Sequence record: MK373778.1 | Strand: one strand, 5' to 3' | Source: Escherichia phage vB_EcoM_WFbE185 | DNA length: 64,000 bases | In this document: in pieces, positions 1-64,000 of the stretch | How positions within the stretch are numbered: position 1 is the first letter of the stretch | Layout: every line of letters starts with the position of its first letter | Position numbers and translations under genes: made by a program | Notes under the pieces: generated by a model | Told to the model about the DNA's origin: nothing | Databases searched by the model: none | Seen by the model: the letters and a program-made list of their open reading frames with translations, nothing else

Positions 1-2214
1 TTATTTGGCCGCTTCCACGGCCTTCATGAATTTAACGATTTGAGCGACCTGTTCTTTTGAAAGAGTACCACGTCGTCCCATGTATTCTGACACAATATGA
101 TAATTGGTTTCGAATTCAATAACCATTTTATCATCATTATCATAAGCATTATCTTTAAGCTTATCGAAAATTTTAGCACACAATTCTAACTTCTTATTCA
201 GGTCTGTATTAGTAGCACCTGCGAATCGATTCCATCCCCAACGATTATTTACTGTTGAGAGTTTTGCAAAGTCTTTACTGATTTCTTTGTTCTTAGAGCT
301 AAAATACTTACTAAGGAAGTTAAGCTCTTCATTACGAGTAATATGATTCAAATAAGGCTGTGCTCTACGACTTGGTGATACATACTCATCATAATCTACT
401 TTATCGATTAGCATAATATAGTCATTAATTGATTTTTCAAACAAACATTCTACTTCACCAAGTTTACGAACTTTCTTAGCAATCTGTGGACGGACTACAG
501 TGAACTCTTTAATACCTGACAAATCGGCAATACGGGTCAAGAAATTAGAGTCGTAGTTCAACCAACCTTTATCTGCGTCAAGACATTCAGCATTAGAACG
601 ATTACGAACTATAGCATAACCTTGGATTTCATCAGCTTCACTCGCTGGAATAAAGAGATCTTCCGATACCCAAACATCGTTTTCATTCTTAAAGAACCGA
701 TGAGCACTTGGGGATTTAGGACGAGGCCCATTAGAACGAGTCTTGACTTCAATCCATGGCTTAACGATTTGTAAAAGCTCTGAAGTCTTGTACATGTTAA
801 TGTTGTCGCCATCAAAGATAACTTTAAGGCGTTCCAGAAGTTTCATTGCATCTTCGTCTGTAGGGTCAACGAATAGTACGCTTTTACCAAAACCGCGTGG
901 AACTTTACCGGTTAATTTAACCTCGTCTTTAGACATTTCAATTGAATTAAGAGCTCGCATTAATGGAACGCGTCCCTTAACGTCGTCAATAACAATTTCA
1001 ACGTTTTTAATGTTAATGCCAATCAGACTGTTAATTGAAATAGTTGTCGATGAGCTACCACTTTCACGAATACGACGAAGACGAGGGGATTCAACGATAT
1101 CGTATACGACACCAAGATTACACCACTCAGGCCCCATTTTAAAACGTTTGTACAACTCAGAATAAGTTAGTTGTTCTTTAGAGTATTTCAGTGATTCAAT
1201 ATTAGACCCAGCCTTTTCCATGTATTTACGAGCGGTATAACCAAGAGAATCAATTTCACGGAACACATGACGCGGGTATTTACAATCAATCCATTTCTTA
1301 GAATCTTCAGCGAACAATTTAGCATCGATTTCTGCAACGCGTTTATGGATATTTGCTACTGTACGTTTATCAAATGACAATGCTTCACGAGACGGGGCTA
1401 CATCTAGTTCACCCATAGGGAATTTAATATAAGCTGTAGTGCATCGCGTCATCATCCATGTTTGTTCTTTAATAACACTTCCGATTGGATATACAATACC
1501 ACCATAAACAGCCATGATATTACCACGTTCACCCCATGGAGCTTCCTTGGCCAAATATACATCGTCAAATTCAGGAAAGTATTTAATATCTTTAACACCA
1601 CGAACTTCTGCAATATCACCTAGAGGACGCATAACATATGCAATTTCAGATGCGAACTTTTCAAAATCTTCTGGGTTAACAGGCACAACTACTTCAACGC
1701 CGGTCTGGTCATCAGGACCCATCTTATCTACAAAGGTCGGCTTAATTTGTGGACCCGTGTCATCTTGGTAGATTACGTAACCACGAACTTCACCGTTGTG
1801 ATAAGACGTAAGGTTAAACGTATCGGTATATGCTAGTGGAGCTTTAGAGCCGAGTCCGAATCCACCAATGAAATCGTTACTCGATGTTTTAGTTGAAGCA
1901 AAATATGAGTTATAGATTCCTGGCTCTTCGTCATTACCTCTAATGGTGAAATCGCTCATACCAGGACCAAAGTCTCGAACTACAAAACGTGGGTCCAAAC
2001 GACCTGGAGCCTGAACAATAAACTTATCGGTGCAACCATTAAGAATTTGTCCATCGATACAGTTTGTGATTAATTCACGTACACAAGCCAATTCTTTGTT
2101 TGTATAAAGGTCATTAGACAAAATCTTATAAACTTTGCTATTGCCTTGAATAGTGAATGCTGTGCTCTTACCGCCTGAACCAATAATCGTTTCTTTAGCC
2201 GTTTCAATAATCAT
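1..2214 (-). CDS. rIIA: rIIA protein (737 aa), GHKL/Bergerat-type ATPase-like N-terminal region
   Basis: Size and position match T4 rIIA (about 725 aa, next to gene 39 region); N-terminal motifs ELITNCIDG and DFGPGMS resemble ATPase N and G1 boxes. Confidence 0.8.
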   Translation of the reverse strand: MIIETAKETIIGSGGKSTAFTIQGNSKVYKILSNDLYTNKELACVRELITNCIDGQILNGCTDKFIVQAPGRLDPRFVVRDFGPGMSDFTIRGNDEEPGIYNSYFASTKTSSNDFIGGFGLGSKAPLAYTDTFNLTSYHNGEVRGYVIYQDDTGPQIKPTFVDKMGPDDQTGVEVVVPVNPEDFEKFASEIAYVMRPLGDIAEVRGVKDIKYFPEFDDVYLAKEAPWGERGNIMAVYGGIVYPIGSVIKEQTWMMTRCTTAYIKFPMGELDVAPSREALSFDKRTVANIHKRVAEIDAKLFAEDSKKWIDCKYPRHVFREIDSLGYTARKYMEKAGSNIESLKYSKEQLTYSELYKRFKMGPEWCNLGVVYDIVESPRLRRIRESGSSSTTISINSLIGINIKNVEIVIDDVKGRVPLMRALNSIEMSKDEVKLTGKVPRGFGKSVLFVDPTDEDAMKLLERLKVIFDGDNINMYKTSELLQIVKPWIEVKTRSNGPRPKSPSAHRFFKNENDVWVSEDLFIPASEADEIQGYAIVRNRSNAECLDADKGWLNYDSNFLTRIADLSGIKEFTVVRPQIAKKVRKLGEVECLFEKSINDYIMLIDKVDYDEYVSPSRRAQPYLNHITRNEELNFLSKYFSSKNKEISKDFAKLSTVNNRWGWNRFAGATNTDLNKKLELCAKIFDKLKDNAYDNDDKMVIEFETNYHIVSEYMGRRGTLSKEQVAQIVKFMKAVEAAK

Positions 2215-2226
2215 ATTTTTCTCTCA

Positions 2227-2427
2227 TCACAAGTTACGTTTAAAAATTTCTGCTACTTCAAGAAGTTCTTCTTTAGTAGCTGTATCGGTTTGTATTTTAT
2301 ATCGAATTTCTTTAAAGCGTTCTTTAAAGGACTCTGCTGATTCGATATCAAAAAATCTTTGGATAAGCCGGAATTCCCGGAGCACTGCTTTATCAAAAAG
2401 TTCCAAGTCCACGTTATATGTTCTCAT
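2227..2427 (-). CDS. small protein, positional counterpart of T4 rIIA.1
   Basis: 66-aa ORF immediately upstream of rIIA on same strand. Confidence 0.5.
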   Translation of the reverse strand: MRTYNVDLELFDKAVLREFRLIQRFFDIESAESFKERFKEIRYKIQTDTATKEELLEVAEIFKRNL

Positions 2428-2519
2428 AATATTCTCTTCAGTAGATTCCTAGGGCACTATTACTAAAGACCATATAATCTATCATCTTATGTGTAATAGT
2501 TCCTCAGGCGATTCAGGAT

Positions 2520-3620
2520 TTACGCTGTGAAGATTTTATCCCACATCGCAACAACTGCATCTCGGTTATACTTCTTCCATACGGCTTCAGCACGTTTAAC
2601 TCGAGCTTCGTATGTGTCAGTGAATTCTAATACAGCTTTTGTGTAAAGCGCAACTACTTCTTTCTTAGGAGTAGAGGAATCAATTTCTACACGCACAGTA
2701 TCTGGGTCGTATTCGAATGTCGCGTGCGGATAATCCTTAAAAACTAACTGAATCACAGGGACACCTTTAGAGATGGCTTCAATAGAACTATTCTCTACCG
2801 TACCCGTGTCAGGACACGTATTGATAAGTGCTTTAGCTGTTTTAAGACGTTCCATGATTTCACTGTGTGGAGCATCAATAATAACAGGATACTTAGCCGG
2901 TGGTGCCCATTTACTAGGACAGTATCCTGCACCATTTTCGCCTAGTGCTTTAATCGCTTCAAGAGCAACATCAGTACGACGCATTTTAGTGTCATAACGT
3001 TGTGCACTAATAATCAGATCAGTCGCCGGAAGAACTTCAGGTTTCTCATTCAAACAAATAACCGGATAATCTTCGGCTTCAAACAATGGATTTGCTCGCC
3101 AATAATCATAATCAATTTTGTCAGTAAGACCTGAAGTCATATAACAATATTTGCGTTCAAATTCACGGAAGGCTTTAGTAGGAGCATAACTCTTACCACC
3201 ATTCTTATGAATTTGAATAGTCTGGTCCCAAATTTGAACAATGCCACGAGATACCGGTTCAAATGGTGTTGCCATAAAATTCTTATGAACTTTAGAGAGA
3301 CCTGCGTCTTTAATTGCCTGAACGGTTAGTTTGGTCGGTTCCATTGTAACAACGAAATCGTACTCATTAATGCCGGCTAGTTCAACAATCTTACGAGCCA
3401 TAGTATAACTCATACCTAGACTGAATTTAGTCAGATGACCAACAGGATGATGATTAACCTTCCAGTCACCAAACGTGTCATTATCAAAGCCGATATAATC
3501 AATATCAGCACCGATGGACACAAGATATTTCAACACATTTAAATGTACTGCTTCAAGACCACCTTGTACACGTTCTGGGTTAAATGGGACTGCGCGAGAT
3601 GGGATAAACATAACTTTCAT
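2520..3620 (-). CDS. GT-B fold (GT4-like) glycosyltransferase, candidate DNA hmC sugar transferase
   Basis: 366 aa; N-terminal MKVMFIPS...GGLE and C-terminal GTVENSSIEAISKGVPVI resemble the GT4 E-x7-E donor-binding motif; occupies the slot where T4 has gene 60/mobA. Confidence 0.6.
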   Translation of the reverse strand: MKVMFIPSRAVPFNPERVQGGLEAVHLNVLKYLVSIGADIDYIGFDNDTFGDWKVNHHPVGHLTKFSLGMSYTMARKIVELAGINEYDFVVTMEPTKLTVQAIKDAGLSKVHKNFMATPFEPVSRGIVQIWDQTIQIHKNGGKSYAPTKAFREFERKYCYMTSGLTDKIDYDYWRANPLFEAEDYPVICLNEKPEVLPATDLIISAQRYDTKMRRTDVALEAIKALGENGAGYCPSKWAPPAKYPVIIDAPHSEIMERLKTAKALINTCPDTGTVENSSIEAISKGVPVIQLVFKDYPHATFEYDPDTVRVEIDSSTPKKEVVALYTKAVLEFTDTYEARVKRAEAVWKKYNRDAVVAMWDKIFTA

Positions 3621-3629
3621 AATTAAGCC

Positions 3630-3664
3630 TTATTAAAATTAAAATGAAGCTCCCGAAGGAGCTT
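3630..3664 (-). terminator. intrinsic terminator hairpin (AAGCUCC-UUCG-GGAGCUU) followed by U-rich tract, overlapping gene 39 stop
   Basis: Perfect 7-bp GC-rich stem with UUCG tetraloop on minus-strand RNA, then CAUUUUAAUUUU. Confidence 0.6.
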
Positions 3665-5480
3665 AGGACATCCATTCTTTACGAAGTTCTGAATCATCAC
3701 CCAACAACATTTCAAAGAGTTCTTTCCAATTTTCAGGAAGTTTAACTACGTCGTACACAGGGTTCTGAATCATTTCACGATACTCTGACTTTTCAAGGGA
3801 GCCTAATCCCTTGATGTATCGAATACTATGCTTAGGCAGTGTATCTTTAACTTCTTCATACTCAGCTACAGTATAAAACCATTTTTGAGTTTTGCCAATT
3901 TGTGCAATAATTACAGGTGTTTTAACAAAGCGAATACGTCCTTGTTCAAACAATTCGGGCCAATTACTAAAGAAAGCAAGCAAAGCAGGATAAATACTTC
4001 CAAGACCGTCGTGATCGGCATCGGTCATAATTGCAATATTACGATAGTTCGTATTCTCTGCCTTTTCACCAAGAATAAGACCTGTGATAGCACAGATATC
4101 AAAGAGTTCTTTGTTCTTCATCATATCAGCATATGACATACCCCAGCTATTCATCACCTTACCACGTAATGGGAATCCGCCGTGTAGTTCACGGTCACGA
4201 ACATCAATGAGATAACCAATTGCCGAATCACCTTCTGTTAAAAACAATGTCGTATCTGCATCTTTACCACATTGGTTAGCTTTAATATGCTTATGAACCT
4301 TAGCTTTAGTTGCCTTTTTAGCTGCTTTAGTTTCTGCAGCCTTTTCTGCTGCCAATTTACGAGCTAATGCTGCTTCAACAATAGGCATAATCAAGGCTTC
4401 GTTTTTAAGAAGTGCCTGAGCAATTTTCTTAGCATCTAATTGGATATGATTACGAATATCACCATACGTTGACGTTAAACGTTCTTTAGTCTGAGAATCA
4501 AAACGCATGTTGCTCATGTCTCTAATAAACATCAACATTGTGAGACATTCTTTAACACGAGCTTTAGTGACTTCAATACCCTTATATTTCTTTTTAATAC
4601 CGGGCAAAAGATGTTCGCAGATATCATCCATTACACATTCAACATGATGACCACCATTTTTAGTATGGATGTTATTCACATAAGTTAAATGACGGAAGCC
4701 ATCTGGTGATGTTGTGAATGCTATAGAGACTTTATCATTTTCTTGAATGATGTTATCTTCACCAAATTGTTTAGCAAATCGTTTAAAATTACCATCAACC
4801 TTTTTACCATTAAATGTGAACTTGATATCAGGATAAACGACTGCCAATGTTTGAAGTCTGTCTAAAGTAATATCTAAATAAATTTGAGATAAATTATGCT
4901 CTTCAAATGAAGAGAAATCAGGAGTGAAGATTACTTTAGTGCCTTTACCTTTAGATTTCTTAGAAGACCATGATTTGTTTTCCATTCCGTTTGAACAGTT
5001 AACAGTGATTTCGTTTTCGCCATCTGACGTGATGCCTGTAAACAACGTAGAGAAGATATTAGTTAAACTACTCCCGACGCCGTTCATACCACCAGTCTTG
5101 CGTTCAGAGTCATCACCAAAGTTACCACCGGCCTTTGGAATAGTCCAGGCTGCTACAGGTCCAGGAATTTGTTCACCTGTTTGGTCGGTAACTAAACCTT
5201 GAGGAATACCACGTCCGTTATCTTCCACAGAAACTTGATTATTTTTAATTTGCACATCAATTTTATTTGCAAACTTAAATGATGTACGAATAGCTTCATC
5301 AACCGAGTTGTCAATAATCTCATCGATTAATTTAACCAGACCAGGAACATATTCAACTTGTTGATATTTACCAAACAAAAAACGCTCGTGGGCTTCTTTA
5401 GCAGAAGAACCAATATACATACCACTACGTTTCTTAATATGTTCTACATCTGACAATACCTTAATTTCATTTTTAATCAT
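3663..5480 (-). CDS. 39: DNA topoisomerase II large subunit, unsplit (T4 gp39+gp60 equivalent), 605 aa
   Basis: GyrB-like signature KKRSGMYIGS and EDNGRGIP; continuous 605-aa ORF with no gene-60-type interruption. Confidence 0.9.
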   Translation of the reverse strand: MIKNEIKVLSDVEHIKKRSGMYIGSSAKEAHERFLFGKYQQVEYVPGLVKLIDEIIDNSVDEAIRTSFKFANKIDVQIKNNQVSVEDNGRGIPQGLVTDQTGEQIPGPVAAWTIPKAGGNFGDDSERKTGGMNGVGSSLTNIFSTLFTGITSDGENEITVNCSNGMENKSWSSKKSKGKGTKVIFTPDFSSFEEHNLSQIYLDITLDRLQTLAVVYPDIKFTFNGKKVDGNFKRFAKQFGEDNIIQENDKVSIAFTTSPDGFRHLTYVNNIHTKNGGHHVECVMDDICEHLLPGIKKKYKGIEVTKARVKECLTMLMFIRDMSNMRFDSQTKERLTSTYGDIRNHIQLDAKKIAQALLKNEALIMPIVEAALARKLAAEKAAETKAAKKATKAKVHKHIKANQCGKDADTTLFLTEGDSAIGYLIDVRDRELHGGFPLRGKVMNSWGMSYADMMKNKELFDICAITGLILGEKAENTNYRNIAIMTDADHDGLGSIYPALLAFFSNWPELFEQGRIRFVKTPVIIAQIGKTQKWFYTVAEYEEVKDTLPKHSIRYIKGLGSLEKSEYREMIQNPVYDVVKLPENWKELFEMLLGDDSELRKEWMS

Positions 5481-5502
5481 GTTGTCTCCTCGTTATGAAG
5501 GT

Positions 5503-5527
5503 ATTCTATCATCCGAAATCTAAAGCA
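5503..5527 (-). promoter_or_regulatory. MotA-dependent middle-promoter-like element for gene 39 (MotA box TGCTTTA, 12-bp spacer, -10 TAGAAT)
   Basis: Minus strand reads TTGCTTTA-N12-TAGAAT about 20 nt upstream of the gene 39 SD GAGGAG; same composite repeated upstream of gene 47. Confidence 0.5.
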
Positions 5528-5546
5528 AAAAGGGCCGAAGCCCTTA
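5524..5546 (-). terminator. intrinsic terminator (AAGGGC-UUCG-GCCCUU + UUUUUGCUUU)
   Basis: GC stem with UUCG loop and U5 tract directly after the stop of the 140-aa gene; the U tract overlaps the MotA box. Confidence 0.6.
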
Positions 5547-5966
5547 TTTAAATTTAATTTTCTGAAGTGCATCAATTGCAGCTAAACGCCCTTGTTCACT
5601 TTTAACTGTAATGACCACATCGCCTGATACGATCACCGAACCATCAACAAATTCTATAGAGCCTTTTTTGAAATCGACAGCTGTATCTGATTCAGGAACT
5701 TCTTCAAAGAATTTAAATTCTGCACCGTAAATTAGAATATCACCTTGCATACTAATGATTGTACGTCCAGGTCCATCGGTTTCAGCGGCAATCATTGAAA
5801 CACCATAACCAATCATCTCTTCTACAATAAAATCTCTTGATAATAAAACTGTATGCAGAGTAGTGTTAAGACGTTTACCAGTCGTATTAAGAATTCTCAA
5901 GAAATTATCTTCCTGTCCTTTGATAATACGATATTTCTTACCAACTTCAAAACCTTTAAAAGCCAT
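5544..5966 (-). CDS. hypothetical protein (140 aa)
   Basis: ORF with ATG start adjacent to upstream stop; function unknown. Confidence 0.5.
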   Translation of the reverse strand: MAFKGFEVGKKYRIIKGQEDNFLRILNTTGKRLNTTLHTVLLSRDFIVEEMIGYGVSMIAAETDGPGRTIISMQGDILIYGAEFKFFEEVPESDTAVDFKKGSIEFVDGSVIVSGDVVITVKSEQGRLAAIDALQKIKFK

Positions 5967-5968
5967 AA

Positions 5969-6148
5969 TTAACCCTTCTTAAGTAAGTCGTAAAAACCAC
6001 CGTTCACATGTTTAGGAGCAGAAACCCGACGAGTAGACAGACGATGACATTCAGGGCAAACATCGTTTTCTCGTTCAGAAATTCTTTTAATTTTTTCATA
6101 TTCATGACCACAATCTTCAGATTGACATTTATAGTCGTATAACGGCAT
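5969..6148 (-). CDS. FmdB-family zinc-ribbon small protein (59 aa), not in ORF track
   Basis: Translation [18 protein letters not shown]...CPECH has the two CxxC pairs typical of FmdB-type zinc ribbons; fills the gap exactly, TAATG overlap with upstream gene. Confidence 0.55.
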   Translation of the reverse strand: MPLYDYKCQSEDCGHEYEKIKRISERENDVCPECHRLSTRRVSAPKHVNGGFYDLLKKG

Positions 6149-6579
6149 TATTGTTCCTTAAAGTGAGCTTTCAACATTTGATACAAAGACCATGCCTGGT
6201 CATTATTTTCGATAGTAATCGTCATCACAGGAAATTCAGACAATTCGTCAAGTTCACCAGAATCTTGCTCTTCGGACGCTTGATATGGATTTCCAACTTC
6301 GTCAAAGAACTCTGCTTCATTCGTGGAGAGCCAGATAAAGTTTTCATCAAGGATATCACCGCCTGTTGCGTATCCAACCGTGCCAGTAGATGTCACAATT
6401 TTAGTAGGACGACCAAGATGGTCAACATCTAATACTTTAAATGGTTCCATGCCAAGACGTCGTGCATAAATCCCATTATCAGTGTGGTCTTTAATAAACT
6501 CTTCTTGGGCACGTTTATCTTTAAATTGGTACCATGAGTTAACGCTAAATTTATTAGCCATTAGTAAGTTTCCTTCCAA
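6148..6579 (-). CDS. hypothetical acidic protein (143 aa)
   Basis: ORF in operon context; no recognised motif. Confidence 0.5.
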
Positions 6580-6788
6580 TAAGTTGTACCATTTTCAGTG
6601 ATTTCACGGAAGATACCATAGATAGGCATTTCATCACCGAGTTTTTCGTAAACGTAAACCACTTCGGTGTAGCATAAAAATCCGGTCCAGTTTTTCTGTA
6701 CAACAACTAAATCAGGATTAAACAGAACATCTTCAAACTCATCGATGTTTGAATCAGTAGTTACGTTTTTAATGATTTGACGTTTCAT
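6561..6788 (-). CDS. hypothetical protein (start moved to Met16)
   Basis: ATG at 6788 preceded by GAGGAG SD; the longer track ORF would include the promoter. Confidence 0.45.
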
Positions 6789-6814
6789 AATATTCTCCTC
6801 TTGTTTTGATAGGT

Positions 6815-7369
6815 CTATAGTATCATAGACCATAGTTGTTGTACATCATTTAGCAAAATAAAATCAACTTGTTCTGCCAATGAACGTCTGAACATTAATT
6901 GACAACTTCCGAGGATGAAATCAGGTGCTTCATAGACCGCGATGTAGTATCCTTTAGCTTTCAAAAGTTCAACATCCACCTGGTCATCAAACCATGCATA
7001 AACCGCGTCAACACTTTCAAATCCAAAATAGAACCCTTTAGCCCAATCTTCACTCAATTCAAATGTGTGCTCAATTCTATAGTATCTTAAGATATTTTGT
7101 TCAAGGAGTTTGTCTTCATTTACTGTAGGACGATTAGGGACATTATAGTTGTCGCCGTGATGGTAGAAGTTACCTGAGAGTATTCCATGCTTATCAAGGA
7201 ACTCCCATGTTTCTTCAGAGTTGTCGGTGCCCGACCAACCGTATGGCGAACGAGGTTCTTTATTCCAAGAGGTTTCCCAAATTCTGACGGCTTTACCGTC
7301 TTCGATAGCAATTCCTGGTAATGATTCACGTTGAGTACAAAAACTACGTTCTACGCGGTAAACTAACAT
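6815..7369 (-). CDS. hypothetical protein (184 aa)
   Basis: ORF with upstream promoter at 7396-7424. Confidence 0.5.
   Translation of the reverse strand: MLVYRVERSFCTQRESLPGIAIEDGKAVRIWETSWNKEPRSPYGWSGTDNSEETWEFLDKHGILSGNFYHHGDNYNVPNRPTVNEDKLLEQNILRYYRIEHTFELSEDWAKGFYFGFESVDAVYAWFDDQVDVELLKAKGYYIAVYEAPDFILGSCQLMFRRSLAEQVDFILLNDVQQLWSMIL
6817..6845 (-). promoter_or_regulatory. early-type sigma70 promoter (-35 TGTACA, -10 TACTAT with TGn)
   Basis: Member of a repeated intergenic consensus TGTTAtTATAGACCTATCAAC with GTTTAC/TGTACA 17-18 bp upstream. Confidence 0.5.
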
Positions 7370-7395
7370 ATTATTCTCCTCTGGTTGATATGGTT

Positions 7396-7424
7396 ATAAT
7401 ATCAAAACCAGAGGAGAAGTAAAC
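7396..7424 (-). promoter_or_regulatory. early-type promoter (-35 GTTTAC, 17 bp, -10 TATTAT)
   Basis: GTTTAC-N17-TATTAT on minus strand; flanking inverted repeat CTGGTT...AACCAG. Confidence 0.55.
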
Positions 7425-7428
7425 TACT

Positions 7429-7848
7429 TTATGCAAAAGATGCTTGGCTATATCCTTTGATTTGGAATTCAGGAACTACCATGAACTGTCCAGCGAAAAC
7501 GATGTTATAAAGCTTAACACCATCTTCTACCCAATGGTCGCTAATAAATCCGGCGATTTGCTTAGTTTTCCATGGTGTTCCATCAGTTGCCGCAGCAATA
7601 GTGAATTCATGGTCTTTTTCAACAGAAACTGATCTGCATAGTCCCCATTTGAACGCTTTTTCTTCTGGTTCAATGAATTGGCTTTTAACGTAGCCAATGT
7701 TACCATCGGCGTCACGAACTTTAACTTCGTTACGTCCAAAAACCGGATCACTCACAGAAAGAACTTCAACCAACTTCCCAGCAACTTTAGAGCGAGAAGC
7801 AACAGATACATATACGTAATCACCTGTAGAGAGATTTACAATATTCAT
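7429..7848 (-). CDS. paralog family protein A (139 aa)
   Basis: Shares RSK(V/A)AGKLVEV and D(H/Q)WVEDG.KLYNIVF.G.F.VV motifs with the next two genes. Confidence 0.5.
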   Translation of the reverse strand: MNIVNLSTGDYVYVSVASRSKVAGKLVEVLSVSDPVFGRNEVKVRDADGNIGYVKSQFIEPEEKAFKWGLCRSVSVEKDHEFTIAAATDGTPWKTKQIAGFISDHWVEDGVKLYNIVFAGQFMVVPEFQIKGYSQASFA

Positions 7849-7857
7849 AATAATTCC

Positions 7858-8322
7858 TTAAGCTTTACGAGGAGACACATAGCGAGTGATTTCAGATTCT
7901 TTAACAACTCGGAAGTCACCTAAGAATACGATATTGTATAACTTTTCACCATCTTCAACCCATTGGTCACTAATGAAGCCACACATAGTATCAGTTTTGC
8001 TTGGATAACCGTATTCATCGATGAAGTCAAATTCTTTATCAGTCTGGAATTCAACGCCTTTGCAAAGGGCCCATTTGAACTGTGTAGTAGGCTCAACTAT
8101 ATCGCTTGAAGCAAAGTGGGCACTTACACGAGTTTCCAAGAATTTAGGACTTACATAGGCGAACTGAGTTTCAGTTTTTCCAGAACTAGGAATGATTCGA
8201 ACTTTAACTTCTTTAATACGGCCCATGCCATTAGTACGAAGTCCTACTACTTCAACCAGCTTTCCTGCAGCTTTAGAACGAGACGCTGTCGATACACGTT
8301 TAATTTCACCAATATTAATCAT
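7858..8322 (-). CDS. paralog family protein B (start moved to Met22; alternative start 8385)
   Basis: Paralog of 7429-7848; the promoter-like element at 8354-8382 lies inside the longer ORF. Confidence 0.45.
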   Translation of the reverse strand: MINIGEIKRVSTASRSKAAGKLVEVVGLRTNGMGRIKEVKVRIIPSSGKTETQFAYVSPKFLETRVSAHFASSDIVEPTTQFKWALCKGVEFQTDKEFDFIDEYGYPSKTDTMCGFISDQWVEDGEKLYNIVFLGDFRVVKESEITRYVSPRKA

Positions 8323-8353
8323 ATTTTTTCTCTCTTTGTTTAAATTGAATTCA

Positions 8354-8382
8354 TTATACTCCATCCATCCTTGGATGTACAA
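8354..8382 (-). promoter_or_regulatory. promoter with palindromic spacer (TGTACA, CATCC-TT-GGATG, TATAAT)
   Basis: Variant of the repeated hairpin-promoter element seen at 8911, 51151 and 52171. Confidence 0.4.
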
Positions 8383-8384
8383 CA

Positions 8385-8879
8385 TTAATTTAGAATATTA
8401 ACTACTGCACTACGTGGAACAACGCTAAAATCACCGGCATGAACAACGTTCAGAAGTTCAACCCCATCTTCAATCCACTGATCAGTTACCCATCCACTCA
8501 CTGGACCTGCGAACGGACGACGAATTGAAACAGCTTTACACAACAAATCAGTAGGCTCAATAGGCTTAATCAGAGTACCGTACATACAAGCGATATCCAT
8601 ATCAGTACAGATGTCTTTAACGGGTTCTACTTCTTCAACCAACAGTTCAAAGTCGGTGCTTGGAAGGGCGGTAGTAGAAATTGTACCGTATGAATTTTTA
8701 ATTTCTAAGAATAACCAAGGGCCTTCAGCTTGTTTGATGAAGTTAATAATAGTGAAACTATTACCTTGAGTGGCACCTAAAATTTCACAAAACTTTTCAT
8801 AAGCTCGCACTGAAGCACCGTACCAGTTGATTTGTTTTTCGTCTTTCAGGATGTAAGTAGCCGTAGTATTGATATTCAT
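8385..8879 (-). CDS. paralog family protein C (164 aa)
   Basis: C-terminal WVTDQWIEDGVELLNVVHAGDFSVV matches the paralog motif. Confidence 0.5.
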   Translation of the reverse strand: MNINTTATYILKDEKQINWYGASVRAYEKFCEILGATQGNSFTIINFIKQAEGPWLFLEIKNSYGTISTTALPSTDFELLVEEVEPVKDICTDMDIACMYGTLIKPIEPTDLLCKAVSIRRPFAGPVSGWVTDQWIEDGVELLNVVHAGDFSVVPRSAVVNILN

Positions 8880-8910
8880 AATGTTTTTCCTGTTTGGTTA
8901 AGATAGAAAG

Positions 8911-8940
8911 ATTATACTCCAACCATCCTTGGTTGTAAAC
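8911..8940 (-). promoter_or_regulatory. early promoter (-35 GTTTAC, -10 TATAAT) with 6-bp stem hairpin CAACCA-AGGA-TGGTTG in the spacer
   Basis: A 46-bp element identical to the one at 51135-51180. Confidence 0.55.
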
Positions 8941-8945
8941 TGGTT

Positions 8946-9623
8946 TTATCGCTGTTTTACACTTAACGGGTCAGGATTCTCAGGGACATCTTCAAGGCCA
9001 AGCGCATAACGCTGAGCATATTTTAACATCAAAATATCTTTAGCACAATCGTGAATACTATCATGGGCAACGAATCCTTTCAGCGTACCCATCGGTAATG
9101 GACACATACTTAATCCTCGTGTCAACGAGTAAGCTTCGATTGCCGTACGAATATCGCGTTGAGCCCAGAATTTAACCGGTTCTAATTTATCAGTATCAAT
9201 ATCTGGTTCAAGAACACCTTCATCACGATAGAGGTCACGAATCAAATCGACCAAGATCGGGAAGTCAAAGCTCATACCACGGCACCACATCTGTGATTTC
9301 CATTGGTCAACTTTATTAGCTCGACAATAATCTAAAAAGATTTTAATGCCTTCAAGCGTAGTGACATCGTCTTCAGACGGAGCCAAGTTTTTACGCGCTT
9401 CAGCCGATTGTTCTTTCCACCATTTCATAGTGGATTTAGCGAAAACTCGCTTCCCTTTCTGAGAAGCTAAATTAAATTTAATTCGCTTACCTCGTTGAAC
9501 AAGTTCTTCAAATGATTCAACAACTTCAGGGTCGGAATTATATGCAATAACCGCAAGGTCAATAACAGCCGCTTTTGATGTATTGCCGAATGTTTCAAAA
9601 TCTATAATAACATCAGTGCTCAT
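8946..9623 (-). CDS. dexA: exonuclease A (DEDDh 3'-5' exonuclease)
   Basis: 225 aa; VIIDFETFG motif; size and position match T4 DexA next to dda. Confidence 0.8.
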   Translation of the reverse strand: MSTDVIIDFETFGNTSKAAVIDLAVIAYNSDPEVVESFEELVQRGKRIKFNLASQKGKRVFAKSTMKWWKEQSAEARKNLAPSEDDVTTLEGIKIFLDYCRANKVDQWKSQMWCRGMSFDFPILVDLIRDLYRDEGVLEPDIDTDKLEPVKFWAQRDIRTAIEAYSLTRGLSMCPLPMGTLKGFVAHDSIHDCAKDILMLKYAQRYALGLEDVPENPDPLSVKQR

Positions 9624-9632
9624 AATTTTCTC

Positions 9633-10946
9633 TCAAATAAAATGGACGTCAAACCGGCCACGAGTTGTGCCGACATACAATAACTGTTTAGCTAATTCTG
9701 AATCGGCATAATGGATACACGGTGTATAAACAAAGGCCGTGTCAACAGACATACCCTGGGCCTTATGGAAGGTTGATACTGGTAGTGCCTTCACCTTAGT
9801 GAACATACGTTTAGCATCCCAGAATTCGCTCCATGGAGCTTTACCACCTTTATTCCAGAATTTGTATGTTTCTGCGGTCTTAGCCAAAAACAAATTGAAT
9901 TTATAAAGCTCTTCTTCAGAAGAAATAACCTTTATATCTTCTCGGATATATTCTTCATCATCCCCATATGTTTCTACTGTAAGATTCCAGTATCGTATCA
10001 TATATTCGCCTGAAACGCCACGTGCTTTAACGAATGTAGACGTTTCTACAGCATCTCGAATACGAACGAATTGCCCGTTATTGAAAAGCATTTCAGTCAT
10101 ATTTTTGCCATCTAGCTTGTACGTCTTAGTAAACGGCTCTTGTAGAACAATGACTTCGTCTTTAATAAATGGTTTTTCTGTTTCAAGAAGTTTTCGGCGA
10201 ATAATTGAATTTAACTTGTCCACCGACTTATTTGTGAATGCCATCATTCGATTTTCGAAAAGGTCTTCAGGAGTTTTAACGACGTTAAAATAGTTCATCA
10301 TATACGATTTAAGGTCTGTATATCCATGAACACCGTGCCCATCAACTACTTTATCGTAAATCCATTTGCCATTACGAATATCAGTCGCAACATCAATAAT
10401 TGGTGCATTGCTACGTTTAACTTCTGTAAGGTTGCATTGCACGAAGTCTTTGTGAGTGAAGAAAGGACTTAGATACGCAGCTGATTCGCCTGGGTCTACC
10501 GGACGAATCTGGCATCGGTCACCAATTCCAATTACTGTGCACCATTTAGGGATACTAGCTAACATTATTTTAAACAGAGAACGGTCACACATTGACGCTT
10601 CATCAAATAACAGTACACGACACAAGGCTAAGTCGGGAACCTTTTTCTGTTCAAACAATACGTTTTCTTCGTATGTAGTTGGGTTGATTTTAAGAATGCT
10701 ATGAATAGTCGATGCTTCTTGACCGGCAAGTTTGCTTAGAACCTTTTTAGCAGCATGTGTAGGGGCTGCTAAAATAATACCTGATTCTCCGGCAGAAATA
10801 AGAGCTTCAACGATGAATCTAGTAAGGGTTGTTTTACCTGTACCAGCGGGCCCATTAATAGTTACGTGATGTTTCTTTTCTTTAATAGCGTTCATAACAA
10901 CGTTGAAGGCGTTTTTCTGACCTTCAGTCAAATCATCAAATGTCAT
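9633..10946 (-). CDS. dda: Dda DNA helicase (SF1)
   Basis: 437 aa; Walker A INGPAGTGKTT; size and context match T4 Dda. Confidence 0.85.
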   Translation of the reverse strand: MTFDDLTEGQKNAFNVVMNAIKEKKHHVTINGPAGTGKTTLTRFIVEALISAGESGIILAAPTHAAKKVLSKLAGQEASTIHSILKINPTTYEENVLFEQKKVPDLALCRVLLFDEASMCDRSLFKIMLASIPKWCTVIGIGDRCQIRPVDPGESAAYLSPFFTHKDFVQCNLTEVKRSNAPIIDVATDIRNGKWIYDKVVDGHGVHGYTDLKSYMMNYFNVVKTPEDLFENRMMAFTNKSVDKLNSIIRRKLLETEKPFIKDEVIVLQEPFTKTYKLDGKNMTEMLFNNGQFVRIRDAVETSTFVKARGVSGEYMIRYWNLTVETYGDDEEYIREDIKVISSEEELYKFNLFLAKTAETYKFWNKGGKAPWSEFWDAKRMFTKVKALPVSTFHKAQGMSVDTAFVYTPCIHYADSELAKQLLYVGTTRGRFDVHFI

Positions 10947-11254
10947 CGTAAAGTCCCTGCAATTGGAATACTAACAATACGGCCTGTGTCCAGAATTCGT
11001 TGATACAATCTTTGCGTCTCCGCATCTAGTTTAACGTGTTTCATTTCAAGCTTATTAAACCAAAACTTACGCGGAGTTTCGACCATTCTTAGAACTCCCA
11101 TTTTTAAATCTGTTTTATACTGTGTTTTCAAAGTATCGAAAACTTTATCTGCAATATCCTTTCTAAAAAATACTGCAGGACGATGCTCATCAAGTGGAAC
11201 CGGGACAGTAAATCCTTCCATATCTCGATAAACTATTGCATATACATAAACCAT
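10943..11254 (-). CDS. hypothetical protein (dda.1 position)
   Basis: 103-aa ORF overlapping dda start by 4 nt. Confidence 0.45.
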   Translation of the reverse strand: MVYVYAIVYRDMEGFTVPVPLDEHRPAVFFRKDIADKVFDTLKTQYKTDLKMGVLRMVETPRKFWFNKLEMKHVKLDAETQRLYQRILDTGRIVSIPIAGTLR

Positions 11255-11256
11255 AA

Positions 11257-12003
11257 TTAACCTTTAATCAGTTGGAATAATGATGCGCTAAGTGGTAAGC
11301 CACGTTTCAATTTTAATTTACCAATGAAACCAATCTTTTCAAAACGTTGCAGACCTTGGATAACTTTATCATATGTATCGAAAAGCGATTCAGCGTCAGT
11401 TAATTTAGTTTTAGTTTTCCAGTCAGAGCCTTTAAGAAGAACGTTGAGTTTAGTAAGTTCATGGCCTTCTGCTTGATGTGAGCCATTAATGCGTGCTTTC
11501 AAAGCAACAATTCTAAGTTTAGATTCGTTAGATAAAGGTTGATTTTTCATCATGTTCGCCATATGCTTAACACGATTTTCACGTTTTGCTCGTATTTTTA
11601 AAATAGTATCATAAACCTTTTTAATTTGGGCCCATTTCTTCTCGTCGAGATTAAGTTTCTCTACTTTACGGGCAGAAGGATTAGCAATACGTCTTGCAAC
11701 AGCGTCACGTTTCTCAATAAGTTCTTCTAATGTTAAATCAGAACGAGCCGTGTTATATTTTTTCTTAACTGGGATAACATTACCTTTAATGTAGCCGATA
11801 TCGTTATTAAAACGTTCTAAGGATAATTTCTCACCTTCAACAGAGTTATTGAAAGATTCGCCTGAGTAAGCGCAGACCTTTTGATCAAGAATGTTTTTAA
11901 GGTAATTAAAGTCTAAGTTAAAATCCTTAGAGCGTCTCTTCGCAGAAGCTCTGGTGTGGTCAAGACGACGATTGATTTTGTTAATTTTATTATTTGATAA
12001 CAT
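11257..12003 (-). CDS. basic hypothetical protein (248 aa), positional counterpart of T4 srd
   Basis: Size and position only; contains SLERFNNDIGYIKGNVIPV, which loosely resembles an HNH-like motif. Confidence 0.4.
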   Translation of the reverse strand: MLSNNKINKINRRLDHTRASAKRRSKDFNLDFNYLKNILDQKVCAYSGESFNNSVEGEKLSLERFNNDIGYIKGNVIPVKKKYNTARSDLTLEELIEKRDAVARRIANPSARKVEKLNLDEKKWAQIKKVYDTILKIRAKRENRVKHMANMMKNQPLSNESKLRIVALKARINGSHQAEGHELTKLNVLLKGSDWKTKTKLTDAESLFDTYDKVIQGLQRFEKIGFIGKLKLKRGLPLSASLFQLIKG

Positions 12004-12053
12004 AATATTTTCCTCTGTCTTACGGACGTTAAGGTCATTTAGCTGATAAGTCT

Positions 12054-12082
12054 ATAATATCATGCCCTCAGGTAGTGTACAC
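12054..12082 (-). promoter_or_regulatory. early-type promoter (-35 GTGTAC, -10 TATTAT)
   Basis: Same consensus family; upstream of the 248-aa gene with SD GAGGAAA. Confidence 0.5.
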
Positions 12083-12097
12083 TCTTTTTTCGTAAAA

Positions 12098-12123
12098 TGC
12101 TTTAATTTTTTATGTGTTATAAT
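12098..12123 (+). promoter_or_regulatory. plus-strand middle-promoter-like element (MotA box TGCTTTA, 13 bp, TGt-TATAAT)
   Basis: aaaTGCTTTAattttttatgTGtTATAAT read on the plus strand, pointing antisense into the ADP-ribosyltransferase gene. Confidence 0.4.
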
Positions 12124-12156
12124 GGTTCTGAGTTCCATCCGGTTATTCCAATTCAG

Positions 12157-12765
12157 TCAGTAACTGACAATAGACAGATTCCAGATTGTATAACGTCCAT
12201 CTTGAATAATAGAATCTACACGCAGTGTAGTCCCTATAGGGAGCATAAATTCACATTCGTCGGATATAAGTCTAGCATTAGACCGTCTTGTCGCTTCAGG
12301 GAAAGCTCCATTGAACTCACAAGATGGCGCAGCCAGAATCATGTTAAGCATATGTTCACGGAAGTTGAAAGCAAATGGTGCATCTTTGATGCAGAACATA
12401 TTAAATGTTCCGTAAAAATTATACGAAGCAAAGTTACGTGCTACACCGAACACTGGGCTGAAGCTCATTACTCTGTCAAATTTAATAATACTACCAATGC
12501 CTTTATCATCGAGTGCGGCCATAGTTTTCTTAGAGATTCCACGATACATTGTCTCAGGAACAGAAGACGTCCAATTTCTACGAACGATTGAACTTAACTC
12601 CTGTTGAATACAGTCTGGCTTGTTTTCCATACACTGCCACAGTACACTTTGTTCAATGTCACTGAATTGACTATCAATTTCATACTGCAATTCATCTTGA
12701 TATTCAGGGTTTTGAGCACGACGAACCATTTCTTCAATTTCACACTCGTTATACGGCATAAACAT
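12157..12765 (-). CDS. ADP-ribosyltransferase, ModA/ModB family
   Basis: R-S-ExE triad: YRGIS, SFSPV, ECEFMLP; 202 aa, comparable to T4 ModA/ModB. Confidence 0.7.
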   Translation of the reverse strand: MFMPYNECEIEEMVRRAQNPEYQDELQYEIDSQFSDIEQSVLWQCMENKPDCIQQELSSIVRRNWTSSVPETMYRGISKKTMAALDDKGIGSIIKFDRVMSFSPVFGVARNFASYNFYGTFNMFCIKDAPFAFNFREHMLNMILAAPSCEFNGAFPEATRRSNARLISDECEFMLPIGTTLRVDSIIQDGRYTIWNLSIVSY

Positions 12766-12793
12766 TTAGGTTTCTCCTGTGGTTGATAGGTCT

Positions 12794-12822
12794 ATAGTAT
12801 CATCATCGGAAGAGTTTGTACA
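12794..12822 (-). promoter_or_regulatory. early-type promoter (-35 TGTACA, -10 TACTAT)
   Basis: GATAGGTCTATAGTATCAT consensus block between the two mod-like genes. Confidence 0.5.
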
Positions 12823-13404
12823 CTAAAAATTCAACATTTTCAAATGAATGATTTTGTATAATCGAGATAAAGGGTCATATTCTAAGTCTTCAATTTCCAC
12901 AATCTCAAATCTAGAGATACTTGAGACCATGTACTCTTGTTCAGATTCAATCATATCTAAGACGTCAACACGCGTTTCTTCCATAACATGTTTAGGGTTC
13001 TTTCCGGCGAGTACAATGTTAACCATGTTTTGGTAGTAATCAAAAATGAATGGAGCATTCCTGAGACTAAGAATAGTGTACGTCTGATATTCCCATCTCC
13101 CGGAGAATTGACGAGCCGTACCGAAATCAGTTGTGAACGATGTTACTCGTCCAGGAGACCAATGGCATCCAACAGAAAGAAGGGAAAGACGTTCTACTTC
13201 TTCTGGAGTTACACCACGGTAGAGTTCTACTGGTACTGTAGAAGTCATATGCTTACGAACAAGATGGTCTAATTCATAGTGGAAATCTGGGTCTTCCTTA
13301 GAATCGGTGCAAGCCCAGAGAATGTTTTGTTCTTGGCGGGTGAATTTGCTATCAATCAGATTTGTTAGGTATTCACGTTCTTGAAGTTCAGATTGACATG
13401 TCAT
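12823..13404 (-). CDS. ADP-ribosyltransferase, ModA/ModB family (second copy)
   Basis: YRGVT, TSFTT, EQEYMVS motifs; 193 aa. Confidence 0.7.
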   Translation of the reverse strand: MTCQSELQEREYLTNLIDSKFTRQEQNILWACTDSKEDPDFHYELDHLVRKHMTSTVPVELYRGVTPEEVERLSLLSVGCHWSPGRVTSFTTDFGTARQFSGRWEYQTYTILSLRNAPFIFDYYQNMVNIVLAGKNPKHVMEETRVDVLDMIESEQEYMVSSISRFEIVEIEDLEYDPLSRLYKIIHLKMLNF

Positions 13405-13431
13405 GATAGACCTCCATTTAAAGATAAGCCT

Positions 13432-13460
13432 ATCATAACACGAGAGGAGGGAATGTAAAC
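13432..13460 (-). promoter_or_regulatory. early-type promoter (-35 GTTTAC, 17 bp, TGt-TATGAT)
   Basis: GTTTAC-N17-TATGAT directly upstream of the second mod-like gene. Confidence 0.5.
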
Positions 13461-13620
13461 TACTTTTTAAGCTTTCCTACTAAAGGTCCATCAGGTCCAG
13501 GTTGTTCTAACATGAATAAGGATGCTTTAAAAAGCAATGTCATCCCTTTCACCATTCGATACCATGTCTCAAAGTCTTTTTCCTTGATTTCTAGTAAGAA
13601 TTTCTCTTTAAATTTCTCTT

Positions 13621-13809
13621 TCATTTCCAAGGACTCCATGGTGGAGGGTCGTCATAATAGGACGCAAGGTCTTTCAGGGCTTCAACAGGTAAACTAAAGC
13701 CGTGTCGTTGTATAATACTATCTAGTTCATCAACAAGTTCACTACGATGCACTTTAGGAGCCTCAACTTCAGGCTCGTCAAACATACTCATAAGGTCCAT
13801 ATTACTCAC
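13621..13809 (-). CDS. hypothetical acidic protein (62 aa)
   Basis: ORF in operon context. Confidence 0.4.
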   Translation of the reverse strand: MSNMDLMSMFDEPEVEAPKVHRSELVDELDSIIQRHGFSLPVEALKDLASYYDDPPPWSPWK

Positions 13810-14266
13810 CTAAATAAAAACTAGGCTGCTCGGAGAATGTTTCTAGCGCTACACCTTTTGTCTTAAAAAATTTCCAAATGGCTCGTTGCAAATGGATTAA
13901 ATCCGCTAATGATGTAATAAAGTATTTTTTGGCAAAATACTTATGGTCTCGCTTTTCAAACAAGTCTAAACGCTTTTCAGGATTCACATAAACGGCATTT
14001 TCCGTAGATTCATAACCTAAGTCCTTTATGCCTTCTTCAAGACTAAACGGAGAATTTTTAGAACGAGTAATAGCTCCAACTCGCTCTACACGAATTTTGT
14101 AACCTTTAGGAATCTGCAATTTGCAGAATTCTTCTACGATATATTGCGGATTATTTAGACTTTTGTTAATGAGAATAGCTATTTCTAGTGGAGTCTTATC
14201 TTCCACTGGTATATGTTTAAACGACTTGGCTTCAAGCAAGTACATTTTAAATAACATAGCATCCAT
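13802..14266 (-). CDS. hypothetical protein (154 aa)
   Basis: ORF; no recognised motif. Confidence 0.5.
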   Translation of the reverse strand: MDAMLFKMYLLEAKSFKHIPVEDKTPLEIAILINKSLNNPQYIVEEFCKLQIPKGYKIRVERVGAITRSKNSPFSLEEGIKDLGYESTENAVYVNPEKRLDLFEKRDHKYFAKKYFITSLADLIHLQRAIWKFFKTKGVALETFSEQPSFYLGE

Positions 14267-14445
14267 TATAATTTCCTCGATGGTTCACCCATATAAAGTT
14301 TTACAATACGTTCGCCTTCATCTTCGACGAGCTTCTCTTCATGTTTCTGGAATTCTTTAGCCATATTCTCTTCAAGAACATCTAACCAATCTTCTGGTCC
14401 GACTCCATCATTCCAGCTTTTAAACCATTTAACTATCTTGTTCAT
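14266..14445 (-). CDS. hypothetical small protein (start moved to Met10)
   Basis: Moved start removes overlap with the upstream ORF. Confidence 0.35.
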   Translation of the reverse strand: MNKIVKWFKSWNDGVGPEDWLDVLEENMAKEFQKHEEKLVEDEGERIVKLYMGEPSRKL

Positions 14446-14633
14446 TCGCAGCTCCCTGAGCTTGAACCACAATCGGAATAACTTGACCCAGAATCACCAG
14501 GCCAAGACGATACGTATGAATGATTATAACTTGAAGAGTTTGAAGCAGACTTAGGACGAACAACTTCTTCCATCATTCCGTCACCGATATATTCCCAACT
14601 TTTTTCGTGTGTATCAGGAATAGGCATCATACC
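14442..14633 (-). CDS. hypothetical Ser-rich small protein (start moved to internal Met)
   Basis: Internal ATG preceded by GAAGG; the longer track ORF overlaps the upstream gene. Confidence 0.35.
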   Translation of the reverse strand, partial: GMMPIPDTHEKSWEYIGDGMMEEVVRPKSASNSSSYNHSYVSSWPGDSGSSYSDCGSSSGSCE

Positions 14634-14643
14634 TTCGCCTGGC

Positions 14644-14871
14644 TTAACAGCAAACAACTTCTTCAGTATCGTAAGCATTAATTGTTCCTCGAACAAAACG
14701 AACACCACCATCGTCCCAACGGATTTCGGCATTAAATTTGACGTCTTCACCATCCATCATGAATGAGTGTACGACTACATCATCGTAATATCCAAGACCG
14801 TATTTCAACGAAACTTCTTGAGCAATCAAAGCACCTAATGTGTTATTAGGTTTAATCCAACGATTTAACAT
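14644..14871 (-). CDS. hypothetical protein (75 aa, start moved)
   Basis: ATG at 14871 with GAGGAG SD, downstream of promoter 14900-14929; the track start lies inside the soc terminator. Confidence 0.45.
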   Translation of the reverse strand: MLNRWIKPNNTLGALIAQEVSLKYGLGYYDDVVVHSFMMDGEDVKFNAEIRWDDGGVRFVRGTINAYDTEEVVCC

Positions 14872-14899
14872 ATTGTTCTCCTCTTGAGTAAGTAGGAAT

Positions 14900-14929
14900 A
14901 TCTTAACACAGTTTTTAGTGGTTGTAAAC
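14900..14929 (-). promoter_or_regulatory. early-type promoter (-35 GTTTAC, 18 bp, TGt-TAAGAT)
   Basis: GTTTAC...TGTGTTAAGAT, immediately after the soc terminator. Confidence 0.5.
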
Positions 14930-14935
14930 TGTAGA

Positions 14936-14964
14936 AACAAAAAAAGGAATCCCGAAGGATTCCT
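14936..14964 (-). terminator. intrinsic terminator after soc (AGGAAUCC-UUCG-GGAUUCCU + U7)
   Basis: Perfect 8-bp stem with UUCG loop followed by UUUUUUUGUUU on minus-strand RNA. Confidence 0.7.
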
Positions 14965-14972
14965 TAAATTAT

Positions 14973-15209
14973 TTAACCACTTACCGGTGTAGGGGTAAAC
15001 ATTGCAGCGTTCTTAGTTTTCCAAGTTGCTGCATCAGAAACGACATCAGAATAAGCTGCCTTTTCTGATGGAAAGATTTGGTAATGAGAATCTGCAATCC
15101 GATGTTCGTTTGAATAAATCTCAAACGGTACAGAAACTTCCATACCTTTAACTTCTTTGCCTTCACCAGCCGGATGTGTAAAGGTTTTGATATTAACGTA
15201 ACCACCCAT
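14973..15209 (-). CDS. soc: small outer capsid protein Soc
   Basis: 78 aa; YVNIKTF...HYQ.FPSEKAAYS matches T4 Soc; late promoter upstream and terminator downstream. Confidence 0.8.
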   Translation of the reverse strand: MGGYVNIKTFTHPAGEGKEVKGMEVSVPFEIYSNEHRIADSHYQIFPSEKAAYSDVVSDAATWKTKNAAMFTPTPVSG

Positions 15210-15240
15210 AATTAACTCCTTTGTTGTTTAATTACAGGTG

Positions 15241-15248
15241 TATTTATA
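15241..15248 (-). promoter_or_regulatory. late promoter box TATAAATA for soc
   Basis: Exact TATAAATA on minus strand about 30 nt upstream of soc ATG, followed by AAGGAG SD. Confidence 0.65.
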
Positions 15249-15254
15249 ACTTAA

Positions 15255-15791
15255 TCAGTAACCATTATCCTGGCGTTCAAAGTTGTGTTGGTTTTTCAAG
15301 TAGTAAAGTTTAAAGATTTCTTCAGCGGAAAGACCCAGACCTTGGAACATGTTCAGAACGAAATGGAGAATATCAATCATTTCAAACTTAATTTCCAGTT
15401 GGTCTTCAGGAGACAGTTCATCGATACGACGATTTCGATATTCAGCATGTTGTGCTTTCCATGGCTTCCATACAGAGCTAGCGGCTTTCTCGCCATTGCT
15501 CATACCGCCAAGTGAAGTCAGCAGTTCACGGAATTCATCATCAATATAATCTTTCTGATTACGCAGCCAATCAACAACATCACCAGCAGTAGCCAATTCA
15601 TCAGGATGTTTGTTATGTTCAGGCTTGTCATTTGCCAGACGAACCTGTAAAGATTTCTGCATATCAAGCATTACCTGCAGTGGGTCTTTATCTTCGTGAA
15701 TCAGAGCATTAAAATAAGCTTCTTCTGCTTTATCAACACCAGAAATAAGTTGTGAACATTCGTTAAAGTGCGCCATTATTTTTCCTTTCAA
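15255..15791 (-). CDS. 56: dCTPase-dUTPase (gp56-like nucleotide pyrophosphohydrolase)
   Basis: 178 aa; position between soc and primase as in T4; assignment by position and size. Confidence 0.6.
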   Translation of the reverse strand: MKGKIMAHFNECSQLISGVDKAEEAYFNALIHEDKDPLQVMLDMQKSLQVRLANDKPEHNKHPDELATAGDVVDWLRNQKDYIDDEFRELLTSLGGMSNGEKAASSVWKPWKAQHAEYRNRRIDELSPEDQLEIKFEMIDILHFVLNMFQGLGLSAEEIFKLYYLKNQHNFERQDNGY

Positions 15792-15864
15792 TTCAGTATA
15801 AGAGAGTTAATTCTAACATTAATTTTATAAAGCGTAATAAATAATAGGTAACTAAGGAGATATT

Positions 15865-16062
15865 ATGTTTAAACTTCCATCGTTAATCAACGCTATTAAA
15901 GGCAATAAAAAGAAAACTGCTATCGCTGCAATAGTTGTAGGTGGCATTATTTCATGGAACTTCGGGATTGCGCCATTGTTAGTTGCCCATGGTATTATAG
16001 TTCCTTCTGTTCCATTGGATACTGTAGTTGATTTGGCCTTTGCTATTATAGGGCTTGTTTAA
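15865..16062 (+). CDS. small hydrophobic membrane protein (65 aa) on plus strand
   Basis: Strong SD AAGGAG 7 nt before ATG; lies in the gap between 56 and 61, convergent with primase. Confidence 0.5.
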   Translation: MFKLPSLINAIKGNKKKTAIAAIVVGGIISWNFGIAPLLVAHGIIVPSVPLDTVVDLAFAIIGLV

Positions 16063-17081
16063 ATCTTCGAATAACGAGATAATCTCATTTTAGCATGCAA
16101 CCCACTTGAAATATTCTGTTTCATATATTCTAAAATTTCTTGTGGTGTTGCATTTTCTTTCATTACCATATCATTCACATCCTTTGATCTCCATGGAGCT
16201 CGGTCCCAGAACATGACACGTTCGCCTGCATCAACTAATCGCTTCATGCGAGCTATAGTATCCGGATGCCTAGGTTCATTATCCATTACCCATACCCGAC
16301 GTTCTTTAAATGGTACCACATCTAAATCTATTGAGCCGCCTGTAATAGCGATTGCATTGGGTATGAATAAACTATCAATAGGACCTTCCATTACCCAGAC
16401 GTCTCCTTCCTTAACACGTTCAACACCATAAATTTTTGTTGCAGACTCAAACGCTTTAATAGTGATATATTTCTGAGGAGCATCTTTACGAAGTGCACGT
16501 CCTTGGAATGACTCGGCCTTCCCATCTTTATTAAAAATAGGAATCACTAAACGTGGTTCGGGAATCTCTTTCTTATACGTACCAGGTTGAATCTTGTTGA
16601 CCAATTTAGGCCATTCTAATGTGAACCATAATCTGTTCCATGATTCTTTAGGAATACACCGAGACTTAACATATTTCACAATAGGATGCTCTTCAGGCAA
16701 CTTGTCCAGACGAGAACAAGACGGCAAAGAATTTATAGTCTTTTTCTCTGGCTCCGGCTTAGCTTCAGGAACCTTTTCAATCTTTGGTTCCATTCTAGCT
16801 TTTTCTTTACGAACTTCCATTAGATATTCGCGATAAAGCTCTTCATCATACTCTTTTAAGTATCCGGAAATTGTATTGTGGTATTGACAATTATAGCAAT
16901 GTACATTACCAGGAGTACCACCGTAATACCATCCGCGGGCTTTCATTGCATCTGTCTGGGAGTCGCCACAAACTGGACATCGAAATGTTAATTTAAATGT
17001 GCTTGAATTATTGATTTGTCTAAAACGAGGGAGGTGAGAAAACGCACGATAAGCAAATTCATTATCTATCCATTCAGCCAT
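16059..17081 (-). CDS. 61: DNA primase gp61
   Basis: 340 aa; N-terminal zinc ribbon CPVCGDS...CYNC; context next to helicase gene cluster. Confidence 0.85.
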   Translation of the reverse strand: MAEWIDNEFAYRAFSHLPRFRQINNSSTFKLTFRCPVCGDSQTDAMKARGWYYGGTPGNVHCYNCQYHNTISGYLKEYDEELYREYLMEVRKEKARMEPKIEKVPEAKPEPEKKTINSLPSCSRLDKLPEEHPIVKYVKSRCIPKESWNRLWFTLEWPKLVNKIQPGTYKKEIPEPRLVIPIFNKDGKAESFQGRALRKDAPQKYITIKAFESATKIYGVERVKEGDVWVMEGPIDSLFIPNAIAITGGSIDLDVVPFKERRVWVMDNEPRHPDTIARMKRLVDAGERVMFWDRAPWRSKDVNDMVMKENATPQEILEYMKQNISSGLHAKMRLSRYSKI

Positions 17082-17120
17082 AGTATTCTCCAGAGGCCTT
17101 AAATTAATAAGGCCATCATA

Positions 17121-17615
17121 TCACAACTTATTAATATTTACTTTAATTCGCTTTCTTTTCTTGGAAGGAATTTGTTCTGGACCTTTATTTACGACTGCAC
17201 CTGTAGTTGTTCCTGATGCAATAGCTTGAGGACTGCCGCCTGAATCACCAGCAACCATATCCTCAAATAAAGGGAGTTCTTTAAATATTTCTTTCTGTTG
17301 TTCTTCCGTAATGTTATAGCGTGAAGCTACAGCACTCCAAGCAGACATCATTGAGGCCATTCCATTAAGACCTGGAACAGTGCTCATCATTCGCTTCATT
17401 GAACGAACTGAAGCATGAAAAGGTGTATACGCCGCTTTTTCTTCGGGAGTAGAAGGACGTTTAAGAACACTTCCACGTTCATCGATGATTTTGGCTTCGT
17501 ATGCTTTCCATTCGGTAAAAGGTTTTTGCATTAGTCGAATAAACTTATATGCGTAAACAGAATCTATTGCAGTGTTAATAATACCCATAGGTACCTCCTG
17601 AGTATATTTAATCAA
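17121..17615 (-). CDS. hypothetical protein (164 aa, 61.1 position)
   Basis: ORF; C-terminal basic tail. Confidence 0.5.
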   Translation of the reverse strand: MIKYTQEVPMGIINTAIDSVYAYKFIRLMQKPFTEWKAYEAKIIDERGSVLKRPSTPEEKAAYTPFHASVRSMKRMMSTVPGLNGMASMMSAWSAVASRYNITEEQQKEIFKELPLFEDMVAGDSGGSPQAIASGTTTGAVVNKGPEQIPSKKRKRIKVNINKL

Positions 17616-17805
17616 TTACAAAGATTGCTTTGTCACCATTTATATCTGTGACTTCATATGTAGTGCCTTCATACTGTGGAATATTCCAAATTACACCGTC
17701 ATTAGCTTTTACGCTAATATGGCATTGGTGTTTTGAAACAACTTCATAATCTTCAAAACTTGTAAAAACACTAATTTTAGAACCAGTGCAAATTGCAGTA
17801 GTCAT
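17608..17805 (-). CDS. hypothetical small protein (65 aa)
   Basis: ORF in operon context. Confidence 0.4.
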   Translation of the reverse strand: MTTAICTGSKISVFTSFEDYEVVSKHQCHISVKANDGVIWNIPQYEGTTYEVTDINGDKAIFVID

Positions 17806-17806
17806 T

Positions 17807-18466
17807 TTAACCTCGATTCATAAATGCATTAAATATTTGGTCATCAACAGAAATTTCTAATTCGACTTCAATTGCTTCAGCCTTTTCTTCAGGTGGTAAT
17901 TCGTATCCACACACTACAATTTTTTCATCGATATCAAAATATACAGAAGCAATACGATTAATGTTATTTTCAGTTAAGTCTAAATCAACATCAACATCTT
18001 TTTGGCCTACACTTAGAGGATAACTAATACGGGTTATTTTATTATCTTTAACAAAGAGTCCACCAACATACTCTGTACTACGTTTGAAGTTTACACGTTT
18101 CCGAATTGAAAGATATGATGCATCTTTACCGTGAGCTCGGCTCATAGGACATAATGAATAGCTAGAATAAGAGATGTCAAATCCTACACCTTCAATATGA
18201 GCCAACGTGTCATGATTAAACCAATTATAATCATATGCCAAATCCATTATATTGTAATATGTGAAAGGCACAGGATTAACATCATATGTTGTACCTTTAA
18301 AATCTGCCCAGGCAACGATTTCGTTATCTTTAACAATTACAAAAATTACACCAATATGGTATCCGTTATTATTTTCATTCGGCGTTATATTATAACATTG
18401 TGCATTAGGAAATTTACCATATTTAAATGGCGCATTTTTGTGCATATAATAAATCATATTATTCAC
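17807..18466 (-). CDS. hypothetical protein (219 aa)
   Basis: ORF; no recognised motif. Confidence 0.5.
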   Translation of the reverse strand: MNNMIYYMHKNAPFKYGKFPNAQCYNITPNENNNGYHIGVIFVIVKDNEIVAWADFKGTTYDVNPVPFTYYNIMDLAYDYNWFNHDTLAHIEGVGFDISYSSYSLCPMSRAHGKDASYLSIRKRVNFKRSTEYVGGLFVKDNKITRISYPLSVGQKDVDVDLDLTENNINRIASVYFDIDEKIVVCGYELPPEEKAEAIEVELEISVDDQIFNAFMNRG

Positions 18467-18752
18467 CTGTGATTTCGGTTACGATATCTTTGTTATCGAA
18501 ATTAGGGTCACAATACAAAACGTAGTTGTACTGCATGATACCACCAGACTTAAGTTGTTCAACAACTTTATTAACCATATTAGGACGGTCTCGTTTAGTG
18601 ATGTTCATGATATCAGAGAAGATTTGTTGTTCAACATCTTCTTGATTTGCAGTCATTGACCACTCACAGAGGTCTTTATCATAACCTGCCGTAACTGGAG
18701 CCGGTGCACATGATACTGCAAGTAAGATTGCTGCCAATGATAACTTTTTCAT
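18459..18752 (-). CDS. sp: periplasmic Spackle-like protein with signal peptide
   Basis: 97 aa; signal peptide MKKLSLAAILLAVSCAPAP; GYDKDLCEWSMTA and YNYVLYCD match my recollection of T4 Sp; same size. Confidence 0.55.
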   Translation of the reverse strand: MKKLSLAAILLAVSCAPAPVTAGYDKDLCEWSMTANQEDVEQQIFSDIMNITKRDRPNMVNKVVEQLKSGGIMQYNYVLYCDPNFDNKDIVTEITGE

Positions 18753-18781
18753 TTTAACTCCTTAGTTGATTTGATAGGACT

Positions 18782-18811
18782 ACTATACTATAGTCCATCT
18801 ATAATGTAAAC
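18782..18811 (-). promoter_or_regulatory. early-type promoter (-35 GTTTAC, -10 TATAGT)
   Basis: Consensus family with GGACTA/TAGTCC inverted repeat; upstream of sp with AAGGAG SD. Confidence 0.5.
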
Positions 18812-18815
18812 AAGT

Positions 18816-19064
18816 TTATTCTTTTTCGCGAATAATAATTACTTGTTGAGGCTGCTGAGCAGATTTCTTTTCGGCAACGATAGACCAAATTAAAGTTCCA
18901 ATCCAACCAATCATCGTCCAGTTAAAGAGTAAAGATACAAAGAAGATTGCTGTTGTGCTTTTTGTGCCACGAATAAGTGCGATTACCCAAGGCAACATGT
19001 AAATGATGATTGAACCAATACCTGCGATTAAAACTGCTACTGAACTAGCTACGAATAATTCCAT
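18816..19064 (-). CDS. small inner-membrane protein (82 aa, two hydrophobic segments)
   Basis: Hydrophobic composition; possibly superinfection-exclusion type, unproven. Confidence 0.5.
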   Translation of the reverse strand: MELFVASSVAVLIAGIGSIIIYMLPWVIALIRGTKSTTAIFFVSLLFNWTMIGWIGTLIWSIVAEKKSAQQPQQVIIIREKE

Positions 19065-19092
19065 GTTAATTTCCTCTTGATTTGTTATGTTT

Positions 19093-19122
19093 ATAATATC
19101 TTGTTTTAACTTTGGTGTAAAC
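19093..19122 (-). promoter_or_regulatory. early-type promoter (-35 GTTTAC, -10 TATTAT)
   Basis: GTTTAC-N18-TATTAT upstream of the membrane protein gene. Confidence 0.45.
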
Positions 19123-19125
19123 CAA

Positions 19126-19494
19126 TTAATTAAATTTGTTTAAACGTTCAATACACTGGACGTAGTTATTCGCGATTTGTTTCTGGGTAGGCTCTTTACC
19201 GGTTGTTTCAACATAGCGAATGAATGCGATTTCAGTAGCCTGTAAGCAATGTTCTTTAACGCGTTGTTCTTTTGACAATGCTACAGTATCAGAGTCACGA
19301 TAACGTTGAGCATGGGCATCAGCTTGAATCATTCGATTACCTACAGTAACCGGGTCTTCCACTTCAACTTTAGGTTGGTCGTACTGTTTAACGTTCGGAT
19401 TGTAAATCAATTGGCCAACGTTATTAGGGATAAAGCCGTGGGCACCACATCCGGTTAATCCAAATACCATTGCTAAAGCGATTAATTTTTTCAT
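19126..19494 (-). CDS. lipoprotein (122 aa)
   Basis: Signal peptide with lipobox LTGC. Confidence 0.5.
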   Translation of the reverse strand: MKKLIALAMVFGLTGCGAHGFIPNNVGQLIYNPNVKQYDQPKVEVEDPVTVGNRMIQADAHAQRYRDSDTVALSKEQRVKEHCLQATEIAFIRYVETTGKEPTQKQIANNYVQCIERLNKFN

Positions 19495-19522
19495 TTCAAT
19501 TTCCTCTGTAGTTGATAGAAAG

Positions 19523-19552
19523 ATAGTAACACAGTATGTGGTGCTTGTAAAC
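19523..19552 (-). promoter_or_regulatory. early-type promoter (-35 GTTTAC, -10 TACTAT)
   Basis: Consensus family element in the intergenic region. Confidence 0.5.
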
Positions 19553-19554
19553 AG

Positions 19555-19791
19555 CTATTTTAAACTTTTGCGAAATTTGCGTTTTTCTTGACGAATCTGT
19601 CGTTTAGTCGGACGTACGGCAAATTTAACGAAGTCCACTTTGCCGTGTGGAAACTTTTCAGATGCTTCACAGTCCATCATTAGTTCCCATCCTTCCAGAA
19701 TAAGAGCTTTCCATTGTGTAGTTGATGCAAATTCGTATGTTGATGGTTTAAACACAGTTGAATACATATTATCCTCTGAAATCAGCTTCAA
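19555..19791 (-). CDS. small basic protein with C-terminal RPTKRQIR motif (78 aa)
   Basis: C-terminus VRPTKRQIRQEKRKFRK shared with ORFs at 47627-47806 and 48231-48401. Confidence 0.45.
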   Translation of the reverse strand: MKLISEDNMYSTVFKPSTYEFASTTQWKALILEGWELMMDCEASEKFPHGKVDFVKFAVRPTKRQIRQEKRKFRKSLK

Positions 19792-19963
19792 AAACTTTCA
19801 CATCGTTGACAAAGGCTTTTACCAACGCTTTATTTACTTCGGCAAATTGAGAAGTGGCCCACTGGATTTGGTCTTTATCGGACACATCTAGTGTCATTTC
19901 TTTGGTAAACATATTACCATTTTCAAACCAACCAATAAAAACTACTTTAGCAAAATCACCCAT
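19769..19963 (-). CDS. dmd: Dmd (antitoxin-like inhibitor of host RnlA/LsoA)
   Basis: 64 aa; VVF.GWF.N..MFTKE...QWAT.Q.AEVNKALVKAF closely matches T4 Dmd. Confidence 0.7.
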   Translation of the reverse strand: MGDFAKVVFIGWFENGNMFTKEMTLDVSDKDQIQWATSQFAEVNKALVKAFVNDVKVFEADFRG

Positions 19964-20281
19964 TTATATTTCCTCACAGAACGCCCATTCAGCGTGATAA
20001 ACTGTAGCACCTTTAGTATCATTCATTTGAACTACGTCTACCGGAGAAATTACTCGATAGAGACGTGGTTCACCTCCATAAGAGCGTGCAGCTCGTCCTG
20101 CATAAATCTTTGCTAAACCGATATCTTCAGTAAAGAATACACGATCCAAGTTTTTCTTACGTCCAGTTTCAGACAGAACTCCTGTTTCCTCAGGAGGACA
20201 AAGCATGTTTTCGATGTTAGCTGAACTACTTGAACCGTGATAAAAAATCTTAAATTCTGCTTTACAATCGATGGTTTTCAT
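19964..20281 (-). CDS. hypothetical protein (105 aa)
   Basis: ORF directly downstream of a hairpin promoter. Confidence 0.5.
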   Translation of the reverse strand: MKTIDCKAEFKIFYHGSSSSANIENMLCPPEETGVLSETGRKKNLDRVFFTEDIGLAKIYAGRAARSYGGEPRLYRVISPVDVVQMNDTKGATVYHAEWAFCEEI

Positions 20282-20307
20282 TTTGTTCTCCAGTAGTTGA
20301 TAGGTCT

Positions 20308-20336
20308 ATAATAACACAACTACTGGAGAAGTAAAC
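20308..20336 (-). promoter_or_regulatory. early promoter (-35 GTTTAC, 17 bp, TGT-TATTAT) inside a 14-bp perfect inverted repeat
   Basis: Arms 20286-20299 and 20317-20330 (TTCTCCAGTAGTTG / CAACTACTGGAGAA); the 3' arm contains the SD GGAG of the downstream gene. Confidence 0.6.
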
Positions 20337-20711
20337 TTAAAAACGTAATTTAGATATATCTGCGTTGATTTCGTTTTGGTTCGCGTCATATGCAATTAAA
20401 CGAACCGCTTTAGATGGGTCATTCAATGCATAGAAATGATGGAACATTGCTCGAACGATATCGCCATTTACGAGTTCTACCTGGATAGGAGAACCTTTTT
20501 CGAGTTGGAAATGTTCATAAGCTTTGATGGTTCGCAGATAATCAAGTTTTTGATTTCCAGCTCCAACTATTTGTACGATACGTTTGTCCATGTTTTCCAT
20601 ACGAGATACAATAGTTTTAGGAGCAAGAATAACGTAGGTTGCCAGCGGAGAAACTACTTCAACAGTTGTGTTTTCGGTGATTGCAGTAAAAATTGCTTGA
20701 GACATATTCAT
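20337..20711 (-). CDS. hypothetical protein (124 aa)
   Basis: ORF; no recognised motif. Confidence 0.5.
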   Translation of the reverse strand: MNMSQAIFTAITENTTVEVVSPLATYVILAPKTIVSRMENMDKRIVQIVGAGNQKLDYLRTIKAYEHFQLEKGSPIQVELVNGDIVRAMFHHFYALNDPSKAVRLIAYDANQNEINADISKLRF

Positions 20712-20740
20712 AATGTTTTCCTCTTGGTTGGTGTAAGTAC

Positions 20741-20770
20741 ATCATATCATGCCTAGAGGAAGATGTAAAC
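20741..20770 (-). promoter_or_regulatory. early-type promoter (-35 GTTTAC, 18 bp, TGa-TATGAT)
   Basis: Downstream of the gene 41 hairpin, upstream of the 124-aa gene. Confidence 0.5.
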
Positions 20771-20777
20771 CCCGAAA

Positions 20778-20798
20778 GGAGACCGAAGTCTCCTTTTT
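20778..20798. terminator. GC-rich hairpin (GGAGAC-N4-GUCUCC) at the 3' end of gene 41; T-tract on the plus-strand side
   Basis: Minus-strand RNA has a UUCG loop but is followed only by UUUCGGGG; plus-strand reading is followed by TTTTTATT; orientation ambiguous. Confidence 0.4.
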
Positions 20799-20799
20799 A

Positions 20800-22242
20800 T
20801 TAAAATTTTAACTCATTGGCTAAGCTATCTAGGTCAGCACGTGTTGCTTTGGCTTTACCTACGCGTTCCGTACGATTCACCTCTGCCTGACGCATCTGAG
20901 CACCTGCGTTTTCATTTACTGTGTTAGGTGTGTTCATGCCTTCTTGCTCAATCTCAACCCATTTCTGATTGCCTTTACGTACACCCATCAGGAATTTATT
21001 CCACTTATTCTTATCGCCGTATCGTGATTTGATTTGTTTGATAAGTTGTTGTTCAGCTTGTGCAAGTTCTTCGGTTTCAATTACAGCCAACATGAAATCT
21101 GCCGTTGCTGGTAAACCTGCTGATTCTGCGATATCACTCATGTTCATGTCTGAAGCATCCCATGCTGCACGTCCTACTTGAGCTGCAGTCCATAGAACTG
21201 TTTCAGATTCTACTGCTAATGCACGAAGTTCTTCTGCGATAGCTTTAACTAATGTGTAGCTATTTTCAGTGTAAACTCTGATACGACAAGACCCACAAAT
21301 ACCTAAGTAATCAACCATGATTACAGATGGCACAAAGTTCTTCTTAAGTTTTAACTCATTAAGCAATGCACGGAATGTATTAGCATTAGCTTCGCCAGTA
21401 GGATACTGTTTAACTACTAAACGTCCTAATGTTGTTTTTGAACGCCATTTTTCCATCTTGGCTTTATATTCAGCATAAGATACGTTACCATCATCGATAT
21501 CATCGAGTGATACGTCAAGCATGTTTGCATCTATACGCTTAGCACAAACTTCTTCAGCCATTTCCATGGAAATATAAAGAACATTATGACCTGTTTGAAG
21601 ATAATCTGCAGCAAGTGAACAAAGGCCTAAAGATTTACCGACGTTAACACCAGCCATTAAAACGTTTAGTGTACCTGTTTCTGCGCCGCCTTTGGTGATT
21701 TTATTCAAAATGTTTAATTTGAACGGGACCTTACGTGCTTTATTTAGATAAGAAAGCCAGCGTGCTTCGTAGTCTTCCATCCAGTCATGTCCAACATAAC
21801 TATCGAACGAAATTGAAAGTGCTTGACGCATAATATCAGGAATAGCTCCTACGTCAGGCATTTTCTTGTTACGTTGTTCTGGAGGTAGTTCAGCATTAGA
21901 CTGAATCTCAATGATTTTGGATGTAGCATTATACATCGCTTTTTGCTGGACATATTTCTCAGTTTCTTTAACCAACCATTCGTGGTCTTCAGGAGTATCA
22001 GCCAATTTTTCAATTAGGTCTGAAGTTCCTTTATATTCGGCTTCAGTTAAAGAACTGTTATCTAAAGCCACCTTTAATGCATTGATAGATGGCATTGCAT
22101 TATATTCGTTAACGTGGCTCTTTATAATTTTAAAGACATTTTTTGCCGGTCCACGCTCAAAATACTCAGAATCCATATAAGGCCAGACCTTAGAAAAATA
22201 AGCCTGGTCATATACGAGATGAGACAAAATAATTTCTACCAC
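20800..22242 (-). CDS. 41: replicative DNA helicase gp41 (DnaB-like)
   Basis: 480 aa; N-terminus MVEIILSHLVYDQAYFSKVWPYMDSEYF matches T4 gp41; Walker A GVNVGKS. Confidence 0.9.
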   Translation of the reverse strand: MVEIILSHLVYDQAYFSKVWPYMDSEYFERGPAKNVFKIIKSHVNEYNAMPSINALKVALDNSSLTEAEYKGTSDLIEKLADTPEDHEWLVKETEKYVQQKAMYNATSKIIEIQSNAELPPEQRNKKMPDVGAIPDIMRQALSISFDSYVGHDWMEDYEARWLSYLNKARKVPFKLNILNKITKGGAETGTLNVLMAGVNVGKSLGLCSLAADYLQTGHNVLYISMEMAEEVCAKRIDANMLDVSLDDIDDGNVSYAEYKAKMEKWRSKTTLGRLVVKQYPTGEANANTFRALLNELKLKKNFVPSVIMVDYLGICGSCRIRVYTENSYTLVKAIAEELRALAVESETVLWTAAQVGRAAWDASDMNMSDIAESAGLPATADFMLAVIETEELAQAEQQLIKQIKSRYGDKNKWNKFLMGVRKGNQKWVEIEQEGMNTPNTVNENAGAQMRQAEVNRTERVGKAKATRADLDSLANELKF

Positions 22243-22251
22243 GATAACTCC

Positions 22252-22614
22252 TTAAAAGAATTTAAATTTTTTCTTGGTTCGTTCATTAAAAGCTTGTTGT
22301 ACTTGCATTGTAACACATTTTTCAACATGTGGTGCAAGTTCTGCTTTTCTGTCCTGGTCAAGAACTGCAAAGTCCATTACGATTTTACCATCAACCCAGT
22401 CTAGTTTTGTAATATAGACTATATGATGGGAACCGTCTTCAAGTGTAATCAGAATCTCTTGAATGACATTTTCCATTGCTGAACGGATAATTTTAAGAGA
22501 TTCATTAAACACTCGTTCTTTGCGAATGTCTTCCCCTTCCGAAGAAGGGGATTCATCAACGATTTCTAGATTTAAATCATCGAGATTATTCATCGAAATC
22601 TTCCATTTTGTCAA
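22252..22614 (-). CDS. hypothetical protein (120 aa) at T4 gene 40 position
   Basis: Position between 41 and uvsX; no motif recognised. Confidence 0.4.
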   Translation of the reverse strand: MTKWKISMNNLDDLNLEIVDESPSSEGEDIRKERVFNESLKIIRSAMENVIQEILITLEDGSHHIVYITKLDWVDGKIVMDFAVLDQDRKAELAPHVEKCVTMQVQQAFNERTKKKFKFF

Positions 22615-23758
22615 GGTCGTTTTCTATATCTGCTGCAGACGGAGCATCAGAAGTTTTAACCGGAACTTTAGTTGTTGCTTTGCAATTAATAAGGTCATTA
22701 ACAGCGTCATCAACTTCTTTAATAGAAGAGATAGCACCTAGTTTATATTTAGTTTCAATTGCATCTCGGAAAGGTTTGTGTTTAAACAACGGTCCCCAGA
22801 ATTCTACACAATCAGTAGCTTTAGCACGCCATGATTTCTCTTCACGAATCATTTCGCCTGTTTCTTCGTCAAGGAATTCGCGAGCATACCAACCGGCTTT
22901 AGGCTTAACTACAAAACCAATTTCAGTTGCCATTTCTAACAAGCCACTGAATGGGTCAATACCGCCATCAAAATTAACCGTGATCGGGAAAGTAGATTTC
23001 TCTTTAACTGTGCGAGATTTTTCTGCTTTCAACGTGAAGTCATAACCGGTCAATTCTGTACCTTCTTTAACCTGACGTTTAGATATAAAAAATACCGTGT
23101 TGGCAGAATAAAGAATACCTGTACCACCGCCCATAATCTCTTTAGGATACAATCCGCCGATTTCCATTGCTGTATGGTTAATTGCAACACATGGAATATC
23201 TTTAATAGTCAGATAAGGAGTCACAATGCGGAACAGAGATTTAAGTGCCTTAGCACGAGACATATCACCTACAACTTTCTCGTTCAATGCATCTTCGGTT
23301 TCTTTCTTAGATGCAGTATTACCAATTGAATCGATAAAGATAATAACTTTATCACCGCGTTCAATCGCGTCAAGCTGATTAGTCATATCAACTTTAAGTT
23401 GTTCAACAGATTGAATCGGAGTATGAACTACTCGGTCTAAATCAACACCCATTGATCGAAAATAAGATTCTGAAGCACCAAATTCAGAATCATAGAACAA
23501 ACAAATTGCATCTTTATATTTCTTCATATATGCTGCAACCATAGTCAGCCCAAACAACGTTTTAAAGTGTTTAGAAGGAGCAGCAAAAATAGTCAAGCCT
23601 GATTGCAATCCTGCATTCAGAGCACCACCTAGTGCAATATTCAACATCGGAATACGAGTAGGGACTTCATCACGATTATTAAACAGCTTAGACTTAGTCA
23701 AGTCTGCAGTCATTTTAGAAGTAGAAGCTTTAATCAGACGAGATTTTAAATCAGACAT
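22586..23758 (-). CDS. uvsX: UvsX recombinase (RecA/Rad51 family)
   Basis: 390 aa; N-terminus MSDLKSRLIKASTSK matches T4 UvsX. Confidence 0.9.
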   Translation of the reverse strand: MSDLKSRLIKASTSKMTADLTKSKLFNNRDEVPTRIPMLNIALGGALNAGLQSGLTIFAAPSKHFKTLFGLTMVAAYMKKYKDAICLFYDSEFGASESYFRSMGVDLDRVVHTPIQSVEQLKVDMTNQLDAIERGDKVIIFIDSIGNTASKKETEDALNEKVVGDMSRAKALKSLFRIVTPYLTIKDIPCVAINHTAMEIGGLYPKEIMGGGTGILYSANTVFFISKRQVKEGTELTGYDFTLKAEKSRTVKEKSTFPITVNFDGGIDPFSGLLEMATEIGFVVKPKAGWYAREFLDEETGEMIREEKSWRAKATDCVEFWGPLFKHKPFRDAIETKYKLGAISSIKEVDDAVNDLINCKATTKVPVKTSDAPSAADIENDLDKMEDFDE

Positions 23759-23811
23759 TGTATTTTTCCATAGGCATCATTATATTTTACTCATGTTTAA
23801 AAGATAAGACG

Positions 23812-23836
23812 ATTATATACTAAGGGTTATACAGCA
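23812..23836 (-). promoter_or_regulatory. middle-promoter-like element for uvsX (TGCTGTA, 12 bp, TATAAT)
   Basis: MotA-box-like ATGCTGTA (6/7) 12 bp upstream of TATAAT on minus strand. Confidence 0.35.
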
Positions 23837-23857
23837 TTTAAAACTTTAAAACGGCTC

Positions 23858-24406
23858 TTAACGAGCCCATTTGATGATTTCTGTAATCAAACCATTACGT
23901 TCGCTTGCATTAAATCCTATAACTTTGTTAGCACCATCATGATTAAGTAATTGATATGTTTGGATTTTGTTATGAATTGCAAACTCTTCAAAATGTGAAA
24001 TGACTGTATTAAAACCGAATGAAGACAAAGTAATAAGGTCGTCTTCAAAACTTTCAGTCATTTCGTTACGTGTTAAAATAATTGTGAACACATCATGGTT
24101 TTGGCAAAGACGAACATAGTCCTGTTCATAAACGTCAAGAATCGAGTCCGCATCTTGTCGAATACGTCCATAAACCCAGTTACTAATATATCCACGGTCT
24201 AACAGATAAATCTTAGTAGGGTCTAAATAATTCAACATCGTTTCGAAACAGCCAACTTCATTTCGAGACTTAACATCGAAACGCCCATCAACTGTTCGTT
24301 TAGGGAAATCAATCTTTACATATCTTTCACTAATTTCCATTATGTCATTAATGAAAGTTGTTTTACCAGCATTATCTGGGCCATCTACTAAAATAATTTT
24401 AGCCAT
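23858..24406 (-). CDS. P-loop nucleoside/nucleotide kinase-like protein (182 aa)
   Basis: Walker A VDGPDNAGKTT resembling thymidylate-kinase-type P-loops; occupies the T4 segA/beta-gt slot. Confidence 0.5.
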   Translation of the reverse strand: MAKIILVDGPDNAGKTTFINDIMEISERYVKIDFPKRTVDGRFDVKSRNEVGCFETMLNYLDPTKIYLLDRGYISNWVYGRIRQDADSILDVYEQDYVRLCQNHDVFTIILTRNEMTESFEDDLITLSSFGFNTVISHFEEFAIHNKIQTYQLLNHDGANKVIGFNASERNGLITEIIKWAR

Positions 24407-24407
24407 T

Positions 24408-25307
24408 TTATTCCTCGATTACGACATCTTCGTATTTAGGTATATTATACGGCGAAGAAATTAAAGCATTAAAGTAGATGAACTCACCAAGACCTGGATG
24501 GAATACTTCTTCAGGATTTTCGAAATATTGAATTTTCGGACGCCCTTTAAGAATTTGATAGTACTCTGTTTTAGTTGGTTTAAAAATTCGAATCAGCGCT
24601 TCTTCAGGATACTTATTTCTGTCGAAGCTATTATTTGGATCGGTTATATAAAGCGGTTGGCCTAATTGAATTGCACATTCAACCACTTGTTCAAAACGAT
24701 AGCACGGGTCACTAATTCGAAATGGATGAAAAATACCATCTAGATGAATAGTAGCCAAATCACCTACAAGACGCTGCATGATGGAAGGACGTATAACTTT
24801 CTGCGTTACGATAATCTTATTACCATCTGCACCGGCGTTAACCAGCACTTCTTTTTGACGTTCATTCAACACAGTAGTTTGAAGTGAACGATTAACCGAC
24901 AACATGTCGGTTTTTAAGAATTCGTCAATATAAAAACGTGGTTTATTAGGGTCTGCAGTGATATTGAAATTGAATTCTACGTCAAAAGCGCCATCATATC
25001 CAGTGATATCTGTGATTAGAAAATCACAATCATAATAAGCAATTAATGAATCAACCACAAATTCATTTTCAGACCAGAAATATTTACGAGTGTTATACGC
25101 GTTATCTTTATACCATAATGGAACAAACTTAAATTCTGGGAAAAGACGTTCACATTCTCTAATATCAGATGCATTACGTGGATATGTAATCACATCACCT
25201 GGATTAGCACGGTGCAAATGAAGTTGGAAGTTGCCATCCTTAAGGATAGCATACTGTCCAGTTTCATAAGACCGCATACTCAAGATAGGTACGCGGAAAA
25301 TAGCCAT
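24408..25307 (-). CDS. hypothetical protein (299 aa) at the T4 beta-gt position
   Basis: No motif recognised; location between uvsX and gene 42 is where T4 has beta-glucosyltransferase. Confidence 0.5.
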   Translation of the reverse strand: MAIFRVPILSMRSYETGQYAILKDGNFQLHLHRANPGDVITYPRNASDIRECERLFPEFKFVPLWYKDNAYNTRKYFWSENEFVVDSLIAYYDCDFLITDITGYDGAFDVEFNFNITADPNKPRFYIDEFLKTDMLSVNRSLQTTVLNERQKEVLVNAGADGNKIIVTQKVIRPSIMQRLVGDLATIHLDGIFHPFRISDPCYRFEQVVECAIQLGQPLYITDPNNSFDRNKYPEEALIRIFKPTKTEYYQILKGRPKIQYFENPEEVFHPGLGEFIYFNALISSPYNIPKYEDVVIEE

Positions 25308-26023
25308 TAGTCAAGAAATCCTTTAACATAATCAAAATCACGTTCAAACACATGGGCACTTACCATGGTATGAGTATAATCACCAACTTCTACACCACAT
25401 TCGTTAGCGATATAATGAAGTAATTTTCCTTGGAGATAAAAATCCAACTGCATAACAACAGCGCAGTTCTGAGAACGCATATGACAGTGGGTATAAAGCT
25501 TACCATCACGAATATAATAAGTCACTGAGTCAGTACATGGATATTCAAGCGTTTCGTCCGAATCAAGCAAAGCCTGATCAGAACTTTCTAGAATTTGGAA
25601 CACAACTCTTCGAGAGTTAGGCTTCTCTTTAAGTTCTTTTAGAAGAGCTGGTAATTGGGCCGCAATGCGAGGACCGTAGAAAGTGTTGAAGTTCGCAGGC
25701 AAAGCATCTGATTTTGGTTTAGAAATAAATTTAGCGACATTAGGATATGCCTTAAACGCTTCTTCTGCATCAGTACCACCAGAAATCATAAACTTCCAGA
25801 AGTCTTCGGCATATTCATAAGAGATGCGGTTAATACGTGGGTCGGTCATTTTGAATGATGATGGAGTGTCAACAACTACTGTCATAGACCCAATTTCATT
25901 ACAACGTCCAATACGAGAATCAGTTACGAATTCCGGGTTTTCTAAAATTTCACGATTGACTGCTTTAAATGCGGTTTGAAAATCTGCGGCTTTGATATAT
26001 TTCATTGTGTTATGTTTTCCCAT
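25307..26023 (-). CDS. 42: deoxycytidylate 5-hydroxymethyltransferase (thymidylate synthase family)
   Basis: 238 aa; NSRRVVFQ, YPCTDSV (catalytic Cys) and HMRSQN align with T4 gp42/TS motifs. Confidence 0.7.
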   Translation of the reverse strand: MGKHNTMKYIKAADFQTAFKAVNREILENPEFVTDSRIGRCNEIGSMTVVVDTPSSFKMTDPRINRISYEYAEDFWKFMISGGTDAEEAFKAYPNVAKFISKPKSDALPANFNTFYGPRIAAQLPALLKELKEKPNSRRVVFQILESSDQALLDSDETLEYPCTDSVTYYIRDGKLYTHCHMRSQNCAVVMQLDFYLQGKLLHYIANECGVEVGDYTHTMVSAHVFERDFDYVKGFLD

Positions 26024-26042
26024 GTTTACCTCAATACAATTT

Positions 26043-26066
26043 ATTATATACTCAATTCGTAAAGCT
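26043..26066 (-). promoter_or_regulatory. middle-promoter-like element for gene 42 (AGCTTTA, 11 bp, TATAAT)
   Basis: MotA-box-like motif and TATAAT upstream of gene 42 SD GAGG. Confidence 0.35.
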
Positions 26067-26305
26067 TATTTGAATTTCTTGACAATGTTGATATAACGTA
26101 AAGCTTCAGCATCGATACTTCCAAGAACACTATGAAGAAATGCATCAGCGTAGTATTCCAATTGAACAGGTTCTTTAATCACTTTAGCCGCTTTAGTTTC
26201 AAACAGGCCCATCAGGGCCTTTTTAAGAATTTGTTCATTAGTGTTCAGTTTAATAGTCAAAATCTCTTCATTAAGTTGGTGGTTAAAAGTTTTTCTAGAA
26301 ATCAT
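26066..26305 (-). CDS. hypothetical protein (79 aa)
   Basis: ORF in operon context. Confidence 0.4.
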   Translation of the reverse strand: MISRKTFNHQLNEEILTIKLNTNEQILKKALMGLFETKAAKVIKEPVQLEYYADAFLHSVLGSIDAEALRYINIVKKFK

Positions 26306-27477
26306 TCCGGGTACCTCAAAGCGTCATCAGAGTTAGTTATATCAATAATAGATATAGAGTTTTCTGCTAACCCGTTTTTAGATAATTGACGTTTATAATA
26401 TCTTTCACAATATGTACACGTCGTCCCGCAGATTTCATTAGCACAATCGAAATCTGGATGTCTGAACCACCTTTTTTCTAAAAAGCCATCTAACAAAGAG
26501 GTTTCAATATTTACTGTATGTGAAAACTCGGTCTCATTTTCAAGAGTGAAAATAGTCTCTAAAGGCTTCCACAGTTCTAACAAATTACCTTCAAACTTTT
26601 CAGAAGCGTATGCTTCAAGAACTTTCAAAATGTAGTCTGTGCTACCTGTACGTCCTGAAACTTTGAATTGAGTGATACCAATATCATTATAAAGTTTCAA
26701 ATCTTGAGGACGAACAAAACGAGTTCTCAGCCAGTTAAATGGGTCTGTATCACGAGCTTTAATGCAGTGTTGCATTGGATATCCATTTAAGGATTTAGCA
26801 TCATCAGCGGTAACATCAGTACTATGGAAAATATAGCAAGAGTCACGATAGCTACAATGTGTTGTATACCCTTTACCAGCATTAGAACAGAACTCATTTA
26901 CAAGAACTTCAAATATTATATTGTTCTTATTGCAAAACTCTGCTGCACGCTTCAGGAAAGAAACTGAACGGTTCTTATGAATTCCGCAGCAGACCTTTTT
27001 GATATTATACTGGTCATGCAAGTATTTGATTTGAGTTACAGCATCGACATGTAGAATTGTTGAAACTTCAATCTCAATGTCTTTATTGACTTCACGAACA
27101 ATTTCCATAACAACAGGGTTAGCGATAGTAATACGCCATACGCCTATTGACCAAAGATACTGAACATAATCCTGAATAGCTTTCTTCTTCCACTCAACTA
27201 GTTCTCTTTTTGAACCAGGATTTATCGTGTTGAGTGTATAGTTAAAGCAAATACCTAATTCGTTACAACGTTTAACGTAATCTTCTAACATCTTTTTGTC
27301 AACGTCAGGAAGCCTAAAATCAGGTCTGGCTGCTACAAAAGCCATTTCTCTTGTAGAGCCGTATACTTCGTTTATCAAGCTATTAGGATAAGTTTTATTG
27401 AGCTCTACGATTTTATCAAGAAGAGCTAAATCAAAATTCGTTCCAATTTTAAAAGTATTCATTTTTTTGCATCTCAC
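26302..27477 (-). CDS. hypothetical protein (391 aa, Cys-rich), part of the sugar-modification cassette
   Basis: No confident family; Cys cluster FCSNAGKGYTTHCSYRDSC and C-terminal CGTTCTYCERYY; weak resemblance to peptidase-U32-type fold only. Confidence 0.5.
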   Translation of the reverse strand: MRCKKMNTFKIGTNFDLALLDKIVELNKTYPNSLINEVYGSTREMAFVAARPDFRLPDVDKKMLEDYVKRCNELGICFNYTLNTINPGSKRELVEWKKKAIQDYVQYLWSIGVWRITIANPVVMEIVREVNKDIEIEVSTILHVDAVTQIKYLHDQYNIKKVCCGIHKNRSVSFLKRAAEFCNKNNIIFEVLVNEFCSNAGKGYTTHCSYRDSCYIFHSTDVTADDAKSLNGYPMQHCIKARDTDPFNWLRTRFVRPQDLKLYNDIGITQFKVSGRTGSTDYILKVLEAYASEKFEGNLLELWKPLETIFTLENETEFSHTVNIETSLLDGFLEKRWFRHPDFDCANEICGTTCTYCERYYKRQLSKNGLAENSISIIDITNSDDALRYPE

Positions 27478-27518
27478 GTTAATTGATGCGATGGTTTTTG
27501 CAGGTCTTACTTAAATTA

Positions 27519-27920
27519 TTATAGATTCGGTTTATATGATTTAAATGTTTCGAATTCGCCTTTATTCATAAGAGCTTTGAATTCGTCAGGACGCATAGCT
27601 TTGTCGTCGATAATCCAATCATATACTGGTTTATGTGTTAGCAAATTATGGTACTTCAAACCAATGTTTTCCAAGTTCTGAATCAGACTTGGGAGAATGT
27701 CAATTGCTATACGACCAGGACCTACTGACTTCATACCGCGAGCAGTGTAAAGCGTTATGGTATGCCCTGCATCATACAGGGCATTAATGGCAGACACCAT
27801 TTCGACGTCCGGTTTGAAGTTCACGTAATCACGATTGTTATTCCACTCTGTTATACAATCGTCGACATCAAAACAAAGATTAAGCATGTTTTCTACACGG
27901 TGCATTAGATTCGTTCCCAT
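27519..27920 (-). CDS. HAD-superfamily phosphatase (sugar-phosphate phosphatase-like)
   Basis: 133 aa; HAD motif I FDVDDCIT (DxD); small KdsC/GmhB-like size. Confidence 0.55.
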   Translation of the reverse strand: MGTNLMHRVENMLNLCFDVDDCITEWNNNRDYVNFKPDVEMVSAINALYDAGHTITLYTARGMKSVGPGRIAIDILPSLIQNLENIGLKYHNLLTHKPVYDWIIDDKAMRPDEFKALMNKGEFETFKSYKPNL

Positions 27921-29645
27921 TGATGAGTGATATCGCCACCGATTGGACGATAGGAAACACCAGTTTCTTTATCAGTTAGTACCCATTTACCAGGATTTTT
28001 TGTAATCAGAGTAGCCGTTACAGGTTCTGCTACGTCATAACTAATAGAGCCGTCCTGAAGTACACGGCCCATGTTACGTAATTGCTTAGTCAGAAGTTCC
28101 ATGCCTTTATAATATGCGGCTACAGCTTTAAGTGGATTATTCTTGAAATAACCACCTAATGCAATCCAGATAATTGCTACAGCCAAATGATGATATTCAT
28201 TAAACGAACTCAGCTTTCCATATTTGTAAACTAATGGATTGATGTTAATAGTCACATTACAAGTTGTTTCATCAATAGTAAACTGTCCCCAGGTCGGATT
28301 AGCGTTGAATTCATCATAACCTGAAACAGCATAAAGCACTTTAGCTTCATCATACAATTTTGGCCCGTAAATCTTGGTTTCGCCAAAATATCCACGAGGG
28401 TCGATAAACTTGACTTCGCCATTATCAGTAATCATAGTATTACTGAAGTTCGGGTCACCATGAATAACAGAGTACTGTCCCTGAGAACGGTTATGATAAC
28501 GAATAAGGTGTTCTAAAGCTTGTTTCAGCATTGGCTTCAGACGTCCAATCTTAGTGTAGTTCACGTGTGTGATTTTACCAAATGAATCAATCAATGGTTG
28601 AATGCTTTCACAACGATCAATAACTTTCGTATAGAATTCTTTAGTGAAATCACGACGAACAGTTTCAGGACTTACAAAATAAGTGTCTGTGCTGAATTTC
28701 AGTGCATCTAAAATCGCATCAACAATTTGTGGACGAGCAAGACTTGATTTGGATTTAATATATTCAAATGCTGGCTTACCTTTAATGCGTTCCATTTCAA
28801 AGTTATTTTCATTAACAGAAACTAACTGAGGAACTGAATCTGATTTCACTTTCAAATACCACGAAATCTCATCTTTCTGAAGAGCTCGACCCTGTTCGGT
28901 TAATGCGAATTTAGTTACAGTTTCTTCACCAATTTCAACTGCATTAAAACTACGATTAAGTTCACGAACTTCATGGGCTTTTTCAAGTTTAGGCATATCA
29001 CCTAAATCAATTAGATTCATAAGCTCTGATTTATTGAATGCGCTGCCGTAAAGGAATTCTACGAAATCACGTCCTTTGCAGTATTCATGAATTTCCTCAT
29101 CGGTAGAACCCATATAGAATTCCCAGTCTTTGAACTGATAAATTCCTACAACATTACCGCCTGTTTCACCTACATTAGTGATATTTTCACCATCGAAATT
29201 ATACCGACATTCATCACCCTTAACATAGATTGCGTTAACATTCCAAGACCATGAACCAAAATCGGGAATAATATCACACCAGTTAACAATTACGTTATGG
29301 CCGTCTAAATCTTTGTGTAATTTAGCAAGAGCATAAGCAGAACCGTATGCTTCATCAACTGTACGAATAGTCACATTGAACCCTTCTTGCTCACAATAAG
29401 CTCGCTTCATCAACTGTACGAATAGTCACATTGAACCCTTCTTGCTCACAATAAGCTCGAACAGTTTCAGCAAATTTTGAATGAACTACTACAATAATTT
29501 CATCTGCGCCAAGGTCAGAATAAATTGTATACAAATTGCTCAGAATAGTGTCTTGTTTATAGTTAACAAGCACCTTAGGAATATGATGCGTTATTGGATA
29601 TAAACGAGTTGCCAATCCAGCACCAAGAATAACAGCTTTTTTCAT
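27905..29645 (-). pseudogene. bifunctional sugar-1-phosphate nucleotidyltransferase / APH-fold sugar kinase, reading frame broken by a 55-bp tandem duplication
   Basis: N-terminal fragment (29391-29645) has the NTase signature ILGAGLATRL; C-terminal ORF (27905-29413) has kinase motifs HGDPNFSNTMI and FIDPRGYFG; both fragments contain RAYCEQEGFNVTIRTVDEA; deleting one repeat copy restores a 561-aa ORF. Confidence 0.65.
29350..29459. repeat. perfect direct tandem duplication, 2 x 55 bp (cttcatcaactgtacgaatagtcacattgaacccttcttgctcacaataagctcg)
   Basis: Two identical adjacent 55-nt copies at 29350-29404 and 29405-29459; 55 is not a multiple of 3, so the nucleotidyltransferase gene is frameshifted. 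Confidence 0.9.
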
Positions 29646-29686
29646 GTTGAAGTCCTCATTGGTAAGTAGGAGTATTGTACACTATT

Positions 29687-29830
29687 CTAGTTAAAGCATT
29701 CATACTTTGCTTGTAGTCCAATCATAATCCATCCAATTACAAGTGGTGGAATCATTACTGGAGCCGTTAAGCTCCAGTAGATAGTCATGACAAGCATCAA
29801 TAGTAAAAGTCCTATTGTTATTGCTTTCAT
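29687..29830 (-). CDS. small hydrophobic membrane protein (47 aa), not in ORF track
   Basis: MKAITIGLLLLMLVMTIYWSLTAPVMIPPLVIGW...; ATGA start/stop overlap with the SIS gene. Confidence 0.4.
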   Translation of the reverse strand: MKAITIGLLLLMLVMTIYWSLTAPVMIPPLVIGWIMIGLQAKYECFN

Positions 29831-30462
29831 TGTTCGCCTCGTAACATGGCACCTAGTGCACCGCCTGGATGGAACTTAAGGAAATCATTAGAGGTAAATC
29901 CACGTTCAGACGAAAGGTTGATAGCAAACGTATCGATAAGTGCTAACAACAATGTAGTAGACATTGTCGGAGCTAAAGAGTTCTCGTCAACTTCTACCGC
30001 GATACCGGTACAGAACGTATAATCAAAAAGAGCTTCGTATTCTTGTGGAATGTCAGGGTTACAATGTAACAGAATCTGTTTAACCTGAGGACGAATCATA
30101 CGAAGATGTTTAGCAACACCTATCATTTCTTCAGTCTTACCAGAACGGCTGATGTGAACTAATACATCATTAGGTGCAATAAATCCTGCGTCACCATGAG
30201 AATAATGCCCAGTGTTCAAGTACATACTTGGGATACCGAGTGAAGCAAAAGTCTCGGAAGCTTTAGTTGCGATATTAGCGTTCTTACCAACACCTGTAAT
30301 AATTACACGACTTTCATAATTACTCAGTCCAGGGCGACGAAGAGTTTCAAGAATAGCATTATACCGAGCAGGGTTTTGACTAATTACTTTAGCCATAGTG
30401 GCAAGAGATGAAGCTTGTTTTACGATTGCGTCAATAGCGATAGTGATTGGTGTAGTTTTCAT
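29827..30462 (-). CDS. SIS-domain sugar-phosphate isomerase (arabinose-5-phosphate/phosphoheptose isomerase-like)
   Basis: 211 aa; SIS signature VIITGVGKNANIA and SRSGKTEE. Confidence 0.65.
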   Translation of the reverse strand: MKTTPITIAIDAIVKQASSLATMAKVISQNPARYNAILETLRRPGLSNYESRVIITGVGKNANIATKASETFASLGIPSMYLNTGHYSHGDAGFIAPNDVLVHISRSGKTEEMIGVAKHLRMIRPQVKQILLHCNPDIPQEYEALFDYTFCTGIAVEVDENSLAPTMSTTLLLALIDTFAINLSSERGFTSNDFLKFHPGGALGAMLRGEQ

Positions 30463-30496
30463 ATTTCTCTCATTTAATTAGTTGGCCGTCCTTGGC

Positions 30497-30505
30497 ATTA
30501 TATCA
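30497..30505 (-). promoter_or_regulatory. extended -10 element TGA-TATAAT (the TG comes from the gene 43 stop codon)
   Basis: TATAAT abutting the polymerase TGA stop, about 35 nt upstream of the SIS gene ATG; no good -35. Confidence 0.35.
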
Positions 30506-33214
30506 AAAATCAAACATATCGAACAGAGATGCTTTCTTCTCGTAATCGAGTTTAGCTGCTGATGTGAATCCTTCAAGTGGTTTAATAAATGTCTTCTCAA
30601 GGAGAACAGTGTAGTCCATCCAATGAAGTACATCGTCTTTAATTAAATCTGTGATTTCAGTACCAGAAGGCCATGCGATACATTTATCACCGAACGGGTT
30701 TCCATCACGTAAAGGCAGAACGTATACCTTTTCGCCTTCTACAACTTGTGGAGCATCAATATTACCTTTGATAGCTCGGTTATATGTCAGAATTCCACGA
30801 ATATGGAACGGGCATTTAGGTCCTGGATATCCACCTACATCATATTTAGCAATGTTATTCGCAGAAGATACCGACGCGATGCTAATATAATTCAATTGAC
30901 GGAATTCTTTTTCAAACTCTTTAAAATATTCTTGTAATGATTCTTCACCTTCTTGAAGCATACGACGAATACATTCTTTAAGAGCTTTCTGTACTGCTTT
31001 AGGGGTCGAAGATTTCTGAGTTTCTAGACCCATGATTTTGAGTTTAGGCTCAGCGTAACGAGTACCTTCCATATCCCACACGTTTAATGCATAACGTTTC
31101 TTACCAGTCCAAAATCCGCCAATACCTTTAGAACCGAGCGGAGGACCAGCGATAGCTTCTCGGTCCATGAACATTAAGTGTTGTTTATTGTTCATGTATT
31201 CACACATTTCACGGAAACCTTTATCAATAGCTGGTTCCATACGTTCACGTGCAAACTTATCTAAGAAGTCTACCCAATGGTTGGTATCACGGAATTTAGA
31301 TTCACCAACCTTATCAATAATTTTATCCGCAGATACGTAAATGGAGTCTGTATCACCATAAAGAACGAAAGCTTCACCTTCTGTACCACAAACTTCATTC
31401 AGATATTCATTAACTTTACGTTCAATCCACTGTAAAGCCATTTGCCCGAATGTTGTGATTGCAGTAGCATTACGCAAATCATAATAACGGAACCAAACGT
31501 TGCCAAGTGCACCATAAAGTGAGTTGATGAGCAATTTACGGTTAATTTGTGCAGTCATACCTGCAACTTCAGTACGTTGAGCTCTAAACAACATTTCATT
31601 AAGAGATTTAGCAGACAACTTTTTAATCTTTTCTTTAATCTCATCGCTGAAGTCGAAACGATAATCAACATCTAATGGTTCGTCAACAGAAAGATTAGGA
31701 TTATGCAATGCCTCTTTAATTATTTCACCATTACGTTGAGCTGCAAGCATGTAACCTTTATGTTCTTTACGTTGATTAAAGACCTTAGTGATTTCAGTTG
31801 GAACTACACCATCACGGTCTTTATAATACATCATGCCGTTAGGAGAACAACTGTACACATCTGAAGGACGTTCAGCGATTGCGTTAATATAATCATGTAA
31901 TGGAGCTACTTTAAACGTTCCTGCTATTGTTTCTGGGCTAATATTCACTTGGCGAATGATGCTTGGATACAGAGATGTAAGGTCGAAACTCATTACATAT
32001 TTGTATCGATTTGGAATAGGTTCCTTAACAAAAGCGCCAGGATAAGGTTGAACCGGGTGAGAACGACCTTGTGGAATCACCTTGTTCTGCTCTTTAAGGC
32101 TATTAAAAATAATAGCATCCCATGTTTTAATTGGGCTAAACACAGATTGAATCTGTATCTTAGCATAATAACCCATGTCCAAACTCAAGTTGATGAACTG
32201 ACGCTTAGCATCAATTTGCAATACACGATACACGTCGATAATGTTATAAGAAATATATCGTTGGTGATTGCTTTCACGAAGCTTAGAAATAGGGCCGTCG
32301 TATTTCAGTTTACCAACGTTCAATTCAAATTCTGAAATGTAATCCAGAGAATACGACGGTTGATTGGTAAAAGAGAATTTTTTGTAAAGGTCAATGTAAT
32401 CAAGAACAGAGATACCGAACAATGTAATGATTTCACGAGAACCATACATGTTTTCGATAACTTTAACACGAGTTTTACGATGCGGTGATAAACGTTTCGC
32501 AGTAGATTCGCCAAAAATATTCTTGATTCGGTTATACACATATGGAATATCAAATGACTCAACGTTCCATCCAGTCAAAATGACAGGAGTTTTCTGTTGC
32601 CAGAAGTTGAGATATTCCATCAACAATTCTTTTTCGTTATTGAATGGCATATAAATGATTTTATCGATAATTTCGGATGGAACTTCATCACCGCCTTGTT
32701 CTTGAAGCTTAGCAGCGATTTCAATAGACCATTCTTCTACATTACCATACGGAGAATTCAAAAGGTCAAATACATAAAACCTGTCATCAATTGAGTCATA
32801 ATGGGTGATAGCATCAATCGGATGTTTTGCTTGTGACGGCTCAGGGAACCCATCCGGAGATGTTACTTCGATGTCGAAGTTAGCCACACGAATTTTTGTA
32901 TGGTCGTATTTGATTTCATAGTTATAAGTGTCAGACAAATACGCCAATTTGAAATCGTCCATGCCGAGTGCTTCAAGTCCGATATCTTCCATGCGTTTAA
33001 TCCATTGGGAGGCATCACGCATATTAGCGAACAACTTACGAGTACACGGCTTACCGTAGATATCGAAATATTTCGTAGCCTGACTTTCCGGACAATGAGC
33101 AAACAGTGATGGTTTATATTCTACTTCACGAGTACGTTCACGGCCATTAGAATCGATGTAACGTTCAAAAATTGAATCACCAATCTGTTCAACCGTTAAG
33201 TAAAATTCTTTCAT
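30503..33214 (-). CDS. 43: DNA polymerase gp43 (family B), 903 aa
   Basis: Exo motifs FDIEV and YNIIDV; pol motifs SLYPSII, KILINSLYG and YGDTDS; length and N-terminus MKEFYLTVEQIGDSIFERYIDSNGRERT match my recollection of RB69 gp43. Confidence 0.95.
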   Translation of the reverse strand: MKEFYLTVEQIGDSIFERYIDSNGRERTREVEYKPSLFAHCPESQATKYFDIYGKPCTRKLFANMRDASQWIKRMEDIGLEALGMDDFKLAYLSDTYNYEIKYDHTKIRVANFDIEVTSPDGFPEPSQAKHPIDAITHYDSIDDRFYVFDLLNSPYGNVEEWSIEIAAKLQEQGGDEVPSEIIDKIIYMPFNNEKELLMEYLNFWQQKTPVILTGWNVESFDIPYVYNRIKNIFGESTAKRLSPHRKTRVKVIENMYGSREIITLFGISVLDYIDLYKKFSFTNQPSYSLDYISEFELNVGKLKYDGPISKLRESNHQRYISYNIIDVYRVLQIDAKRQFINLSLDMGYYAKIQIQSVFSPIKTWDAIIFNSLKEQNKVIPQGRSHPVQPYPGAFVKEPIPNRYKYVMSFDLTSLYPSIIRQVNISPETIAGTFKVAPLHDYINAIAERPSDVYSCSPNGMMYYKDRDGVVPTEITKVFNQRKEHKGYMLAAQRNGEIIKEALHNPNLSVDEPLDVDYRFDFSDEIKEKIKKLSAKSLNEMLFRAQRTEVAGMTAQINRKLLINSLYGALGNVWFRYYDLRNATAITTFGQMALQWIERKVNEYLNEVCGTEGEAFVLYGDTDSIYVSADKIIDKVGESKFRDTNHWVDFLDKFARERMEPAIDKGFREMCEYMNNKQHLMFMDREAIAGPPLGSKGIGGFWTGKKRYALNVWDMEGTRYAEPKLKIMGLETQKSSTPKAVQKALKECIRRMLQEGEESLQEYFKEFEKEFRQLNYISIASVSSANNIAKYDVGGYPGPKCPFHIRGILTYNRAIKGNIDAPQVVEGEKVYVLPLRDGNPFGDKCIAWPSGTEITDLIKDDVLHWMDYTVLLEKTFIKPLEGFTSAAKLDYEKKASLFDMFDF

Positions 33215-33220
33215 TTAATT

Positions 33221-33242
33221 TCCTTTAGACGAGTTATTGTCT
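33221..33242 (-). promoter_or_regulatory. gene 43 translational operator: hairpin AGAC-AAUAACUC-GUCU plus SD AAAGGA
   Basis: 4-bp stem, 8-nt loop AAUAACUC immediately 5' of the SD; gp43 autoregulation through such an operator is established T4/RB69 biology. Confidence 0.55.
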
Positions 33243-33261
33243 TTTGTTTGTTGATGAACTT

Positions 33262-33292
33262 ATTATACTCCAAATGGGACCGAAGTCCCATT
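33262..33292 (-). promoter_or_regulatory. -10 TATAAT preceded by hairpin AUGGGAC-UUCG-GUCCCAU after regA
   Basis: Hairpin with UUCG loop directly followed by TGGAGTATAAT; variant of the repeated hairpin-promoter module. Confidence 0.45.
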
Positions 33293-33295
33293 GCT

Positions 33296-33664
33296 TTAAT
33301 TACCAATTGTATATTTTGCTTTCAAAGTCCAGTCATCTTTCTGTTTAAAAGAGATAACACGGAAGTTATTAGTCAGGCCAAACAGATCTTCACGAGCAGA
33401 GTCTTCAATAACAATCAAGCCCCAGTCTTCAAGCAACTGAGCAATCGAATCACGTCGCTGATAGTCTTCACCATCGATATCAACCTGACGTCCGTCCATA
33501 CGCAGCATTTCTTTAAAGTGGACGATGTAGTATTTACCTTGCTTTTGGAGGATATGACAGGACTGATAAAGGATTTTATCCTTGTTATTAGCGATGCCCA
33601 TACGGGTCAAAGTCTCTTTGACTTTCAGAAAATCTTCAGGGTTCTTCAATTTAATTTCAATCAT
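33296..33664 (-). CDS. regA: translational repressor RegA
   Basis: MIEIKLKNPEDFLKVKETLTRMGIANNKDKILYQSCHILQK matches T4 RegA; start set at Met4 by analogy. Confidence 0.85.
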   Translation of the reverse strand: MIEIKLKNPEDFLKVKETLTRMGIANNKDKILYQSCHILQKQGKYYIVHFKEMLRMDGRQVDIDGEDYQRRDSIAQLLEDWGLIVIEDSAREDLFGLTNNFRVISFKQKDDWTLKAKYTIGN

Positions 33665-33666
33665 TT

Positions 33667-34230
33667 TTACCATTCCAATGCTAATTTTTTAAATTGTTTT
33701 TGTTCTTTCACATTTTTTGTAACTTCTTTGAGAAACTCATCAGTGACCATGGCCTTCAGTTCTTTAAGGACTATTGGCAACTTGTTATTTTTTTCAAGGA
33801 GCCGCTTATACTCGGTAGCATCATTCATGTTGATTGTGTAATGTTTCATCAACAGTTTGATAACTAGTAACTCTGAAGTGTCTTCGACTAGTTTAGCCCA
33901 TTTAGAGAATCGACGACCACGCGGAATTGCAGCCATCATATAGTTGAAGTGCGCTTCATCACTTAATTCAGAACCGACTAAGTTCATCATGTAAACGGCT
34001 GGCATACATTCTGGGAACTGGGATAATGAGTTCTCAACCATAAATTTTGAGTAGTCGACCTGAGCAATTGACATAGATTTCTTTTCATTAATAGCATTAA
34101 TGATTTTAAAGAATTCATTCTCAGGTTTTTCTTTAAACATGTCAGCACATTTTTGAATCGCATCAGCGTCGTTAGACTTCCATGCAATTTGGTGCTCGTT
34201 AAGTTGGACGTCATCATCAAATAAGTTCAT
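33667..34230 (-). CDS. 62: clamp loader small subunit gp62
   Basis: 187 aa, same as T4 gp62; N-terminal and C-terminal sequence closely similar. Confidence 0.85.
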
Positions 34231-34231
34231 A

Positions 34232-35194
34232 TTATTTCCAAGTCAGTTCGCAGGTCAGTTGAAGAAGCATATACATAACATGTAATTCAATATTACTTGC
34301 TAATCCATGAAACTTATTATTTTCGCCTGCAATTTCATAAAGCGAAATAATACTTTTACCTGGTGCAACTTTGTCATAACACTCAGAAACTAATTTATCG
34401 ATGAACCATGAATAATCAGCGGCATATTTTGGAGCTAACGCACGAAGCTGTTTGATATCTTTATTTTTCATTGCTTCTATGACATCATCTACCGTGCCAC
34501 GATCATTGGTTACAATCGACAAAATACCTGCATCAAGAACACCTTTAGACGAGTACTGGTCTAATTGACCAATTGTACGTCGAAAGTCCGGGAAGTTCTT
34601 TTTAACCAGAGCTGCAACAACTTTCATATCAGCGATTTCGATATTTTCGTTCTTACAGATTTCAACCATGCGATGAATCATTTTCTTCATCATTGAGATT
34701 TTATCTTCTTCGGTTGGACGTCCGAATTCGATAACTCGACAACGACTACGTAACGGTTCGATAATTCCATCGATGTTGTTGGCAGTAATAATAATAGAAC
34801 AGTTACTAGAGAATTCTTCCATGAATGTACGAAGGTGACGTTGTGATTCAGCGAGGCCACTACGGTCAAATTCATCAATAACAATAACTTTAGGCTTGCC
34901 TTCCATTGAGACTGAACGAGCGAATGCAGTTAATGGGCCACGCACAAAATCAATCTTACAATCAGAACCGTTGACGAACATCATTTCAGCGTTGATATCG
35001 TTACATAATGCTTTTGCCACGGTTGTTTTACCGGTACCAGGAGAAGGAGAGTGTAAAATAATATGAGGAAGTTTTCCTTTAGATACTAAAGACTTGAATG
35101 TTTCATGGTCATACGCGGGCAGAATACATTCGTCAATGGAAGAAGGACGATATTTCTGTTCTAGAATGTGTTCTTTGGAATTGATAGTAATCAT
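34232..35194 (-). CDS. 44: clamp loader large subunit gp44 (AAA+)
   Basis: 320 aa; Walker [11 protein letters not shown]; N-terminus [17 protein letters not shown] matches T4 gp44. Confidence 0.9.
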
Positions 35195-35220
35195 GTAATT
35201 TTCCTCATTATCATTAAACT

Positions 35221-35236
35221 GGAGGATTTCTCCTCC
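35221..35236 (-). promoter_or_regulatory. intercistronic RNA hairpin GGAGGA-GAAA-UCCUCC between genes 45 and 44
   Basis: Perfect 6-bp stem with GNRA tetraloop about 25 nt upstream of the gene 44 ATG; no U-tract. Confidence 0.4.
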
Positions 35237-35269
35237 ATAATCGTACTACATTAAACGTAAAGCTTTGAC

Positions 35270-35956
35270 TTAGAAGTCGTGGGTAGAATCGGCTTCCATC
35301 GCAATAACATAACTTACTTGAGAGCTTTCAAACTTAGCTGCAACTTTATCACCAGCTCCCCACAACATTACTTTATAGTTACCTGGCTGGATTTTCATAT
35401 TAGCCATATTGATTACGAAGTTAAAGTTGTTAGAACCATCATAATCAGTAAGAGTCAAAGAATACTTAGGACGAGTCAAGCCAGAATCTTCAACTTTATT
35501 ATAGCCATTGATAACAATTTTACCATCTTTATTTGTAATAGCAATTGTATCAATCTGAAGACCACGTGAAACTCGAAGCAATTGTTGAAGGTCTTCAGCT
35601 TTAATTTCAGTAATCACAGAAGCCACTGGGAATTGAATTGGCTTATTAGGAAAAACAATGGTGCTCTTGTCAGCGGCAGGCCAATAAACTGTGGAACGTG
35701 TATCTGCAATTTTAATATTGCCATCAGTGTGCATTGAAATTTCAGCATCATCAGATACTAGACTCAAAATGCTTAAGAAGCTATTCAAATCATAAAGTGC
35801 TACGTCAAAATCAATTTCATCAGAGATATTTGCTTCCGCATAAGTGGTGCCATTAACTGCACGAGTCATAATAAATTTACCTTGACTCAGCAGAATGCCA
35901 GAGTTAATAGAGGCAAAGTTTTTCAGAATAGCGATAGTATCTTTAGACAGTTTCAT
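35270..35956 (-). CDS. 45: sliding clamp gp45
   Basis: MKLSKDTIAILKNFASINSGILL matches T4 gp45; start set at Met6 (AAGGAAA SD), the track start is TTG. Confidence 0.85.
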   Translation of the reverse strand: MKLSKDTIAILKNFASINSGILLSQGKFIMTRAVNGTTYAEANISDEIDFDVALYDLNSFLSILSLVSDDAEISMHTDGNIKIADTRSTVYWPAADKSTIVFPNKPIQFPVASVITEIKAEDLQQLLRVSRGLQIDTIAITNKDGKIVINGYNKVEDSGLTRPKYSLTLTDYDGSNNFNFVINMANMKIQPGNYKVMLWGAGDKVAAKFESSQVSYVIAMEADSTHDF

Positions 35957-35998
35957 TTTATTTCCTTTCAAGACAATTCAAAGTTTATAACAAATTTA

Positions 35999-36415
35999 TT
36001 ATGCAGCAACCATCTGCTTTTTAATAGCTTCAGGCAGTGATTCAATATATTCTGGAATTTTAGAAGCAACAATTTCGCCAGCTGCAATTAGTTGTTCGTC
36101 GGCATCAACACAGTAAAAATCTTCAAGGCGTTCAGAACCGTCTTTATCAAGAACGATTTTAGCACCTGCTTCGATAGAATCTTTATAGTGCTTACGCATC
36201 AAATGAATCCACATATCAGACACATCGTTATCAATAAAACCATAAATCATAAAACGAGTTTCTTGTGGCAAAGATTGGAGTTTTTTAGCACTTGCGTCAT
36301 CACAATGCAGGACCCATGCTTTACGAACACGATTATGGTTATGCGGGTTAGCGTCAGTACGGATAGAAGTAACTTTCAGATCAGCAGCGGTAAAACCTTT
36401 AGCAGTAGTAAACAT
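35999..36415 (-). CDS. hypothetical protein (138 aa) at T4 rpbA position
   Basis: Position between 45 and 46; assignment positional only. Confidence 0.45.
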   Translation of the reverse strand: MFTTAKGFTAADLKVTSIRTDANPHNHNRVRKAWVLHCDDASAKKLQSLPQETRFMIYGFIDNDVSDMWIHLMRKHYKDSIEAGAKIVLDKDGSERLEDFYCVDADEQLIAAGEIVASKIPEYIESLPEAIKKQMVAA

Positions 36416-36427
36416 ATTATTTCTCTC

Positions 36428-36628
36428 TTATTCGTAGAAGTCGGTAACTGTCCATGCGGAATTGCGATTAGACATTATTTTATTATACTCATCTTTAAAA
36501 GCAGATTTGAGCATTTGTTCAGTGACAATATGTTCTTCACCTGAAAACGTATTGGTCAAAACATATTTTTTAATTTCAGGGACAACGAGAAGATGTTGTC
36601 CAGTTGAATACTCCATGTTGTTCTCCAT
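36428..36628 (-). CDS. hypothetical small protein (66 aa)
   Basis: ORF in operon context. Confidence 0.4.
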   Translation of the reverse strand: MENNMEYSTGQHLLVVPEIKKYVLTNTFSGEEHIVTEQMLKSAFKDEYNKIMSNRNSAWTVTDFYE

Positions 36629-36670
36629 TTAATTTGATGTGGTCATTATAACCACATCGTGTTAAAGCGT

Positions 36671-38359
36671 TTATGAAACAGTCATTACAGTAAATCGTCC
36701 AACTTTGCTCATTTGCAAATGTTGTCCATAACGTTGAGGGTCATGGTCCCTATGAGAAATAATGAACACGTTAGTATTTTGTAAACTTCCAAGAATGGTA
36801 TCTATAGCCTTAACAGCTTCAGAATCAACTGCCCCATCAAAAACCTCGTCAAGAATCAGAGTGTTGATTTTAACACCAGAGACCTTTTCAGCAATATCTC
36901 GCCATGTAAACAACAACGCGATATCAATGCGTGCTTTTTCACCTTGACTAAATGAAGCATAACTAAAATCTTCACGACCACGTGATTTTATAGATTCATT
37001 GAATTCTTCATCAATAGAAAACACGTAATCAGCTTCCATAATTTTAAGATAATGGTTAATCTGCTTGTTGAACAGAGGCACATATTTTTTAATGATAGCA
37101 CCTTTAATACCAGAATCTTTTAACATATCTGTGATAATACCACGATGGTATTTTTCAAGAACGATATCCGATTTTGTTTTAATGATTTTATCAAGTTCTT
37201 TTTGAAGCAAAGCTATCTCATCGGCATGGTCGATAAATTCTGCTGAGGCTTGCTCTATTGCAGCTTTAACTTTCTTAGCTTTATCAATAGTGGCAATCAT
37301 TGCTTGTTTCTTGGTACGAATATCAGATGCAAGGTCCTGCTTAGTCTTAACATTAGCTCTATATTCATCAACTAGGACACTCAGATTATCTCTGTGACAG
37401 GTAAGTTGCTCGAATGAGTGATTACATTCATGAAGCTTATCGGTAATCTTAGAGACAATAGGATCACCCTGGTGCAACTGTGATGCACAAGTAGGACATG
37501 TACCACCATCATGATACATCTTAATAACTTTGTTATATGAGTCAATTTTAGATTTAATCAAGAATGCTTCTTGTCCGATCTTGTTGAATGCCTCAGTAGG
37601 GTCTTCGTCCAGAACGATATTAAGTAGACGCTCGTTAGCTTCTTCAATTTCTGCTTTTAATGAACGAGCTTCTTTGGCTAGGTCGTCATACATATTCTGT
37701 AGACGAGCTACATTATCACCAGATAATTTCTTTTGACGTTCGATATTCTCGTTATAAATCTTAATTTGTTGGATAACACCATCTTTCTTGGCATCGAGAA
37801 CTTGTCCCTGAGAATTAAGTTCGCGAACTTGAGACTTATTGATTTTATCCATTTCAGCGAGTGTGCCAACTTCTAAAAGGTCTTCGACAAGTTTTCTACG
37901 AGCAGGGGTGCTAAGAGCCATGAAAGGGGTATACCCTGCCGTCCCAAGCACAACGATTTGTTTAAAAGACGCGTATGACATTCCGATGCTACGTTCAAAT
38001 TCTTCTTGGAAGTCACGACTGCTGGCAGATTCATCAAGACGAACACCGTCAACGGAGATTTCGAAAATATTGGGCTTTTGGCCACGTCTAATGAAGTATT
38101 TTTTATCATCGAATTCCATCCAAAGCTCAACTAAGAGCTCTTTCTTGTTCGTGCTATTAATGATTTGTCCTTTCTTAACATCACGAAATGGTTTGCCGAA
38201 AAGTCCAAAAGTGATGGCTTCTAACATCGTAGATTTACCGCCGCCATTTTTACCAGTGATTAATGTCTTTTGGACTTTATCTAATTGGATATCAATAGGA
38301 TTCCCACCTACCGACATGATGTTTTGATAACGAACACGATTTAATTTAAATGATTTCAT
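36671..38359 (-). CDS. 46: recombination endonuclease subunit gp46 (Rad50/SbcC-like ATPase)
   Basis: 562 aa; Walker A TGKNGGGKST; N-terminus matches T4 gp46. Confidence 0.9.
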   Translation of the reverse strand: MKSFKLNRVRYQNIMSVGGNPIDIQLDKVQKTLITGKNGGGKSTMLEAITFGLFGKPFRDVKKGQIINSTNKKELLVELWMEFDDKKYFIRRGQKPNIFEISVDGVRLDESASSRDFQEEFERSIGMSYASFKQIVVLGTAGYTPFMALSTPARRKLVEDLLEVGTLAEMDKINKSQVRELNSQGQVLDAKKDGVIQQIKIYNENIERQKKLSGDNVARLQNMYDDLAKEARSLKAEIEEANERLLNIVLDEDPTEAFNKIGQEAFLIKSKIDSYNKVIKMYHDGGTCPTCASQLHQGDPIVSKITDKLHECNHSFEQLTCHRDNLSVLVDEYRANVKTKQDLASDIRTKKQAMIATIDKAKKVKAAIEQASAEFIDHADEIALLQKELDKIIKTKSDIVLEKYHRGIITDMLKDSGIKGAIIKKYVPLFNKQINHYLKIMEADYVFSIDEEFNESIKSRGREDFSYASFSQGEKARIDIALLFTWRDIAEKVSGVKINTLILDEVFDGAVDSEAVKAIDTILGSLQNTNVFIISHRDHDPQRYGQHLQMSKVGRFTVMTVS

Positions 38360-38610
38360 ATGTATTCTCTTCGAATGAAGTCCTCTACATATTTTAACAT
38401 GTCATCTCTATCAGCAAAATATTCATCTAGTTCTGCATACATAACAACACCTGGTGCATACTCACAGGTAACATACATTGTTCCAAAGAAACGAGGAGTT
38501 GATTCCTCGTAATTCTCAGTCCATTCAACGATGCCAATATAACCGTCACCAATACTAAATTCATGGCGATGGATTTCATAATCAGTCTTCGTCATTATAC
38601 GCATCCTCAA
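38356..38610 (-). CDS. hypothetical protein (84 aa)
   Basis: ORF with 4-nt overlap to gene 46. Confidence 0.45.
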   Translation of the reverse strand: MRMRIMTKTDYEIHRHEFSIGDGYIGIVEWTENYEESTPRFFGTMYVTCEYAPGVVMYAELDEYFADRDDMLKYVEDFIRREYI

Positions 38611-38839
38611 TACACGCTTCAGCCATTTTAAGAATAGAGCCAGGAGTATCGTTGTCCATTATATTAAAGCTAAATTCAATAGCCCAGTCGGTGCAGACAT
38701 GAACTGCTTTAACTTCATTGCCTTCAACGTGTAATGGCTCAATCCAATACTTGATAGTGTTCTCGAATCCATCATCATCTTTAATGTCTATTTCAACTTC
38801 AAGCCCGAGCCCAGCATTGTTAAATTCATCTAAAGTCAT
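38582..38839 (-). CDS. hypothetical acidic protein (85 aa)
   Basis: ORF in operon context. Confidence 0.45.
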   Translation of the reverse strand: MTLDEFNNAGLGLEVEIDIKDDDGFENTIKYWIEPLHVEGNEVKAVHVCTDWAIEFSFNIMDNDTPGSILKMAEACIEDAYNDED

Positions 38840-39855
38840 TGTGTTGCCTCAATATAAAGTTCGTTGGAATATTTGACCAGTGCTTCTCTGTCTTCGTCTG
38901 AGATATCTGGAATCGCGTCAATATATTCTTTAATGATATCTTGAAGTGATTTAATCTCGATTTCCTGGTCGTCATCAGATTCAACATTGTTATCAACTTT
39001 AGAAACCATACGAAGAGAGTGAACTACTTTTTCAAGTTCAGATTCAAACTTAGTCAACTCTGAATCAATTTCTGATACTATAACACGTACGGCTAGATTA
39101 GTATAATCAGAATAATTGATTTTGCCTTTAAACGGATAAGTGATTCGTCGATGCCATGTTGTTTCATTAGGAATAAATTCCATACGTTCAACATCAGTAT
39201 CAAATACCCAGAATCCGCGCGGGTCGTTCTCATCGCCTGCAGTAAGGGTCCATGGTGTCCCAATATATTTGACGTTAGCAGCTTCAGAGATTGTGTGGAA
39301 GTGGCCAGACCAGACTTGTTTATAGGTCTTTAAGAAATCAGGTTCAAGCCCATGAGACTTCATTCCTTTATAGAAATAAAAGCCATTCAGTTCCCAGTGC
39401 CCAACACAATACGCTGCGGAAGAAGTCTTGATGTGCTCTAAGATTTCACCTGTATTTTCTTCACACATCCATGGAACGATATCAATCAGACATCCGTCAA
39501 AATCTACAGTAGTCGGATGCTCGTAAATAGTAAAGTTTTCAAATTGAGTTAACAATTCAGAAACAGTGTTAGGTGTTATTGTATTCTTAAACGCCATGTC
39601 ATGGTTTCCTATCGTGACATGAACGTGAATGCCTGCTTTAGAAATCATATCAACGATTTCACGATTGAATTCCATTGTACGATGTGTTATTGCTTTACGG
39701 ACGTCAAACCAATCACCGTACTGAATCCAAGTTTTAATCCCGTGTTTCTTAGAGTATTCAATTGCTTGTTGAATACCATCACGTTGAATATCTTGAACCC
39801 ATGGGTCGTCTTGTTTGACTCCGATATGGAAGTCGCCTAAGTGCAAAATTTTCAT
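38836..39855 (-). CDS. 47: recombination endonuclease subunit gp47 (Mre11/SbcD-like)
   Basis: 339 aa; phosphoesterase motifs MKILHLGDFHIG, GDWFD, GNHD, GHWE; same length as T4 gp47. Confidence 0.9.
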   Translation of the reverse strand: MKILHLGDFHIGVKQDDPWVQDIQRDGIQQAIEYSKKHGIKTWIQYGDWFDVRKAITHRTMEFNREIVDMISKAGIHVHVTIGNHDMAFKNTITPNTVSELLTQFENFTIYEHPTTVDFDGCLIDIVPWMCEENTGEILEHIKTSSAAYCVGHWELNGFYFYKGMKSHGLEPDFLKTYKQVWSGHFHTISEAANVKYIGTPWTLTAGDENDPRGFWVFDTDVERMEFIPNETTWHRRITYPFKGKINYSDYTNLAVRVIVSEIDSELTKFESELEKVVHSLRMVSKVDNNVESDDDQEIEIKSLQDIIKEYIDAIPDISDEDREALVKYSNELYIEATQ

Positions 39856-39878
39856 ATTATTTCCTCATTAGTTAATTC

Positions 39879-39902
39879 ATTCTATCATCCGTTTATAAAG
39901 CA
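39879..39902 (-). promoter_or_regulatory. MotA-dependent middle-promoter-like element for gene 47 (TGCTTTA, 11 bp, TAGAAT)
   Basis: TTTTTGCTTTA...CGGATGATAGAAT; the CGGATGATAGAAT block is identical to the gene 39 upstream element. Confidence 0.5.
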
Positions 39903-39926
39903 AAAAAGGAACTCCGAAGAGTTCCT
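39902..39926 (-). terminator. intrinsic terminator (AGGAACUC-UUCG-GAGUUCCU + U6)
   Basis: Perfect 8-bp stem with UUCG loop and U-tract; the U-tract merges into the MotA box. Confidence 0.65.
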
Positions 39927-40098
39927 ATCCACATAGTACACCGTACAGAGGCTCATTTGAACTTTTAAATCGAATGGGCTTGTACGTAATAGTTCCTTCG
40001 GCTTTAGCTTTATCATAAGACTCTTTAAAACGTCTCATTCTTTCTGCTTTGCCTTTACGGATTTTATCGAAATTTTCAGAAGTCGGGATGTTCGTCAT
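39925..40098 (-). CDS. small basic protein (57 aa), not in ORF track
   Basis: MTNIPTSENFDKIRKGKAERMRRFKESYDKAK...; stop overlaps the terminator stem. Confidence 0.35.
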   Translation of the reverse strand: MTNIPTSENFDKIRKGKAERMRRFKESYDKAKAEGTITYKPIRFKSSNEPLYGVLCG

Positions 40099-40137
40099 GC
40101 ATAAGCACCTCTCAGAAAATACCTAAATCGATTTCTC

Positions 40138-40359
40138 TTATCGTTTCCACCATTTCTTAACTTGAAATGAATCGACCCACACGAGTTGTTTTGGGTCTGC
40201 CTTTACAATAGGCGGACAAATTTCTGTAATAGAACCGTCGTGATATTCCTTTTCAGAAATTTTAACACAAAGAGGACCTCCCAATTTAAGGGTGAACCCT
40301 GCGTTCAGCTTTAGACGTTTAAACTTTGTTTGAACTAGCGCCATTAATGATGTCCTCAA
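40138..40359 (-). CDS. hypothetical protein (73 aa)
   Basis: ORF. Confidence 0.4.
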   Translation of the reverse strand: MRTSLMALVQTKFKRLKLNAGFTLKLGGPLCVKISEKEYHDGSITEICPPIVKADPKQLVWVDSFQVKKWWKR

Positions 40360-40642
40360 TAGCCTGACGAGTAGTAACCCACTGGATTTTAATTAACTTG
40401 TCATTGTATGGTTGTCGTAGAATATCCCGAGATTTCTTAATAGCATATTCGTAAGCTTCGAAGTTGTTTTGAATTGCTGCTTCTTGAGCATGAGCATAAA
40501 GACGGTTTAGTTCAAAACGATTCTTTTTAAGAATCTTTTCGGATTTTTTACGTGCTTCAGCTTCATTTTTCTTTTGGATTTCTTGTAGCATTTTAGCTAC
40601 TGCATCTTCTGCTTCTTTATTTTCAATAATCTCGGTAGTCAT
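40319..40642 (-). CDS. hypothetical protein (107 aa, coiled-coil-like)
   Basis: ORF. Confidence 0.45.
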   Translation of the reverse strand: MTTEIIENKEAEDAVAKMLQEIQKKNEAEARKKSEKILKKNRFELNRLYAHAQEAAIQNNFEAYEYAIKKSRDILRQPYNDKLIKIQWVTTRQAIEDIINGASSNKV

Positions 40643-40643
40643 A

Positions 40644-40859
40644 TTATCTCATTAAATTAAAATAAAAACGTCCATCCTCTTCAATACAGAACTCATATTC
40701 AACTGGAGTCCCGTTTATCGAAAATGACACGTCATGTGGGTTCAAAGGGTCGATGTCAAAATTAATTTTAAATTCACGACCCAACAGTTTTACCAAATAA
40801 GGGATTGCTTCGTCAAAAGGTTCTTCTAAGTAGTTAGAGATGTCAATTGTCATCCTCAT
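40644..40859 (-). CDS. hypothetical protein (start uncertain)
   Basis: Track ORF overlaps the gene 55 3' end; an internal Met was chosen; no good SD. Confidence 0.3.
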
Positions 40860-41400
40860 ATAAAAAATCCAAACTAGGCGAATCGCTAACAACTTCCTTC
40901 TTTTCAGCCCCAGGAGCTTTATAAGCGGATTCTTCATAATGCGTCATTTTATCGTAGATGTCTTGAATAAATGTTTCATCTACCAACGCTACCATATCAT
41001 CGTCATGACTGTCGTAGACATTATGAACGAAGTAACTATATTTCTTTGCAACTTCCTTACGTTCTTTTTTGATACGTTGGACAAAAGCATTAAAACAAGC
41101 TCGAGTTATGTATGCATGTGGGTTATTGTACTTAGTTTCGTCGAAATTATGAAGTCCCTTAATAGAGGCTTCAATCCCATCTGCAATCATCTCCTGCTTC
41201 CAAGACTGGGTATATCCTGAAAAGTTGAAACGTTTGGACAGGCCTTCGGCGATAAGCATAATTGCTAAACCGATGGTATCATTCTGACGAATAATTTTGT
41301 TTGGGTCTTTATTATTTAAGAGCTCCTTTTTCCACTCGATTATAGCGGCGAGAAGCTCTTTATTATTCACATAGTTATTTTTAGGTTTTTGTTCAGTCAT
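40843..41400 (-). CDS. 55: late-transcription sigma factor gp55
   Basis: [16 protein letters not shown]...[41 protein letters not shown] nearly identical to T4 gp55; start set at ATG Met7 with AAGAGGT SD. Confidence 0.9.
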
Positions 41401-41419
41401 AAGTACCTCTTGGCTCAAT

Positions 41420-41458
41420 TCATAGGTCTATTATATCATAATATTTAGAGACCTATCT
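41420..41458. promoter_or_regulatory. about 35-bp imperfect palindrome (ATAGGTCT...AGACCTAT) containing extended -10 TGa-TATAAT upstream of gene 55
   Basis: 8-bp inverted arms around an AT-rich core; the minus-strand TATAAT lies inside. Confidence 0.4.
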
Positions 41459-41472
41459 TAAAGCACGAGATA

Positions 41473-41742
41473 CTATCGGAGCAAACAATAAGCCTGAAAC
41501 ACTTTTTCCATTAAACGTTTGAACTCATGGATATCGATATAAAGCTCAGTAAGACCGGCATTATAAAGAAAATCTAAAAAGTTCTCATGTGTTTCGTTAT
41601 AGTCGCCTTCGTTTAATTGAGATACATGAGTTTCCCAAAAACCAACACCTTTAACGAATGGAAAATACGTGACTTTCATGTATTCGTCAACATAAAATTC
41701 GCCCAGCTTTTCTTCAGTTATACTGATTCGAGTTAATTTCAT
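41473..41742 (-). CDS. hypothetical protein (89 aa)
   Basis: ORF. Confidence 0.45.
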   Translation of the reverse strand: MKLTRISITEEKLGEFYVDEYMKVTYFPFVKGVGFWETHVSQLNEGDYNETHENFLDFLYNAGLTELYIDIHEFKRLMEKVFQAYCLLR

Positions 41743-41966
41743 TCTAGTTCCTTTGCTGCTTCAAGAGCAGCATCCAGCGAATCAAATTGGTCAACGAAAT
41801 CAATATTCAACGCATCGTCAACCGTAGCATATAACCACCATTGTTTGAATTCGTATTCTAGAATAAATCCAGGACCTTCAATCTGAGGAAGACCTAGACT
41901 ATTTGTACCAACTTCGTAACCAGCTAGACGCAGGTCATTAATCAAAGTTTCTGTTAATACGCTCAT
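41739..41966 (-). CDS. hypothetical acidic protein (75 aa)
   Basis: ORF with 4-nt overlap. Confidence 0.45.
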   Translation of the reverse strand: MSVLTETLINDLRLAGYEVGTNSLGLPQIEGPGFILEYEFKQWWLYATVDDALNIDFVDQFDSLDAALEAAKELE

Positions 41967-42343
41967 TTTACCGCCTTAACAATTTTAAGGTCAACGAATT
42001 TTTTCTTACGTTGATTTTTCATACGACGGATAGTCTTTTCAGAGATTTCATGTTTCTGATAAGCTTTAGATTCAACACCAAATGCAGCAACGTCAAATTC
42101 AGAAAGAATATATTGTACTAGAATTTCGCGAATAGAATTACGTCCAATTTTCTGGTCGTGTTTTTGCATGATTTCATAAAGACGGAATTCCCACGCGTCA
42201 AGAACTTGAGGAGTAACAATATTGCCGGATTCCAGAAGAGCAACAACTTTATCGAAAGCGAAAGAATTAACTACGTTTTTGATTTTAGTAGACATATTAT
42301 TTTCCTCGGTTATTTTATTATCCAACGAGAGAATTATACTCAT
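41963..42343 (-). CDS. hypothetical protein (126 aa)
   Basis: ORF. Confidence 0.45.
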   Translation of the reverse strand: MSIILSLDNKITEENNMSTKIKNVVNSFAFDKVVALLESGNIVTPQVLDAWEFRLYEIMQKHDQKIGRNSIREILVQYILSEFDVAAFGVESKAYQKHEISEKTIRRMKNQRKKKFVDLKIVKAVK

Positions 42344-42361
42344 CTCTCAAGAGTTTGTATA

Positions 42362-42601
42362 CTATTTTTTAAGCATGAAAAGTAAGTAATTTGTATCACG
42401 TGGAGTAATATCAACACCCATATCAAAGATGCCTTTATAGATTGGGTATTTGTTTTCGGTTGTATCGAAGCTGAAACTATTTCCATCACAACTAACAGTA
42501 ATAGCATCTGTTAAAATGTCATACTCAATCCTAACAATTGAATCCCCAATTTTAACGTCGAGGTGTTTTTTGAATTTGATAAAATCTAATTCTTGGGCCA
42601 T
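42362..42601 (-). CDS. hypothetical protein (79 aa)
   Basis: ORF downstream of the 12-bp inverted-repeat promoter at 42612-42655. Confidence 0.45.
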   Translation of the reverse strand: MAQELDFIKFKKHLDVKIGDSIVRIEYDILTDAITVSCDGNSFSFDTTENKYPIYKGIFDMGVDITPRDTNYLLFMLKK

Positions 42602-42611
42602 GATATTTTCC

Positions 42612-42655
42612 TCATTTTAAGACGATAGGAAGATAATAACATGTCTTCCTATCGT
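42612..42655 (-). promoter_or_regulatory. early-type promoter (-35 TGTACA, -10 TATTAT) flanked by 12-bp perfect inverted repeat ACGATAGGAAGA / TCTTCCTATCGT
   Basis: Inverted repeat arms sit in the spacer and just downstream of -10; coordinates approximate. Confidence 0.45.
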
Positions 42656-42664
42656 TGTACATTA

Positions 42665-42865
42665 TTAACCGAACTTTTTAGCGCCTTTCCAGCCTTCGTA
42701 CATAACTGCACAAGTCAGTAGTACAGCGTGCTGGCATTCTTTGTATTTGTAAATCCAGAACCAGCGTAAGAAGTCTTCATCCTCAACGCCGTTGAGTTTC
42801 ATATTGGCAAAGAATTCGGCACGTTCTTCACGAAGCTTTTGCGATAACATAGATTCAGGATTCAT
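42665..42865 (-). CDS. hypothetical protein (66 aa)
   Basis: ORF. Confidence 0.4.
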   Translation of the reverse strand: MNPESMLSQKLREERAEFFANMKLNGVEDEDFLRWFWIYKYKECQHAVLLTCAVMYEGWKGAKKFG

Positions 42866-42996
42866 TTTGTGTTCCAGGCCCCATTTTCATCGATGAACTT
42901 AATCCAGTCATTTACAGACCATTTAGTTGTATCACCCTTTGGATTAACATTTAAAGTATATAATCCCTGCTTAAAAAGCATTCGTTTGATATTCAT
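42862..42996 (-). CDS. hypothetical small protein (start moved to internal Met)
   Basis: Moved start removes overlap with the upstream gene. Confidence 0.3.
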   Translation of the reverse strand: MNIKRMLFKQGLYTLNVNPKGDTTKWSVNDWIKFIDENGAWNTK

Positions 42997-43003
42997 AATT
43001 TCC

Positions 43004-43297
43004 TCAACTGTAACGATAACATTCGTTAGCTTTACGTTTGGCTTCAGTATGAGAAGTATTATAATCATACTCTTCTTTACTGTAAACATCTTTTTTCAAC
43101 TTACGAACTTCTTTGCGGAGTTGTCGATTCATTTCGTTCTTGACTTCAGAATCAACGCCTTTCATACGTTTCCATTTATCTGAGCGGAAGATGTTTTCAA
43201 CCATGTCTTTGTGGCTAACACCGTCAGGAGCTTTACGCTTACCAAAATAGTCGTAATCGCGAACTTTCAAATCTTTACGACGATATGTTTTACCCAT
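43004..43297 (-). CDS. hypothetical basic protein (start moved)
   Basis: Lys/Arg-rich ORF. Confidence 0.35.
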   Translation of the reverse strand: MGKTYRRKDLKVRDYDYFGKRKAPDGVSHKDMVENIFRSDKWKRMKGVDSEVKNEMNRQLRKEVRKLKKDVYSKEEYDYNTSHTEAKRKANECYRYS

Positions 43298-43304
43298 AAG
43301 TACC

Positions 43305-43553
43305 TCAGAGGTTGATTGATACAATGCGTTTGATAAAATTCACTTCACTTACTGAAAGGTCTTTAAGACCGATTGATTCTAAACGCTGAGTAAGCGTCAA
43401 CATCGGGATATAATCCCAATGAGTTTTATTTGCTTGATAAGTACGAACGCCATTAGCAATTTCAACATACAAATCGGAAATGGTAACGAATACCGGTCGC
43501 TCGTCATTAACTTTAAGGGTTAGAACAACTTTCTTTGAATCTAAACTAATCAT
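43305..43553 (-). CDS. hypothetical protein (82 aa)
   Basis: ORF. Confidence 0.45.
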   Translation of the reverse strand: MISLDSKKVVLTLKVNDERPVFVTISDLYVEIANGVRTYQANKTHWDYIPMLTLTQRLESIGLKDLSVSEVNFIKRIVSINL

Positions 43554-43732
43554 GGCTTAATTTCCTTCGCAATTGAACAGAAGATACCACGGTCACAAAG
43601 CATTTCACCAATTTCTGGATATTTGATTGAACGGTACCAAACATCCAGGCTTGAAACTCTGGTTATCTGTACGGCATTACCATTGACAGAATAGTACTGG
43701 TCAACCTTAATTTCTTTATCTTCAATTGTCAT
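43550..43732 (-). CDS. hypothetical protein (start moved to internal Met)
   Basis: The track start is TTG and the longer ORF contains promoter 43761-43790; internal ATG has GAGG SD. Confidence 0.4.
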   Translation of the reverse strand: MTIEDKEIKVDQYYSVNGNAVQITRVSSLDVWYRSIKYPEIGEMLCDRGIFCSIAKEIKP

Positions 43733-43760
43733 TTTATTTTCCTCTATAGTAGATGGTTTA

Positions 43761-43790
43761 ATCTTAACACATCTATTGAGGATGTAAACT
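43761..43790 (-). promoter_or_regulatory. early-type promoter (-35 GTTTAC, TGt-TAAGAT)
   Basis: Consensus family; imperfect inverted repeat around it; coordinates approximate. Confidence 0.4.
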
Positions 43791-43897
43791 GTTTTATGAA
43801 AATATTTTTGATTTGAGAGGGGCACAAGGAGATAGTGAAGTGAAGATTCCAATGGATTATATTAGAAATGAGATAAAGAAGACCAGGCGGCCCCTGG

Positions 43898-44221
43898 TCA
43901 ATCTTCTATGATATCAGAGTCGTATCCTAATGAAATCAAGGACTTTTTAAACTCTGCAATATTCTTTTGTTTCTTATCATTTAAAAATATGACAGGATAA
44001 CGAATATTAAGTGAAGTGAATCCTGCACGTTTAGCAAGAGATACGATTAAAGGACGGTCATATTCAATCTTACCATTATTAGTGAGGACTTTATAAAATG
44101 TATAAGGAGCATTGAGCTCCTTTAAAAGTTTTGTAACAGTATAACATCCTGGACAACGTCCAACTTCTTCAGGGATGCCATAAATTTCAATCTTGTTCTT
44201 TAAGTTCGAGTTTTGTTCCAC
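43898..44221 (-). CDS. glutaredoxin-like protein (NrdH-like), start uncertain
   Basis: CPGC redox motif in IEIYGIPEEVGRCPGCY; the N-terminal part of the track ORF overlaps the upstream gene, so a later start is likely. Confidence 0.5.
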   Translation of the reverse strand: MEQNSNLKNKIEIYGIPEEVGRCPGCYTVTKLLKELNAPYTFYKVLTNNGKIEYDRPLIVSLAKRAGFTSLNIRYPVIFLNDKKQKNIAEFKKSLISLGYDSDIIED

Positions 44222-44504
44222 GAGAAATAATTCCTTGGTAAGCCCAATAAGGAGGATTAACAGAATCCTCACCAGAGTTTTCTTCAGGAAAATAAACCTG
44301 GATAACGAAGCCGGATTCATCAAAGGTAAAATAAACCGTAGGCAGTTCACCTAACAAATCGGTACGAGCGTTGATTTCTTCGAGGTCTTGTTCACGTCCG
44401 GCCCAGAAGCTTGGGTTCAGACTACATTCATAGAAATAATAGTCATTACCGAACATATCAAAACCATTCCAACTCTCTACTACATACAGCTCAAAACTAA
44501 TCAT
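44187..44504 (-). CDS. hypothetical acidic protein (105 aa)
   Basis: ORF. Confidence 0.45.
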   Translation of the reverse strand: MISFELYVVESWNGFDMFGNDYYFYECSLNPSFWAGREQDLEEINARTDLLGELPTVYFTFDESGFVIQVYFPEENSGEDSVNPPYWAYQGIISRGTKLELKEQD

Positions 44505-44506
44505 AA

Positions 44507-44722
44507 TTAAGCCTTTTTATCAAGAACAGAATTCAGTTTATTAGTAATTTTGTCCAAACGTTCATTGAATTCGCTGGAGGATAAACCCTTTTCTGGAGAA
44601 ATTAAACTAATCACGAAAAATACACCAGTAAAAGGAATAAGAAAAATAGCTCCAACTGCCATAAACAAAAAGAACGTTACAGTTGTAAGAAAATCAGCTA
44701 AACCTTTACGAAATTTGTACAT
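44507..44722 (-). CDS. small membrane protein (71 aa)
   Basis: One hydrophobic segment FFLFMAVGAIFLIPFTGVFFVISLI. Confidence 0.45.
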   Translation of the reverse strand: MYKFRKGLADFLTTVTFFLFMAVGAIFLIPFTGVFFVISLISPEKGLSSSEFNERLDKITNKLNSVLDKKA

Positions 44723-44832
44723 ATTTACCCTTAATTAACTAAGCATTGATAATCATTAAACTATATTGCGAATAAAATTCTGGACCAAAACGAAAAATCA
44801 TATCATTTATAGTATCCATAATGTAATTCAAT

Positions 44833-45303
44833 TTAATCATGTTTCCACACCCCATCGGTATTTGACCAAAGTCGCTGATTATCTGATCCTCGCCACAGCT
44901 TTTTAGTCGGAAGATTTTTCTCATACTTCCCATCAATAATAACATCAACATATTTAAGCATTTCTAGTTGTTTAATATCTTCAAACTTATATCCTGTCCA
45001 CAACCAAATGCTTTTATTGGGATAAAGATTTTTTACTGTTTGAGCAATGCAATGAATAACATCTCGGTTATCAGGATAGAGAGGGTCACCTCCGGTTATA
45101 GTTAATCCTTCTATATAATCATTATTCAAACATTCAATTAATTGTTCTAGTGTTTCACCAGTGAATGGAACACCATTTCTAGCATTCCATGTTGATTTAT
45201 TATAACACCCTTCGCATTTATGCAAACAACCCGTAACGAAAAGAACGACCCTGCATCCGGGGCCATTCACAAAATCGCAAGGATAAAATCTATCATAATT
45301 CAT
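44833..45303 (-). CDS. nrdG: anaerobic ribonucleotide reductase activating protein NrdG (radical SAM)
   Basis: 156 aa; CLHKCEGCYN (CxxxCxxC); directly downstream of nrdD. Confidence 0.85.
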   Translation of the reverse strand: MNYDRFYPCDFVNGPGCRVVLFVTGCLHKCEGCYNKSTWNARNGVPFTGETLEQLIECLNNDYIEGLTITGGDPLYPDNRDVIHCIAQTVKNLYPNKSIWLWTGYKFEDIKQLEMLKYVDVIIDGKYEKNLPTKKLWRGSDNQRLWSNTDGVWKHD

Positions 45304-47117
45304 TGGTGTTTAACCCTATGCATGATTTCTTTATTTTTACCGAGATTAAATCCGCGTTCGTTCGGATTTCCCAAATAACCGCATGTTCTTCTTATGGTGT
45401 TCATCTTTTTAGGATCAGTTTCTCCACAAATAGAACAAACAAATCCGTTTTCAGTAGGAGTCATTTCATGGGTACTTCCACATGTAAAACATTTATCCAC
45501 TGGCATATTAACACCAAAATAATCTAAATGTTGTGCAGCATAATCCCAGACGGCCTCAAGCCCCTTTAAATTGTTTTTCATATCTGGAAGTTCAACATAA
45601 GAAATGTGACCGCCGGTCGCTATGAAATGATAAGGAGCTTCACGAGAAATTTTTTCAAACGGAGTAATATTTTCTTCTACTGAAACATGGAAACTGTTAG
45701 TGTACCAGCCTTTATCTGTAACATCCTTTACACTTCCATATTTTTCTGTATCAAGTTTACAGAAGCGATAACAAAGGTTTTCAGCAGGAGTAGAATATAA
45801 ACTAAAAGCAAATCCAGTTCTTTCAGACCACTGTTTAAGATGAGCATTCATTTTAGTTAAAATTTCTTGCCCAATATCACGACCAACAAGAATATTCAAT
45901 TCGTGAATACCAATGTATCCTAAAGACACTGAACTTCTACCGTTTTTAAATAACTCAATTATGTCGTCATCAGGTTTAAGACGAACCCCGAATGCACCTT
46001 CTTGGTAAAGAATAGGAGCAACAGTCGCTTTAACTCCTTTTAAGGAACTAATTCTACACATCAAAGCTTCAAAACACAGGTCCATTCGTTCGTTAAATAG
46101 CTCAACAAATTTCTGTTCATTGAACTGTGTTCCAATATAAGAATCTAACGCAATACGAGGAAGATTCAGTGTTACAACACCAAGATTATTACGTCCATCA
46201 AGAATTTCATTGCCAGTCGAATCTTTCCATACACTCAAGAAACTACGGCAGCCCATTGGAGAAACAGGAACTGAAGAACCGGTAATAGCTTTATTATTCT
46301 TAACCGAAATAATGTCAGGATACATTCTTTTGCTTGCACATTCTAACGCAAGTTGTTTAATATCATAGTTCGGATCATCTTTATAAAGATTAACACCTTC
46401 TTCAACAAACATAACAAGTTTAGGAAAAATAGGAGTTATTCCATCACGACCAAGACCTTTAATGCGGTTTTTAAGAATTGCCTTCTGAATCATTCGTTCA
46501 GTCCAGTCAGTTCCCGTACCAAATGTAATTGTTACAAAAGGCGTTTGTCCGTTTGAACTAAAGAGAGTATTTACTTCATATTCATAAGCTTGGAACGCGT
46601 CATAGACATCTTTTTCTGTTTTGGATTGAGCATAATTCAACGCATCAGCAATTTGCCATTTTTCTGCATCTTCAACATGTTTAGCGTATGTGCGTTTAAC
46701 ATAAGGAGAAAGAACTTTATCGACATTCGCAAATGTAGTTCCGCCATACTGGTGTGAAGCAACTTGTGCGGTAATTTGTGCCATAATTGCAGTAGCAACG
46801 CCAATAGATTTAGGCGTTTCAATTTGAGCATTGCCTAATTTAAATCCATTCTCAAGCATCCCCTTTAAATCGACTAAACAGCAATTGGTAAACGGAAGAG
46901 CAGGAGAATAATCAATATCATGCATGTGAATGATTCCGCTTTCATGCGCATTCATAATAAAAGACGGGACCATATTTTTGGCAATGTGCTTAGACACAAT
47001 ACCAGCCATAAGGTCCCGTTGAGTTGGAAAAACACGAGAATCTTTATTAGCATTCTCGTTCAAAAGATCTTTATTAGTTTTATAAATTAATCCTTCAATT
47101 TCTTTTTCAATTTTCAT
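45300..47117 (-). CDS. nrdD: anaerobic ribonucleoside-triphosphate reductase NrdD (uninterrupted)
   Basis: 605 aa; C-terminal glycyl-radical motif RRTCGYLG and zinc ribbon CFTCGS...CSICG; no intron. Confidence 0.9.
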   Translation of the reverse strand: MKIEKEIEGLIYKTNKDLLNENANKDSRVFPTQRDLMAGIVSKHIAKNMVPSFIMNAHESGIIHMHDIDYSPALPFTNCCLVDLKGMLENGFKLGNAQIETPKSIGVATAIMAQITAQVASHQYGGTTFANVDKVLSPYVKRTYAKHVEDAEKWQIADALNYAQSKTEKDVYDAFQAYEYEVNTLFSSNGQTPFVTITFGTGTDWTERMIQKAILKNRIKGLGRDGITPIFPKLVMFVEEGVNLYKDDPNYDIKQLALECASKRMYPDIISVKNNKAITGSSVPVSPMGCRSFLSVWKDSTGNEILDGRNNLGVVTLNLPRIALDSYIGTQFNEQKFVELFNERMDLCFEALMCRISSLKGVKATVAPILYQEGAFGVRLKPDDDIIELFKNGRSSVSLGYIGIHELNILVGRDIGQEILTKMNAHLKQWSERTGFAFSLYSTPAENLCYRFCKLDTEKYGSVKDVTDKGWYTNSFHVSVEENITPFEKISREAPYHFIATGGHISYVELPDMKNNLKGLEAVWDYAAQHLDYFGVNMPVDKCFTCGSTHEMTPTENGFVCSICGETDPKKMNTIRRTCGYLGNPNERGFNLGKNKEIMHRVKHQ

Positions 47118-47587
47118 TTTAAACTCTTTCTAAGCTGCTTTTTGAATGAAGCTATTAATTGTGTTTTAGTATCAGATTCATTATATTCAAATCCTCTTTG
47201 AAGCATCTCGGACATCATTTCCTCTTTACCTAGTCTTGAGAACTCTTTAGTTTTGTCTGGAACAAAATTAGGATGGATATTATTATCAGAATAATCTTGT
47301 TTCAAATAAGCAAGAAGAGATTCAAGCCATTCGAGGTAGTCGACATCACGACCTTTAAGACCAGAACGGTTGAACTTATGCTTCATTTGGCCTTCTGCTG
47401 CGTTGCACAGATTACAGAGTAACCCACGAACTCTACCTGCTTTTGGCCCGTTTAATTCGTGGTCGTGGTCAAGATGGTTACCTTGAACATCAGGGTCTAA
47501 TTCACGGTGGCAAATAGGACACTTACCGTTCTGTGCATCATAAAATTTTTGTTTTTCTTCTTTGTATAATTTGCCAGATAATAACAT
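47114..47587 (-). CDS. 49: endonuclease VII (Holliday junction resolvase) gp49
   Basis: 157 aa; MLLSGKLYKEEKQKFYDAQNGKCPIC and HLDHDHELNGPKAG closely match T4 gp49. Confidence 0.85.
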   Translation of the reverse strand: MLLSGKLYKEEKQKFYDAQNGKCPICHRELDPDVQGNHLDHDHELNGPKAGRVRGLLCNLCNAAEGQMKHKFNRSGLKGRDVDYLEWLESLLAYLKQDYSDNNIHPNFVPDKTKEFSRLGKEEMMSEMLQRGFEYNESDTKTQLIASFKKQLRKSLK

Positions 47588-47593
47588 AATAAA

Positions 47594-47624
47594 CCCTTAC
47601 CATATATAGATAAGGGTATTTATA
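47594..47624 (-). promoter_or_regulatory. late promoter TATAAATA plus RBS-sequestering hairpin (CCCUUA...UAAGGG) upstream of gene 49
   Basis: TATAAATA box at 47617-47624; 6-bp inverted repeat whose 3' arm is the SD-like AAGGG 7 nt before the ATG. Confidence 0.55.
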
Positions 47625-47626
47625 AT

Positions 47627-47806
47627 TTAGTAAACGTTATAAAAGTCTCGATGAAAACGTTTATACTGTCGAATCATTCTTTTAGTAGGACGTGTTACCG
47701 AAATGATTGAAGTCCTCATGTTCGGATTGTTTGGAGCCCCAATCATAATAAATTTCCAGGATTTTTGGCCGTTTGTTCTTTCGCCATAAAATAGTTCAGT
47801 TTTCAT
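47627..47806 (-). CDS. small basic protein (59 aa) with RPTKRMIRQYKR motif, not in ORF track
   Basis: C-terminus TRPTKRMIRQYKRFHRDFY is paralogous to the C-termini of 19555-19791 and 48231-48401. Confidence 0.4.
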   Translation of the reverse strand: MKTELFYGERTNGQKSWKFIMIGAPNNPNMRTSIISVTRPTKRMIRQYKRFHRDFYNVY

Positions 47807-47815
47807 AATAAACCT

Positions 47816-48229
47816 TTAACTTAAACGTCTTTCTAAATATTCAATGTATTCCGCTGCGGCTTGCATCAGATTACCTTCATAACCGTCATTATTTTCTTGG
47901 GCGGCTAATTTAGCTAAAGCATAAGAAATACGTTCACCTTCGAATTCGCCAAGTCCACCATCACAAACTACTTGGTCAATTTCTTCGAGTTCATCTATTG
48001 AATGGGATTCCCAGAAGCACCAAAGAGAAGTATCACGGTCATAGATGCAAAGTTTCTCACCTGTGTTCAACATCACTTCAATAATGCCATGGTCGCCATA
48101 ACCATCTTCGGTAGTAGTACCAATTACCTTGATGATCGTATCTTTCTTTAATTCAGGAAACTTGACTTGTAGTTCTTCATCTTCTTTAACAATCTTGAAC
48201 CATTTACCGCGAGTTTCAGAAATATTCAT
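47816..48229 (-). CDS. hypothetical acidic protein (start moved to Met47)
   Basis: The track ORF N-terminus overlaps the upstream gene; position corresponds to the T4 pin region. Confidence 0.4.
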   Translation of the reverse strand: MNISETRGKWFKIVKEDEELQVKFPELKKDTIIKVIGTTTEDGYGDHGIIEVMLNTGEKLCIYDRDTSLWCFWESHSIDELEEIDQVVCDGGLGEFEGERISYALAKLAAQENNDGYEGNLMQAAAEYIEYLERRLS

Positions 48230-48230
48230 A

Positions 48231-48401
48231 TCAATATTCTCTATAAAAGTTACGATGAGAACGTTTAGCTTTGCGAAGCTGACGTTTAGTAGGACGAACT
48301 GTAAATGGTTGTCCAGAGAAAAAATTCGGATCGGTTTTAATAAGCAAATACCAATCATGCTTGCCATTTTTTAATAAACGGTACAATAATTTAACTTGCA
48401 T
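48231..48401 (-). CDS. small basic protein with RPTKRQLRKAKR motif (start moved)
   Basis: C-terminus VRPTKRQLRKAKRSHRNFYREY; promoter 48451-48480 upstream. Confidence 0.4.
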   Translation of the reverse strand: MQVKLLYRLLKNGKHDWYLLIKTDPNFFSGQPFTVRPTKRQLRKAKRSHRNFYREY

Positions 48402-48450
48402 AATAATCTCTTCCCATCTCCATATCAATTAATTCATTTATTGAAGGTTC

Positions 48451-48480
48451 ATCATAACACGTTTCTTCGTCGTTGTAAAC
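48451..48480 (-). promoter_or_regulatory. early-type promoter (-35 GTTTAC, 18 bp, TGt-TATGAT)
   Basis: GTTTAC...TGTTATGAT in the intergenic region. Confidence 0.45.
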
Positions 48481-48529
48481 TGTTTCGACGTCTGGCTCGA
48501 CTGTCTCCCATCGAGCCGAATACCATGGC

Positions 48530-48886
48530 TTAACCCCGGAGTTTATTGAGCTCTTCATAATCAATCCAGGATTCTAGCCCTGACGGCAGGTCACATTCAA
48601 TGTTCCACAGAAGCTCTTCAATGGCTTGCAGGCGATTATATTCTTCAACGGTAATGGTAACCATTGGTGCAACCGGTTCTGCCTTTTTAACCATCATGTC
48701 GTTCATCAGGACGTAAAGGTCATCACGAACGACAGTGTCGTTCCATCCCCATGATTTGGCTTCGTAAGCTAATGATGAAGGGAGCACATTTAAAACTTCA
48801 ATAATAGTTGGAGCATCAGGACCAAGTTCATTGGCACAAACTTCGTATACATCTTGGAAATCTTTAAGATTTAATGAATATGTCAT
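48530..48886 (-). CDS. hypothetical acidic protein (118 aa)
   Basis: ORF. Confidence 0.45.
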   Translation of the reverse strand: MTYSLNLKDFQDVYEVCANELGPDAPTIIEVLNVLPSSLAYEAKSWGWNDTVVRDDLYVLMNDMMVKKAEPVAPMVTITVEEYNRLQAIEELLWNIECDLPSGLESWIDYEELNKLRG

Positions 48887-48904
48887 TTAAAATTTTCTCG
48901 CAGG

Positions 48905-49201
48905 TTATTGTTCTACCCATGAACAAGAGACTTCAAAATCAGGACCACCGTATTCCCAGTGATATTCACCAACAGGAATCCAGTCACCGTGCTCGTTTTC
49001 TTCATAGTCCTCAGGCTCAAGGCCAACGAATCGCCATTGGACACCGATGATTCGATTACCCATCATTACTCGAAATTCGCCCCATGGATTATCGATAGCA
49101 TACTGAATATCGTTCTTGGCACGAGAGCACATTTCTTGATATAATAAAGCTTCTAATTCACCCTGGTCATAAGGGCCAGGGAAAGTTAAATCAATACTCA
49201 T
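48905..49201 (-). CDS. hypothetical protein (98 aa, Trp-rich)
   Basis: ORF. Confidence 0.45.
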   Translation of the reverse strand: MSIDLTFPGPYDQGELEALLYQEMCSRAKNDIQYAIDNPWGEFRVMMGNRIIGVQWRFVGLEPEDYEENEHGDWIPVGEYHWEYGGPDFEVSCSWVEQ

Positions 49202-49461
49202 TTAAAATATTCTCGTAGTTGGTCAAATCCACCAATGTGACTTCCGTCAGGAGCAAACACCTGAGGCATAGTCAATCCAACTTGTGATTCACGTCCAAGC
49301 TTAACCAGAAGCTCAGTAATTTTCTCATCATCGAACACACCTTTTTCCGGCATAACATTAATGAATTCGAATGGTTGTTTCTTAACAGTCAGCAATCGTT
49401 TCGCATTATCACAATAAATGCATTTATGAATAGTAGAGTCATACCCGTACACTTTAAACAT
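49198..49461 (-). CDS. nrdC: thioredoxin/glutaredoxin NrdC
   Basis: MFKVYGYDSTIHKCIYCDNAKRLLTVKKQPFEFINVMPEKGVFDDEKI nearly identical to T4 NrdC; CxxC active site; start set at Met6. Confidence 0.85.
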   Translation of the reverse strand: MFKVYGYDSTIHKCIYCDNAKRLLTVKKQPFEFINVMPEKGVFDDEKITELLVKLGRESQVGLTMPQVFAPDGSHIGGFDQLREYFK

Positions 49462-49867
49462 TATTTTTCCTTTCATCGATTAAATATGCAATGCCAAATA
49501 CAATACATGTAATAAAACCTGTGATACAGATAGAAACCAACAATACTGTACCAAAGAACCAAATCAAGTTATCTTTGGTAGTTTGTTTGATATCCATCTC
49601 ACGAATTTCTATAGCTATCGTATCACCTTTATTCAGAAGCGTATAAAACGATGGCGATACACGCCTGTCAAAAACTCGTCCTTGCTCATCTTTATAGACT
49701 GCAATAAATTCTAATTTAGAATATTTTCCTGTAGATTGGCCTGAGATTAATTCCACTACCTCCACAGGAATTACTTTAGTTTCCATGTAAGTATTCTGGC
49801 TGTTCCAAATGAATGGAATAATAGCAAAAACTAAAGCTGTGATAAAACAACGAAGGCTATATCTCAT
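49454..49867 (-). CDS. membrane protein (137 aa)
   Basis: N-terminal and C-terminal hydrophobic segments. Confidence 0.45.
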   Translation of the reverse strand: MRYSLRCFITALVFAIIPFIWNSQNTYMETKVIPVEVVELISGQSTGKYSKLEFIAVYKDEQGRVFDRRVSPSFYTLLNKGDTIAIEIREMDIKQTTKDNLIWFFGTVLLVSICITGFITCIVFGIAYLIDERKNNV

Positions 49868-50172
49868 TATAATGTTCTCTCAAATTTGTGGAAGCATTTA
49901 CGGCATTTCAATTTCAAGTTATCAGTTGTCCAGTTAACCAGTTGGACTTGGATAGTTCCACATTCCGGGCATGGATGTTTTGCTGCCGATTTGGCAGCAT
50001 TTTCACGTCGTTCAACCATTTTCATTATTTCGTTCCATGCCGGAGGAACAAACTCTTCTTCACCGTGGATTTTATCTCGCTGAACAAATTCAATCTTTGA
50101 ACTATCGTCAATAAACTTAACCAAGCCATGATTAGTGCTCATATCAATATCCTCTAAAAGACGTAGTTTCAT
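49867..50172 (-). CDS. zinc-ribbon protein (101 aa)
   Basis: CPECG...CRKCFH four-Cys motif. Confidence 0.45.
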   Translation of the reverse strand: MKLRLLEDIDMSTNHGLVKFIDDSSKIEFVQRDKIHGEEEFVPPAWNEIMKMVERRENAAKSAAKHPCPECGTIQVQLVNWTTDNLKLKCRKCFHKFERTL

Positions 50173-51122
50173 TATAACACCTCAATGGCATTTCGTAAAC
50201 CATCCGCTTTCGCATTCAGAGCTTTTAACGATTTAGTTTGTTCTGCAATCTGGGCTTCGACTTCTTTCAGACGAGATTTGAGATATTCGCGTTCTTCTCT
50301 TAAGTTATCAACTTTTTCTGCTTTAGGCTCTTTAATAGGCTTAGGCTTATACTCGTTAGGGTTCTTCAACTTAATTTGAATGCGAGAACTGTATAACATT
50401 GAACCATTATCTTCGGTTTCATCATACATTTCTACCACGTCCATGATTCTTAACATCATGCGAAGTTTATAAGACAGCGAACGAATGGTTTTATTGTGCT
50501 TCTTAATTTCTTCAGCTTTCATGGTGCCGAGATTACGTGAGTAATAATAAGGAACCTGAATATCAATTGATAATGATGCGGTACCATTACCGGTTGGTTT
50601 GAACACTGCAGTAACCCAATCTTTAGCATGAACTGTATTTGTACGATCATCGCCGCCTGTGAATAATTTACGAGAATGTTTAAAAAGCATATTCACTTGG
50701 TTATTGAATTCACAAGCAAATTTATCAGCAAATTTAGTTTCAGGAATGGTAGATAACCAATCAGCCAAATGAGTCTTTTTAACATCATTAACAATAGTGA
50801 ATTCAACCAAATCGGTTTTAGATGTCACAGATTTAATAAAGCTCGGCTTCATAAAGTTTTTAATGTTATCGCGAGCTACAGTAGAAGATAATAAACGAGA
50901 ACGTTTGAACCATTGAAGCAGTGTCCCTAATGAATGAGAATATGCATTTTGAGTATCTTTACAGATATGATTTTCTTGGCCTATGTATGTACCAAAATCT
51001 CGAAGAATACCACTTACTACATCTCGGTGTGGAACATCAAATCCTAGTGCACCAGAAGCACGTTGGGCATGAACGTTAGCGATAAGACCTGCAAAGTATT
51101 CAATGTAATGTGAACGTGTCAT
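50172..51122 (-). CDS. hypothetical protein (316 aa) with C-terminal coiled coil
   Basis: C-terminal heptad-rich region LREEREYLKSRLKEVEAQIAEQTKSLKALNAK. Confidence 0.5.
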   Translation of the reverse strand: MTRSHYIEYFAGLIANVHAQRASGALGFDVPHRDVVSGILRDFGTYIGQENHICKDTQNAYSHSLGTLLQWFKRSRLLSSTVARDNIKNFMKPSFIKSVTSKTDLVEFTIVNDVKKTHLADWLSTIPETKFADKFACEFNNQVNMLFKHSRKLFTGGDDRTNTVHAKDWVTAVFKPTGNGTASLSIDIQVPYYYSRNLGTMKAEEIKKHNKTIRSLSYKLRMMLRIMDVVEMYDETEDNGSMLYSSRIQIKLKNPNEYKPKPIKEPKAEKVDNLREEREYLKSRLKEVEAQIAEQTKSLKALNAKADGLRNAIEVL

Positions 51123-51150
51123 AATATTTTCCTCTCGTTAAGATAGAAAG

Positions 51151-51180
51151 ATTATACTCCAACCATCCTTGGTTGTAAAC
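51151..51180 (-). promoter_or_regulatory. early promoter with spacer hairpin (copy of the 8911-8940 element)
   Basis: 46-bp identity with 8895-8940: gttaagatagaaagattatactccaaccatccttggttgtaaactg. Confidence 0.55.
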
Positions 51181-51184
51181 TGAT

Positions 51185-52144
51185 TTATGATTTTAACGCA
51201 TTCATTGCGTTAAAAAGTTTAGAATACTGCAACTGGAGATTCGTTACAACACTTTGAGCATCACGAAGCTTAGCTTGTGCTTTGTCAAGTTCAACAGACA
51301 GTTGGTCCATAGTGGCCTTGATTTGATTGTAATGGTAATCTTCGGCCGGAAGAAGGTCATTATAAACATTTAGTTTTACTGCAGACAGTTTGCACACATT
51401 TGGCAAACCTTTAAACATTGATTTAGCCGAAGTAGAATAAGCACTTAGGACTTCGGCTTGTTCAATTGGGGTCCCAGTAAGCGATGATTCAAACAATGCA
51501 TTTTCCTTTTTAAGATTTTGATAGTATTCAGAGTCTTTGTGCCACCATGGCGCAGGAACCTTTTTACCAATAGATACACGTGCCTGGATAGCGATATGGC
51601 CTTTATTCTTGATAGGGTTGATAATATTAAGCTCGCGAGAATAAATTGCTTTAATCTGGTGGATATTATCACCTAACACTTCCAACGCTTGGTGAAATAC
51701 ACGAGCAACGTTATCATTCTTAGGTTTATACGTAAGAGTGAACTCGTTCTCACTGATAACCATGATTTCTAACTTATCGTAAGTATATTTCAAATGTTTC
51801 ATGTTAATTGCTTGAGGACGAATACGAGAAGCAATGGCCATCAGATTGTTAAGGTTATTTCTGAACTGTTTAGCAAAATATTGTCCATAACCGCCAATGC
51901 AAAAATTACGAAGTTTCTGTTTGGCCAATAAACGGCTGAACTCGCCATTTTTAATGAACTCTTTAACGGGTGTGTTAGTAACGCATTCAAATTGAGTAAA
52001 CTTACGAGAATTAATCCCATAATACGAACAGATTTCCTCAATCTCTTCAGGAGTCTTTACAGGCATACGGATAGGATTAGGTCCTGGAGTATATGCGTTC
52101 GAGGTAAATTCTTTGATAAGTTCTCTACGTGTAATAAAAGCCAT
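51185..52144 (-). CDS. hypothetical protein (319 aa) with C-terminal coiled coil
   Basis: C-terminal MDQLSVELDKAQAKLRDAQSVVTNLQLQY. Confidence 0.5.
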   Translation of the reverse strand: MAFITRRELIKEFTSNAYTPGPNPIRMPVKTPEEIEEICSYYGINSRKFTQFECVTNTPVKEFIKNGEFSRLLAKQKLRNFCIGGYGQYFAKQFRNNLNNLMAIASRIRPQAINMKHLKYTYDKLEIMVISENEFTLTYKPKNDNVARVFHQALEVLGDNIHQIKAIYSRELNIINPIKNKGHIAIQARVSIGKKVPAPWWHKDSEYYQNLKKENALFESSLTGTPIEQAEVLSAYSTSAKSMFKGLPNVCKLSAVKLNVYNDLLPAEDYHYNQIKATMDQLSVELDKAQAKLRDAQSVVTNLQLQYSKLFNAMNALKS

Positions 52145-52170
52145 TTTATATTCCTCATGTTGAAAAATTT

Positions 52171-52199
52171 ATTATACTCCAACCATCCTTGGTTGTACA
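52171..52199 (-). promoter_or_regulatory. early promoter with spacer hairpin (third copy; -35 TGTACA)
   Basis: Shares ttatactccaaccatccttggttgta with the 8911 and 51151 elements. Confidence 0.5.
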
Positions 52200-53195
52200 T
52201 CATTCCTTAAGAAGTTTTACTACTTGAATAAGATTAGCTCGTTCTGTTTTATTTTTACCGTTTAAGCCTGCTAATCGTGAGATTTCATCGTCAGTCTGCT
52301 GAATAGTTACATTAAGTTCGTTAATCAAAGCTTCAAAGTATTTGATTTGCTCAGCATGTTTTGATTCAAATTTCTGAACTGGAATAACGTCTTGGTTTAG
52401 TTCATCAATAAGGTCTTTAAGAGCATCTTCTTGGTTGATATCATATTCAACTTCTTTTATTTCTTCAACAAGCTCGTCTTTATATCTAACGTCTTTTAGT
52501 CCTGGTGCTGGTCCTGAAATCTCTTCTTTAAGAGTACAAACATACCCAATACGGTATCCAATGCCGTCTCGCTTGATATCAACTTCGTCGATAAATCCAC
52601 AATGTTTAAGACCAGAGCCGATTAGGTCAAAATATCCTTGACGTCGTCCTTCAAACGTTACACGAACTACTAAGACAGTTTTGCCTGCAACCTTTTGAAG
52701 CTCACATTTATAAAAGTCAGTTGAACCTGAATAACTTGGATGAGTTTTAAAGTTCATCTGACGATCTAGGCCCATTTGTAAGCGTGCTGTTACGGCCATA
52801 AAACGTGTTTGGTTCTCGTTAAGATGAGCAACAATCCATTTCAAAGGCATTTTACACTGTTCACGGCCGAACAAATCAGTACGTCCTAGATTACGCAGGA
52901 TGTTGTTAGAGTTAATCATCGACAGAACGTTAAGTTTATTCAGCGCGCTGAAGATTCCATCAGCCATTGATTTTCCATAACCTTTACACGCTTTAATAAG
53001 TGCTCGCGGCAGATTAGTATAGATTTCAGACGGCATATGAAAATCAAATTTACTAGTCAGTAATTGATGAACTTGGATAGCAATTTGTTCATAATTAAGT
53101 GCCCTGCGATCATTATGGTCTTTAAACCATACTTTAATCTGTGAAGCACATAAACCGTTAATTTCATGTTTTACCGCATCAGATGTAATGCTCAT
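52200..53195 (-). CDS. hypothetical protein (331 aa) with C-terminal coiled coil
   Basis: C-terminal IKYFEALINELNVTIQQTDDEISRLAG. Confidence 0.5.
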   Translation of the reverse strand: MSITSDAVKHEINGLCASQIKVWFKDHNDRRALNYEQIAIQVHQLLTSKFDFHMPSEIYTNLPRALIKACKGYGKSMADGIFSALNKLNVLSMINSNNILRNLGRTDLFGREQCKMPLKWIVAHLNENQTRFMAVTARLQMGLDRQMNFKTHPSYSGSTDFYKCELQKVAGKTVLVVRVTFEGRRQGYFDLIGSGLKHCGFIDEVDIKRDGIGYRIGYVCTLKEEISGPAPGLKDVRYKDELVEEIKEVEYDINQEDALKDLIDELNQDVIPVQKFESKHAEQIKYFEALINELNVTIQQTDDEISRLAGLNGKNKTERANLIQVVKLLKE

Positions 53196-53257
53196 AACTA
53201 TTTCCTCAGATTGAATTGGAACTCAAAACCATTATAACCCGTCCTTGGGTAAAGCGT

Positions 53258-53785
53258 TTATGCGTGAACCGTCTTTAAACGTTCTTCAAATTTCCGAAGA
53301 GTACTAATACGTTCTGCTTTCTGTTTTGTATAGTTTGCAATACGTTCTGAAGTGAGAGCGTATCGTTCGTTTACTGTTTCTTTCATGAAGTCAGGGATTT
53401 CACGAGAAGCTTTAATTTCATCAAACTTATCGAGTACTGCCTGGTCTTCAGCAATTAAATTTTCGTACATCTCGATATCTTTCTTGATGAAGTCGATATC
53501 TTCCTGGGTTACTTTGGATAAACGAGATGCCTTATCCTTTTTGTACTGCTCGTTAGTTTCACGAGACCAGAATAATGTACGTTTTTTGTTAGTGTTTTTG
53601 TAGACTTCCACAATTCCAACTGAATCGATGATAACAATCCAATTCCAGCGAGATTTGAAAATCTGACCTCCGTCCACGGTAATCTCGTTACCATAAGCAA
53701 TGTCATTAAAGAACTTACTTTGTGCTTCAGATTTAAATTTACCGTCGTTATAATTTACCAGGTTGAAAATATCTTTAGCGTTCAT
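53258..53785 (-). CDS. hypothetical protein (175 aa), coiled-coil rich
   Basis: ORF downstream of promoter 53813-53841. Confidence 0.5.
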   Translation of the reverse strand: MNAKDIFNLVNYNDGKFKSEAQSKFFNDIAYGNEITVDGGQIFKSRWNWIVIIDSVGIVEVYKNTNKKRTLFWSRETNEQYKKDKASRLSKVTQEDIDFIKKDIEMYENLIAEDQAVLDKFDEIKASREIPDFMKETVNERYALTSERIANYTKQKAERISTLRKFEERLKTVHA

Positions 53786-53812
53786 GTTTTACCTCCAGTA
53801 GTTGATAGGTCT

Positions 53813-53841
53813 ATAATAACATAACCATAGACCTTGTAAAC
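53813..53841 (-). promoter_or_regulatory. early-type promoter (-35 GTTTAC, 17 bp, TGT-TATTAT)
   Basis: Same consensus block as 20308-20336; GGTCTAT/ATAGACC inverted repeat. Confidence 0.55.
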
Positions 53842-53843
53842 AA

Positions 53844-54131
53844 CTAAAAGAAACTTTTTTCGGTATTTTTTCCACTGAACCAAACAGACTTCGGGATTTT
53901 TTGTAATTTTTCAGATTTAAGTTTCTCTTCCTGTTCTTTCTTATATACACCCTTGTCGTACTGGAGCATCTCTATGGCATTCTTTTGCAAACGATCTAAG
54001 GTAATTAAGGCTTTAGTTTTTCCTTTCAAGGAAGAGTCCTGGCGAACCTCCTCGCTATATTGCATTGTAGAACTAACCATACGATGAGCATAGAGTTCGA
54101 CTGCGGCTTTAATTTTTTGCATAAAATCCAT
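53844..54131 (-). CDS. hypothetical protein (95 aa)
   Basis: ORF. Confidence 0.4.
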   Translation of the reverse strand: MDFMQKIKAAVELYAHRMVSSTMQYSEEVRQDSSLKGKTKALITLDRLQKNAIEMLQYDKGVYKKEQEEKLKSEKLQKIPKSVWFSGKNTEKSFF

Positions 54132-54269
54132 AACATATCCTCTTTGATTTGTACATCATTATTTTTAAATATTTCTATGCCCTCAGTAGGTTCCAGGTGT
54201 CCTTCTTTGAGGTAAGCCATATGATTATTCATCTTTATGGCTTTTGTTACCTCAGAACTTCCTATAAGC

Positions 54270-55250
54270 TTATTTCAGTAAAGTTACTTCAGAGATTTCC
54301 TCCCAGCCATCTTTATCAGTTGAAATAAAATCTGCTACATAAAGAGCGGTACGTAATGATACATTGCGAAGACGAGATACATTAGCCTTCATCCAGGACA
54401 ATGCTTTGTACGTTTCTGCATCCGTCAGGCCACGTTTCTGCATCATGTCAGTAGATAATATTACATCTTCAACTCGAACCATAATCTCTTCATTAGAGTG
54501 TACTCCAAGATCGAGATATACTGAACGAGATACTAAAGCTTGAAGGTGTGGAGCAAGTTTCGAACCCCGTTCTAACTCTTTATCGATATCAACGTTTGTA
54601 ATGAAAACGATAGTACCTTCAAACTCAAATTCTTTATCGATACCCTTATCATCAAGATAAGATGATGCAGTGCTCCAGCAAACTTTGCGTTTATCACCGG
54701 TATCTAATGCTGCTTTAAGAAGGTTCAAGATGTCCATATCCGAGAATACGTCAACGTCGTCGATTAAGAGAACGCTGTCTGCATCACGGTTGAGCCAAAG
54801 TTGTTCGTAAAGGCCAATACCTGAGATTTTACCATTAATGCTTTTGTATTTGATGAAACCATTATCATTAGCATTATTAAGTGCTTTATCCAGAGAATAC
54901 GTCTTACCAATACCGGCTGCACCTGAAATAATGAGTGAACGAATTTTGCCATCGATAATACCATTAGTCATCATGTTCATTACTTTAAAGCGTTTGTTGA
55001 TACGAGTTTTCATATCTTCAGTGCTTTCAACAACTGCAACTGGTGATGTCTCAGCTCCTTCCATTATGATGTCTGATTTGAAGACCCATACTCCACGTTC
55101 AGAACCATCGATCATAACGAAAATTTTACCATCACCTAAGTGGGAACATTCAGGATTAAGCTTTGCCGGGAACCATGTCTTTGTGGCAACATAAGAACCA
55201 GAGATTTCGTTATTACGATAGATACCTTTTTTGATTTGAACGTTGAACAT
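54270..55250 (-). CDS. P-loop NTPase (AAA-like), start set at ATG Met5
   Basis: Walker A GAAGIGKT and Walker B LLIDDVDV; the track start is TTG. Confidence 0.55.
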   Translation of the reverse strand: MFNVQIKKGIYRNNEISGSYVATKTWFPAKLNPECSHLGDGKIFVMIDGSERGVWVFKSDIIMEGAETSPVAVVESTEDMKTRINKRFKVMNMMTNGIIDGKIRSLIISGAAGIGKTYSLDKALNNANDNGFIKYKSINGKISGIGLYEQLWLNRDADSVLLIDDVDVFSDMDILNLLKAALDTGDKRKVCWSTASSYLDDKGIDKEFEFEGTIVFITNVDIDKELERGSKLAPHLQALVSRSVYLDLGVHSNEEIMVRVEDVILSTDMMQKRGLTDAETYKALSWMKANVSRLRNVSLRTALYVADFISTDKDGWEEISEVTLLK

Positions 55251-55289
55251 TTTATTCTCCAAATTTACTCATTTCGTTTCGATAGGTCT

Positions 55290-55318
55290 ATAATAACATG
55301 TTTAAAGCAAAAGTAAAC
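55290..55318 (-). promoter_or_regulatory. early-type promoter (-35 GTTTAC, 17 bp, TGT-TATTAT)
   Basis: Consensus GATAGGTCTATAATAACA block. Confidence 0.55.
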
Positions 55319-55320
55319 AA

Positions 55321-55539
55321 TTATTTGCGACGAGATTTTTTGGTAAGAGGTTGAAAGAACACTGCTTTACCGGCAGGAGTCAAAGTGACTCGTAATGCAT
55401 TACCGATTCCCAAGGATGCTTTAACCAGACCTTTAGATTTCAGTTCACCGAATGCTTGACGTTGGTCTGCATTACGAGTGTTAACCATAAGACCTTTATC
55501 ACCAGCTTCACGAATCATTTCTAGCATTTTGGTTTTCAT
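55321..55539 (-). CDS. small putative DNA-binding protein (72 aa, start moved)
   Basis: Internal ATG with AGGAGA SD downstream of promoter 55571-55599; basic C-terminal tail. Confidence 0.4.
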   Translation of the reverse strand: MKTKMLEMIREAGDKGLMVNTRNADQRQAFGELKSKGLVKASLGIGNALRVTLTPAGKAVFFQPLTKKSRRK

Positions 55540-55570
55540 TTTGTTTTCTCCTCTTGTTTTGATAGGTCCT

Positions 55571-55599
55571 ATAATAACATATCCTAAAAGCATGTACAC
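55571..55599 (-). promoter_or_regulatory. early-type promoter (-35 GTGTAC, 17 bp, TGT-TATTAT)
   Basis: Consensus block GATAGGTCCTATAATAACA. Confidence 0.5.
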
Positions 55600-55620
55600 T
55601 ACTTTTTAAAAATATTTTGA

Positions 55621-55646
55621 CCCCCTAAAAGGGCCCGAAGGCCCTT
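55621..55646 (-). terminator. intrinsic terminator (AAGGGCC-UUCG-GGCCCUU + UUUUAGGGGG)
   Basis: GC stem with UUCG loop immediately after the nucleotidyltransferase gene stop. Confidence 0.55.
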
Positions 55647-55647
55647 A

Positions 55648-56637
55648 TCATTTATAGTATGAATTATGATTTTCGAGATAGACTTGCTCAAGGAAATCAT
55701 CCCAGAAACTCATATCTACTTTTTGTTGCATACCGTTCTTAGCGGCTTGTTCTGACGCGTGTTCAACTTGGACAACGATATCTTCTAGGAATTCTTGTAC
55801 AGTTTTAAACGTATGTTTACCAAGCTTAACATCGAGAATAAATGGAGCATCTTGAAGTGGGTAAACCAGGTCGCCGGTTTTGTAAATTTCCAATAATTGA
55901 AGTCCACCACGACATGCATGACTCAATGCTTTCCAGTCAATACCTTCGTTAGCTTCTGCCTTACGAGCACGTTCACCATAGTTCTCTTCCAGTTTAACCA
56001 GGATGGCATTGAACTCTTTATTGGTTAACGTGTCTTGGAATTTACGGTCTAACAGATTATAGAATGTTTGCTTACCTGTTTTCTCATTTTCGGTTTCAAC
56101 CCACGAAGCAAATTCACCTATAGGCAGAACATTCTTCATATGTGATAAACGAATTACTGCACCGTTATCAAAGTATCGTCCCCATTCATTAGAACGTTTA
56201 AGGGCTTGACGAAGAACAGCCAGTCGAGAACCCTTGACGCCATATTTAGAAGCTTGCTTACGGACATACCCTAAATAAGATTTCATGTTAGTGGTATAGA
56301 AACGAGACCTGTTATCTTGAATATACTTCCATACATAAGGCAAATCAGATTTAACTACTAGACTTGGTGGAGTGTGAAGCATATCTAATGCGACGGTTTC
56401 ACCATCAGCAGCTAGTTTAAAGAAATATTTGAGACTATACAACTCATGGTCCACGTCGTCTTTTGTGTTCTTAGAAGATGTGTTATTCGTGTTCTTGCTC
56501 ATATGTTCTTTAACGTTACCGGTCAAGATATCACGAGCATGAGGGACATAAATTTCTTTAAAATCGACGTCAGATTCAGGAGTAGACGTTCCATAAAGGT
56601 GGCTACCAAAGTAGCCTTTCATAATTGTTTTCATCAT
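55648..56637 (-). CDS. polymerase-beta-superfamily nucleotidyltransferase (329 aa)
   Basis: N-terminal hG[GS]-x10-DhD motif (YFGSHLYGTSTPESDVDF). Confidence 0.55.
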   Translation of the reverse strand: MMKTIMKGYFGSHLYGTSTPESDVDFKEIYVPHARDILTGNVKEHMSKNTNNTSSKNTKDDVDHELYSLKYFFKLAADGETVALDMLHTPPSLVVKSDLPYVWKYIQDNRSRFYTTNMKSYLGYVRKQASKYGVKGSRLAVLRQALKRSNEWGRYFDNGAVIRLSHMKNVLPIGEFASWVETENEKTGKQTFYNLLDRKFQDTLTNKEFNAILVKLEENYGERARKAEANEGIDWKALSHACRGGLQLLEIYKTGDLVYPLQDAPFILDVKLGKHTFKTVQEFLEDIVVQVEHASEQAAKNGMQQKVDMSFWDDFLEQVYLENHNSYYK

Positions 56638-57107
56638 TTAGCCTTATATTCAAGAGTAGGACAGACTTTTTCTTTACGAGCTTTAAGGTATTCACCTATT
56701 AATGATTTCTTACGTTCAATAGGCTCAAGTCCATTTTTAATTCGTTCTTGGTTTTGCGCAATGAGCTCAATTTCTTTATAATACTTCCGCTCTCTATATA
56801 AGTCGATTAGCCACGGTATGCCTAATACTAAAACTATAGAAATACCAACACATAATGCAATGAATAAAACACCTACACCAATTGAGGCCGGAACCAATGA
56901 CCATAAACTACTAAAGACAAAGAATTTAGTTAAAATTTCATGGCCAACGATTGTGGCCGCTGCTAAAATCGCAAATCCAATAATCGAAACAAACAATACC
57001 GGGAGAAACGTTTTCCAAAAATAAGCACACAACGTTTTCGGACGATTCCATGTACTATTAAACGCGGCATAAATTTTAAAGTGCCAAGAGTTTTCATTGA
57101 TAATCAT
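56634..57107 (-). CDS. membrane protein (157 aa)
   Basis: Three or four hydrophobic segments. Confidence 0.5.
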   Translation of the reverse strand: MIINENSWHFKIYAAFNSTWNRPKTLCAYFWKTFLPVLFVSIIGFAILAAATIVGHEILTKFFVFSSLWSLVPASIGVGVLFIALCVGISIVLVLGIPWLIDLYRERKYYKEIELIAQNQERIKNGLEPIERKKSLIGEYLKARKEKVCPTLEYKAK

Positions 57108-57116
57108 AATAATTCC

Positions 57117-57647
57117 TTATTTCAAAGTTGGGATAATAGAATCGAGATAAGCTTTAAGAGCAACTGCTTCATCTTTGTCTAATGTAACGATATGTTGACG
57201 AAGGTCATCAATTTGGCGAATAACTACAACATCGCCATCTTCATAAGAAGGATTAACGCCTAGGACCGTTGTATAGTCAGGGCGGTCCTGATTTGTAATA
57301 AAAGCATTACGGCATTTAGCCCATTGAAGTTTAGCCTTTTTGGCTGTTTCAGATTCCATTAATTCTTTCACCTTAGTGACAAACGTTTTCCAATTATTAA
57401 TAGAAAGGCATTCATCTTCTGTTTCGATATTAACCCCACTATAAAGACCGTGATAAAACCGAACTTGAAGGTCTTCATCGATGTTAATTACAGATGCATG
57501 GCCGGGCGGATTGAGTTTCAAAATCTTGTCCAGTTCCATAGGAAGAATAGTAACAGAATCATCTTCTTGTGTCAGAACATACACATAACCACGTTTTTCG
57601 ATAGACAAATCACCAAACAACTCGGTTGTTTCAATTACGGTTTTCAT
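57117..57647 (-). CDS. hypothetical protein (start set at ATG Met5)
   Basis: The track start is TTG; TAATATG junction with the upstream small ORF. Confidence 0.5.
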   Translation of the reverse strand: MKTVIETTELFGDLSIEKRGYVYVLTQEDDSVTILPMELDKILKLNPPGHASVINIDEDLQVRFYHGLYSGVNIETEDECLSINNWKTFVTKVKELMESETAKKAKLQWAKCRNAFITNQDRPDYTTVLGVNPSYEDGDVVVIRQIDDLRQHIVTLDKDEAVALKAYLDSIIPTLK

Positions 57648-57648
57648 A

Positions 57649-57828
57649 TTATTCACCAATTAAAGTTTCAACAAAATTCACCAAATCATTCAGACAAGCA
57701 TCAACCTGATTTTCATAAAAGTCTTCGTTATCATTTACTGCATGATAAGCTACATCATTCAAATCTGAATCGGCTTCACGTAAGTTACGGATAAGTTCCA
57801 TCAATTTATTAGCTTGTTCACGGGTCAT
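57649..57828 (-). CDS. small acidic protein (59 aa), not in ORF track
   Basis: MTREQANKLMELIRNLREADSDLNDVAYHAV...; ATGA coupling with the upstream 36-aa ORF. Confidence 0.35.
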   Translation of the reverse strand: MTREQANKLMELIRNLREADSDLNDVAYHAVNDNEDFYENQVDACLNDLVNFVETLIGE

Positions 57829-57935
57829 TTTACCATACTCGTTTCAATAAGATTCACTATGCCGTTTACCATGTTATAAGTAAACATCGGATAATTGTAT
57901 TGTACTACAACATAAGCGATAAGCAAAAGTTTCAT
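57825..57935 (-). CDS. small hydrophobic peptide (36 aa), not in ORF track
   Basis: MKLLLIAYVVVQYNYPMF...; GGAG SD; downstream of promoter 57964-57993. Confidence 0.3.
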   Translation of the reverse strand: MKLLLIAYVVVQYNYPMFTYNMVNGIVNLIETSMVK

Positions 57936-57963
57936 TTTGTTCTCCGTTCGTTTTGGTAGGACT

Positions 57964-57993
57964 ACTATAACATAATCCTACCAAGATGTAAAC
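57964..57993 (-). promoter_or_regulatory. early-type promoter (-35 GTTTAC, -10 TATAGT) within 9-bp inverted repeat TTGGTAGGA/TCCTACCAA
   Basis: Consensus family; the 3' arm overlaps the SD region. Confidence 0.5.
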
Positions 57994-58226
57994 TACCGAT
58001 TGTGTTTTAAATGTTGATAAAGTTCTTCAACTTGTTTAGGGTCCAAAACAATTAGGTCATTTTCTTGGCGAAGATAAATCCATCCCTTATCACCAGGGCC
58101 ATTTTTACAAAACATCACCACCGTATCATCATCTTCAGCGCTTTCAGGTAAAAGTTCAAGTACACCGTCTTCAGATTTTCCAGTATAATCGTAAAGCATA
58201 ATATCCTCACATAATCTCGTTAACAT
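57993..58226 (-). CDS. hypothetical acidic protein (77 aa)
   Basis: ORF. Confidence 0.4.
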   Translation of the reverse strand: MLTRLCEDIMLYDYTGKSEDGVLELLPESAEDDDTVVMFCKNGPGDKGWIYLRQENDLIVLDPKQVEELYQHLKHNR

Positions 58227-58386
58227 ACATTTGCAATTCGGTGTGGGTGTCAGCCATCTTTTTCATTGCCTTATTGATATCAATATCGCCATCTTCGCAC
58301 CCATGGGCATTCTCCCAATCAGATACGGCATTAGCGTACTCTTCAATCAAAAACATTAACTTAGAAATTTTTTCTTTACGTGACAT
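58207..58386 (-). CDS. hypothetical small protein (start moved to Met14)
   Basis: ATG with GAGGAG SD downstream of promoter 58414-58442. Confidence 0.4.
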   Translation of the reverse strand: MSRKEKISKLMFLIEEYANAVSDWENAHGCEDGDIDINKAMKKMADTHTELQMYVNEIM

Positions 58387-58413
58387 AACGTTCTCCTCTA
58401 GTAAGTAAAGACT

Positions 58414-58442
58414 ACTATAACACAACCTGCGGAGAAGTAAAC
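58414..58442 (-). promoter_or_regulatory. early-type promoter (-35 GTTTAC, 17 bp, -10 TATAGT)
   Basis: Consensus family, sequence GTTTACTTCTCCGCAGG...TATAGT. Confidence 0.5.
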
Positions 58443-58457
58443 TGATAGATACAAAAA

Positions 58458-58481
58458 AGCCCCGACCTTTCGGAAGGGGCT
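58458..58481 (-). terminator. intrinsic terminator (GC-rich hairpin GCCCC...GGGGC + U6)
   Basis: 5-bp GC stem enclosing a small inner stem-loop, followed by UUUUUUGU on minus-strand RNA. Confidence 0.5.
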
Positions 58482-58487
58482 AGTAAA

Positions 58488-58688
58488 TTAGATAGATGTA
58501 GGCTCTAATTTTATTTTCATGAACTCGGCAAATTGTCTGGCAGTTTTTATGCCTTGTTCATGACATTCAAATGCATCATCACAGGGGCTATTTTTGTAAT
58601 GCTTTGCCATATACTTATAGAATTTTTCAGAATTCTCGACATTTTGAATTTCAAACAAAGTATATACGTTTTTAATACCTGATTCCAT
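58488..58688 (-). CDS. hypothetical small protein (66 aa)
   Basis: ORF. Confidence 0.4.
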   Translation of the reverse strand: MESGIKNVYTLFEIQNVENSEKFYKYMAKHYKNSPCDDAFECHEQGIKTARQFAEFMKIKLEPTSI

Positions 58689-58710
58689 AAAGTTATCAAA
58701 ATATGGGTCA

Positions 58711-58791
58711 ATATGTGCAGTACCAACGATAGGAGTTGTTGCTGCAAAAAAACCCCAGCATCGCTATGACAGCTATCGCTCTTAAGGCCAT
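58711..58791 (-). CDS. very small hydrophobic peptide (26 aa) with perfect SD AGGAGG
   Basis: MALRAIAVIAMLGFFCSNNSYRWYCTY; locally GC-richer sequence than surroundings. Confidence 0.25.
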
Positions 58792-58803
58792 ATAGGCCTC
58801 CTG

Positions 58804-59016
58804 TTAATTTTGGCCAGTATTTATTTTTCGCCTTTGGACGGCCTTAACATCTGCGAGGTATTTTTCCAGCTTGCGCTTGCGTGTATAATCAGCTTTAGAA
58901 CCAGTTTGACGAATATCCTCGTTTAAATGAGAAATAGAATGTCCTAATTCTCTTCGGATTTCGTCCAATTGGGTTACAGTAAGATTACGAAGTTGTCTTT
59001 CGTTTAATTGCTGCAT
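58804..59016 (-). CDS. hypothetical basic protein (70 aa) under a late promoter
   Basis: TATAAATA box 23 nt upstream of the ATG. Confidence 0.45.
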
Positions 59017-59038
59017 ATACCTCTTGGTTAGATATTAG

Positions 59039-59046
59039 TATTTATA
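59039..59046 (-). promoter_or_regulatory. late promoter box TATAAATA (overlaps tk stop codon)
   Basis: Exact TATAAATA on minus strand. Confidence 0.55.
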
Positions 59047-59623
59047 ACAACCCTGTCAAATCGTTCCAATGCTTCCGGCATAATGACACATATCTATCGG
59101 TATCACCAATTTCAATTTGACTGCCATCTGTAATTGGAAGTCCGTCTTCCGTGACTCTAGCTACCATTGTGGCCTTTTTACCACAATGACAGACACCTTT
59201 AAGTTCAACAAGCTTATCGGCAATAGCCATTAATGCTTGAGAACCTTCAAATAGATTACCTTTAAAATCTGTTCGTAGTCCATATGCCATTACCGGCACA
59301 TTGTACACGTCAACAATACGACTAAGTTGATACACCTTTTCAGTAGTTAAGAACTGAGCTTCGTCAACAAATACACAGTGAATATCCTTTTGTGCTGCAG
59401 CCCATTTATAGAATTCAAAGATATCCATGTCTTTTGTAATTATATTGGCGTCCTTACGAATACCAATACGAGAGACTATTTCACCTTTTGAATCGCGAGT
59501 ATCAATAGCCGGTTTAAGAACTAATACACCCATGCCACGTTCTTTATAGTTATGTGCGGCAGTAAGTAATGAAGCAGACTTACCAGCGTTCATAGCAGCA
59601 TATGTAAAAATTAAACTAGCCAT
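59042..59623 (-). CDS. tk: thymidine kinase
   Basis: 193 aa; MASLIFTYAAMNAGKSASLL and CHCGKKA...CRKHW closely match T4 Tk. Confidence 0.9.
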   Translation of the reverse strand: MASLIFTYAAMNAGKSASLLTAAHNYKERGMGVLVLKPAIDTRDSKGEIVSRIGIRKDANIITKDMDIFEFYKWAAAQKDIHCVFVDEAQFLTTEKVYQLSRIVDVYNVPVMAYGLRTDFKGNLFEGSQALMAIADKLVELKGVCHCGKKATMVARVTEDGLPITDGSQIEIGDTDRYVSLCRKHWNDLTGLL

Positions 59624-59632
59624 AAGAGTCCT

Positions 59633-59815
59633 TTATAGTGAATTCACATAGTCAATGAGTTCTTGTTCTTTCCTGTCAAATGATTCCATCAATGCTTGAT
59701 ATTCTTCGTCTGTTAAAGGAGCATATTCATCGTACGCATTGGTGGCTGCTTGCTCATCCAATAGGTCATGGATAAGTTCGAACAGTTTAGTTTTCTCTTC
59801 TTTAGTCAATTTCAT
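59633..59815 (-). CDS. hypothetical acidic protein (60 aa)
   Basis: ORF. Confidence 0.4.
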   Translation of the reverse strand: MKLTKEEKTKLFELIHDLLDEQAATNAYDEYAPLTDEEYQALMESFDRKEQELIDYVNSL

Positions 59816-60033
59816 TTAGGTTCACCTTCTTTAACGAAATCTGGGTAAGGGTAAAATCCTGAGTAAAACCCTTCACCTTTATGATTGCTACAACCTTTGT
59901 TCGAACAGTAACACCAATAATCAAAATCACAAGCCATTTCGTCATTGCATAAAGCAAAAACTACAGGCCATTCGCATTTTTCGCATTTAGCACCTGTAAG
60001 AATTTTTGTTTGGCTCATAACAATGGTTCCCAA
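59812..60033 (-). CDS. Cys-rich small protein (73 aa), possible zinc binding
   Basis: CEKCEW...C..CDFDYWCYCSNKGCSNH. Confidence 0.4.
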   Translation of the reverse strand: MGTIVMSQTKILTGAKCEKCEWPVVFALCNDEMACDFDYWCYCSNKGCSNHKGEGFYSGFYPYPDFVKEGEPK

Positions 60034-60512
60034 TCAACAATCACAATTTCTAGTTTAGTGGAATACGTATCTAAAATCTCTTCGATGACATCCCAGTTTC
60101 CACCACCAATACCTGCACCAATTCTTGGCATATAAATTACAGGCTTTGTTATCTTATTTTTTCCGAATTCATTTAATTCTATTATACAATTCATTAAAGC
60201 AGAGTACTCAAAATTAGGTCCCGGCTCAAACTGTGTATAAAGATTAAAGCAATAAGCTTTATGGGTCTTAAAATATTTTTCATAAACCGAATAAGTCCCG
60301 AGTTTAGACTTGTCTCCGAATTCGGTTTGAAGTTTATCGGCTTCTAAAATTTTTGGATAAGCCTTTGCCAATTGACCTGCTACACCGGCACCCATTGTAT
60401 GAAAACAATTGCACCCATGAGCAATATTATTACCTTTAGAAAACAGGGCGACAATATCGCCCTTGATATAGTTTTTAATCACTTGCTGCAAGTCCTCTAG
60501 TATAAGAGTCAA
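60015..60512 (-). CDS. macro-domain protein (ADP-ribose binding/processing), 165 aa
   Basis: Macro-domain-like N-x5-GxGV signature in IAHGCNCFHTMGAGVAGQL and second Gly-rich loop IGAGIGGG. Confidence 0.55.
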   Translation of the reverse strand: MTLILEDLQQVIKNYIKGDIVALFSKGNNIAHGCNCFHTMGAGVAGQLAKAYPKILEADKLQTEFGDKSKLGTYSVYEKYFKTHKAYCFNLYTQFEPGPNFEYSALMNCIIELNEFGKNKITKPVIYMPRIGAGIGGGNWDVIEEILDTYSTKLEIVIVDWEPLL

Positions 60513-60822
60513 CTAGGCGGTCTACCATAGAATTGCATGCTGCCTTATCTTTAGGCTCCGCCACCGAGCATTCTAATATTTGCCATTTTTTATGATATCG
60601 TTTAATTAAGGTAGACGCCTTGAACCTACTAGACGCCCCATCTTTTTCTCCGTCTTTATATGCGTATAACAATTTTTGTGAAAAATCTACTTTACACTCT
60701 TGACTTTTACCACAATAATCAGACGCCGTTCTGTTTGTATACTCCGTTACATCAGTATATGTAGTATTAGCAAGAGCGTTAAATGAAACCAAGCCAACTA
60801 TTAAAGCCAACATTTTGGTCAT
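60475..60822 (-). CDS. secreted protein with signal peptide (115 aa)
   Basis: N-terminal MTKMLALIVGLVSFNALA. Confidence 0.45.
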   Translation of the reverse strand: MTKMLALIVGLVSFNALANTTYTDVTEYTNRTASDYCGKSQECKVDFSQKLLYAYKDGEKDGASSRFKASTLIKRYHKKWQILECSVAEPKDKAACNSMVDRLVDSYTRGLAASD

Positions 60823-61361
60823 TCTTTTATTTCCAGTAGTTTATTTGATTTAAGGTAATTAGCCTTTTCTAGGACTTCAGAAGCATATTTACTTCCGGCA
60901 CTTGTCTTCCATCCCGCATTATATGAGGATATAGCTTTTCTTATATCCCCGTTATGTATATTTAACCAATAAGAAAATTCGATATAAGCCCATCTGGCTG
61001 AATTAGACCGCTTAGATAGCATTTTCTTAATTTGGGCATCAGTCATATTATAACCAAGTTGGTTAATTCTTGCCCTCATTGTTGGTAGATAATTTTGGAA
61101 CATTCCATACGCATGGTGACCTTTCTTATCTTTAAGATTAATACCGGCCGATGATTCCTGCCATAGTATTGCGGCCATTATGTATCCAAGTCCTTTCTTA
61201 TGCATATTTTCATGCGTTTTAAATTTTCCATCCTTAGAAAACTGTTCCCCAAACTGATAAGCATAATTCAAGTTATCGAGTTGGACATTACTAAAAGTAT
61301 GCTCGGAGCTATGTGCTGATAATGAAAGAGCAAATAGACCAGCGAGTAGTGCTTTTCTCAT
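60819..61361 (-). CDS. lytic transglycosylase-like protein with signal peptide
   Basis: Signal peptide MRKALLAGLFALSLSAHS; SLT-type motifs ESSAG, YGMFQ and SYNAG. Confidence 0.5.
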   Translation of the reverse strand: MRKALLAGLFALSLSAHSSEHTFSNVQLDNLNYAYQFGEQFSKDGKFKTHENMHKKGLGYIMAAILWQESSAGINLKDKKGHHAYGMFQNYLPTMRARINQLGYNMTDAQIKKMLSKRSNSARWAYIEFSYWLNIHNGDIRKAISSYNAGWKTSAGSKYASEVLEKANYLKSNKLLEIKE

Positions 61362-61369
61362 GTTTACCT

Positions 61370-61828
61370 CTAGATTTTAATCACTGCTTTAGAAGCTTTT
61401 CCTGGTAGTCGTTTACTGTTAATAATAGCCATTCTACATTGAAGAGTCTTCATTTTAAATGCTGGATTTTCGCGACAAACTGTAAGTCCTAACCAAAGAT
61501 TTCCGTCAGTTATTTCTAAACGGCCCGGGCGATATTCGACACCTTCGTCAAAATCTTCATCAACATCTGGACGTGCCGGCATTGATAAAAATTCTGCAAC
61601 TTCTTTAACATGATTTTTTACTTTATGAAATAATTCAAAAACGTAATTCTCATCTATTTCTCTCTGGATGGCACGATCTAAGAGATGTTGAGAATACTTG
61701 ATATGAAAGCCTGGTAGTCCAAGAGACTTTGCAGCATCTTTTATACTGGCATTTATTTTGCGGAACTCCGTTTCAAAGATTCGACGGAGTTTATTACGGC
61801 GGATAAAAACGTCTGAATTGATAGTCAT
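61370..61828 (-). CDS. regB: RegB endoribonuclease
   Basis: MTINSDVFIRRNKLRR...FHIKYSQHLLDRAIQREIDENYVFELFHKVK matches my recollection of T4 RegB; start at ATG Met9 with GAGGAG SD. Confidence 0.7.
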   Translation of the reverse strand: MTINSDVFIRRNKLRRIFETEFRKINASIKDAAKSLGLPGFHIKYSQHLLDRAIQREIDENYVFELFHKVKNHVKEVAEFLSMPARPDVDEDFDEGVEYRPGRLEITDGNLWLGLTVCRENPAFKMKTLQCRMAIINSKRLPGKASKAVIKI

Positions 61829-61856
61829 TTTGATTTCTCCTCTAGTTGACAAGTCT

Positions 61857-61885
61857 ATAGTAACACAACTAGAGGAGAAGTAAAC
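61857..61885 (-). promoter_or_regulatory. early promoter (-35 GTTTAC, 17 bp, TGT-TACTAT) inside a 14-bp perfect inverted repeat
   Basis: Arms 61835-61848 and 61866-61879 (TTCTCCTCTAGTTG / CAACTAGAGGAGAA); the 3' arm carries the regB SD. Confidence 0.6.
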
Positions 61886-61889
61886 TACT

Positions 61890-62105
61890 TTATTGATAAA
61901 ATGGAGTTAAAGCCCAAGATTCTTTAGATACCATATTGGCGAAATGCCTCATCTCTTCGATTTGGCGACGACGCTGGTCAGCATAGTCTTCTTCGCCTTC
62001 TTCCTTACAATCTTCAAGGTCTTCTTCAAGATACTTTAAGTATTCACTACAAATTTTGTTGACCTTTTCTTGAAAGTCCAATAACCCAGTAATAGTAGAA
62101 GCCAT
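61890..62105 (-). CDS. hypothetical acidic protein (71 aa)
   Basis: ORF. Confidence 0.4.
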   Translation of the reverse strand: MASTITGLLDFQEKVNKICSEYLKYLEEDLEDCKEEGEEDYADQRRRQIEEMRHFANMVSKESWALTPFYQ

Positions 62106-62539
62106 TAGTATTTTTCCTCAGGACGAAATACTGCACGACACGCCCACATGCTGGCTTCTTTTAGATGTTGCTTAGCATACTTAAGAGCCTGCACTGCATC
62201 CATATCTTCTTTGGTTTGTTCCTCTGTTTCATTTTCTTTCAAGATATATGCTTCTTCAATCAGAGCATCAAACAACAATCCAAGACGGACTTCGGCATCT
62301 TTAATAGCGTTCACTTTACTGATTTTATCATCGGTATGCGGCTTGTAGCCTTTGATGTCTTCAATCGACATAAGGAATTTCCTCATCGGTGGCAAGGTCG
62401 TATTCGACCAATTGGATAGGCTCATTAATACCATATCCACGTACAGTGATATCAGTTGCCGGATAGTTTCCAGTAATATCACCCATTCTAAATGATTCAA
62501 TGAATGATTGCTCGCCTGAGCAACTAAACCAGGCGGCAA
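62105..62539 (-). CDS. hypothetical protein (144 aa)
   Basis: ORF. Confidence 0.45.
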   Translation of the reverse strand: MPPGLVAQASNHSLNHLEWVILLETIRQLISLYVDMVLMSLSNWSNTTLPPMRKFLMSIEDIKGYKPHTDDKISKVNAIKDAEVRLGLLFDALIEEAYILKENETEEQTKEDMDAVQALKYAKQHLKEASMWACRAVFRPEEKY

Positions 62540-62584
62540 AACATTTTAAAACATCTTCGGACCCTTCTATAATCAATTTAGCCA

Positions 62585-62947
62585 TTATAGACTCTCAGTA
62601 AAGGTACGAGCAATAACGTCACGCTGCTGTTCCGGAGTCAGAGAGTTAAAGCGAACTGCATAACCGGATACACGGATGGTCAACTGCGGATATTTTTCTG
62701 GATGCTTAACTGCATCTTCCAGAGTTTCACGACGCAGAACGTTAACGTTCAGGTGTTGACCACCTTCAATTTTAACTTTAGGTTGATGTTCAATTTCAAT
62801 TTCACGGGCATTCAAACCGTAGAAAATTTCCGGGTCTACAATAGCGTCTTCTTTAAAAGTCTTAGAGACAATAATCCGGGCCTGAGTACCGTCTTCAAAA
62901 TAAATAGTGCCTTTGTGTGCACCTTCAAGAATTTGATATGCTTTCAT
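62585..62947 (-). CDS. autonomous glycyl radical cofactor (GrcA/YfiD-like)
   Basis: C-terminal glycyl-radical signature [27 protein letters not shown]; a T4 homologue (Y06I) is known. Confidence 0.7.
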
Positions 62948-62953
62948 ATAACC

Positions 62954-63262
62954 TCAATTAGAAAATAAATTTATCCAAGTTTTTTCTTTAATCAAAAATG
63001 GGTCGGAATTAAACGCCATTAAACTTTGAGTGATTAATCCCTTAAATGGCCCGTCAATAAATTCCATTTTGAAATGCGGAATACTAGTCATCAACCGTGC
63101 ATTAGGAGCAGTACAAAGAACCTGCTGCCCTGCAAACGGTCCTTTAGTTAAACGGTATCGTTTAGGTTTAAAATGGTAAATCTCGTAATTTTCTACAAGA
63201 GCCCTTTTATTGCATACTGGGCTGTTATAACAATACTCAAAAACTTCAATAGTTGTCATCAT
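62954..63262 (-). CDS. hypothetical protein (102 aa)
   Basis: ORF. Confidence 0.45.
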   Translation of the reverse strand: MMTTIEVFEYCYNSPVCNKRALVENYEIYHFKPKRYRLTKGPFAGQQVLCTAPNARLMTSIPHFKMEFIDGPFKGLITQSLMAFNSDPFLIKEKTWINLFSN

Positions 63263-63798
63263 TGCATTCCAATCACAAAAAATTGAGGACGAGCATTACC
63301 GCCGATGCAATATTTGCTTTTGCAGCAGTGCTGTACTGTTTTAATGTGGACATTGTAAATCTTATCCATATCAGGAGCTTTAATAGGCTCGTCAATTATA
63401 TACAGAATACGAGAAAGCGTTAATCCACGGAATTTAGAACCTTCATTGCCAATAAAACTACGAACAGAATCAGTAAATAAACGGAATCGAATATCGTCGC
63501 TAGAATAACGAAAAAATTCTTTTTCAATGTTGCCAGCAGAAATTTTAGCATAAGCTGAAGTATTAGAAAGAACAATAACTGTTCCGCCATCATACAGCCA
63601 ATTAGCAGCAAAGTTAGTCACAGCAATTGATTTACCTGATTGTCGGCCGCCGTCTAAACGAAGTGTACAGTACTGCTTGAGTACGTCTTCAAATGGTGTG
63701 ACATAACCGTTCTTACAAATTTCTTCTACTCTAGCATCAGAATGGTGTGTAAAAGCATTCATCAGGGATAGATAAGGTCCAGTTAAAAATGTTCTCAT
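63259..63798 (-). CDS. P-loop-containing hypothetical protein (start set at ATG Met13)
   Basis: Walker-A-like GGRQSGKS; the track start is GTG. Confidence 0.45.
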   Translation of the reverse strand: MRTFLTGPYLSLMNAFTHHSDARVEEICKNGYVTPFEDVLKQYCTLRLDGGRQSGKSIAVTNFAANWLYDGGTVIVLSNTSAYAKISAGNIEKEFFRYSSDDIRFRLFTDSVRSFIGNEGSKFRGLTLSRILYIIDEPIKAPDMDKIYNVHIKTVQHCCKSKYCIGGNARPQFFVIGMQ

Positions 63799-63879
63799 AT
63801 TATTTCTCTTAAGGTTTGGGCCATTCCGTGGCACATGAATTGTCCATTTCTGTATTTACCCCTCCAAGTAATTATGAAT

Positions 63880-63909
63880 ATACTATCACAATTCTAGGAG
63901 AAAGTAAAC
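63880..63909 (-). promoter_or_regulatory. early-type promoter (-35 GTTTAC, 18 bp, -10 TAGTAT)
   Basis: GTTTACTTTCTCC...TAGTAT. Confidence 0.4.
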
Positions 63910-63917
63910 TGTTATTT

Positions 63918-64000
63918 ACCTTTAATTACTTTAGCTGCTTCGATAGCCGCTTGCTGAAGGTCATCCATAGACATACCGAATTTAGAAGCAAAGTTATCAA
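63918..64000 (-). CDS. 3' end of a minus-strand gene that continues beyond the window
   Basis: Open reading frame ending ...FASKFGMSMDDLQQAAIEAAKVIKGK then stop at 63918; 5' part outside window. Confidence 0.3.

Follow-up and report, generated by a model that had tools for sequence, protein, structure and literature searches.

Why does a near-identical promoter, its spacer filled by a palindrome, recur in front of several genes of the same phage? The question is raised by a 64,000-nucleotide stretch of Escherichia phage vB_EcoM_WFbE185 (MK373778.1), referred to here as the window. The original prediction, made from the sequence of this stretch, regarded the palindrome as a possible operator through which one DNA-binding protein may co-regulate the promoters, and the repeats as potential recombination sites. 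The window belongs to a Mosigvirus (RB69-like, T4-type) genome, with 98.6% identity to Mosigvirus moskry, and carries dexA, dda and MotB-family genes alongside. The analysis described below makes it likely that the copies are complete intergenic cassettes of the PeSL (promoter-early stem-loop) type in an RB69-like phage, each combining an early promoter, a hairpin present only on read-through RNA and a site of gene exchange. The PeSL class itself is already known in T4-type phages.

Organization of the element

Four copies of the element are found on alignment, all on the minus strand, with the form T(T/G)TACA-N17-TATAAT and a spacer hairpin, CA(A/T)CCA-AGGA-TGG(T/A)TG; the repetition is therefore real. 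Each copy occupies the entire 55-66 nt gap 5′ of a motB.1, motB, nrdC.3 or nrdC.5 homologue. Copy 1, the promoter of the motB.1 homologue (8911-8939), has its −35 TTTACA at 8934-8939, its −10 TATAAT at 8911-8916 and its hairpin, CAACCA-AGGA-TGGTTG, at 8920-8935. Copy 2, the promoter of the motB homologue (8353-8381), has its −10 at 8353-8358 and its hairpin at 8362-8377, and differs from the others in two coupled, compensatory changes (CATCCA-AGGA-TGGATG, that is CATCCA/TGGATG for CAACCA/TGGTTG); its −35 is TGTACA. Copy 3 is the promoter of the nrdC.3 homologue (51151-51179; hairpin 51160-51175) and copy 4 that of the nrdC.5 homologue (52171-52199; hairpin 52180-52195), where the −35 TGTACA directly abuts the upstream stop codon. 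The shorter variants predicted at about 8354-8382 and 52171-52199 are borne out as copies 2 and 4. Copies 1 and 3 are exactly identical over 46 bp (8897-8942 and 51137-51182), as had been predicted from coordinates two bases off, and copy 4 has a 27-bp exact core (52171-52197) in common with both. A 26-nt core, searched with up to three mismatches, gives four matches in the window and none in 100 dinucleotide-preserving shuffles.

Read along the minus strand, the parts follow one another as upstream stop codon, 0-6 nt, −35, 17-nt spacer, TATAAT, leader with SD sequence, and ATG. The spacer is nearly filled by the 6-bp stem and 4-nt loop, which are followed by GAG and then by a perfect −10 without TGn. 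Between −60 and −36 the four copies have AT contents of 0.84, 0.64, 0.72 and 0.72, compared with a window value of 0.63; for copy 1 the enrichment is modest.

The genes downstream of copies 1 and 2 are the orthologues of T4 motB.1 and motB, respectively, and the place of copy 2 is taken in T4 by the orthologous motB.1-motB intergenic promoter, whose spacer differs. The presence of nrdC.3, nrdC.5 and nrdC.6 in RB69 supports the gene identities in the other region. The downstream genes had been thought paralogous, and this holds for the MotB-family genes of the window, annotated by the depositors as transcription regulators, which are mutually related (E = 2e-10); it does not hold for the three nrdC.3/.5/.6-like proteins (~320 aa), among which BLASTP detects no mutual similarity.

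The copies are the best promoter-like sites of their regions, matching 10-11 of 12 consensus positions, and in phage NBG1 the copy 3 site is annotated as 'promoter'. The promoter reading is further supported by the placement of TTTACA-N17-TATAAT 26-31 nt 5′ of an ATG that is preceded, in all four copies, by a purine-rich SD, and by relatives in T4 that are recognised promoters. One of these, PnrdC.4, is 'early promoter 50.0' in GenBank U76612.1 (GTTTAC-TTTGCCACAAGGATGTGG-TATAAT), whilst another, PnrdC.7, is a mapped middle promoter with its start at 53325 and carries CGCTTTATACCAAGGATGGTATAAT. From these sequences we infer that the copies are minus-strand promoters with starts near 8904 (copy 1), 8346 (copy 2), 51144 (copy 3) and 52164 (copy 4). 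By analogy with T4, host sigma-70 RNA polymerase would begin early transcription ~7 nt past the −10, and the resulting transcripts would express the motB.1, motB, nrdC.3 and nrdC.5 homologues.

A further site, at 33262-33292, had been proposed as a related hairpin plus TATAAT, and was considered as a fifth copy. Here the regA-43 intergenic hairpin, AATGGGAC-TTCG-GTCCCATT (33273-33292, minus strand), is followed by TGGAG and by a TATAAT at 33262-33267 that corresponds to the −10 of the T4 middle promoter P43. Alignment with T4 shows this to be a conserved regA hairpin and gene 43 promoter; as RNA the hairpin reads AATGGGAC-UUCG-GUCCCAUU, unlike that of the element, and only the exact 11-mer TTGGAGTATAAT is common to both. 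The site is therefore not a member of the family.

A constant apex on changing stems

As a structure, the hairpin is modest, with a free energy of −6.9 kcal/mol and three G-C pairs in its stem. In a 66-nt context the four copies fold no better than shuffled sequences (z from −0.85 to +0.6), and in this test the regA-43 hairpin alone stands out (z = −1.7). The signature of an intrinsic terminator is also lacking, as a terminator scan calls none of the copies and the stem is followed by GAGUAUAAUCUUUCU instead of a U-tract. Given this modest stem and missing U-tract, the terminator or attenuator role of one GC-rich PeSL of RB49 may not apply here.

What distinguishes the hairpin is its pattern of conservation. 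The common part of the T4, Mosigvirus and Dhakavirus hairpins is an asymmetric apex, C-AAGGA(T/C)-G, which lies on the transcribed (sense) strand in one orientation in 10 of 10 cases, at a distance from loop to −10 that ranges from 3 to 10 nt. The arms vary widely (CAACC, CATCC, AGCC, CCAC, TACCAC, TTATACC and ACCC), yet complementarity is retained, so that at least seven distinct lower stems, all of them Watson-Crick, are carried on one constant loop across three genera. The change from an A-U to a U-A pair is coupled, with no intermediates, and at this same pair the orthologous nrdC.3 promoters carry G-C (T4), A-T (Mosigvirus) or T-A (Dhakavirus). Across the family the covariation score is 0.597, compared with 0.137 in shuffles, of which 0 of 500 reach the observed value, and with at most 0.176 in slid controls; being kin by descent and gene conversion, the copies do not count as independent observations.

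As the search pattern itself fixed the apex and the three innermost pairs, independent evidence comes from the outer pairs, the enrichment and the strand bias only. Of 11 sequences, 8-10 still pair at the outer positions. Hairpins that combine the apex C-AAGGAY-G with three or more stem pairs number six in the window, always on the minus strand, where 0.38 would be expected (100 shuffles gave at most two), and four in T4 1-78 kb, against 0.37 expected, with three of the four T4 members clustered in nrdC.3-nrdC.8. The apex family is absent from T4 120-169 kb and from RB49 1-50 kb. A census of hairpins with GGA in the loop, in general, gives no clear enrichment, and the signal is thus specific to the CAAGGAYG apex.

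Two of the window members lie outside the four copies, both on the minus strand. One is 5′ of the nrdC.6 homologue (53231-53256), where a MotA-box-like CGCTTTA is followed by a hairpin and TATAAT; this hairpin, ACCC-AAGGAC-GGGT (53237-53250), corresponds to the T4/Dhakavirus CGCTTTATACCAAGGATGGTATAAT of PnrdC.7. The other, a weak member just past the gene 43 stop codon (30485-30502), consists of TATAAT followed by GCC-AAGGAC-GGC (30485-30496).

Rfam returned nothing in the window at gathering thresholds and, at E values up to 10 in 50900-53400, only noise. Most of the 120 loci recovered from IMG/VR with TTTACA-N13-GGAGTATAAT were chance matches, and spacer stems of at least 5 bp occurred among them at about chance frequency once homologous copies were removed, which gives no support for a broad class of hairpin-plus-GGAG promoters. 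A mini-ORF starting from the ATG inside the hairpin was also considered and rejected, as no spacing separates the SD-like AAGGA from the AUG, and the AUG is missing from the AAGGAC variants.

Arms that vary yet stay complementary, around an asymmetric loop of fixed orientation, are the mark of a nucleic-acid hairpin, as opposed to a duplex bound by a dimeric repressor, and point to a hairpin formed in RNA or single-stranded DNA. Since it lies upstream of the predicted start, the hairpin would be present as RNA only on read-through transcripts from upstream genes, where it sits ~10-16 nt beyond the upstream stop codon. The spacer may be the only free room in a gap of 55-66 nt, and an RNA-level signal could have been packed there for that reason. 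Such a signal could serve as a 3′-end mark, as a guide for processing or as a protein-binding site, with the GGA-containing loop as the putative recognised part.

Gene gain and loss at the element

The suggestion that the repeats are recombination sites is strongly supported, as two cassettes are present or absent among related phages with their junctions inside the element. The element occurs in 221 phage records, all of them Mosigvirus (3-4 copies each) or Dhakavirus (1-2 each). The motB.1-like gene cassette (8385-8879, minus strand), between copies 1 and 2, is missing from PTE-Eco05, AV118 and PTK, in which the sequence matches copy 1 upstream of the junction and copy 2 downstream of it, placing the crossover inside GGAGTATAAT; a contiguous junction without motB.1 is found in ~18 related Mosigvirus records. 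The nrdC.5-like gene cassette (51185-52144, minus strand), between copies 3 and 4, is likewise missing from PTE-Eco05, with a crossover inside the 26-bp core, and this junction recurs in 21 of 153 related records. Each gene-less junction retains a single chimeric element. The two polymorphisms are unlinked, with only the second gene missing from G2469, WFK and F27, and only the first from JK42 and phi25-307.

The copies also swap sequence patches with one another. In the nrdC.3 promoter the −10 is followed, in both the window and RB69, by CTTTCTATC, as in copy 1, and in other Mosigviruses by GAAT(C/T)TATC, which resembles copy 2. The near-identical cores act as short homologies: the gene between two copies is lost or gained there, and one chimeric element stays behind. 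Only 10-11 bp are exactly homologous at the motB.1 junction, and the events there could be slippage or illegitimate recombination instead of homologous exchange.

Two accessory genes that are independently present or absent in about one-eighth of genomes, both cut exactly at the element, provide evidence for gene shuffling at the scale of a population. The elements also predict where insertions and deletions engineered into RB69-like and JS98-like phages would be tolerated or unstable.

Alternative explanations for the spacer hairpin

A palindrome of 16 bp between −35 and −10 lies where bound proteins block polymerase, and it is common to four promoters, two of which drive MotB-family genes annotated as regulators. 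It could accordingly be a duplex site at which one DNA-binding protein co-represses all four, as originally predicted. A dimeric duplex binder, however, would keep its half-sites conserved and not the centre, whilst across the wider family it is the arms that differ and covary, and the non-palindromic AAGGA(T/C), always on the sense strand, that is constant; the distance from loop to −10 also shifts by 7 nt. For MotB, tight but non-specific DNA binding is reported, and a T4 transcriptome barely altered by motB knockdown (PMC7827196). In a review, the control of T4 early promoters is put down to modification of RNA polymerase (Alt), with no operator or repressor described. An operator is thus highly unlikely. 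The stem-loop might instead be a functionless passenger, inherited with a copied ancestral promoter and its cassettes and homogenized by gene conversion. Homology between the copies is clear, they exchange patches, as seen in the two versions of the nrdC.3 promoter, three of four T4 members share one region, the hairpin is thermodynamically unremarkable, and coupled changes in a palindrome can arise in one step through intrastrand template switching. Neutrality, though, would make the loop drift fastest, whereas its asymmetric orientation is the same in every member, and it does not readily account for so many Watson-Crick lower stems in three genera with most outer pairs kept; this explanation is also improbable.

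If the hairpin is read as RNA, the reader could be a protein or a nuclease. In one model CsrA, or another protein or the 30S subunit, binds the GGA loop on read-through RNA and either bridges to the GGA-containing SD ~38 nt downstream or shields the RNA, the downstream gene being translated only from the hairpin-less transcript of its own promoter. CsrA binds with high affinity to RUACARGGAUGU, a ligand in which ACA and GGA are invariant and the GGA lies in a hairpin loop (PMC4347634; also PMC11633198). This SELEX ligand, ACARGGAUGU in its shorter form, is matched by ACAAGGAUGU of T4 PrIIA.1 and PnrdC.4 at 10 of 12 positions, including ACA and GGA, and the window copies match 9 of 12, with CCA, however, in place of the invariant ACA. 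The GGA is exposed in the loop (AGGA or AAGGAC) of every family member, and the recurrent T-to-C variant, AAGGAC, falls on the one position of the motif core, CA-N-GGA-N-G, that is not known to be specified. The downstream SD contains GGA in three of the four window copies but lacks it in 4 of 10 family members. Other early promoters of the window obtain read-through-only silencing through pairing of the SD with the spacer. Against this, GGA hairpins are not generally enriched, any SD-like loop resembles a CsrA site, and the literature searched held no link between CsrA and T4-type phages. Binding by CsrA or a similar factor is consequently unlikely, and it is a long shot that the constant loop is a dedicated recognition hairpin that recruits a trans-acting factor to read-through RNA, for which CsrA would be the best match in sequence. 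If true, a host RNA-binding protein would be exploited by T-even phages to keep the read-through copies of accessory genes silent or stable. The promoter spacer would then have a second role as coding room for an RNA signal, one that moves along with its gene cassette. The phage endoribonuclease RegB provides a further candidate, as it cuts GGAG/U in early-gene intergenic regions, its strong sites fitting GGAGRAYARAA (PMC3014915). Cleavage at the GGAG 3′ of the hairpin, or at GGAU in the loop, would leave the upstream mRNA with a protective 3′ hairpin and inactivate the read-through copy of the downstream cistron. A GGAG lies 1 nt past the stem, directly before the −10, in all four copies, and also at the regA-43 site and in T4 PnrdC.3; other early promoters of the window carry TGn at this position, and GGAG, present in the SDs of many neighbouring genes, is missing from those of the four downstream genes. 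The extended motif, however, is matched in part, with GGAG-UAUAAU-N fitting 4-5 of 7 downstream positions. Secondary structure protects against RegB, and regB is divergent in RB69 (PMC3014915). The GGAG/GGAU is also not constant, given the AAGGAC variants and the lack of GGAG in T4 PnrdC.4, PnrdC.7 and PrIIA.1, and a role for RegB is very doubtful. With one GGA loop retained on drifting stems, the long-standing question of what the stem-loop does can be put to a direct test, for which there are defined RNAs and, as candidates, CsrA, RegB and the ribosome.

Comparison with known systems

Hairpins within promoters are known from the T4 genes e, soc, 49 and I-TevI, where they sequester the ribosome-binding site, so that transcripts from the gene's own promoter lack the inhibitory element and read-through transcripts carry it. 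The window contains examples of such pairing between SD and spacer at 7374-7418, 20286-20330 and 61835-61879. Unlike these, the hairpin of the four copies closes on itself in the spacer without involving the SD, and any effect on the downstream gene would therefore need a trans-acting factor. The direct relatives of the copies are T4 PnrdC.4 and PnrdC.7, recognised promoters of the corresponding genome region whose hairpins share the apex. Their lower stems differ, and the 3′ arm enters or covers the −10 (TGTGG-TATAAT, which supplies TGn); the arm in the window, by contrast, stops 3 nt short of the −10, and there is no TGn.

In their modular character the copies recall integron cassettes, an analogy drawn by the authors who described PeSLs, since single promoter-linked genes are bounded by short repeated exchange sites. 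Unlike integrons, no integrase or dedicated recombinase is known for the element, and the exchange presumably uses general phage recombination or slippage on 10-46 bp of homology.

The closest known systems are the PeSLs themselves. As defined (PMC2839356), these comprise an AT-rich region leading into a strong sigma-70 promoter and a stem-loop mostly between −35 and −10 or over the −10, with an upstream stop codon at one end and SD and ATG at the other, and they lie in hyperplastic regions adjoining indels. In the window we find a sigma-70-type promoter, an AT-rich upstream region, a spacer stem-loop, SD and ATG, and indel junctions in the hyperplastic motB and nrdC.x regions. The order of parts, the non-essential ORFs as neighbours and the indel breakpoints within the element are as in the RB49/phi1 PeSLs (Arbiol et al. 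2010, PMC2839356). These, however, have stems of G-tracts and C-tracts, one of which terminates as well as rrnB T1, and a −35 of TTGACA, whereas the window element has a short 6-bp stem without a U-tract, a constant AAGGA(T/C) loop and a −35 of TTTACA. The window also has only four copies per genome (six with the apex relatives), unlike RB49/phi1, and the CAAGGANG hairpin is not found in RB49 1-50 kb. Mini-circles have been demonstrated for the RB49/phi1 PeSLs (PMC2839356).

The class was subsequently extended to T4/PST and KVP40/nt-1 (Comeau et al. 2014, PMC4122927), where PeSLs and PmSLs occur on early or MotA-type middle promoters. These share with the window the T-even −35 TTTACW, N17 and TAYWAT, and a tie to gene swaps between close relatives; the PST/T4 stem-loops, in contrast, are AGNA-loop-TCNT and lie just 5′ of the promoter. 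RB69, motB and nrdC are not mentioned there, nor is the AAGGA(T/C)-apex subfamily of T4, Mosigvirus and Dhakavirus described, and a literature search with the hairpin sequences, and with PeSL together with RB69 or Mosigvirus, yielded nothing relevant and no description of PeSLs for RB69-like phages. The copies bring T-even phages of the RB69-like and JS98-like groups under the PeSL model of gene shuffling; these phages are widely isolated for phage therapy and biocontrol. Promoter and hairpin, lumped together by the PeSL name, are now separable, as the T-even subfamily keeps its GGA loop whilst the stems beneath it drift by compensatory change.

Anatomy and genomic setting of the repeat

Around the repeat, the window shares 98.6% identity with Escherichia phage moskry; its identity to RB69, APCEc01 and many further Mosigvirus genomes is 95-97%. 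The first locus carries T4-type early genes on the minus strand (dda, dexA, then MotB-family genes), with copy 1 (8911-8939) upstream of a motB.1 homologue and copy 2 (8353-8381) upstream of a motB homologue. The second is the nrdC.x region, annotated in RB69 with nrdC.3, nrdC.5, nrdC.6 and nrdC.8, where copies 3 (51151-51179) and 4 (52171-52199) precede the nrdC.3 and nrdC.5 homologues. BLASTP identifies genes 8385-8879 and 7858-8322 as orthologues of T4 motB.1 (E = 2e-28) and motB (E = 2e-46). Within 7429-8879, a MotB C-terminal domain is common to three tandem genes, the motB.1-like gene, the motB-like gene and a further MotB-like paralogue. The N-terminal fold of T4 MotB.1 is predicted to be LSm-like and possibly RNA-binding (PMC12152347). 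T4 motB.1 (locus L017, 1142-1300) appears frameshift-truncated relative to the window phage, the coding sequence for ...EDGVELLNVVHAGEYSVVPRSAVVAILN running on in another frame.

The repetition described in the original prediction is borne out: a 26-nt core with at most three mismatches is matched four times in the window and never in 100 shuffles, and 8897-8942 is identical to 51137-51182 over all 46 bp. The copy at 52171-52197 has a 27-bp exact core in common with these, and that at 8353-8381 carries two coupled changes in the hairpin and one in the -35. Each copy reads, on the minus strand, T(T/G)TACA, a 17-nt spacer containing CA(A/T)CCA-AGGA-TGG(T/A)TG followed by GAG, and TATAAT. It takes up the whole of an intergenic gap of 55-66 nt, the -35 beginning 0-6 nt past the upstream stop codon and the ATG, preceded by a purine-rich Shine-Dalgarno (SD) sequence, lying 26-31 nt past the -10. 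In a promoter scan the four copies outscored all nearby promoter-like sites, and none of the four has a TGn extended -10. The promoter reading is further supported by T4 relatives that are recognised promoters, namely PnrdC.4, which has the identical hexamers and is annotated as 'early promoter 50.0', and PnrdC.7, whose mapped start (53325) lies 7 nt past a hairpin-embedded -10. From these features we infer that the copies are strong early promoters. Matches to the 46-nt element came from 221 phage records, each either a Mosigvirus with 3-4 copies or a Dhakavirus with 1-2, and the window's four copies therefore make up essentially the whole set for the genome.

The 30 nt upstream of the -35 in copies 2 and 4 (8382-8411 and 52200-52229) are identical at 20/30 positions, although the proteins whose C-terminal tails they encode (...SAVVNILN and ...IQVVKLLKE) are unrelated; the repeat unit seems to take in the 3'-terminal part of each upstream gene, and this tail sequence is also found downstream of T4 motB.1. 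About 14 nt upstream of the copy 3 -35, in the last codons of the nrdC.5-like gene, 51193-51213 (minus strand) forms an 8-bp perfect hairpin, TTAACGCA-ATGAA-TGCGTTAA.

A conserved apex on changing stems

Mosigvirus and Dhakavirus copies have two stem types, CAACCA/TGGTTG and CATCCA/TGGATG, which differ on both sides; no intermediates occur among these copies, in which a recurrent T-to-C change opens the closing pair. The T4 counterparts are PnrdC.3 (TTTAA-AGCCA-AGGA-TGGCT-CGGAGTATAAA), PnrdC.4 (GTTTACTTTG-CCACA-AGGA-TGTGG-TATAAT), PnrdC.7 (CGCT-TTATACCA-AGGA-TGGTATAA-T) and a fourth member upstream of rIIA.1 (TACCACA-AGGA-TGTGGTA). The hairpin top, C-AAGGA(T/C)-G, is thus found on a variety of lower stems, all of them fully complementary. 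Counting this apex wherever it caps a stem of 3 bp or more gave six hairpins in the window, all on the minus strand, against 0.38 in shuffles (maximum 2). Besides the four copies these comprise 53237-53250 (minus strand, within 53231-53256; apex CAAGGACG), which corresponds to T4 PnrdC.7 and lies in a MotA-box-type promoter preceding the nrdC.6 homologue, and a weak 3-bp hairpin with the same apex at 30485-30496 (minus strand, within 30485-30502), located downstream of gene 43 and immediately past a TATAAT. T4 has four in 1-78 kb, against 0.37 in shuffles, and none in 120-169 kb; RB49 has none in 1-50 kb. In 0.96 Mb of unrelated viral contigs, AGGA hairpins have a background of about one per 60 kb, and only three have the CA...TG apex, one of them overlapping a TATAAT. 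On an unrelated IMG/VR environmental viral contig (locus L097, ~529), ATACACA-AGGA-TGTGTAT runs into TATAAT with an SD and ATG just downstream, the same layout as in T4.

The third stem pair of the orthologous nrdC.3 promoters differs between T4 (G-C), Mosigvirus (A-T) and Dhakavirus (T-A). Across an 11-sequence alignment, both sides change in 5/7 pairs; covariation scores 0.597, compared with 0.137 for shuffles (0/500) and at most 0.176 with slid partners. The search itself imposed the apex and three innermost pairs, which leaves as independent evidence the enrichment, the common strand of all members and the outer two pairs. These outer pairs are still paired in 10/11 and 8/11 sequences. One T4 member (TGCCAC/GTGGTA) lengthens its stem by a G-T pair, which only the sense strand can form as a G-U wobble. 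No Rfam family matched.

Operator or RNA signal

The original prediction read the spacer palindrome as a possible operator for a DNA-binding protein. If the palindrome were the duplex binding site of a dimer, its half-sites should be conserved, whereas across the wider family sharing the apex the half-sites vary but stay paired, the asymmetric centre always has the same orientation and its distance to the -10 shifts from 3 to 10 nt. DNA binding by MotB, the 'transcription regulator' encoded close by, is reportedly non-specific, and its knockdown is described as leaving the T4 transcriptome essentially unchanged (PMC7827196); a review of T4 prereplicative transcription describes control via RNA polymerase modification and does not mention operators. 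An operator is thus very improbable, and the pattern of conservation is typical of a nucleic-acid hairpin whose loop is recognised. Transcripts begun at the promoter itself start downstream of the hairpin and so lack it; by this geometry it would be present only on read-through RNA from upstream genes, shortly past their stop codon. The 17-nt spacer may be the only unconstrained space in the 55-66 nt gaps, and an RNA signal for read-through transcripts could have been placed there for that reason. Several factors are candidate readers of such a loop. The CsrA SELEX ligand RUACARGGAUGU presents GGA in a hairpin loop (PMC4347634) and is matched at 10/12 positions by T4 PnrdC.4 and PrIIA.1 and at 9/12 by the window copies, three of the four having a second GGA in the SD ~38 nt downstream. 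RegB cleaves GGAG/U in early intergenic regions, preferring GGAGRAYARAA (PMC3014915); GGAG stands directly 3' of the hairpin in the four copies, the regA-43 site and T4 PnrdC.3, and GGAG with the UAUAAU after it fits that context in part. The 30S subunit could read the loop through the SD-like AAGGA.

At least eight other early promoters of the window have a 5' hairpin arm in the spacer whose pairing partner is in the leader, on the far side of the -10. Three of these (7374-7418, 20286-20330 and 61835-61879, minus strand) form perfect stems of 13-14 bp (-21 to -24 kcal/mol), with the 5' arm right after the -35 and the 3' arm in the transcribed leader, over the GGAG Shine-Dalgarno; the stems covary (CTCTGG/CCAGAG, CAGTAG/CTACTG, CTCTAG/CTAGAG). 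Further hairpins of this second family lie at 42622-42655, ~53813-53840 and ~6817-6845. Since the SD-covering stems could form only on read-through RNA, they would keep the downstream gene from being translated from such RNA, and thus offer a precedent in the same window for read-through-specific control.

The regA-43 hairpin

A fifth site, 33262-33292, had been proposed as a related element and was rejected. It has only TTGGAGTATAAT in common with the repeat and forms its own hairpin, AATGGGAC-UUCG-GUCCCAUU, between regA and gene 43. The T4 counterpart is AAGGGGC-UUCG-GCCCCUU followed by ATTTGGAGTATAAT; the stem changes are compensatory (GGGAC/GTCCC in the window phage, GGGGC/GCCCC in T4) and the downstream ATTTGGAGTATAAT is identical. 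The T4 TATAAT lies 5 nt upstream of the mapped P43 middle-promoter start (29933). By this alignment, the site is a conserved gene-boundary hairpin with the gene 43 promoter. In T4 (locus L019, 885-1000) the loop region GGGCTTCGG overlaps the expected position of the P43 MotA box.

Recombination between copies

The suggestion that the repeats serve as recombination sites is strongly supported by two single-gene polymorphisms among related genomes, with junctions inside the element. The motB.1-like gene (8385-8879), flanked by copies 1 and 2, is absent from PTE-Eco05, AV118 and PTK, whose single element equals copy 1 from its dexA side up to and including the hairpin, and copy 2 from just past the -10 onward, a chimera that places the crossover within GGAGTATAAT; a junction search found this arrangement contiguous in ~18 Mosigvirus records. 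The nrdC.5-like gene (51185-52144), flanked by copies 3 and 4, is absent from PTE-Eco05, with the junction inside the shared 26-bp core, and the corresponding junction is contiguous in 21/153 records. Presence or absence of the two genes, by loss or gain, is unlinked, several phages lacking one and having the other. Past the -10, the nrdC.3 promoter reads CTTTCTATC in the window and RB69, as in copy 1, and GAAT(C/T)TATC, resembling copy 2, in other Mosigviruses; the copies therefore appear to swap patches with one another. In the T4 motB.1-motB gap, the motB promoter region reads GGGACC-agagTATAAT-GGTCCC followed by a second GTGGAGTATAAA, which resembles a scar left by two promoter elements exchanging sequence.

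Relationship to promoter-early stem-loops

The anatomy of the repeat matches that of promoter-early stem-loops (PeSLs), a published class in T4-type phages. Their AT-rich upstream part contains the previous gene's stop codon, their 3' end carries the SD and start codon, and the stem-loop is most commonly located between the -35 and -10 or over the -10; PeSLs cluster in hyperplastic regions and have been implicated in the insertions, deletions and replacements that distinguish close relatives (PMC2839356, PMC4122927). Neither paper mentions RB69, motB or nrdC, and a literature search returned nothing linking PeSLs to RB69 or Mosigvirus, nor any description of one feature of the element, a constant GGA loop on covarying stems that it shares with four T4 promoters. 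One GC-rich RB49 PeSL has been shown to act as a terminator (PMC2839356). This role may not transfer to the window, where the hairpin (-6.9 kcal/mol, without a U-tract) is probably a poor intrinsic terminator and a terminator scan called none of the four copies. Judged by its sequence, the element is best regarded as a PeSL member in RB69-like and JS98-like phages, and its four window copies fit the T4/PST promoter consensus, TTTACW-N17-TAYWAT (PMC4122927).

Follow-up and report, generated by a model that had tools for sequence, protein, structure and literature searches.

What could a middle-type promoter be for if it faces against every gene in its neighbourhood? The question is raised by a short element in the spacer between srd and a modA-like ADP-ribosyltransferase (ART) gene of Escherichia phage vB_EcoM_WFbE185 (MK373778.1), of which a stretch of 64,000 nucleotides, here called the window, was analysed. 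The phage is an RB69-like Mosigvirus, with 99.9% identity to p000y and 97% identity to RB69 over positions 11200-13500. In the RB69 annotation, every annotated gene from motB to gene 56 is on the minus strand and the nearest plus-strand gene lies about 4 kb off. The initial annotation had placed the element on the plus strand amid minus-strand neighbours only and had described it as aimed antisense into the ART gene at 12157-12765, and both statements agree with the RB69 annotation and with the assignment of this gene to phrog_832. The element is located in the 153-bp srd-modA spacer, with its -10 hexamer 34 bp past the modA stop codon, and the predicted plus-strand start, at about 12130, lies 27 nt before this stop codon. 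The gene families were obtained from PHROGs; a Pfam search of ModA, ModB, and Srd gave no match. The features of the locus are as follows:

12095 to 12104, plus strand: MotA box aaaTGCTTTA (TGCTTTA at 12098-12104, core GCTT at 12099-12102), read from the sequence
12105 to 12117, plus strand: 13-bp spacer between the boxes, whose last 3 bp, TGt (12115-12117), make an extended -10
12118 to 12124, plus strand: -10 hexamer TATAAT (12118-12123) followed by G (12124), read from the sequence
12130 to 12131, plus strand: predicted transcription start, 7-8 nt past the -10, inferred from sigma-70 promoter geometry
12130 to 13404, 3' end not defined, plus strand: predicted untranslated antisense transcript over modA and possibly modB
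11257 to 12003, minus strand: srd (phrog_1400; RB69 annotation)
12054 to 12083, minus strand: early-type promoter of srd, GTGTACA at 12083-12077 and TATTAT at 12059-12054 (RB69 model Pe:12088, score 31.8)
12157 to 12765, minus strand: modA-like ART gene, the presumed target (RB69 annotation; phrog_832; ExE motif in the translation)
12823 to 13404, minus strand: modB-like ART gene, a second possible target (RB69 annotation; phrog_832)

A middle-promoter sequence in the srd-modA spacer

By the published definition, a T4 middle promoter consists of a MotA box, (a/t)(a/t)(a/t)TGCTTtA, located 12 +/- 1 bp from the -10 sequence TAtaaT, and according to a review TGn is present in about half of the known T4 middle promoters. 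The window site at 12095-12104 agrees with the box consensus at all 10 of its 10 positions, the hexamer TATAAT is a full fit to the sigma-70 TAtaaT, and the distance of 13 bp between them is inside the allowed range. Direct reading of the sequence bears out the full-consensus MotA box and the TGn -10 on the plus strand, together with their coordinates. The formula in which the element was first written, TGCTTTA-N13-TGtTATAAT, is right as to both boxes and the 13 bp, but TGt belongs inside these 13 bp (12105-12117), not after them. The T4 middle promoters PuvsX, PrIIB2, and Pdda.1 likewise have a MotA box near -30 and a stringent -10 at 12 +/- 1 bp; unlike them, the element runs against all genes within about 4 kb and lacks an ORF that it could express.

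Such a combination is rare in the 64-kb window. The relaxed pattern TGCTTNA-N11-13-TANNNT gives 15 matches (10 on the minus and 5 on the plus strand) when 3.5 are expected, and the strict pattern TGCTTYA-N11-13-TATAAT gives four when 0.06 are expected, or about 0.03 per strand; the srd-modA site is the only strict match on the plus strand. Another strict match, TGCTTCA-N12-TATAAT, is located on the minus strand at 14523-14547, in the sense direction; about 1.1 kb separates it from modB downstream, and this interval contains no terminator-like site. It is also kept in the related locus L030 and is absent from the list of RB69 predictions published in 2006. Should this motif be active, the ART genes would lie between two converging middle promoters, one sense and one antisense.

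The element has left few traces in earlier work. The supplementary table of hidden Markov model predictions of Nolan et al. (2006) contains, for RB69, a plus-strand middle promoter Pm:12081 with a score of 7.9 and a 1-bp insertion, listed beside the srd early promoter Pe:12088 and given no comment; the 3' end of this model (Pm:12081-12122) maps to position 12130 of the window. The low score is due to the spacer being 1 bp longer. The table of 58 experimentally identified T4 middle promoters (Hinton, 2010) has no entry near 11.9 kb, the nearest being Pdda.1 at 11138 and P56/69 at 16813. In the T4 records NC_000866 and AF158101, no regulatory feature is annotated in the srd-modA region. Our literature search found no report of a plus-strand transcript at this locus, and negative primer-extension results may be contained in papers available by subscription. 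The Nivinskas group is said to have found that some good matches to the middle consensus give no transcript, and a test of this site may already exist in which it proved silent. Judged by its sequence, the element belongs to the T4 middle promoters, and it had previously been represented only by the uncommented RB69 prediction; no earlier description seems to exist of its deep conservation, its occurrence in T4, or its strict association with the ends of ART genes.

Conservation among T4-like phages

In T4 itself, aaaaaTGCTTTA-N12-TATAATg occupies the orthologous position with the same orientation (T4 11866-11890, 18 bp from the modA stop codon), within intergenic DNA that is largely unalignable with that of the window phage. 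Among Srd-containing phages sampled across genera, the antisense element is common to 11 genera, namely Mosigvirus, Tequatrovirus, Dhakavirus, Gaprivervirus, Winklervirus, Marfavirus, Jiaodavirus, Moonvirus, Kanagawavirus, Karamvirus, and Gelderlandvirus. In an alignment anchored on the -10, TATAATG is identical in 11 of 11 genera and GCTT is invariant 18-19 bp upstream, the box of Gaprivervirus being the variant cGCTTTT. The spacer between the boxes is 12 or 13 bp long in every lineage and its sequence is not conserved. Substitutions within genera are few, and all of them are in the spacer and none in the boxes. The combination of invariant boxes, a free spacer, and substitutions only in the spacer is the footprint of a promoter. 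The ART proteins are 25-48% identical between genera, so that the non-coding element is better kept than the ART gene beside it.

The Srd-based search of IMG/VR loci yielded four lineages, and the panel was widened by GenBank tblastn and by an ART-based search. In the latter, an independent search of IMG/VR seeded with ART, exactly one antisense-oriented copy per about 3.5 kb was found at each of 32 ART loci, which include many close relatives and correspond to about 12 independent lineages. GCTT is invariant in all 32, and the copy is always located past the last ART stop codon, at a distance of 4-47 bp in 31 loci and of 128 bp in the remaining one (L044), whose ART ORF is truncated. These comparisons, on which the initial annotation could not draw, give the decisive evidence: a footprint of deep phylogenetic age, whose place and orientation are retained in T4 and in about 12 lineages of genus rank.

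Three kinds of explanation would do without a promoter altogether: a chance match, a signal read on the sense strand (an RNA element, a terminator, or an UP element), or a small protein encoded on the plus strand. The AT-rich DNA of these phages does yield -10-like hexamers, and the low score given to the RB69 site by Nolan et al. (2006) would agree with a fortuitous match. Against this, about 0.03 strict matches are expected per strand in 64 kb, yet one position is kept in about 12 lineages, and the invariant positions are exactly those that define a promoter. Read on the sense strand, ATTATA...AAAGCA has no complementarity and no known meaning, and the spacer contains no hairpin. As for a protein, no conserved ORF is present: the antisense ORFs vary from lineage to lineage in where they lie and how long they are, and none is found in Dhakavirus and Moonvirus. 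The initial annotation had taken the plus-strand ORF to be probably non-coding, and this judgement stands. The ORF (159 aa, 12112-12591) starts inside the promoter, upstream of the predicted transcription start, has no match in Pfam or PHROGs, and is not conserved elsewhere, and a small plus-strand protein was rejected as a candidate. Explanations of this kind are taken together to be extremely improbable, and the element is probably a functional promoter in vivo, as far as its sequence and conservation can tell.

If the element is a promoter, it could in principle be one that does not use MotA. With TGtTATAAT, the window has TGn and a perfect -10, the contacts of which are, according to a review, unaffected by sigma appropriation, and such an extended -10 promoter could be open to unmodified host polymerase as soon as infection begins. 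However, TGn is missing in nearly all other lineages, being confined to Mosigvirus and one other locus, whereas GCTT at 12-13 bp is universal. It follows that selection maintains the MotA box and that TGn is at most an addition of Mosigvirus, and MotA-independent use of the element is considered very doubtful.

Association with ART genes, MotA, and the srd early promoter

The element has two neighbours, the ART gene and srd with its early promoter, to either of which it might belong. In the window, it stands back-to-back with the srd early promoter, its MotA box occupying the UP-element zone, 14 bp past the -35 element GTGTACA, and the same back-to-back arrangement is found in T4, Gaprivervirus, Dhakavirus, and Kanagawavirus. 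In Winklervirus, Moonvirus, Karamvirus, and Gelderlandvirus, the two promoters are face-to-face, with start sites a few bp apart. Where the predicted starts face each other within so few bp, simultaneous occupancy of both promoters would be impossible. Where dmd is inserted between ART and srd (L019, L049, and L051), the element stays beside the ART gene. We rejected the possibility that it is an accessory of the srd early promoter, as the arrangement flips between lineages and dmd separates the element from srd.

Several further observations were made around srd. In phages X20 (L018), Merlin (L021), EcL8g (L027), and LG358 (L028), the srd early promoter reads GTTTACA-N17-TAGAAT and is on the ART side, facing the element. 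In PEi20 (L022) and PhiKpNIH-6 (L019), the -10 region of this promoter lies between the arms of an inverted repeat, GGTGTAG...CTACACC. Just upstream of the srd ribosome-binding site, a motif CGTCCGTAAGA is conserved in Mosigvirus, Tequatrovirus, Gaprivervirus, and Dhakavirus (in the window as CGTCCGTAAG at 12019-12028, on the minus strand, in the srd 5' UTR; also at 2800-2809 of L002, in L004-L011, and in L020). It is partly deleted in two T4-like contigs (L016 and L017), and in Jiaodavirus JD18 it is part of the spacer that separates the MotA box from the -10. This motif may be an RNA processing or binding site.

The closeness of the two promoters suggests a role for the element by occupancy, in which polymerase with MotA and AsiA, parked at the perfect -10, would form a roadblock or an insulator where the ART genes end and would occlude the srd early promoter. 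This would fit the mutually exclusive, face-to-face arrangement with GTTTACA...TAGAAT in Winklervirus, Moonvirus, Karamvirus, and Gelderlandvirus, as well as the window, T4, Gaprivervirus, Dhakavirus, and Kanagawavirus, where the MotA box falls into the UP-element zone of that promoter; it would also fit a transcribed part that has no conserved feature. At loci of the Marfavirus type, however, no early promoter adjoins the element, so occlusion is not its universal role, and binding of polymerase to a perfect promoter would normally be followed by firing. Occupancy as the explanation of the element seems unlikely, and it overlaps with the production of an antisense transcript and does not exclude it.

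Which of its surroundings the element depends on can be approached through phages in which it is missing. Krischvirus MIZ5 has an intact ART gene adjoining srd and no antisense element, and no MotA or AsiA homolog was found in its syntenic t-52-rIIB block; RB49-type phages are reported to have neither motA nor the middle consensus. In the Erwinia phage IT22 (Roskildevirus), motA and asiA are present, the ART gene is split by an apparent frameshift, and the antisense element is lacking. Its ART gene abuts srd without a spacer and consists of two overlapping annotated ORFs (L025 888-1462), with the break, ...ADKLK* / MIEYETEWMVP..., located just before ExE; a frameshift, decay into a pseudogene, or an error of sequencing could each account for this break. 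Both phages, each a single case, agree and point to an element that goes with a working ART gene plus MotA. RB69, which is 97% identical to the window phage in this region, encodes motA and asiA, and both genes are located outside the 64-kb window. MotA was found in 1143 phage records, with the same spread over host genera as Srd.

The predicted antisense transcript and its possible function

The transcript that would start at about 12130 has little in the way of features of its own, and no sign was found of any product besides antisense RNA. A search of Rfam over 11000-14000 gave no match at E <= 1, and the fold of +1 to +131 is unremarkable (z = -1.55 in the window and -0.91 in T4) and not shared. 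No intrinsic terminator on the antisense strand is conserved across the 11 lineages, the first terminator-like site of the window being located at about +1984. Over the first 600 nt, C exceeds G in 11 of 11 lineages, which is compatible with Rho acting on untranslated RNA and proves nothing.

Small hairpins were noticed in the sequence that would be transcribed. Two of them are adjacent inside modA, CTACACGCAGTGTAG (12216-12230) and TCCCTATAGGGA (12231-12242), about 86-112 nt past the predicted antisense start and just after the ExE codons. The first is kept in Dhakavirus and Gaprivervirus with a paired synonymous change (CTACGC...GCGTAG), ARTs of the Marfavirus and Kanagawavirus type have GCTTCC-NNN-GGAAGC at its place, and T4 has no hairpin there; the codons of P-x-G (CCN...GGN) partly account for this pattern. 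T4 has an imperfect hairpin of about 14 bp, GAGTATAGATAGTGT...ACACTTTTTATACTC, at the 3' end of modA (L002 2935-2971, T4 about 11934-11970), 38-74 nt past its predicted antisense start, and this one was not seen in other genera.

A promoter with no gene to express recalls the T4 replication origins. According to a review, oriF (uvsY) and oriG (34) each consist of a MotA-dependent promoter and a downstream unwinding element, and the R-loop that primes leading-strand synthesis needs no specific sequence. Like the element, they have a MotA-type promoter whose RNA is not needed as a messenger, and oriA, which is thought to use a MotA-dependent transcript, is in the same general region, near soc. 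Unlike the element, they have an AT-rich duplex unwinding element. Here none was found: the AT content of +1 to +60 compared with the surrounding 1.5 kb is 0.60 vs 0.61 in the window and 0.72 vs 0.69 in T4, and the 11 lineages show no consistent downstream AT enrichment, so AT richness past the start does not rise above background. The mapped origins include none at modA-srd, oriA being about 3.5 kb away, and a role in origin function would explain neither the strict link to ART ends nor the loss of the element together with ART integrity. An origin of this type at the locus is quite improbable.

For the element as a MotA- and AsiA-dependent promoter of a non-coding antisense transcript that curtails the expression of modA and modB, we see somewhat better than even chances. 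In such a mechanism, MotA and AsiA would build up, and sigma-appropriated RNA polymerase would then start at about 12130 on the plus strand, firing from the early-to-middle transition onward. The untranslated RNA would run antisense through modA and probably modB, and expression of the ART genes would be cut after the early period. This might occur by one or more of three routes, head-on collision with sense polymerases, antisense polymerases sweeping over the ART early promoters, or formation of sense-antisense RNA duplexes that would be degraded, and the antisense promoter would also compete for space with the srd early promoter. We infer the role in ART shut-off from the position of the element alone.

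A similar arrangement is that of OOP RNA of bacteriophage lambda, a short terminated RNA which is made from a host-type promoter and is antisense to cII. In both cases, the promoter is located just past the stop codon of the target and faces back into it, and the target is a dose-sensitive regulator or a toxin. The element differs in that no terminator or defined RNA was found and that the timing would come from MotA, an activator encoded by the phage. A precedent for antisense transcription over a pre-replicative T4 gene would be that of gene 32, a different locus, reportedly described by Belin et al. in 1987.

A review describes the ART genes as early genes and ModA as highly toxic; the same literature states that it is unknown how early expression stops and that deletion of modA does not explain it. 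In this context it may be suggested, tentatively and with the odds somewhat against it, that T4-like phages, T4 included, possess an antisense switch, conserved and timed by MotA, that is reserved for their toxic ART genes: the factors that initiate middle transcription would also activate a promoter at the end of modA/modB and thereby silence them. If this is true, it would give the turning off of early genes a concrete and gene-specific explanation. Polymerase modified by ModA favours middle promoters over UP-dependent early promoters, and the switch would thereby form a feedback loop. Both ModA and ModB are toxic, and RNAylation has drawn current interest to them, so limits on their expression matter for cloning and engineering. 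The finding also bears on the treatment of antisense promoter matches in phage annotation, as middle promoters can be conserved for purposes beyond the expression of a downstream gene. The element is a testable candidate for gene-specific early shut-off in T4, the phage that serves as the reference for transcriptional takeover.

Follow-up and report, generated by a model that had tools for sequence, protein, structure and literature searches.

The question raised by this locus is why a lone reading frame of 65 codons should face against the genes that surround it. Is the frame a gene at all, how would a gene so placed come to be transcribed, and what might its product do in the infected cell? 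The window considered here is a stretch of 64,000 nucleotides of Escherichia phage vB_EcoM_WFbE185 (MK373778.1) which, judged by its sequence relationships, is that of a Mosigvirus, an RB69-like T-even phage. A megablast search with positions 15200-17100 matched 543 phage records, the best of which are 98% identical over the full length and belong to RB69-like Mosigviruses. The gene order around the frame, modB - mrh - soc - 56 - [frame] - 61 - ... - sp - imm - dmd, is that of the T-even phages, and the elements from which the locus is built are these:

15255..15776, minus strand: gene 56, dCTPase, the divergent neighbour (phrog_173, E=1.6e-45; annotation in relatives)
15802..15842, minus strand: predicted MotA-type middle promoter of gene 56, RB69 Pm:16038 (score 21.6; Nolan et al. 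2006)
15836..15843, plus strand: predicted late (gp55-type) promoter box, AATAAATA, a match to the T4-type late consensus 21 nt before the ATG
15849 (+/- 1-2 nt), plus strand: predicted late transcription start, placed by the rule that the box occupies -13..-6 (PMC1524935)
15854..15859, plus strand: Shine-Dalgarno sequence AAGGAG, 5 nt 5' of the ATG, read from the sequence
15865..16062, plus strand: coding sequence of 65 aa with an ATG start, from the ORF list, a subtype A member of the RB69ORF029w / phrog_2024 family
16059..16062, both strands: TTAA, in which the convergent stop codons of the frame and of primase (TAA on each strand) overlap
16059..17081, minus strand: gene 61, DNA primase, the convergent neighbour (phrog_47, E=8.9e-102; annotation in relatives)

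The earlier note had described the frame as a plus-strand gene in a minus-strand region, 65 aa long with a strong Shine-Dalgarno sequence, lying between gene 56 and primase and convergent with the latter, and this description is borne out on each point. The ORF list gives the product as MFKLPSLINAIKGNKKKTAIAAIVVGGIISWNFGIAPLLVAHGIIVPSVPLDTVVDLAFAIIGLV, and its start is unambiguous, with an in-frame stop just three codons ahead of the ATG. The profile matches confirm the identity of both neighbours. The overlap of the stop codons in TTAA that joins the gene to primase recurs in T4, in Karamvirus CkP1, in Kanagawavirus KLB31 and in Marfavirus PhiKpNIH-6. The isolation of the gene on its strand is most apparent in RB69, where its counterpart, RB69ORF029w, is the sole plus-strand feature among the 95 annotated in the first 50 kb.

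RB69ORF029w (NP_861719) is the same gene, encoding 65 aa at the same position and on the same strand with a single substitution, I61V, and the window protein aligns with the phrog_2024 profile from end to end (E=1.9e-27; residues 1-65 on profile positions 1-65 of 65). There is no difference in kind between the window gene and these entries, both of which are annotated as "hypothetical protein" without an assigned function. The existence of the gene is already known in this form from RB69 and hundreds of its relatives, and the novelty of finding it is therefore low. What is added here to the RB69ORF029w family is a predicted late promoter, a division into A and B subtypes, and unannotated homologues in T4 and JS98. 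Of modest interest are the retention across 10 genera of a lone, opposite-facing gene within a block of ~95 genes, its apparently strictly late expression, its absence from the T4 (AF158101 / NC_000866) and JS98 annotations, and the two subtypes of a family limited to T-even-like phages.

How secure is the frame as a gene? Its length alone lies within chance, since 48 ORFs of 30 aa or longer can be counted over the 6 kb around the locus, and it could be argued that what matters in this AT-rich intergenic region is the gene 56 promoter and that the frame has arisen there by chance. Chance frames of 30-90 aa abound in this region, nothing is annotated at the locus in the T4 and JS98 references, and the predicted middle promoter lies just upstream. 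Against this, the frame, its length, its Shine-Dalgarno sequence and its motif residues are conserved from Mosigvirus to phages of Klebsiella, Salmonella and Citrobacter at 20-55% identity, dN/dS is well below 1, and the PHROG match is full length. The spurious-frame reading is rejected on the grounds of selection and cross-genus conservation, and its remaining likelihood is close to nil. Three things set the frame apart from chance: it occupies a gap that would otherwise be non-coding, its ribosome-binding site is strong, and it is conserved under purifying selection. The ORF list holds no overlapping minus-strand frame that could account for this conservation.

The conservation can be followed at several levels. 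Homologues were found by tblastn in 692 phage records, with primase listed under nearly every match. Identity to the window protein is ~95-100% within Mosigvirus, ~54% in Tequatrovirus, including T4, and 45-49% in Gaprivervirus, with more distant homologues in phages of Klebsiella, Citrobacter, Salmonella and Enterobacter and in other T-even-like phages. Lengths range from 60 to 69 aa, with 74 aa in one Salmonella phage. In an alignment of 22 homologues 16 residues are invariant; W31, N32, P37 and G63 are so across all subtypes, and G43 and P47 nearly so. When the plus-strand frame of the window is compared with that of ESCO47 by the Nei-Gojobori method, dS is 1.43 and dN 0.14, and over all pairs with measurable dS the ratio lies at 0.04-0.36. 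Genomic contexts were opened beyond Mosigvirus in Tequatrovirus T4, Gaprivervirus CJ20 and TH41, Dhakavirus JS98, Jiaodavirus PKO111, Karamvirus CkP1, Kanagawavirus KLB31, Marfavirus PhiKpNIH-6 and Gelderlandvirus CGG4-1. Every one of them contains a plus-strand gene, 61-74 aa long, convergent with primase, often sharing the 4-nt stop overlap, so that position against the primase 3' end and strand are kept in 10 genera. A strong AGGAG(G) Shine-Dalgarno sequence is present in all 13 lineages examined. Judged by this purifying selection and synteny, the 65-aa frame is a genuine protein-coding gene.

In T4 the homologue is a frame of 66 aa at 17738..17938 on the plus strand, preceded by the Shine-Dalgarno sequence AAAGGAGG and with a product that begins MVQKLMALVNAIKGNKKR... 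Between dam and gene 61 it falls in an "empty" stretch of 309 nt, which on this account is not non-coding. The reference records NC_000866.4 and AF158101.6 carry no annotation for it, and no NCBI protein accession in a collection of 15 billion proteins corresponds exactly to its sequence. The JS98 homologue (1501..1701 of the extracted locus) is likewise unannotated. Literature searches on T4 small proteins and ribosome profiling, on RB69ORF029w and on late or antisense transcription near gene 61 yielded no mention of the ORF. The very well studied T4 system could gain one more late membrane player.

The family, which is confined to T-even-like phages, falls into two subtypes. Subtype A, to which the window protein belongs, has the pattern KLxxLIxAIKG...WNF...P...HG, and subtype B, of 66-67 aa (74 aa in CGG4-1), the pattern MGTxFYQIWKL...WNL. 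The two are paralogous (BLASTP, 35% identity over 34 aa, E=6e-6). The window, RB69 and T4 have A only, and JS98, PhiKpNIH-6 and CGG4-1 have B only; some phages carry both in tandem, in either order:

2805..3008 and 3001..3198 of the extracted ESCO47 locus: tandem paralogues, B then A
2501..2698 and 2707..2907 of the extracted TH41 locus: tandem paralogues, A then B

The order B then A, with an 8-nt overlap, is shared by ESCO47 and a metagenomic relative. In the window itself the 65-aa protein has no paralogue, to judge from an HMM search of the ORFs in all six frames. Some Gapriverviruses retain only fragments of B, which appears to be decaying in them, and this suggests that A and B are partly redundant. 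Two B-type members are misnamed in public records, as "dCTP pyrophosphatase" in Salmonella phage CGG4-1 (locus 1501..1725) and as "DNA packaging ATPase" in Escherichia phage UPEC01; these names are probably errors of annotation transfer from neighbouring genes.

The family stands apart in the searches undertaken. Scans of the 65-aa protein against Pfam (at E<=0.1) and NCBIfam gave no family match, and a sequence profile search of the PDB gave none either. A profile search of 1.84 billion representative proteins yielded nine matches, all of them members of the RB69ORF029w family of 45-72 aa, and none ties the family to a characterised one.

How, then, would the gene be transcribed? The earlier note had proposed that it needs its own promoter and had pointed to a late-like A/T box upstream, a suggestion that the wider comparison strengthens. 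The T4 late consensus, TATAAATA, is situated at -13..-6, and in RB69 and other relatives the residue at -13 is A or T (PMC1524935); the box in the window has its core, ATAAATA, at 15837-15843. Counted on both strands of the 64-kb window this heptamer occurs seven times, against 28.1 +/- 4.7 expected from shuffles, which indicates that it is avoided. Five of the seven copies stand 21-31 nt upstream of a Shine-Dalgarno sequence and ATG, and the genes behind them are soc, gene 49, the rI homologue, the ORF upstream of rI (rI.1) and the 65-aa ORF itself. The two others, at 3990-3996 and 62900-62906 (both plus strand), are orphans without a Shine-Dalgarno sequence and ORF behind them, and may either mark antisense late starts or have no function.

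In the first 50 kb of RB69 there are four copies of ATAAATA, one of them upstream of ORF029w; two others are the late promoters predicted for soc and gene 49 by Nolan et al. (2006), whose HMM scan of RB69 lists no plus-strand late promoter at ORF029w. The heptamer is kept exactly, 15-22 nt before the first ATG and within divergent flanks, in 11 of 13 lineages, with TTAAATA taking its place in the other two, and where two paralogues are present the late box precedes the first gene only. A scan of 15200..17700 found neither a plus-strand sigma-70-type promoter nor a terminator-like site. From these signals the ORF appears to be expressed strictly late.

Late genes of T-even phages, a class transcribed only once replication has begun and dependent on gp55, gp33 and gp45, are embedded elsewhere in the early region, and of these soc, gene 49 and rI have the same type of box and a strong Shine-Dalgarno sequence, with a box-to-ATG spacing of 22-31 nt compared with 21 nt for the window ORF. 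They differ from it in lying on the minus strand with their neighbours, where they can also be reached by read-through. That they are late and yet minus-strand means that the opposite orientation of the 65-aa gene is not necessary for late expression.

The gene 56-ORF spacer is 88 nt long. The 41-nt sequence of RB69 Pm:16038 is identical in the window at 15802-15842, and the upstream end of this predicted middle promoter overlaps the plus-strand late box, the two standing back-to-back, such that the spacer packs a predicted middle and a predicted late promoter, pointing apart, into a short region. Any late transcript of the plus strand would continue into the primase gene in antisense, and the ORF would in turn be crossed in antisense by early and middle transcripts that pass through primase on their way to gene 56. 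The transcriptional interference that had been suggested for the locus is plausible on this arrangement, given the lack of a terminator between the convergent genes and the back-to-back position of the late box and the gene 56 promoter.

The product is predicted to be a single-pass protein of the inner membrane with its N-terminus inside and its C-terminus outside. An AlphaFold2 (AF2) model built with the family alignment (pLDDT 84.6) has helices at 3-11, 15-41 and 51-62, and a summed Hessa-scale scan finds one insertable segment, at ~18-41, in every subtype. For RB69ORF029w the published TMHMM call is likewise one transmembrane segment, at 21-41. The orientation is favoured by the positive-inside rule, as the window protein has five Lys/Arg residues on the N-terminal flank of the segment and none on the C-terminal flank, with 4-6 and 0-1, respectively, over the subtypes. 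The description of the product as a small membrane protein thus holds, with the strong transmembrane helix, the flanking charges, the model and the TMHMM call all in agreement. The invariant Trp-Asn pair (W31 N32) is located mid-membrane within the predicted helix. An asparagine in the middle of a transmembrane helix is known to drive helix association. The C-terminal hydrophobic stretch was considered as a second transmembrane helix and this was judged unlikely, its summed insertion free energy being +4.7 to +12 kcal/mol in all subtypes; were it to form a second, re-entrant membrane helix, the topology would change.

The reading that best accommodates the locus, and to which a probability of about three in four is attached, is that of a small, self-contained late membrane-protein gene opposing an early/middle block of ~50 kb. 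In outline, RNA polymerase bearing gp55 would start at ~15849 only once replication has begun, and the short, monocistronic late mRNA would be translated into a bitopic inner-membrane protein. The N-terminal part would form a basic amphipathic helix in the cytoplasm, the single transmembrane helix at ~18-41 would carry the invariant mid-membrane Trp-Asn and a proline kink, and a tail of ~24 residues on the outside would consist of a Pro-rich turn and an acidic amphipathic helix. Through its mid-membrane asparagine the helix may associate with itself, with the B-type paralogue where one is present, or with another membrane protein. The placement on the opposite strand would most plausibly silence the gene early, as read-through from upstream early and middle promoters could not express the ORF and would instead yield antisense RNA across it. 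The protein would then be made late only, a timing to be expected of a membrane-active factor that works during assembly or lysis, and a late role connected with the envelope or with lysis is our working guess for it.

A quite different emphasis would place the function in the RNA, with a late plus-strand transcript shutting down the minus-strand 61-to-56 transcripts late in infection by collision or pairing and with the ORF of secondary importance. The geometry has much that would suit such a role: the convergent stops overlap, the scan of 15200..17700 shows no terminator-like site, the late box and the predicted gene 56 middle promoter overlap back-to-back, and the place beside primase is retained in all lineages. 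The pattern of selection speaks against it, for it is the amino-acid sequence that is constrained, with dN/dS at ~0.1 where dS is saturated, with residues that remain invariant across subtypes only 20-30% identical and with a strong Shine-Dalgarno sequence conserved. Moreover, the gene does not everywhere abut primase, some phages having either a second, paralogous ORF or a spacer of 118 nt in between, and the exact antisense geometry is accordingly not conserved. As the primary explanation an RNA-level element is very unlikely; RNA-level and protein effects could nonetheless coexist, and an antisense role is possible as a secondary effect. Could the protein instead be a holin-, pinholin- or antiholin-like lysis protein, one that permeabilises or depolarises the inner membrane or that tunes the T holin and lysis inhibition? 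It resembles the holins and antiholins (T4 T and RI, class II/III holins, pinholins) in being a small and, as predicted, late-promoter-driven, membrane-embedded protein whose cytoplasmic flank is basic and whose transmembrane helix contains a polar residue, Asn. It has at least the one predicted transmembrane helix that a holin needs, and a strictly late, antisense-insulated layout would suit a toxic membrane protein. In UniProt, moreover, an entry for the homologue in phage OE5505, which is of the T4 type, bears the label "Holin", but this is a single unreviewed name set against hundreds of entries for a "hypothetical protein".

The protein belongs to no holin family in Pfam, NCBIfam or PHROG, and Foldseek searches of the AF2 model against BFVD and the PDB return its own family only, or noise with E>1. 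The C-terminus is hydrophobic, its last 24 residues containing no Lys/Arg and ending ...AFAIIGLV, whereas the typical holin tail is charged and hydrophilic. A canonical holin assignment fails on this tail and on family membership. T-even phages already possess the T holin, the loss of which blocks lysis, and the 65-aa protein is hence not a sufficient holin; T, RI and RIII each have a gene of their own there. A holin-like or antiholin-like function is on balance unlikely. The type I toxins (Hok/Sok, TisB/IstR-1) offer a further analogy, in that the ORF too is short and hydrophobic and would lie over its whole length under antisense transcription, here the early and middle 61-to-56 read-through, which could silence it until its own promoter fired. 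The likeness is one of analogy only, since those toxins have a dedicated antisense small RNA and the ORF has neither such an RNA nor a sequence relation to them. Carried further, the analogy would make the gene a late factor of lysis timing, lysis inhibition or the envelope that is harmful early, its asparagine acting on T, RI or a host protein and its placement serving as a type-I-toxin-like antisense safety device from which the gp55 promoter releases it. This more specific proposal is a long shot, distinctly unlikely as it stands; if it were true, T4 itself would carry a conserved late gene that its annotation lacks and that is controlled in a way not described for this phage. Two small envelope proteins of superinfection exclusion, T4 Imm and Sp (spackle), are also encoded ~2.5-3 kb from the ORF, among the same group of accessory genes. 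Imm and Sp are early genes, and they are minus-strand where the ORF is plus-strand. The models PF14373 (Imm_superinfect) and PF25676 (T4_Spackle) match other genes of the locus, with no Pfam match to the ORF protein at E<=0.1.

The preferred reading of a self-contained late membrane-protein gene draws on a set of ATAAATA boxes that includes that of rI, the lysis-inhibition antiholin, and the rI homologue of the window shows a peculiarity of its own. It lies at 58488..58791 on the minus strand and is split by a +1 frameshift into a 27-aa N-terminal ORF (58708..58791) and a 66-aa C-terminal ORF (58488..58688), the homopolymer at ~58746-58752 consisting of 7 T (minus strand) in the window compared with 6 in RB69. 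The split reflects either a rapid-lysis r mutant or a sequencing error in the homopolymer.
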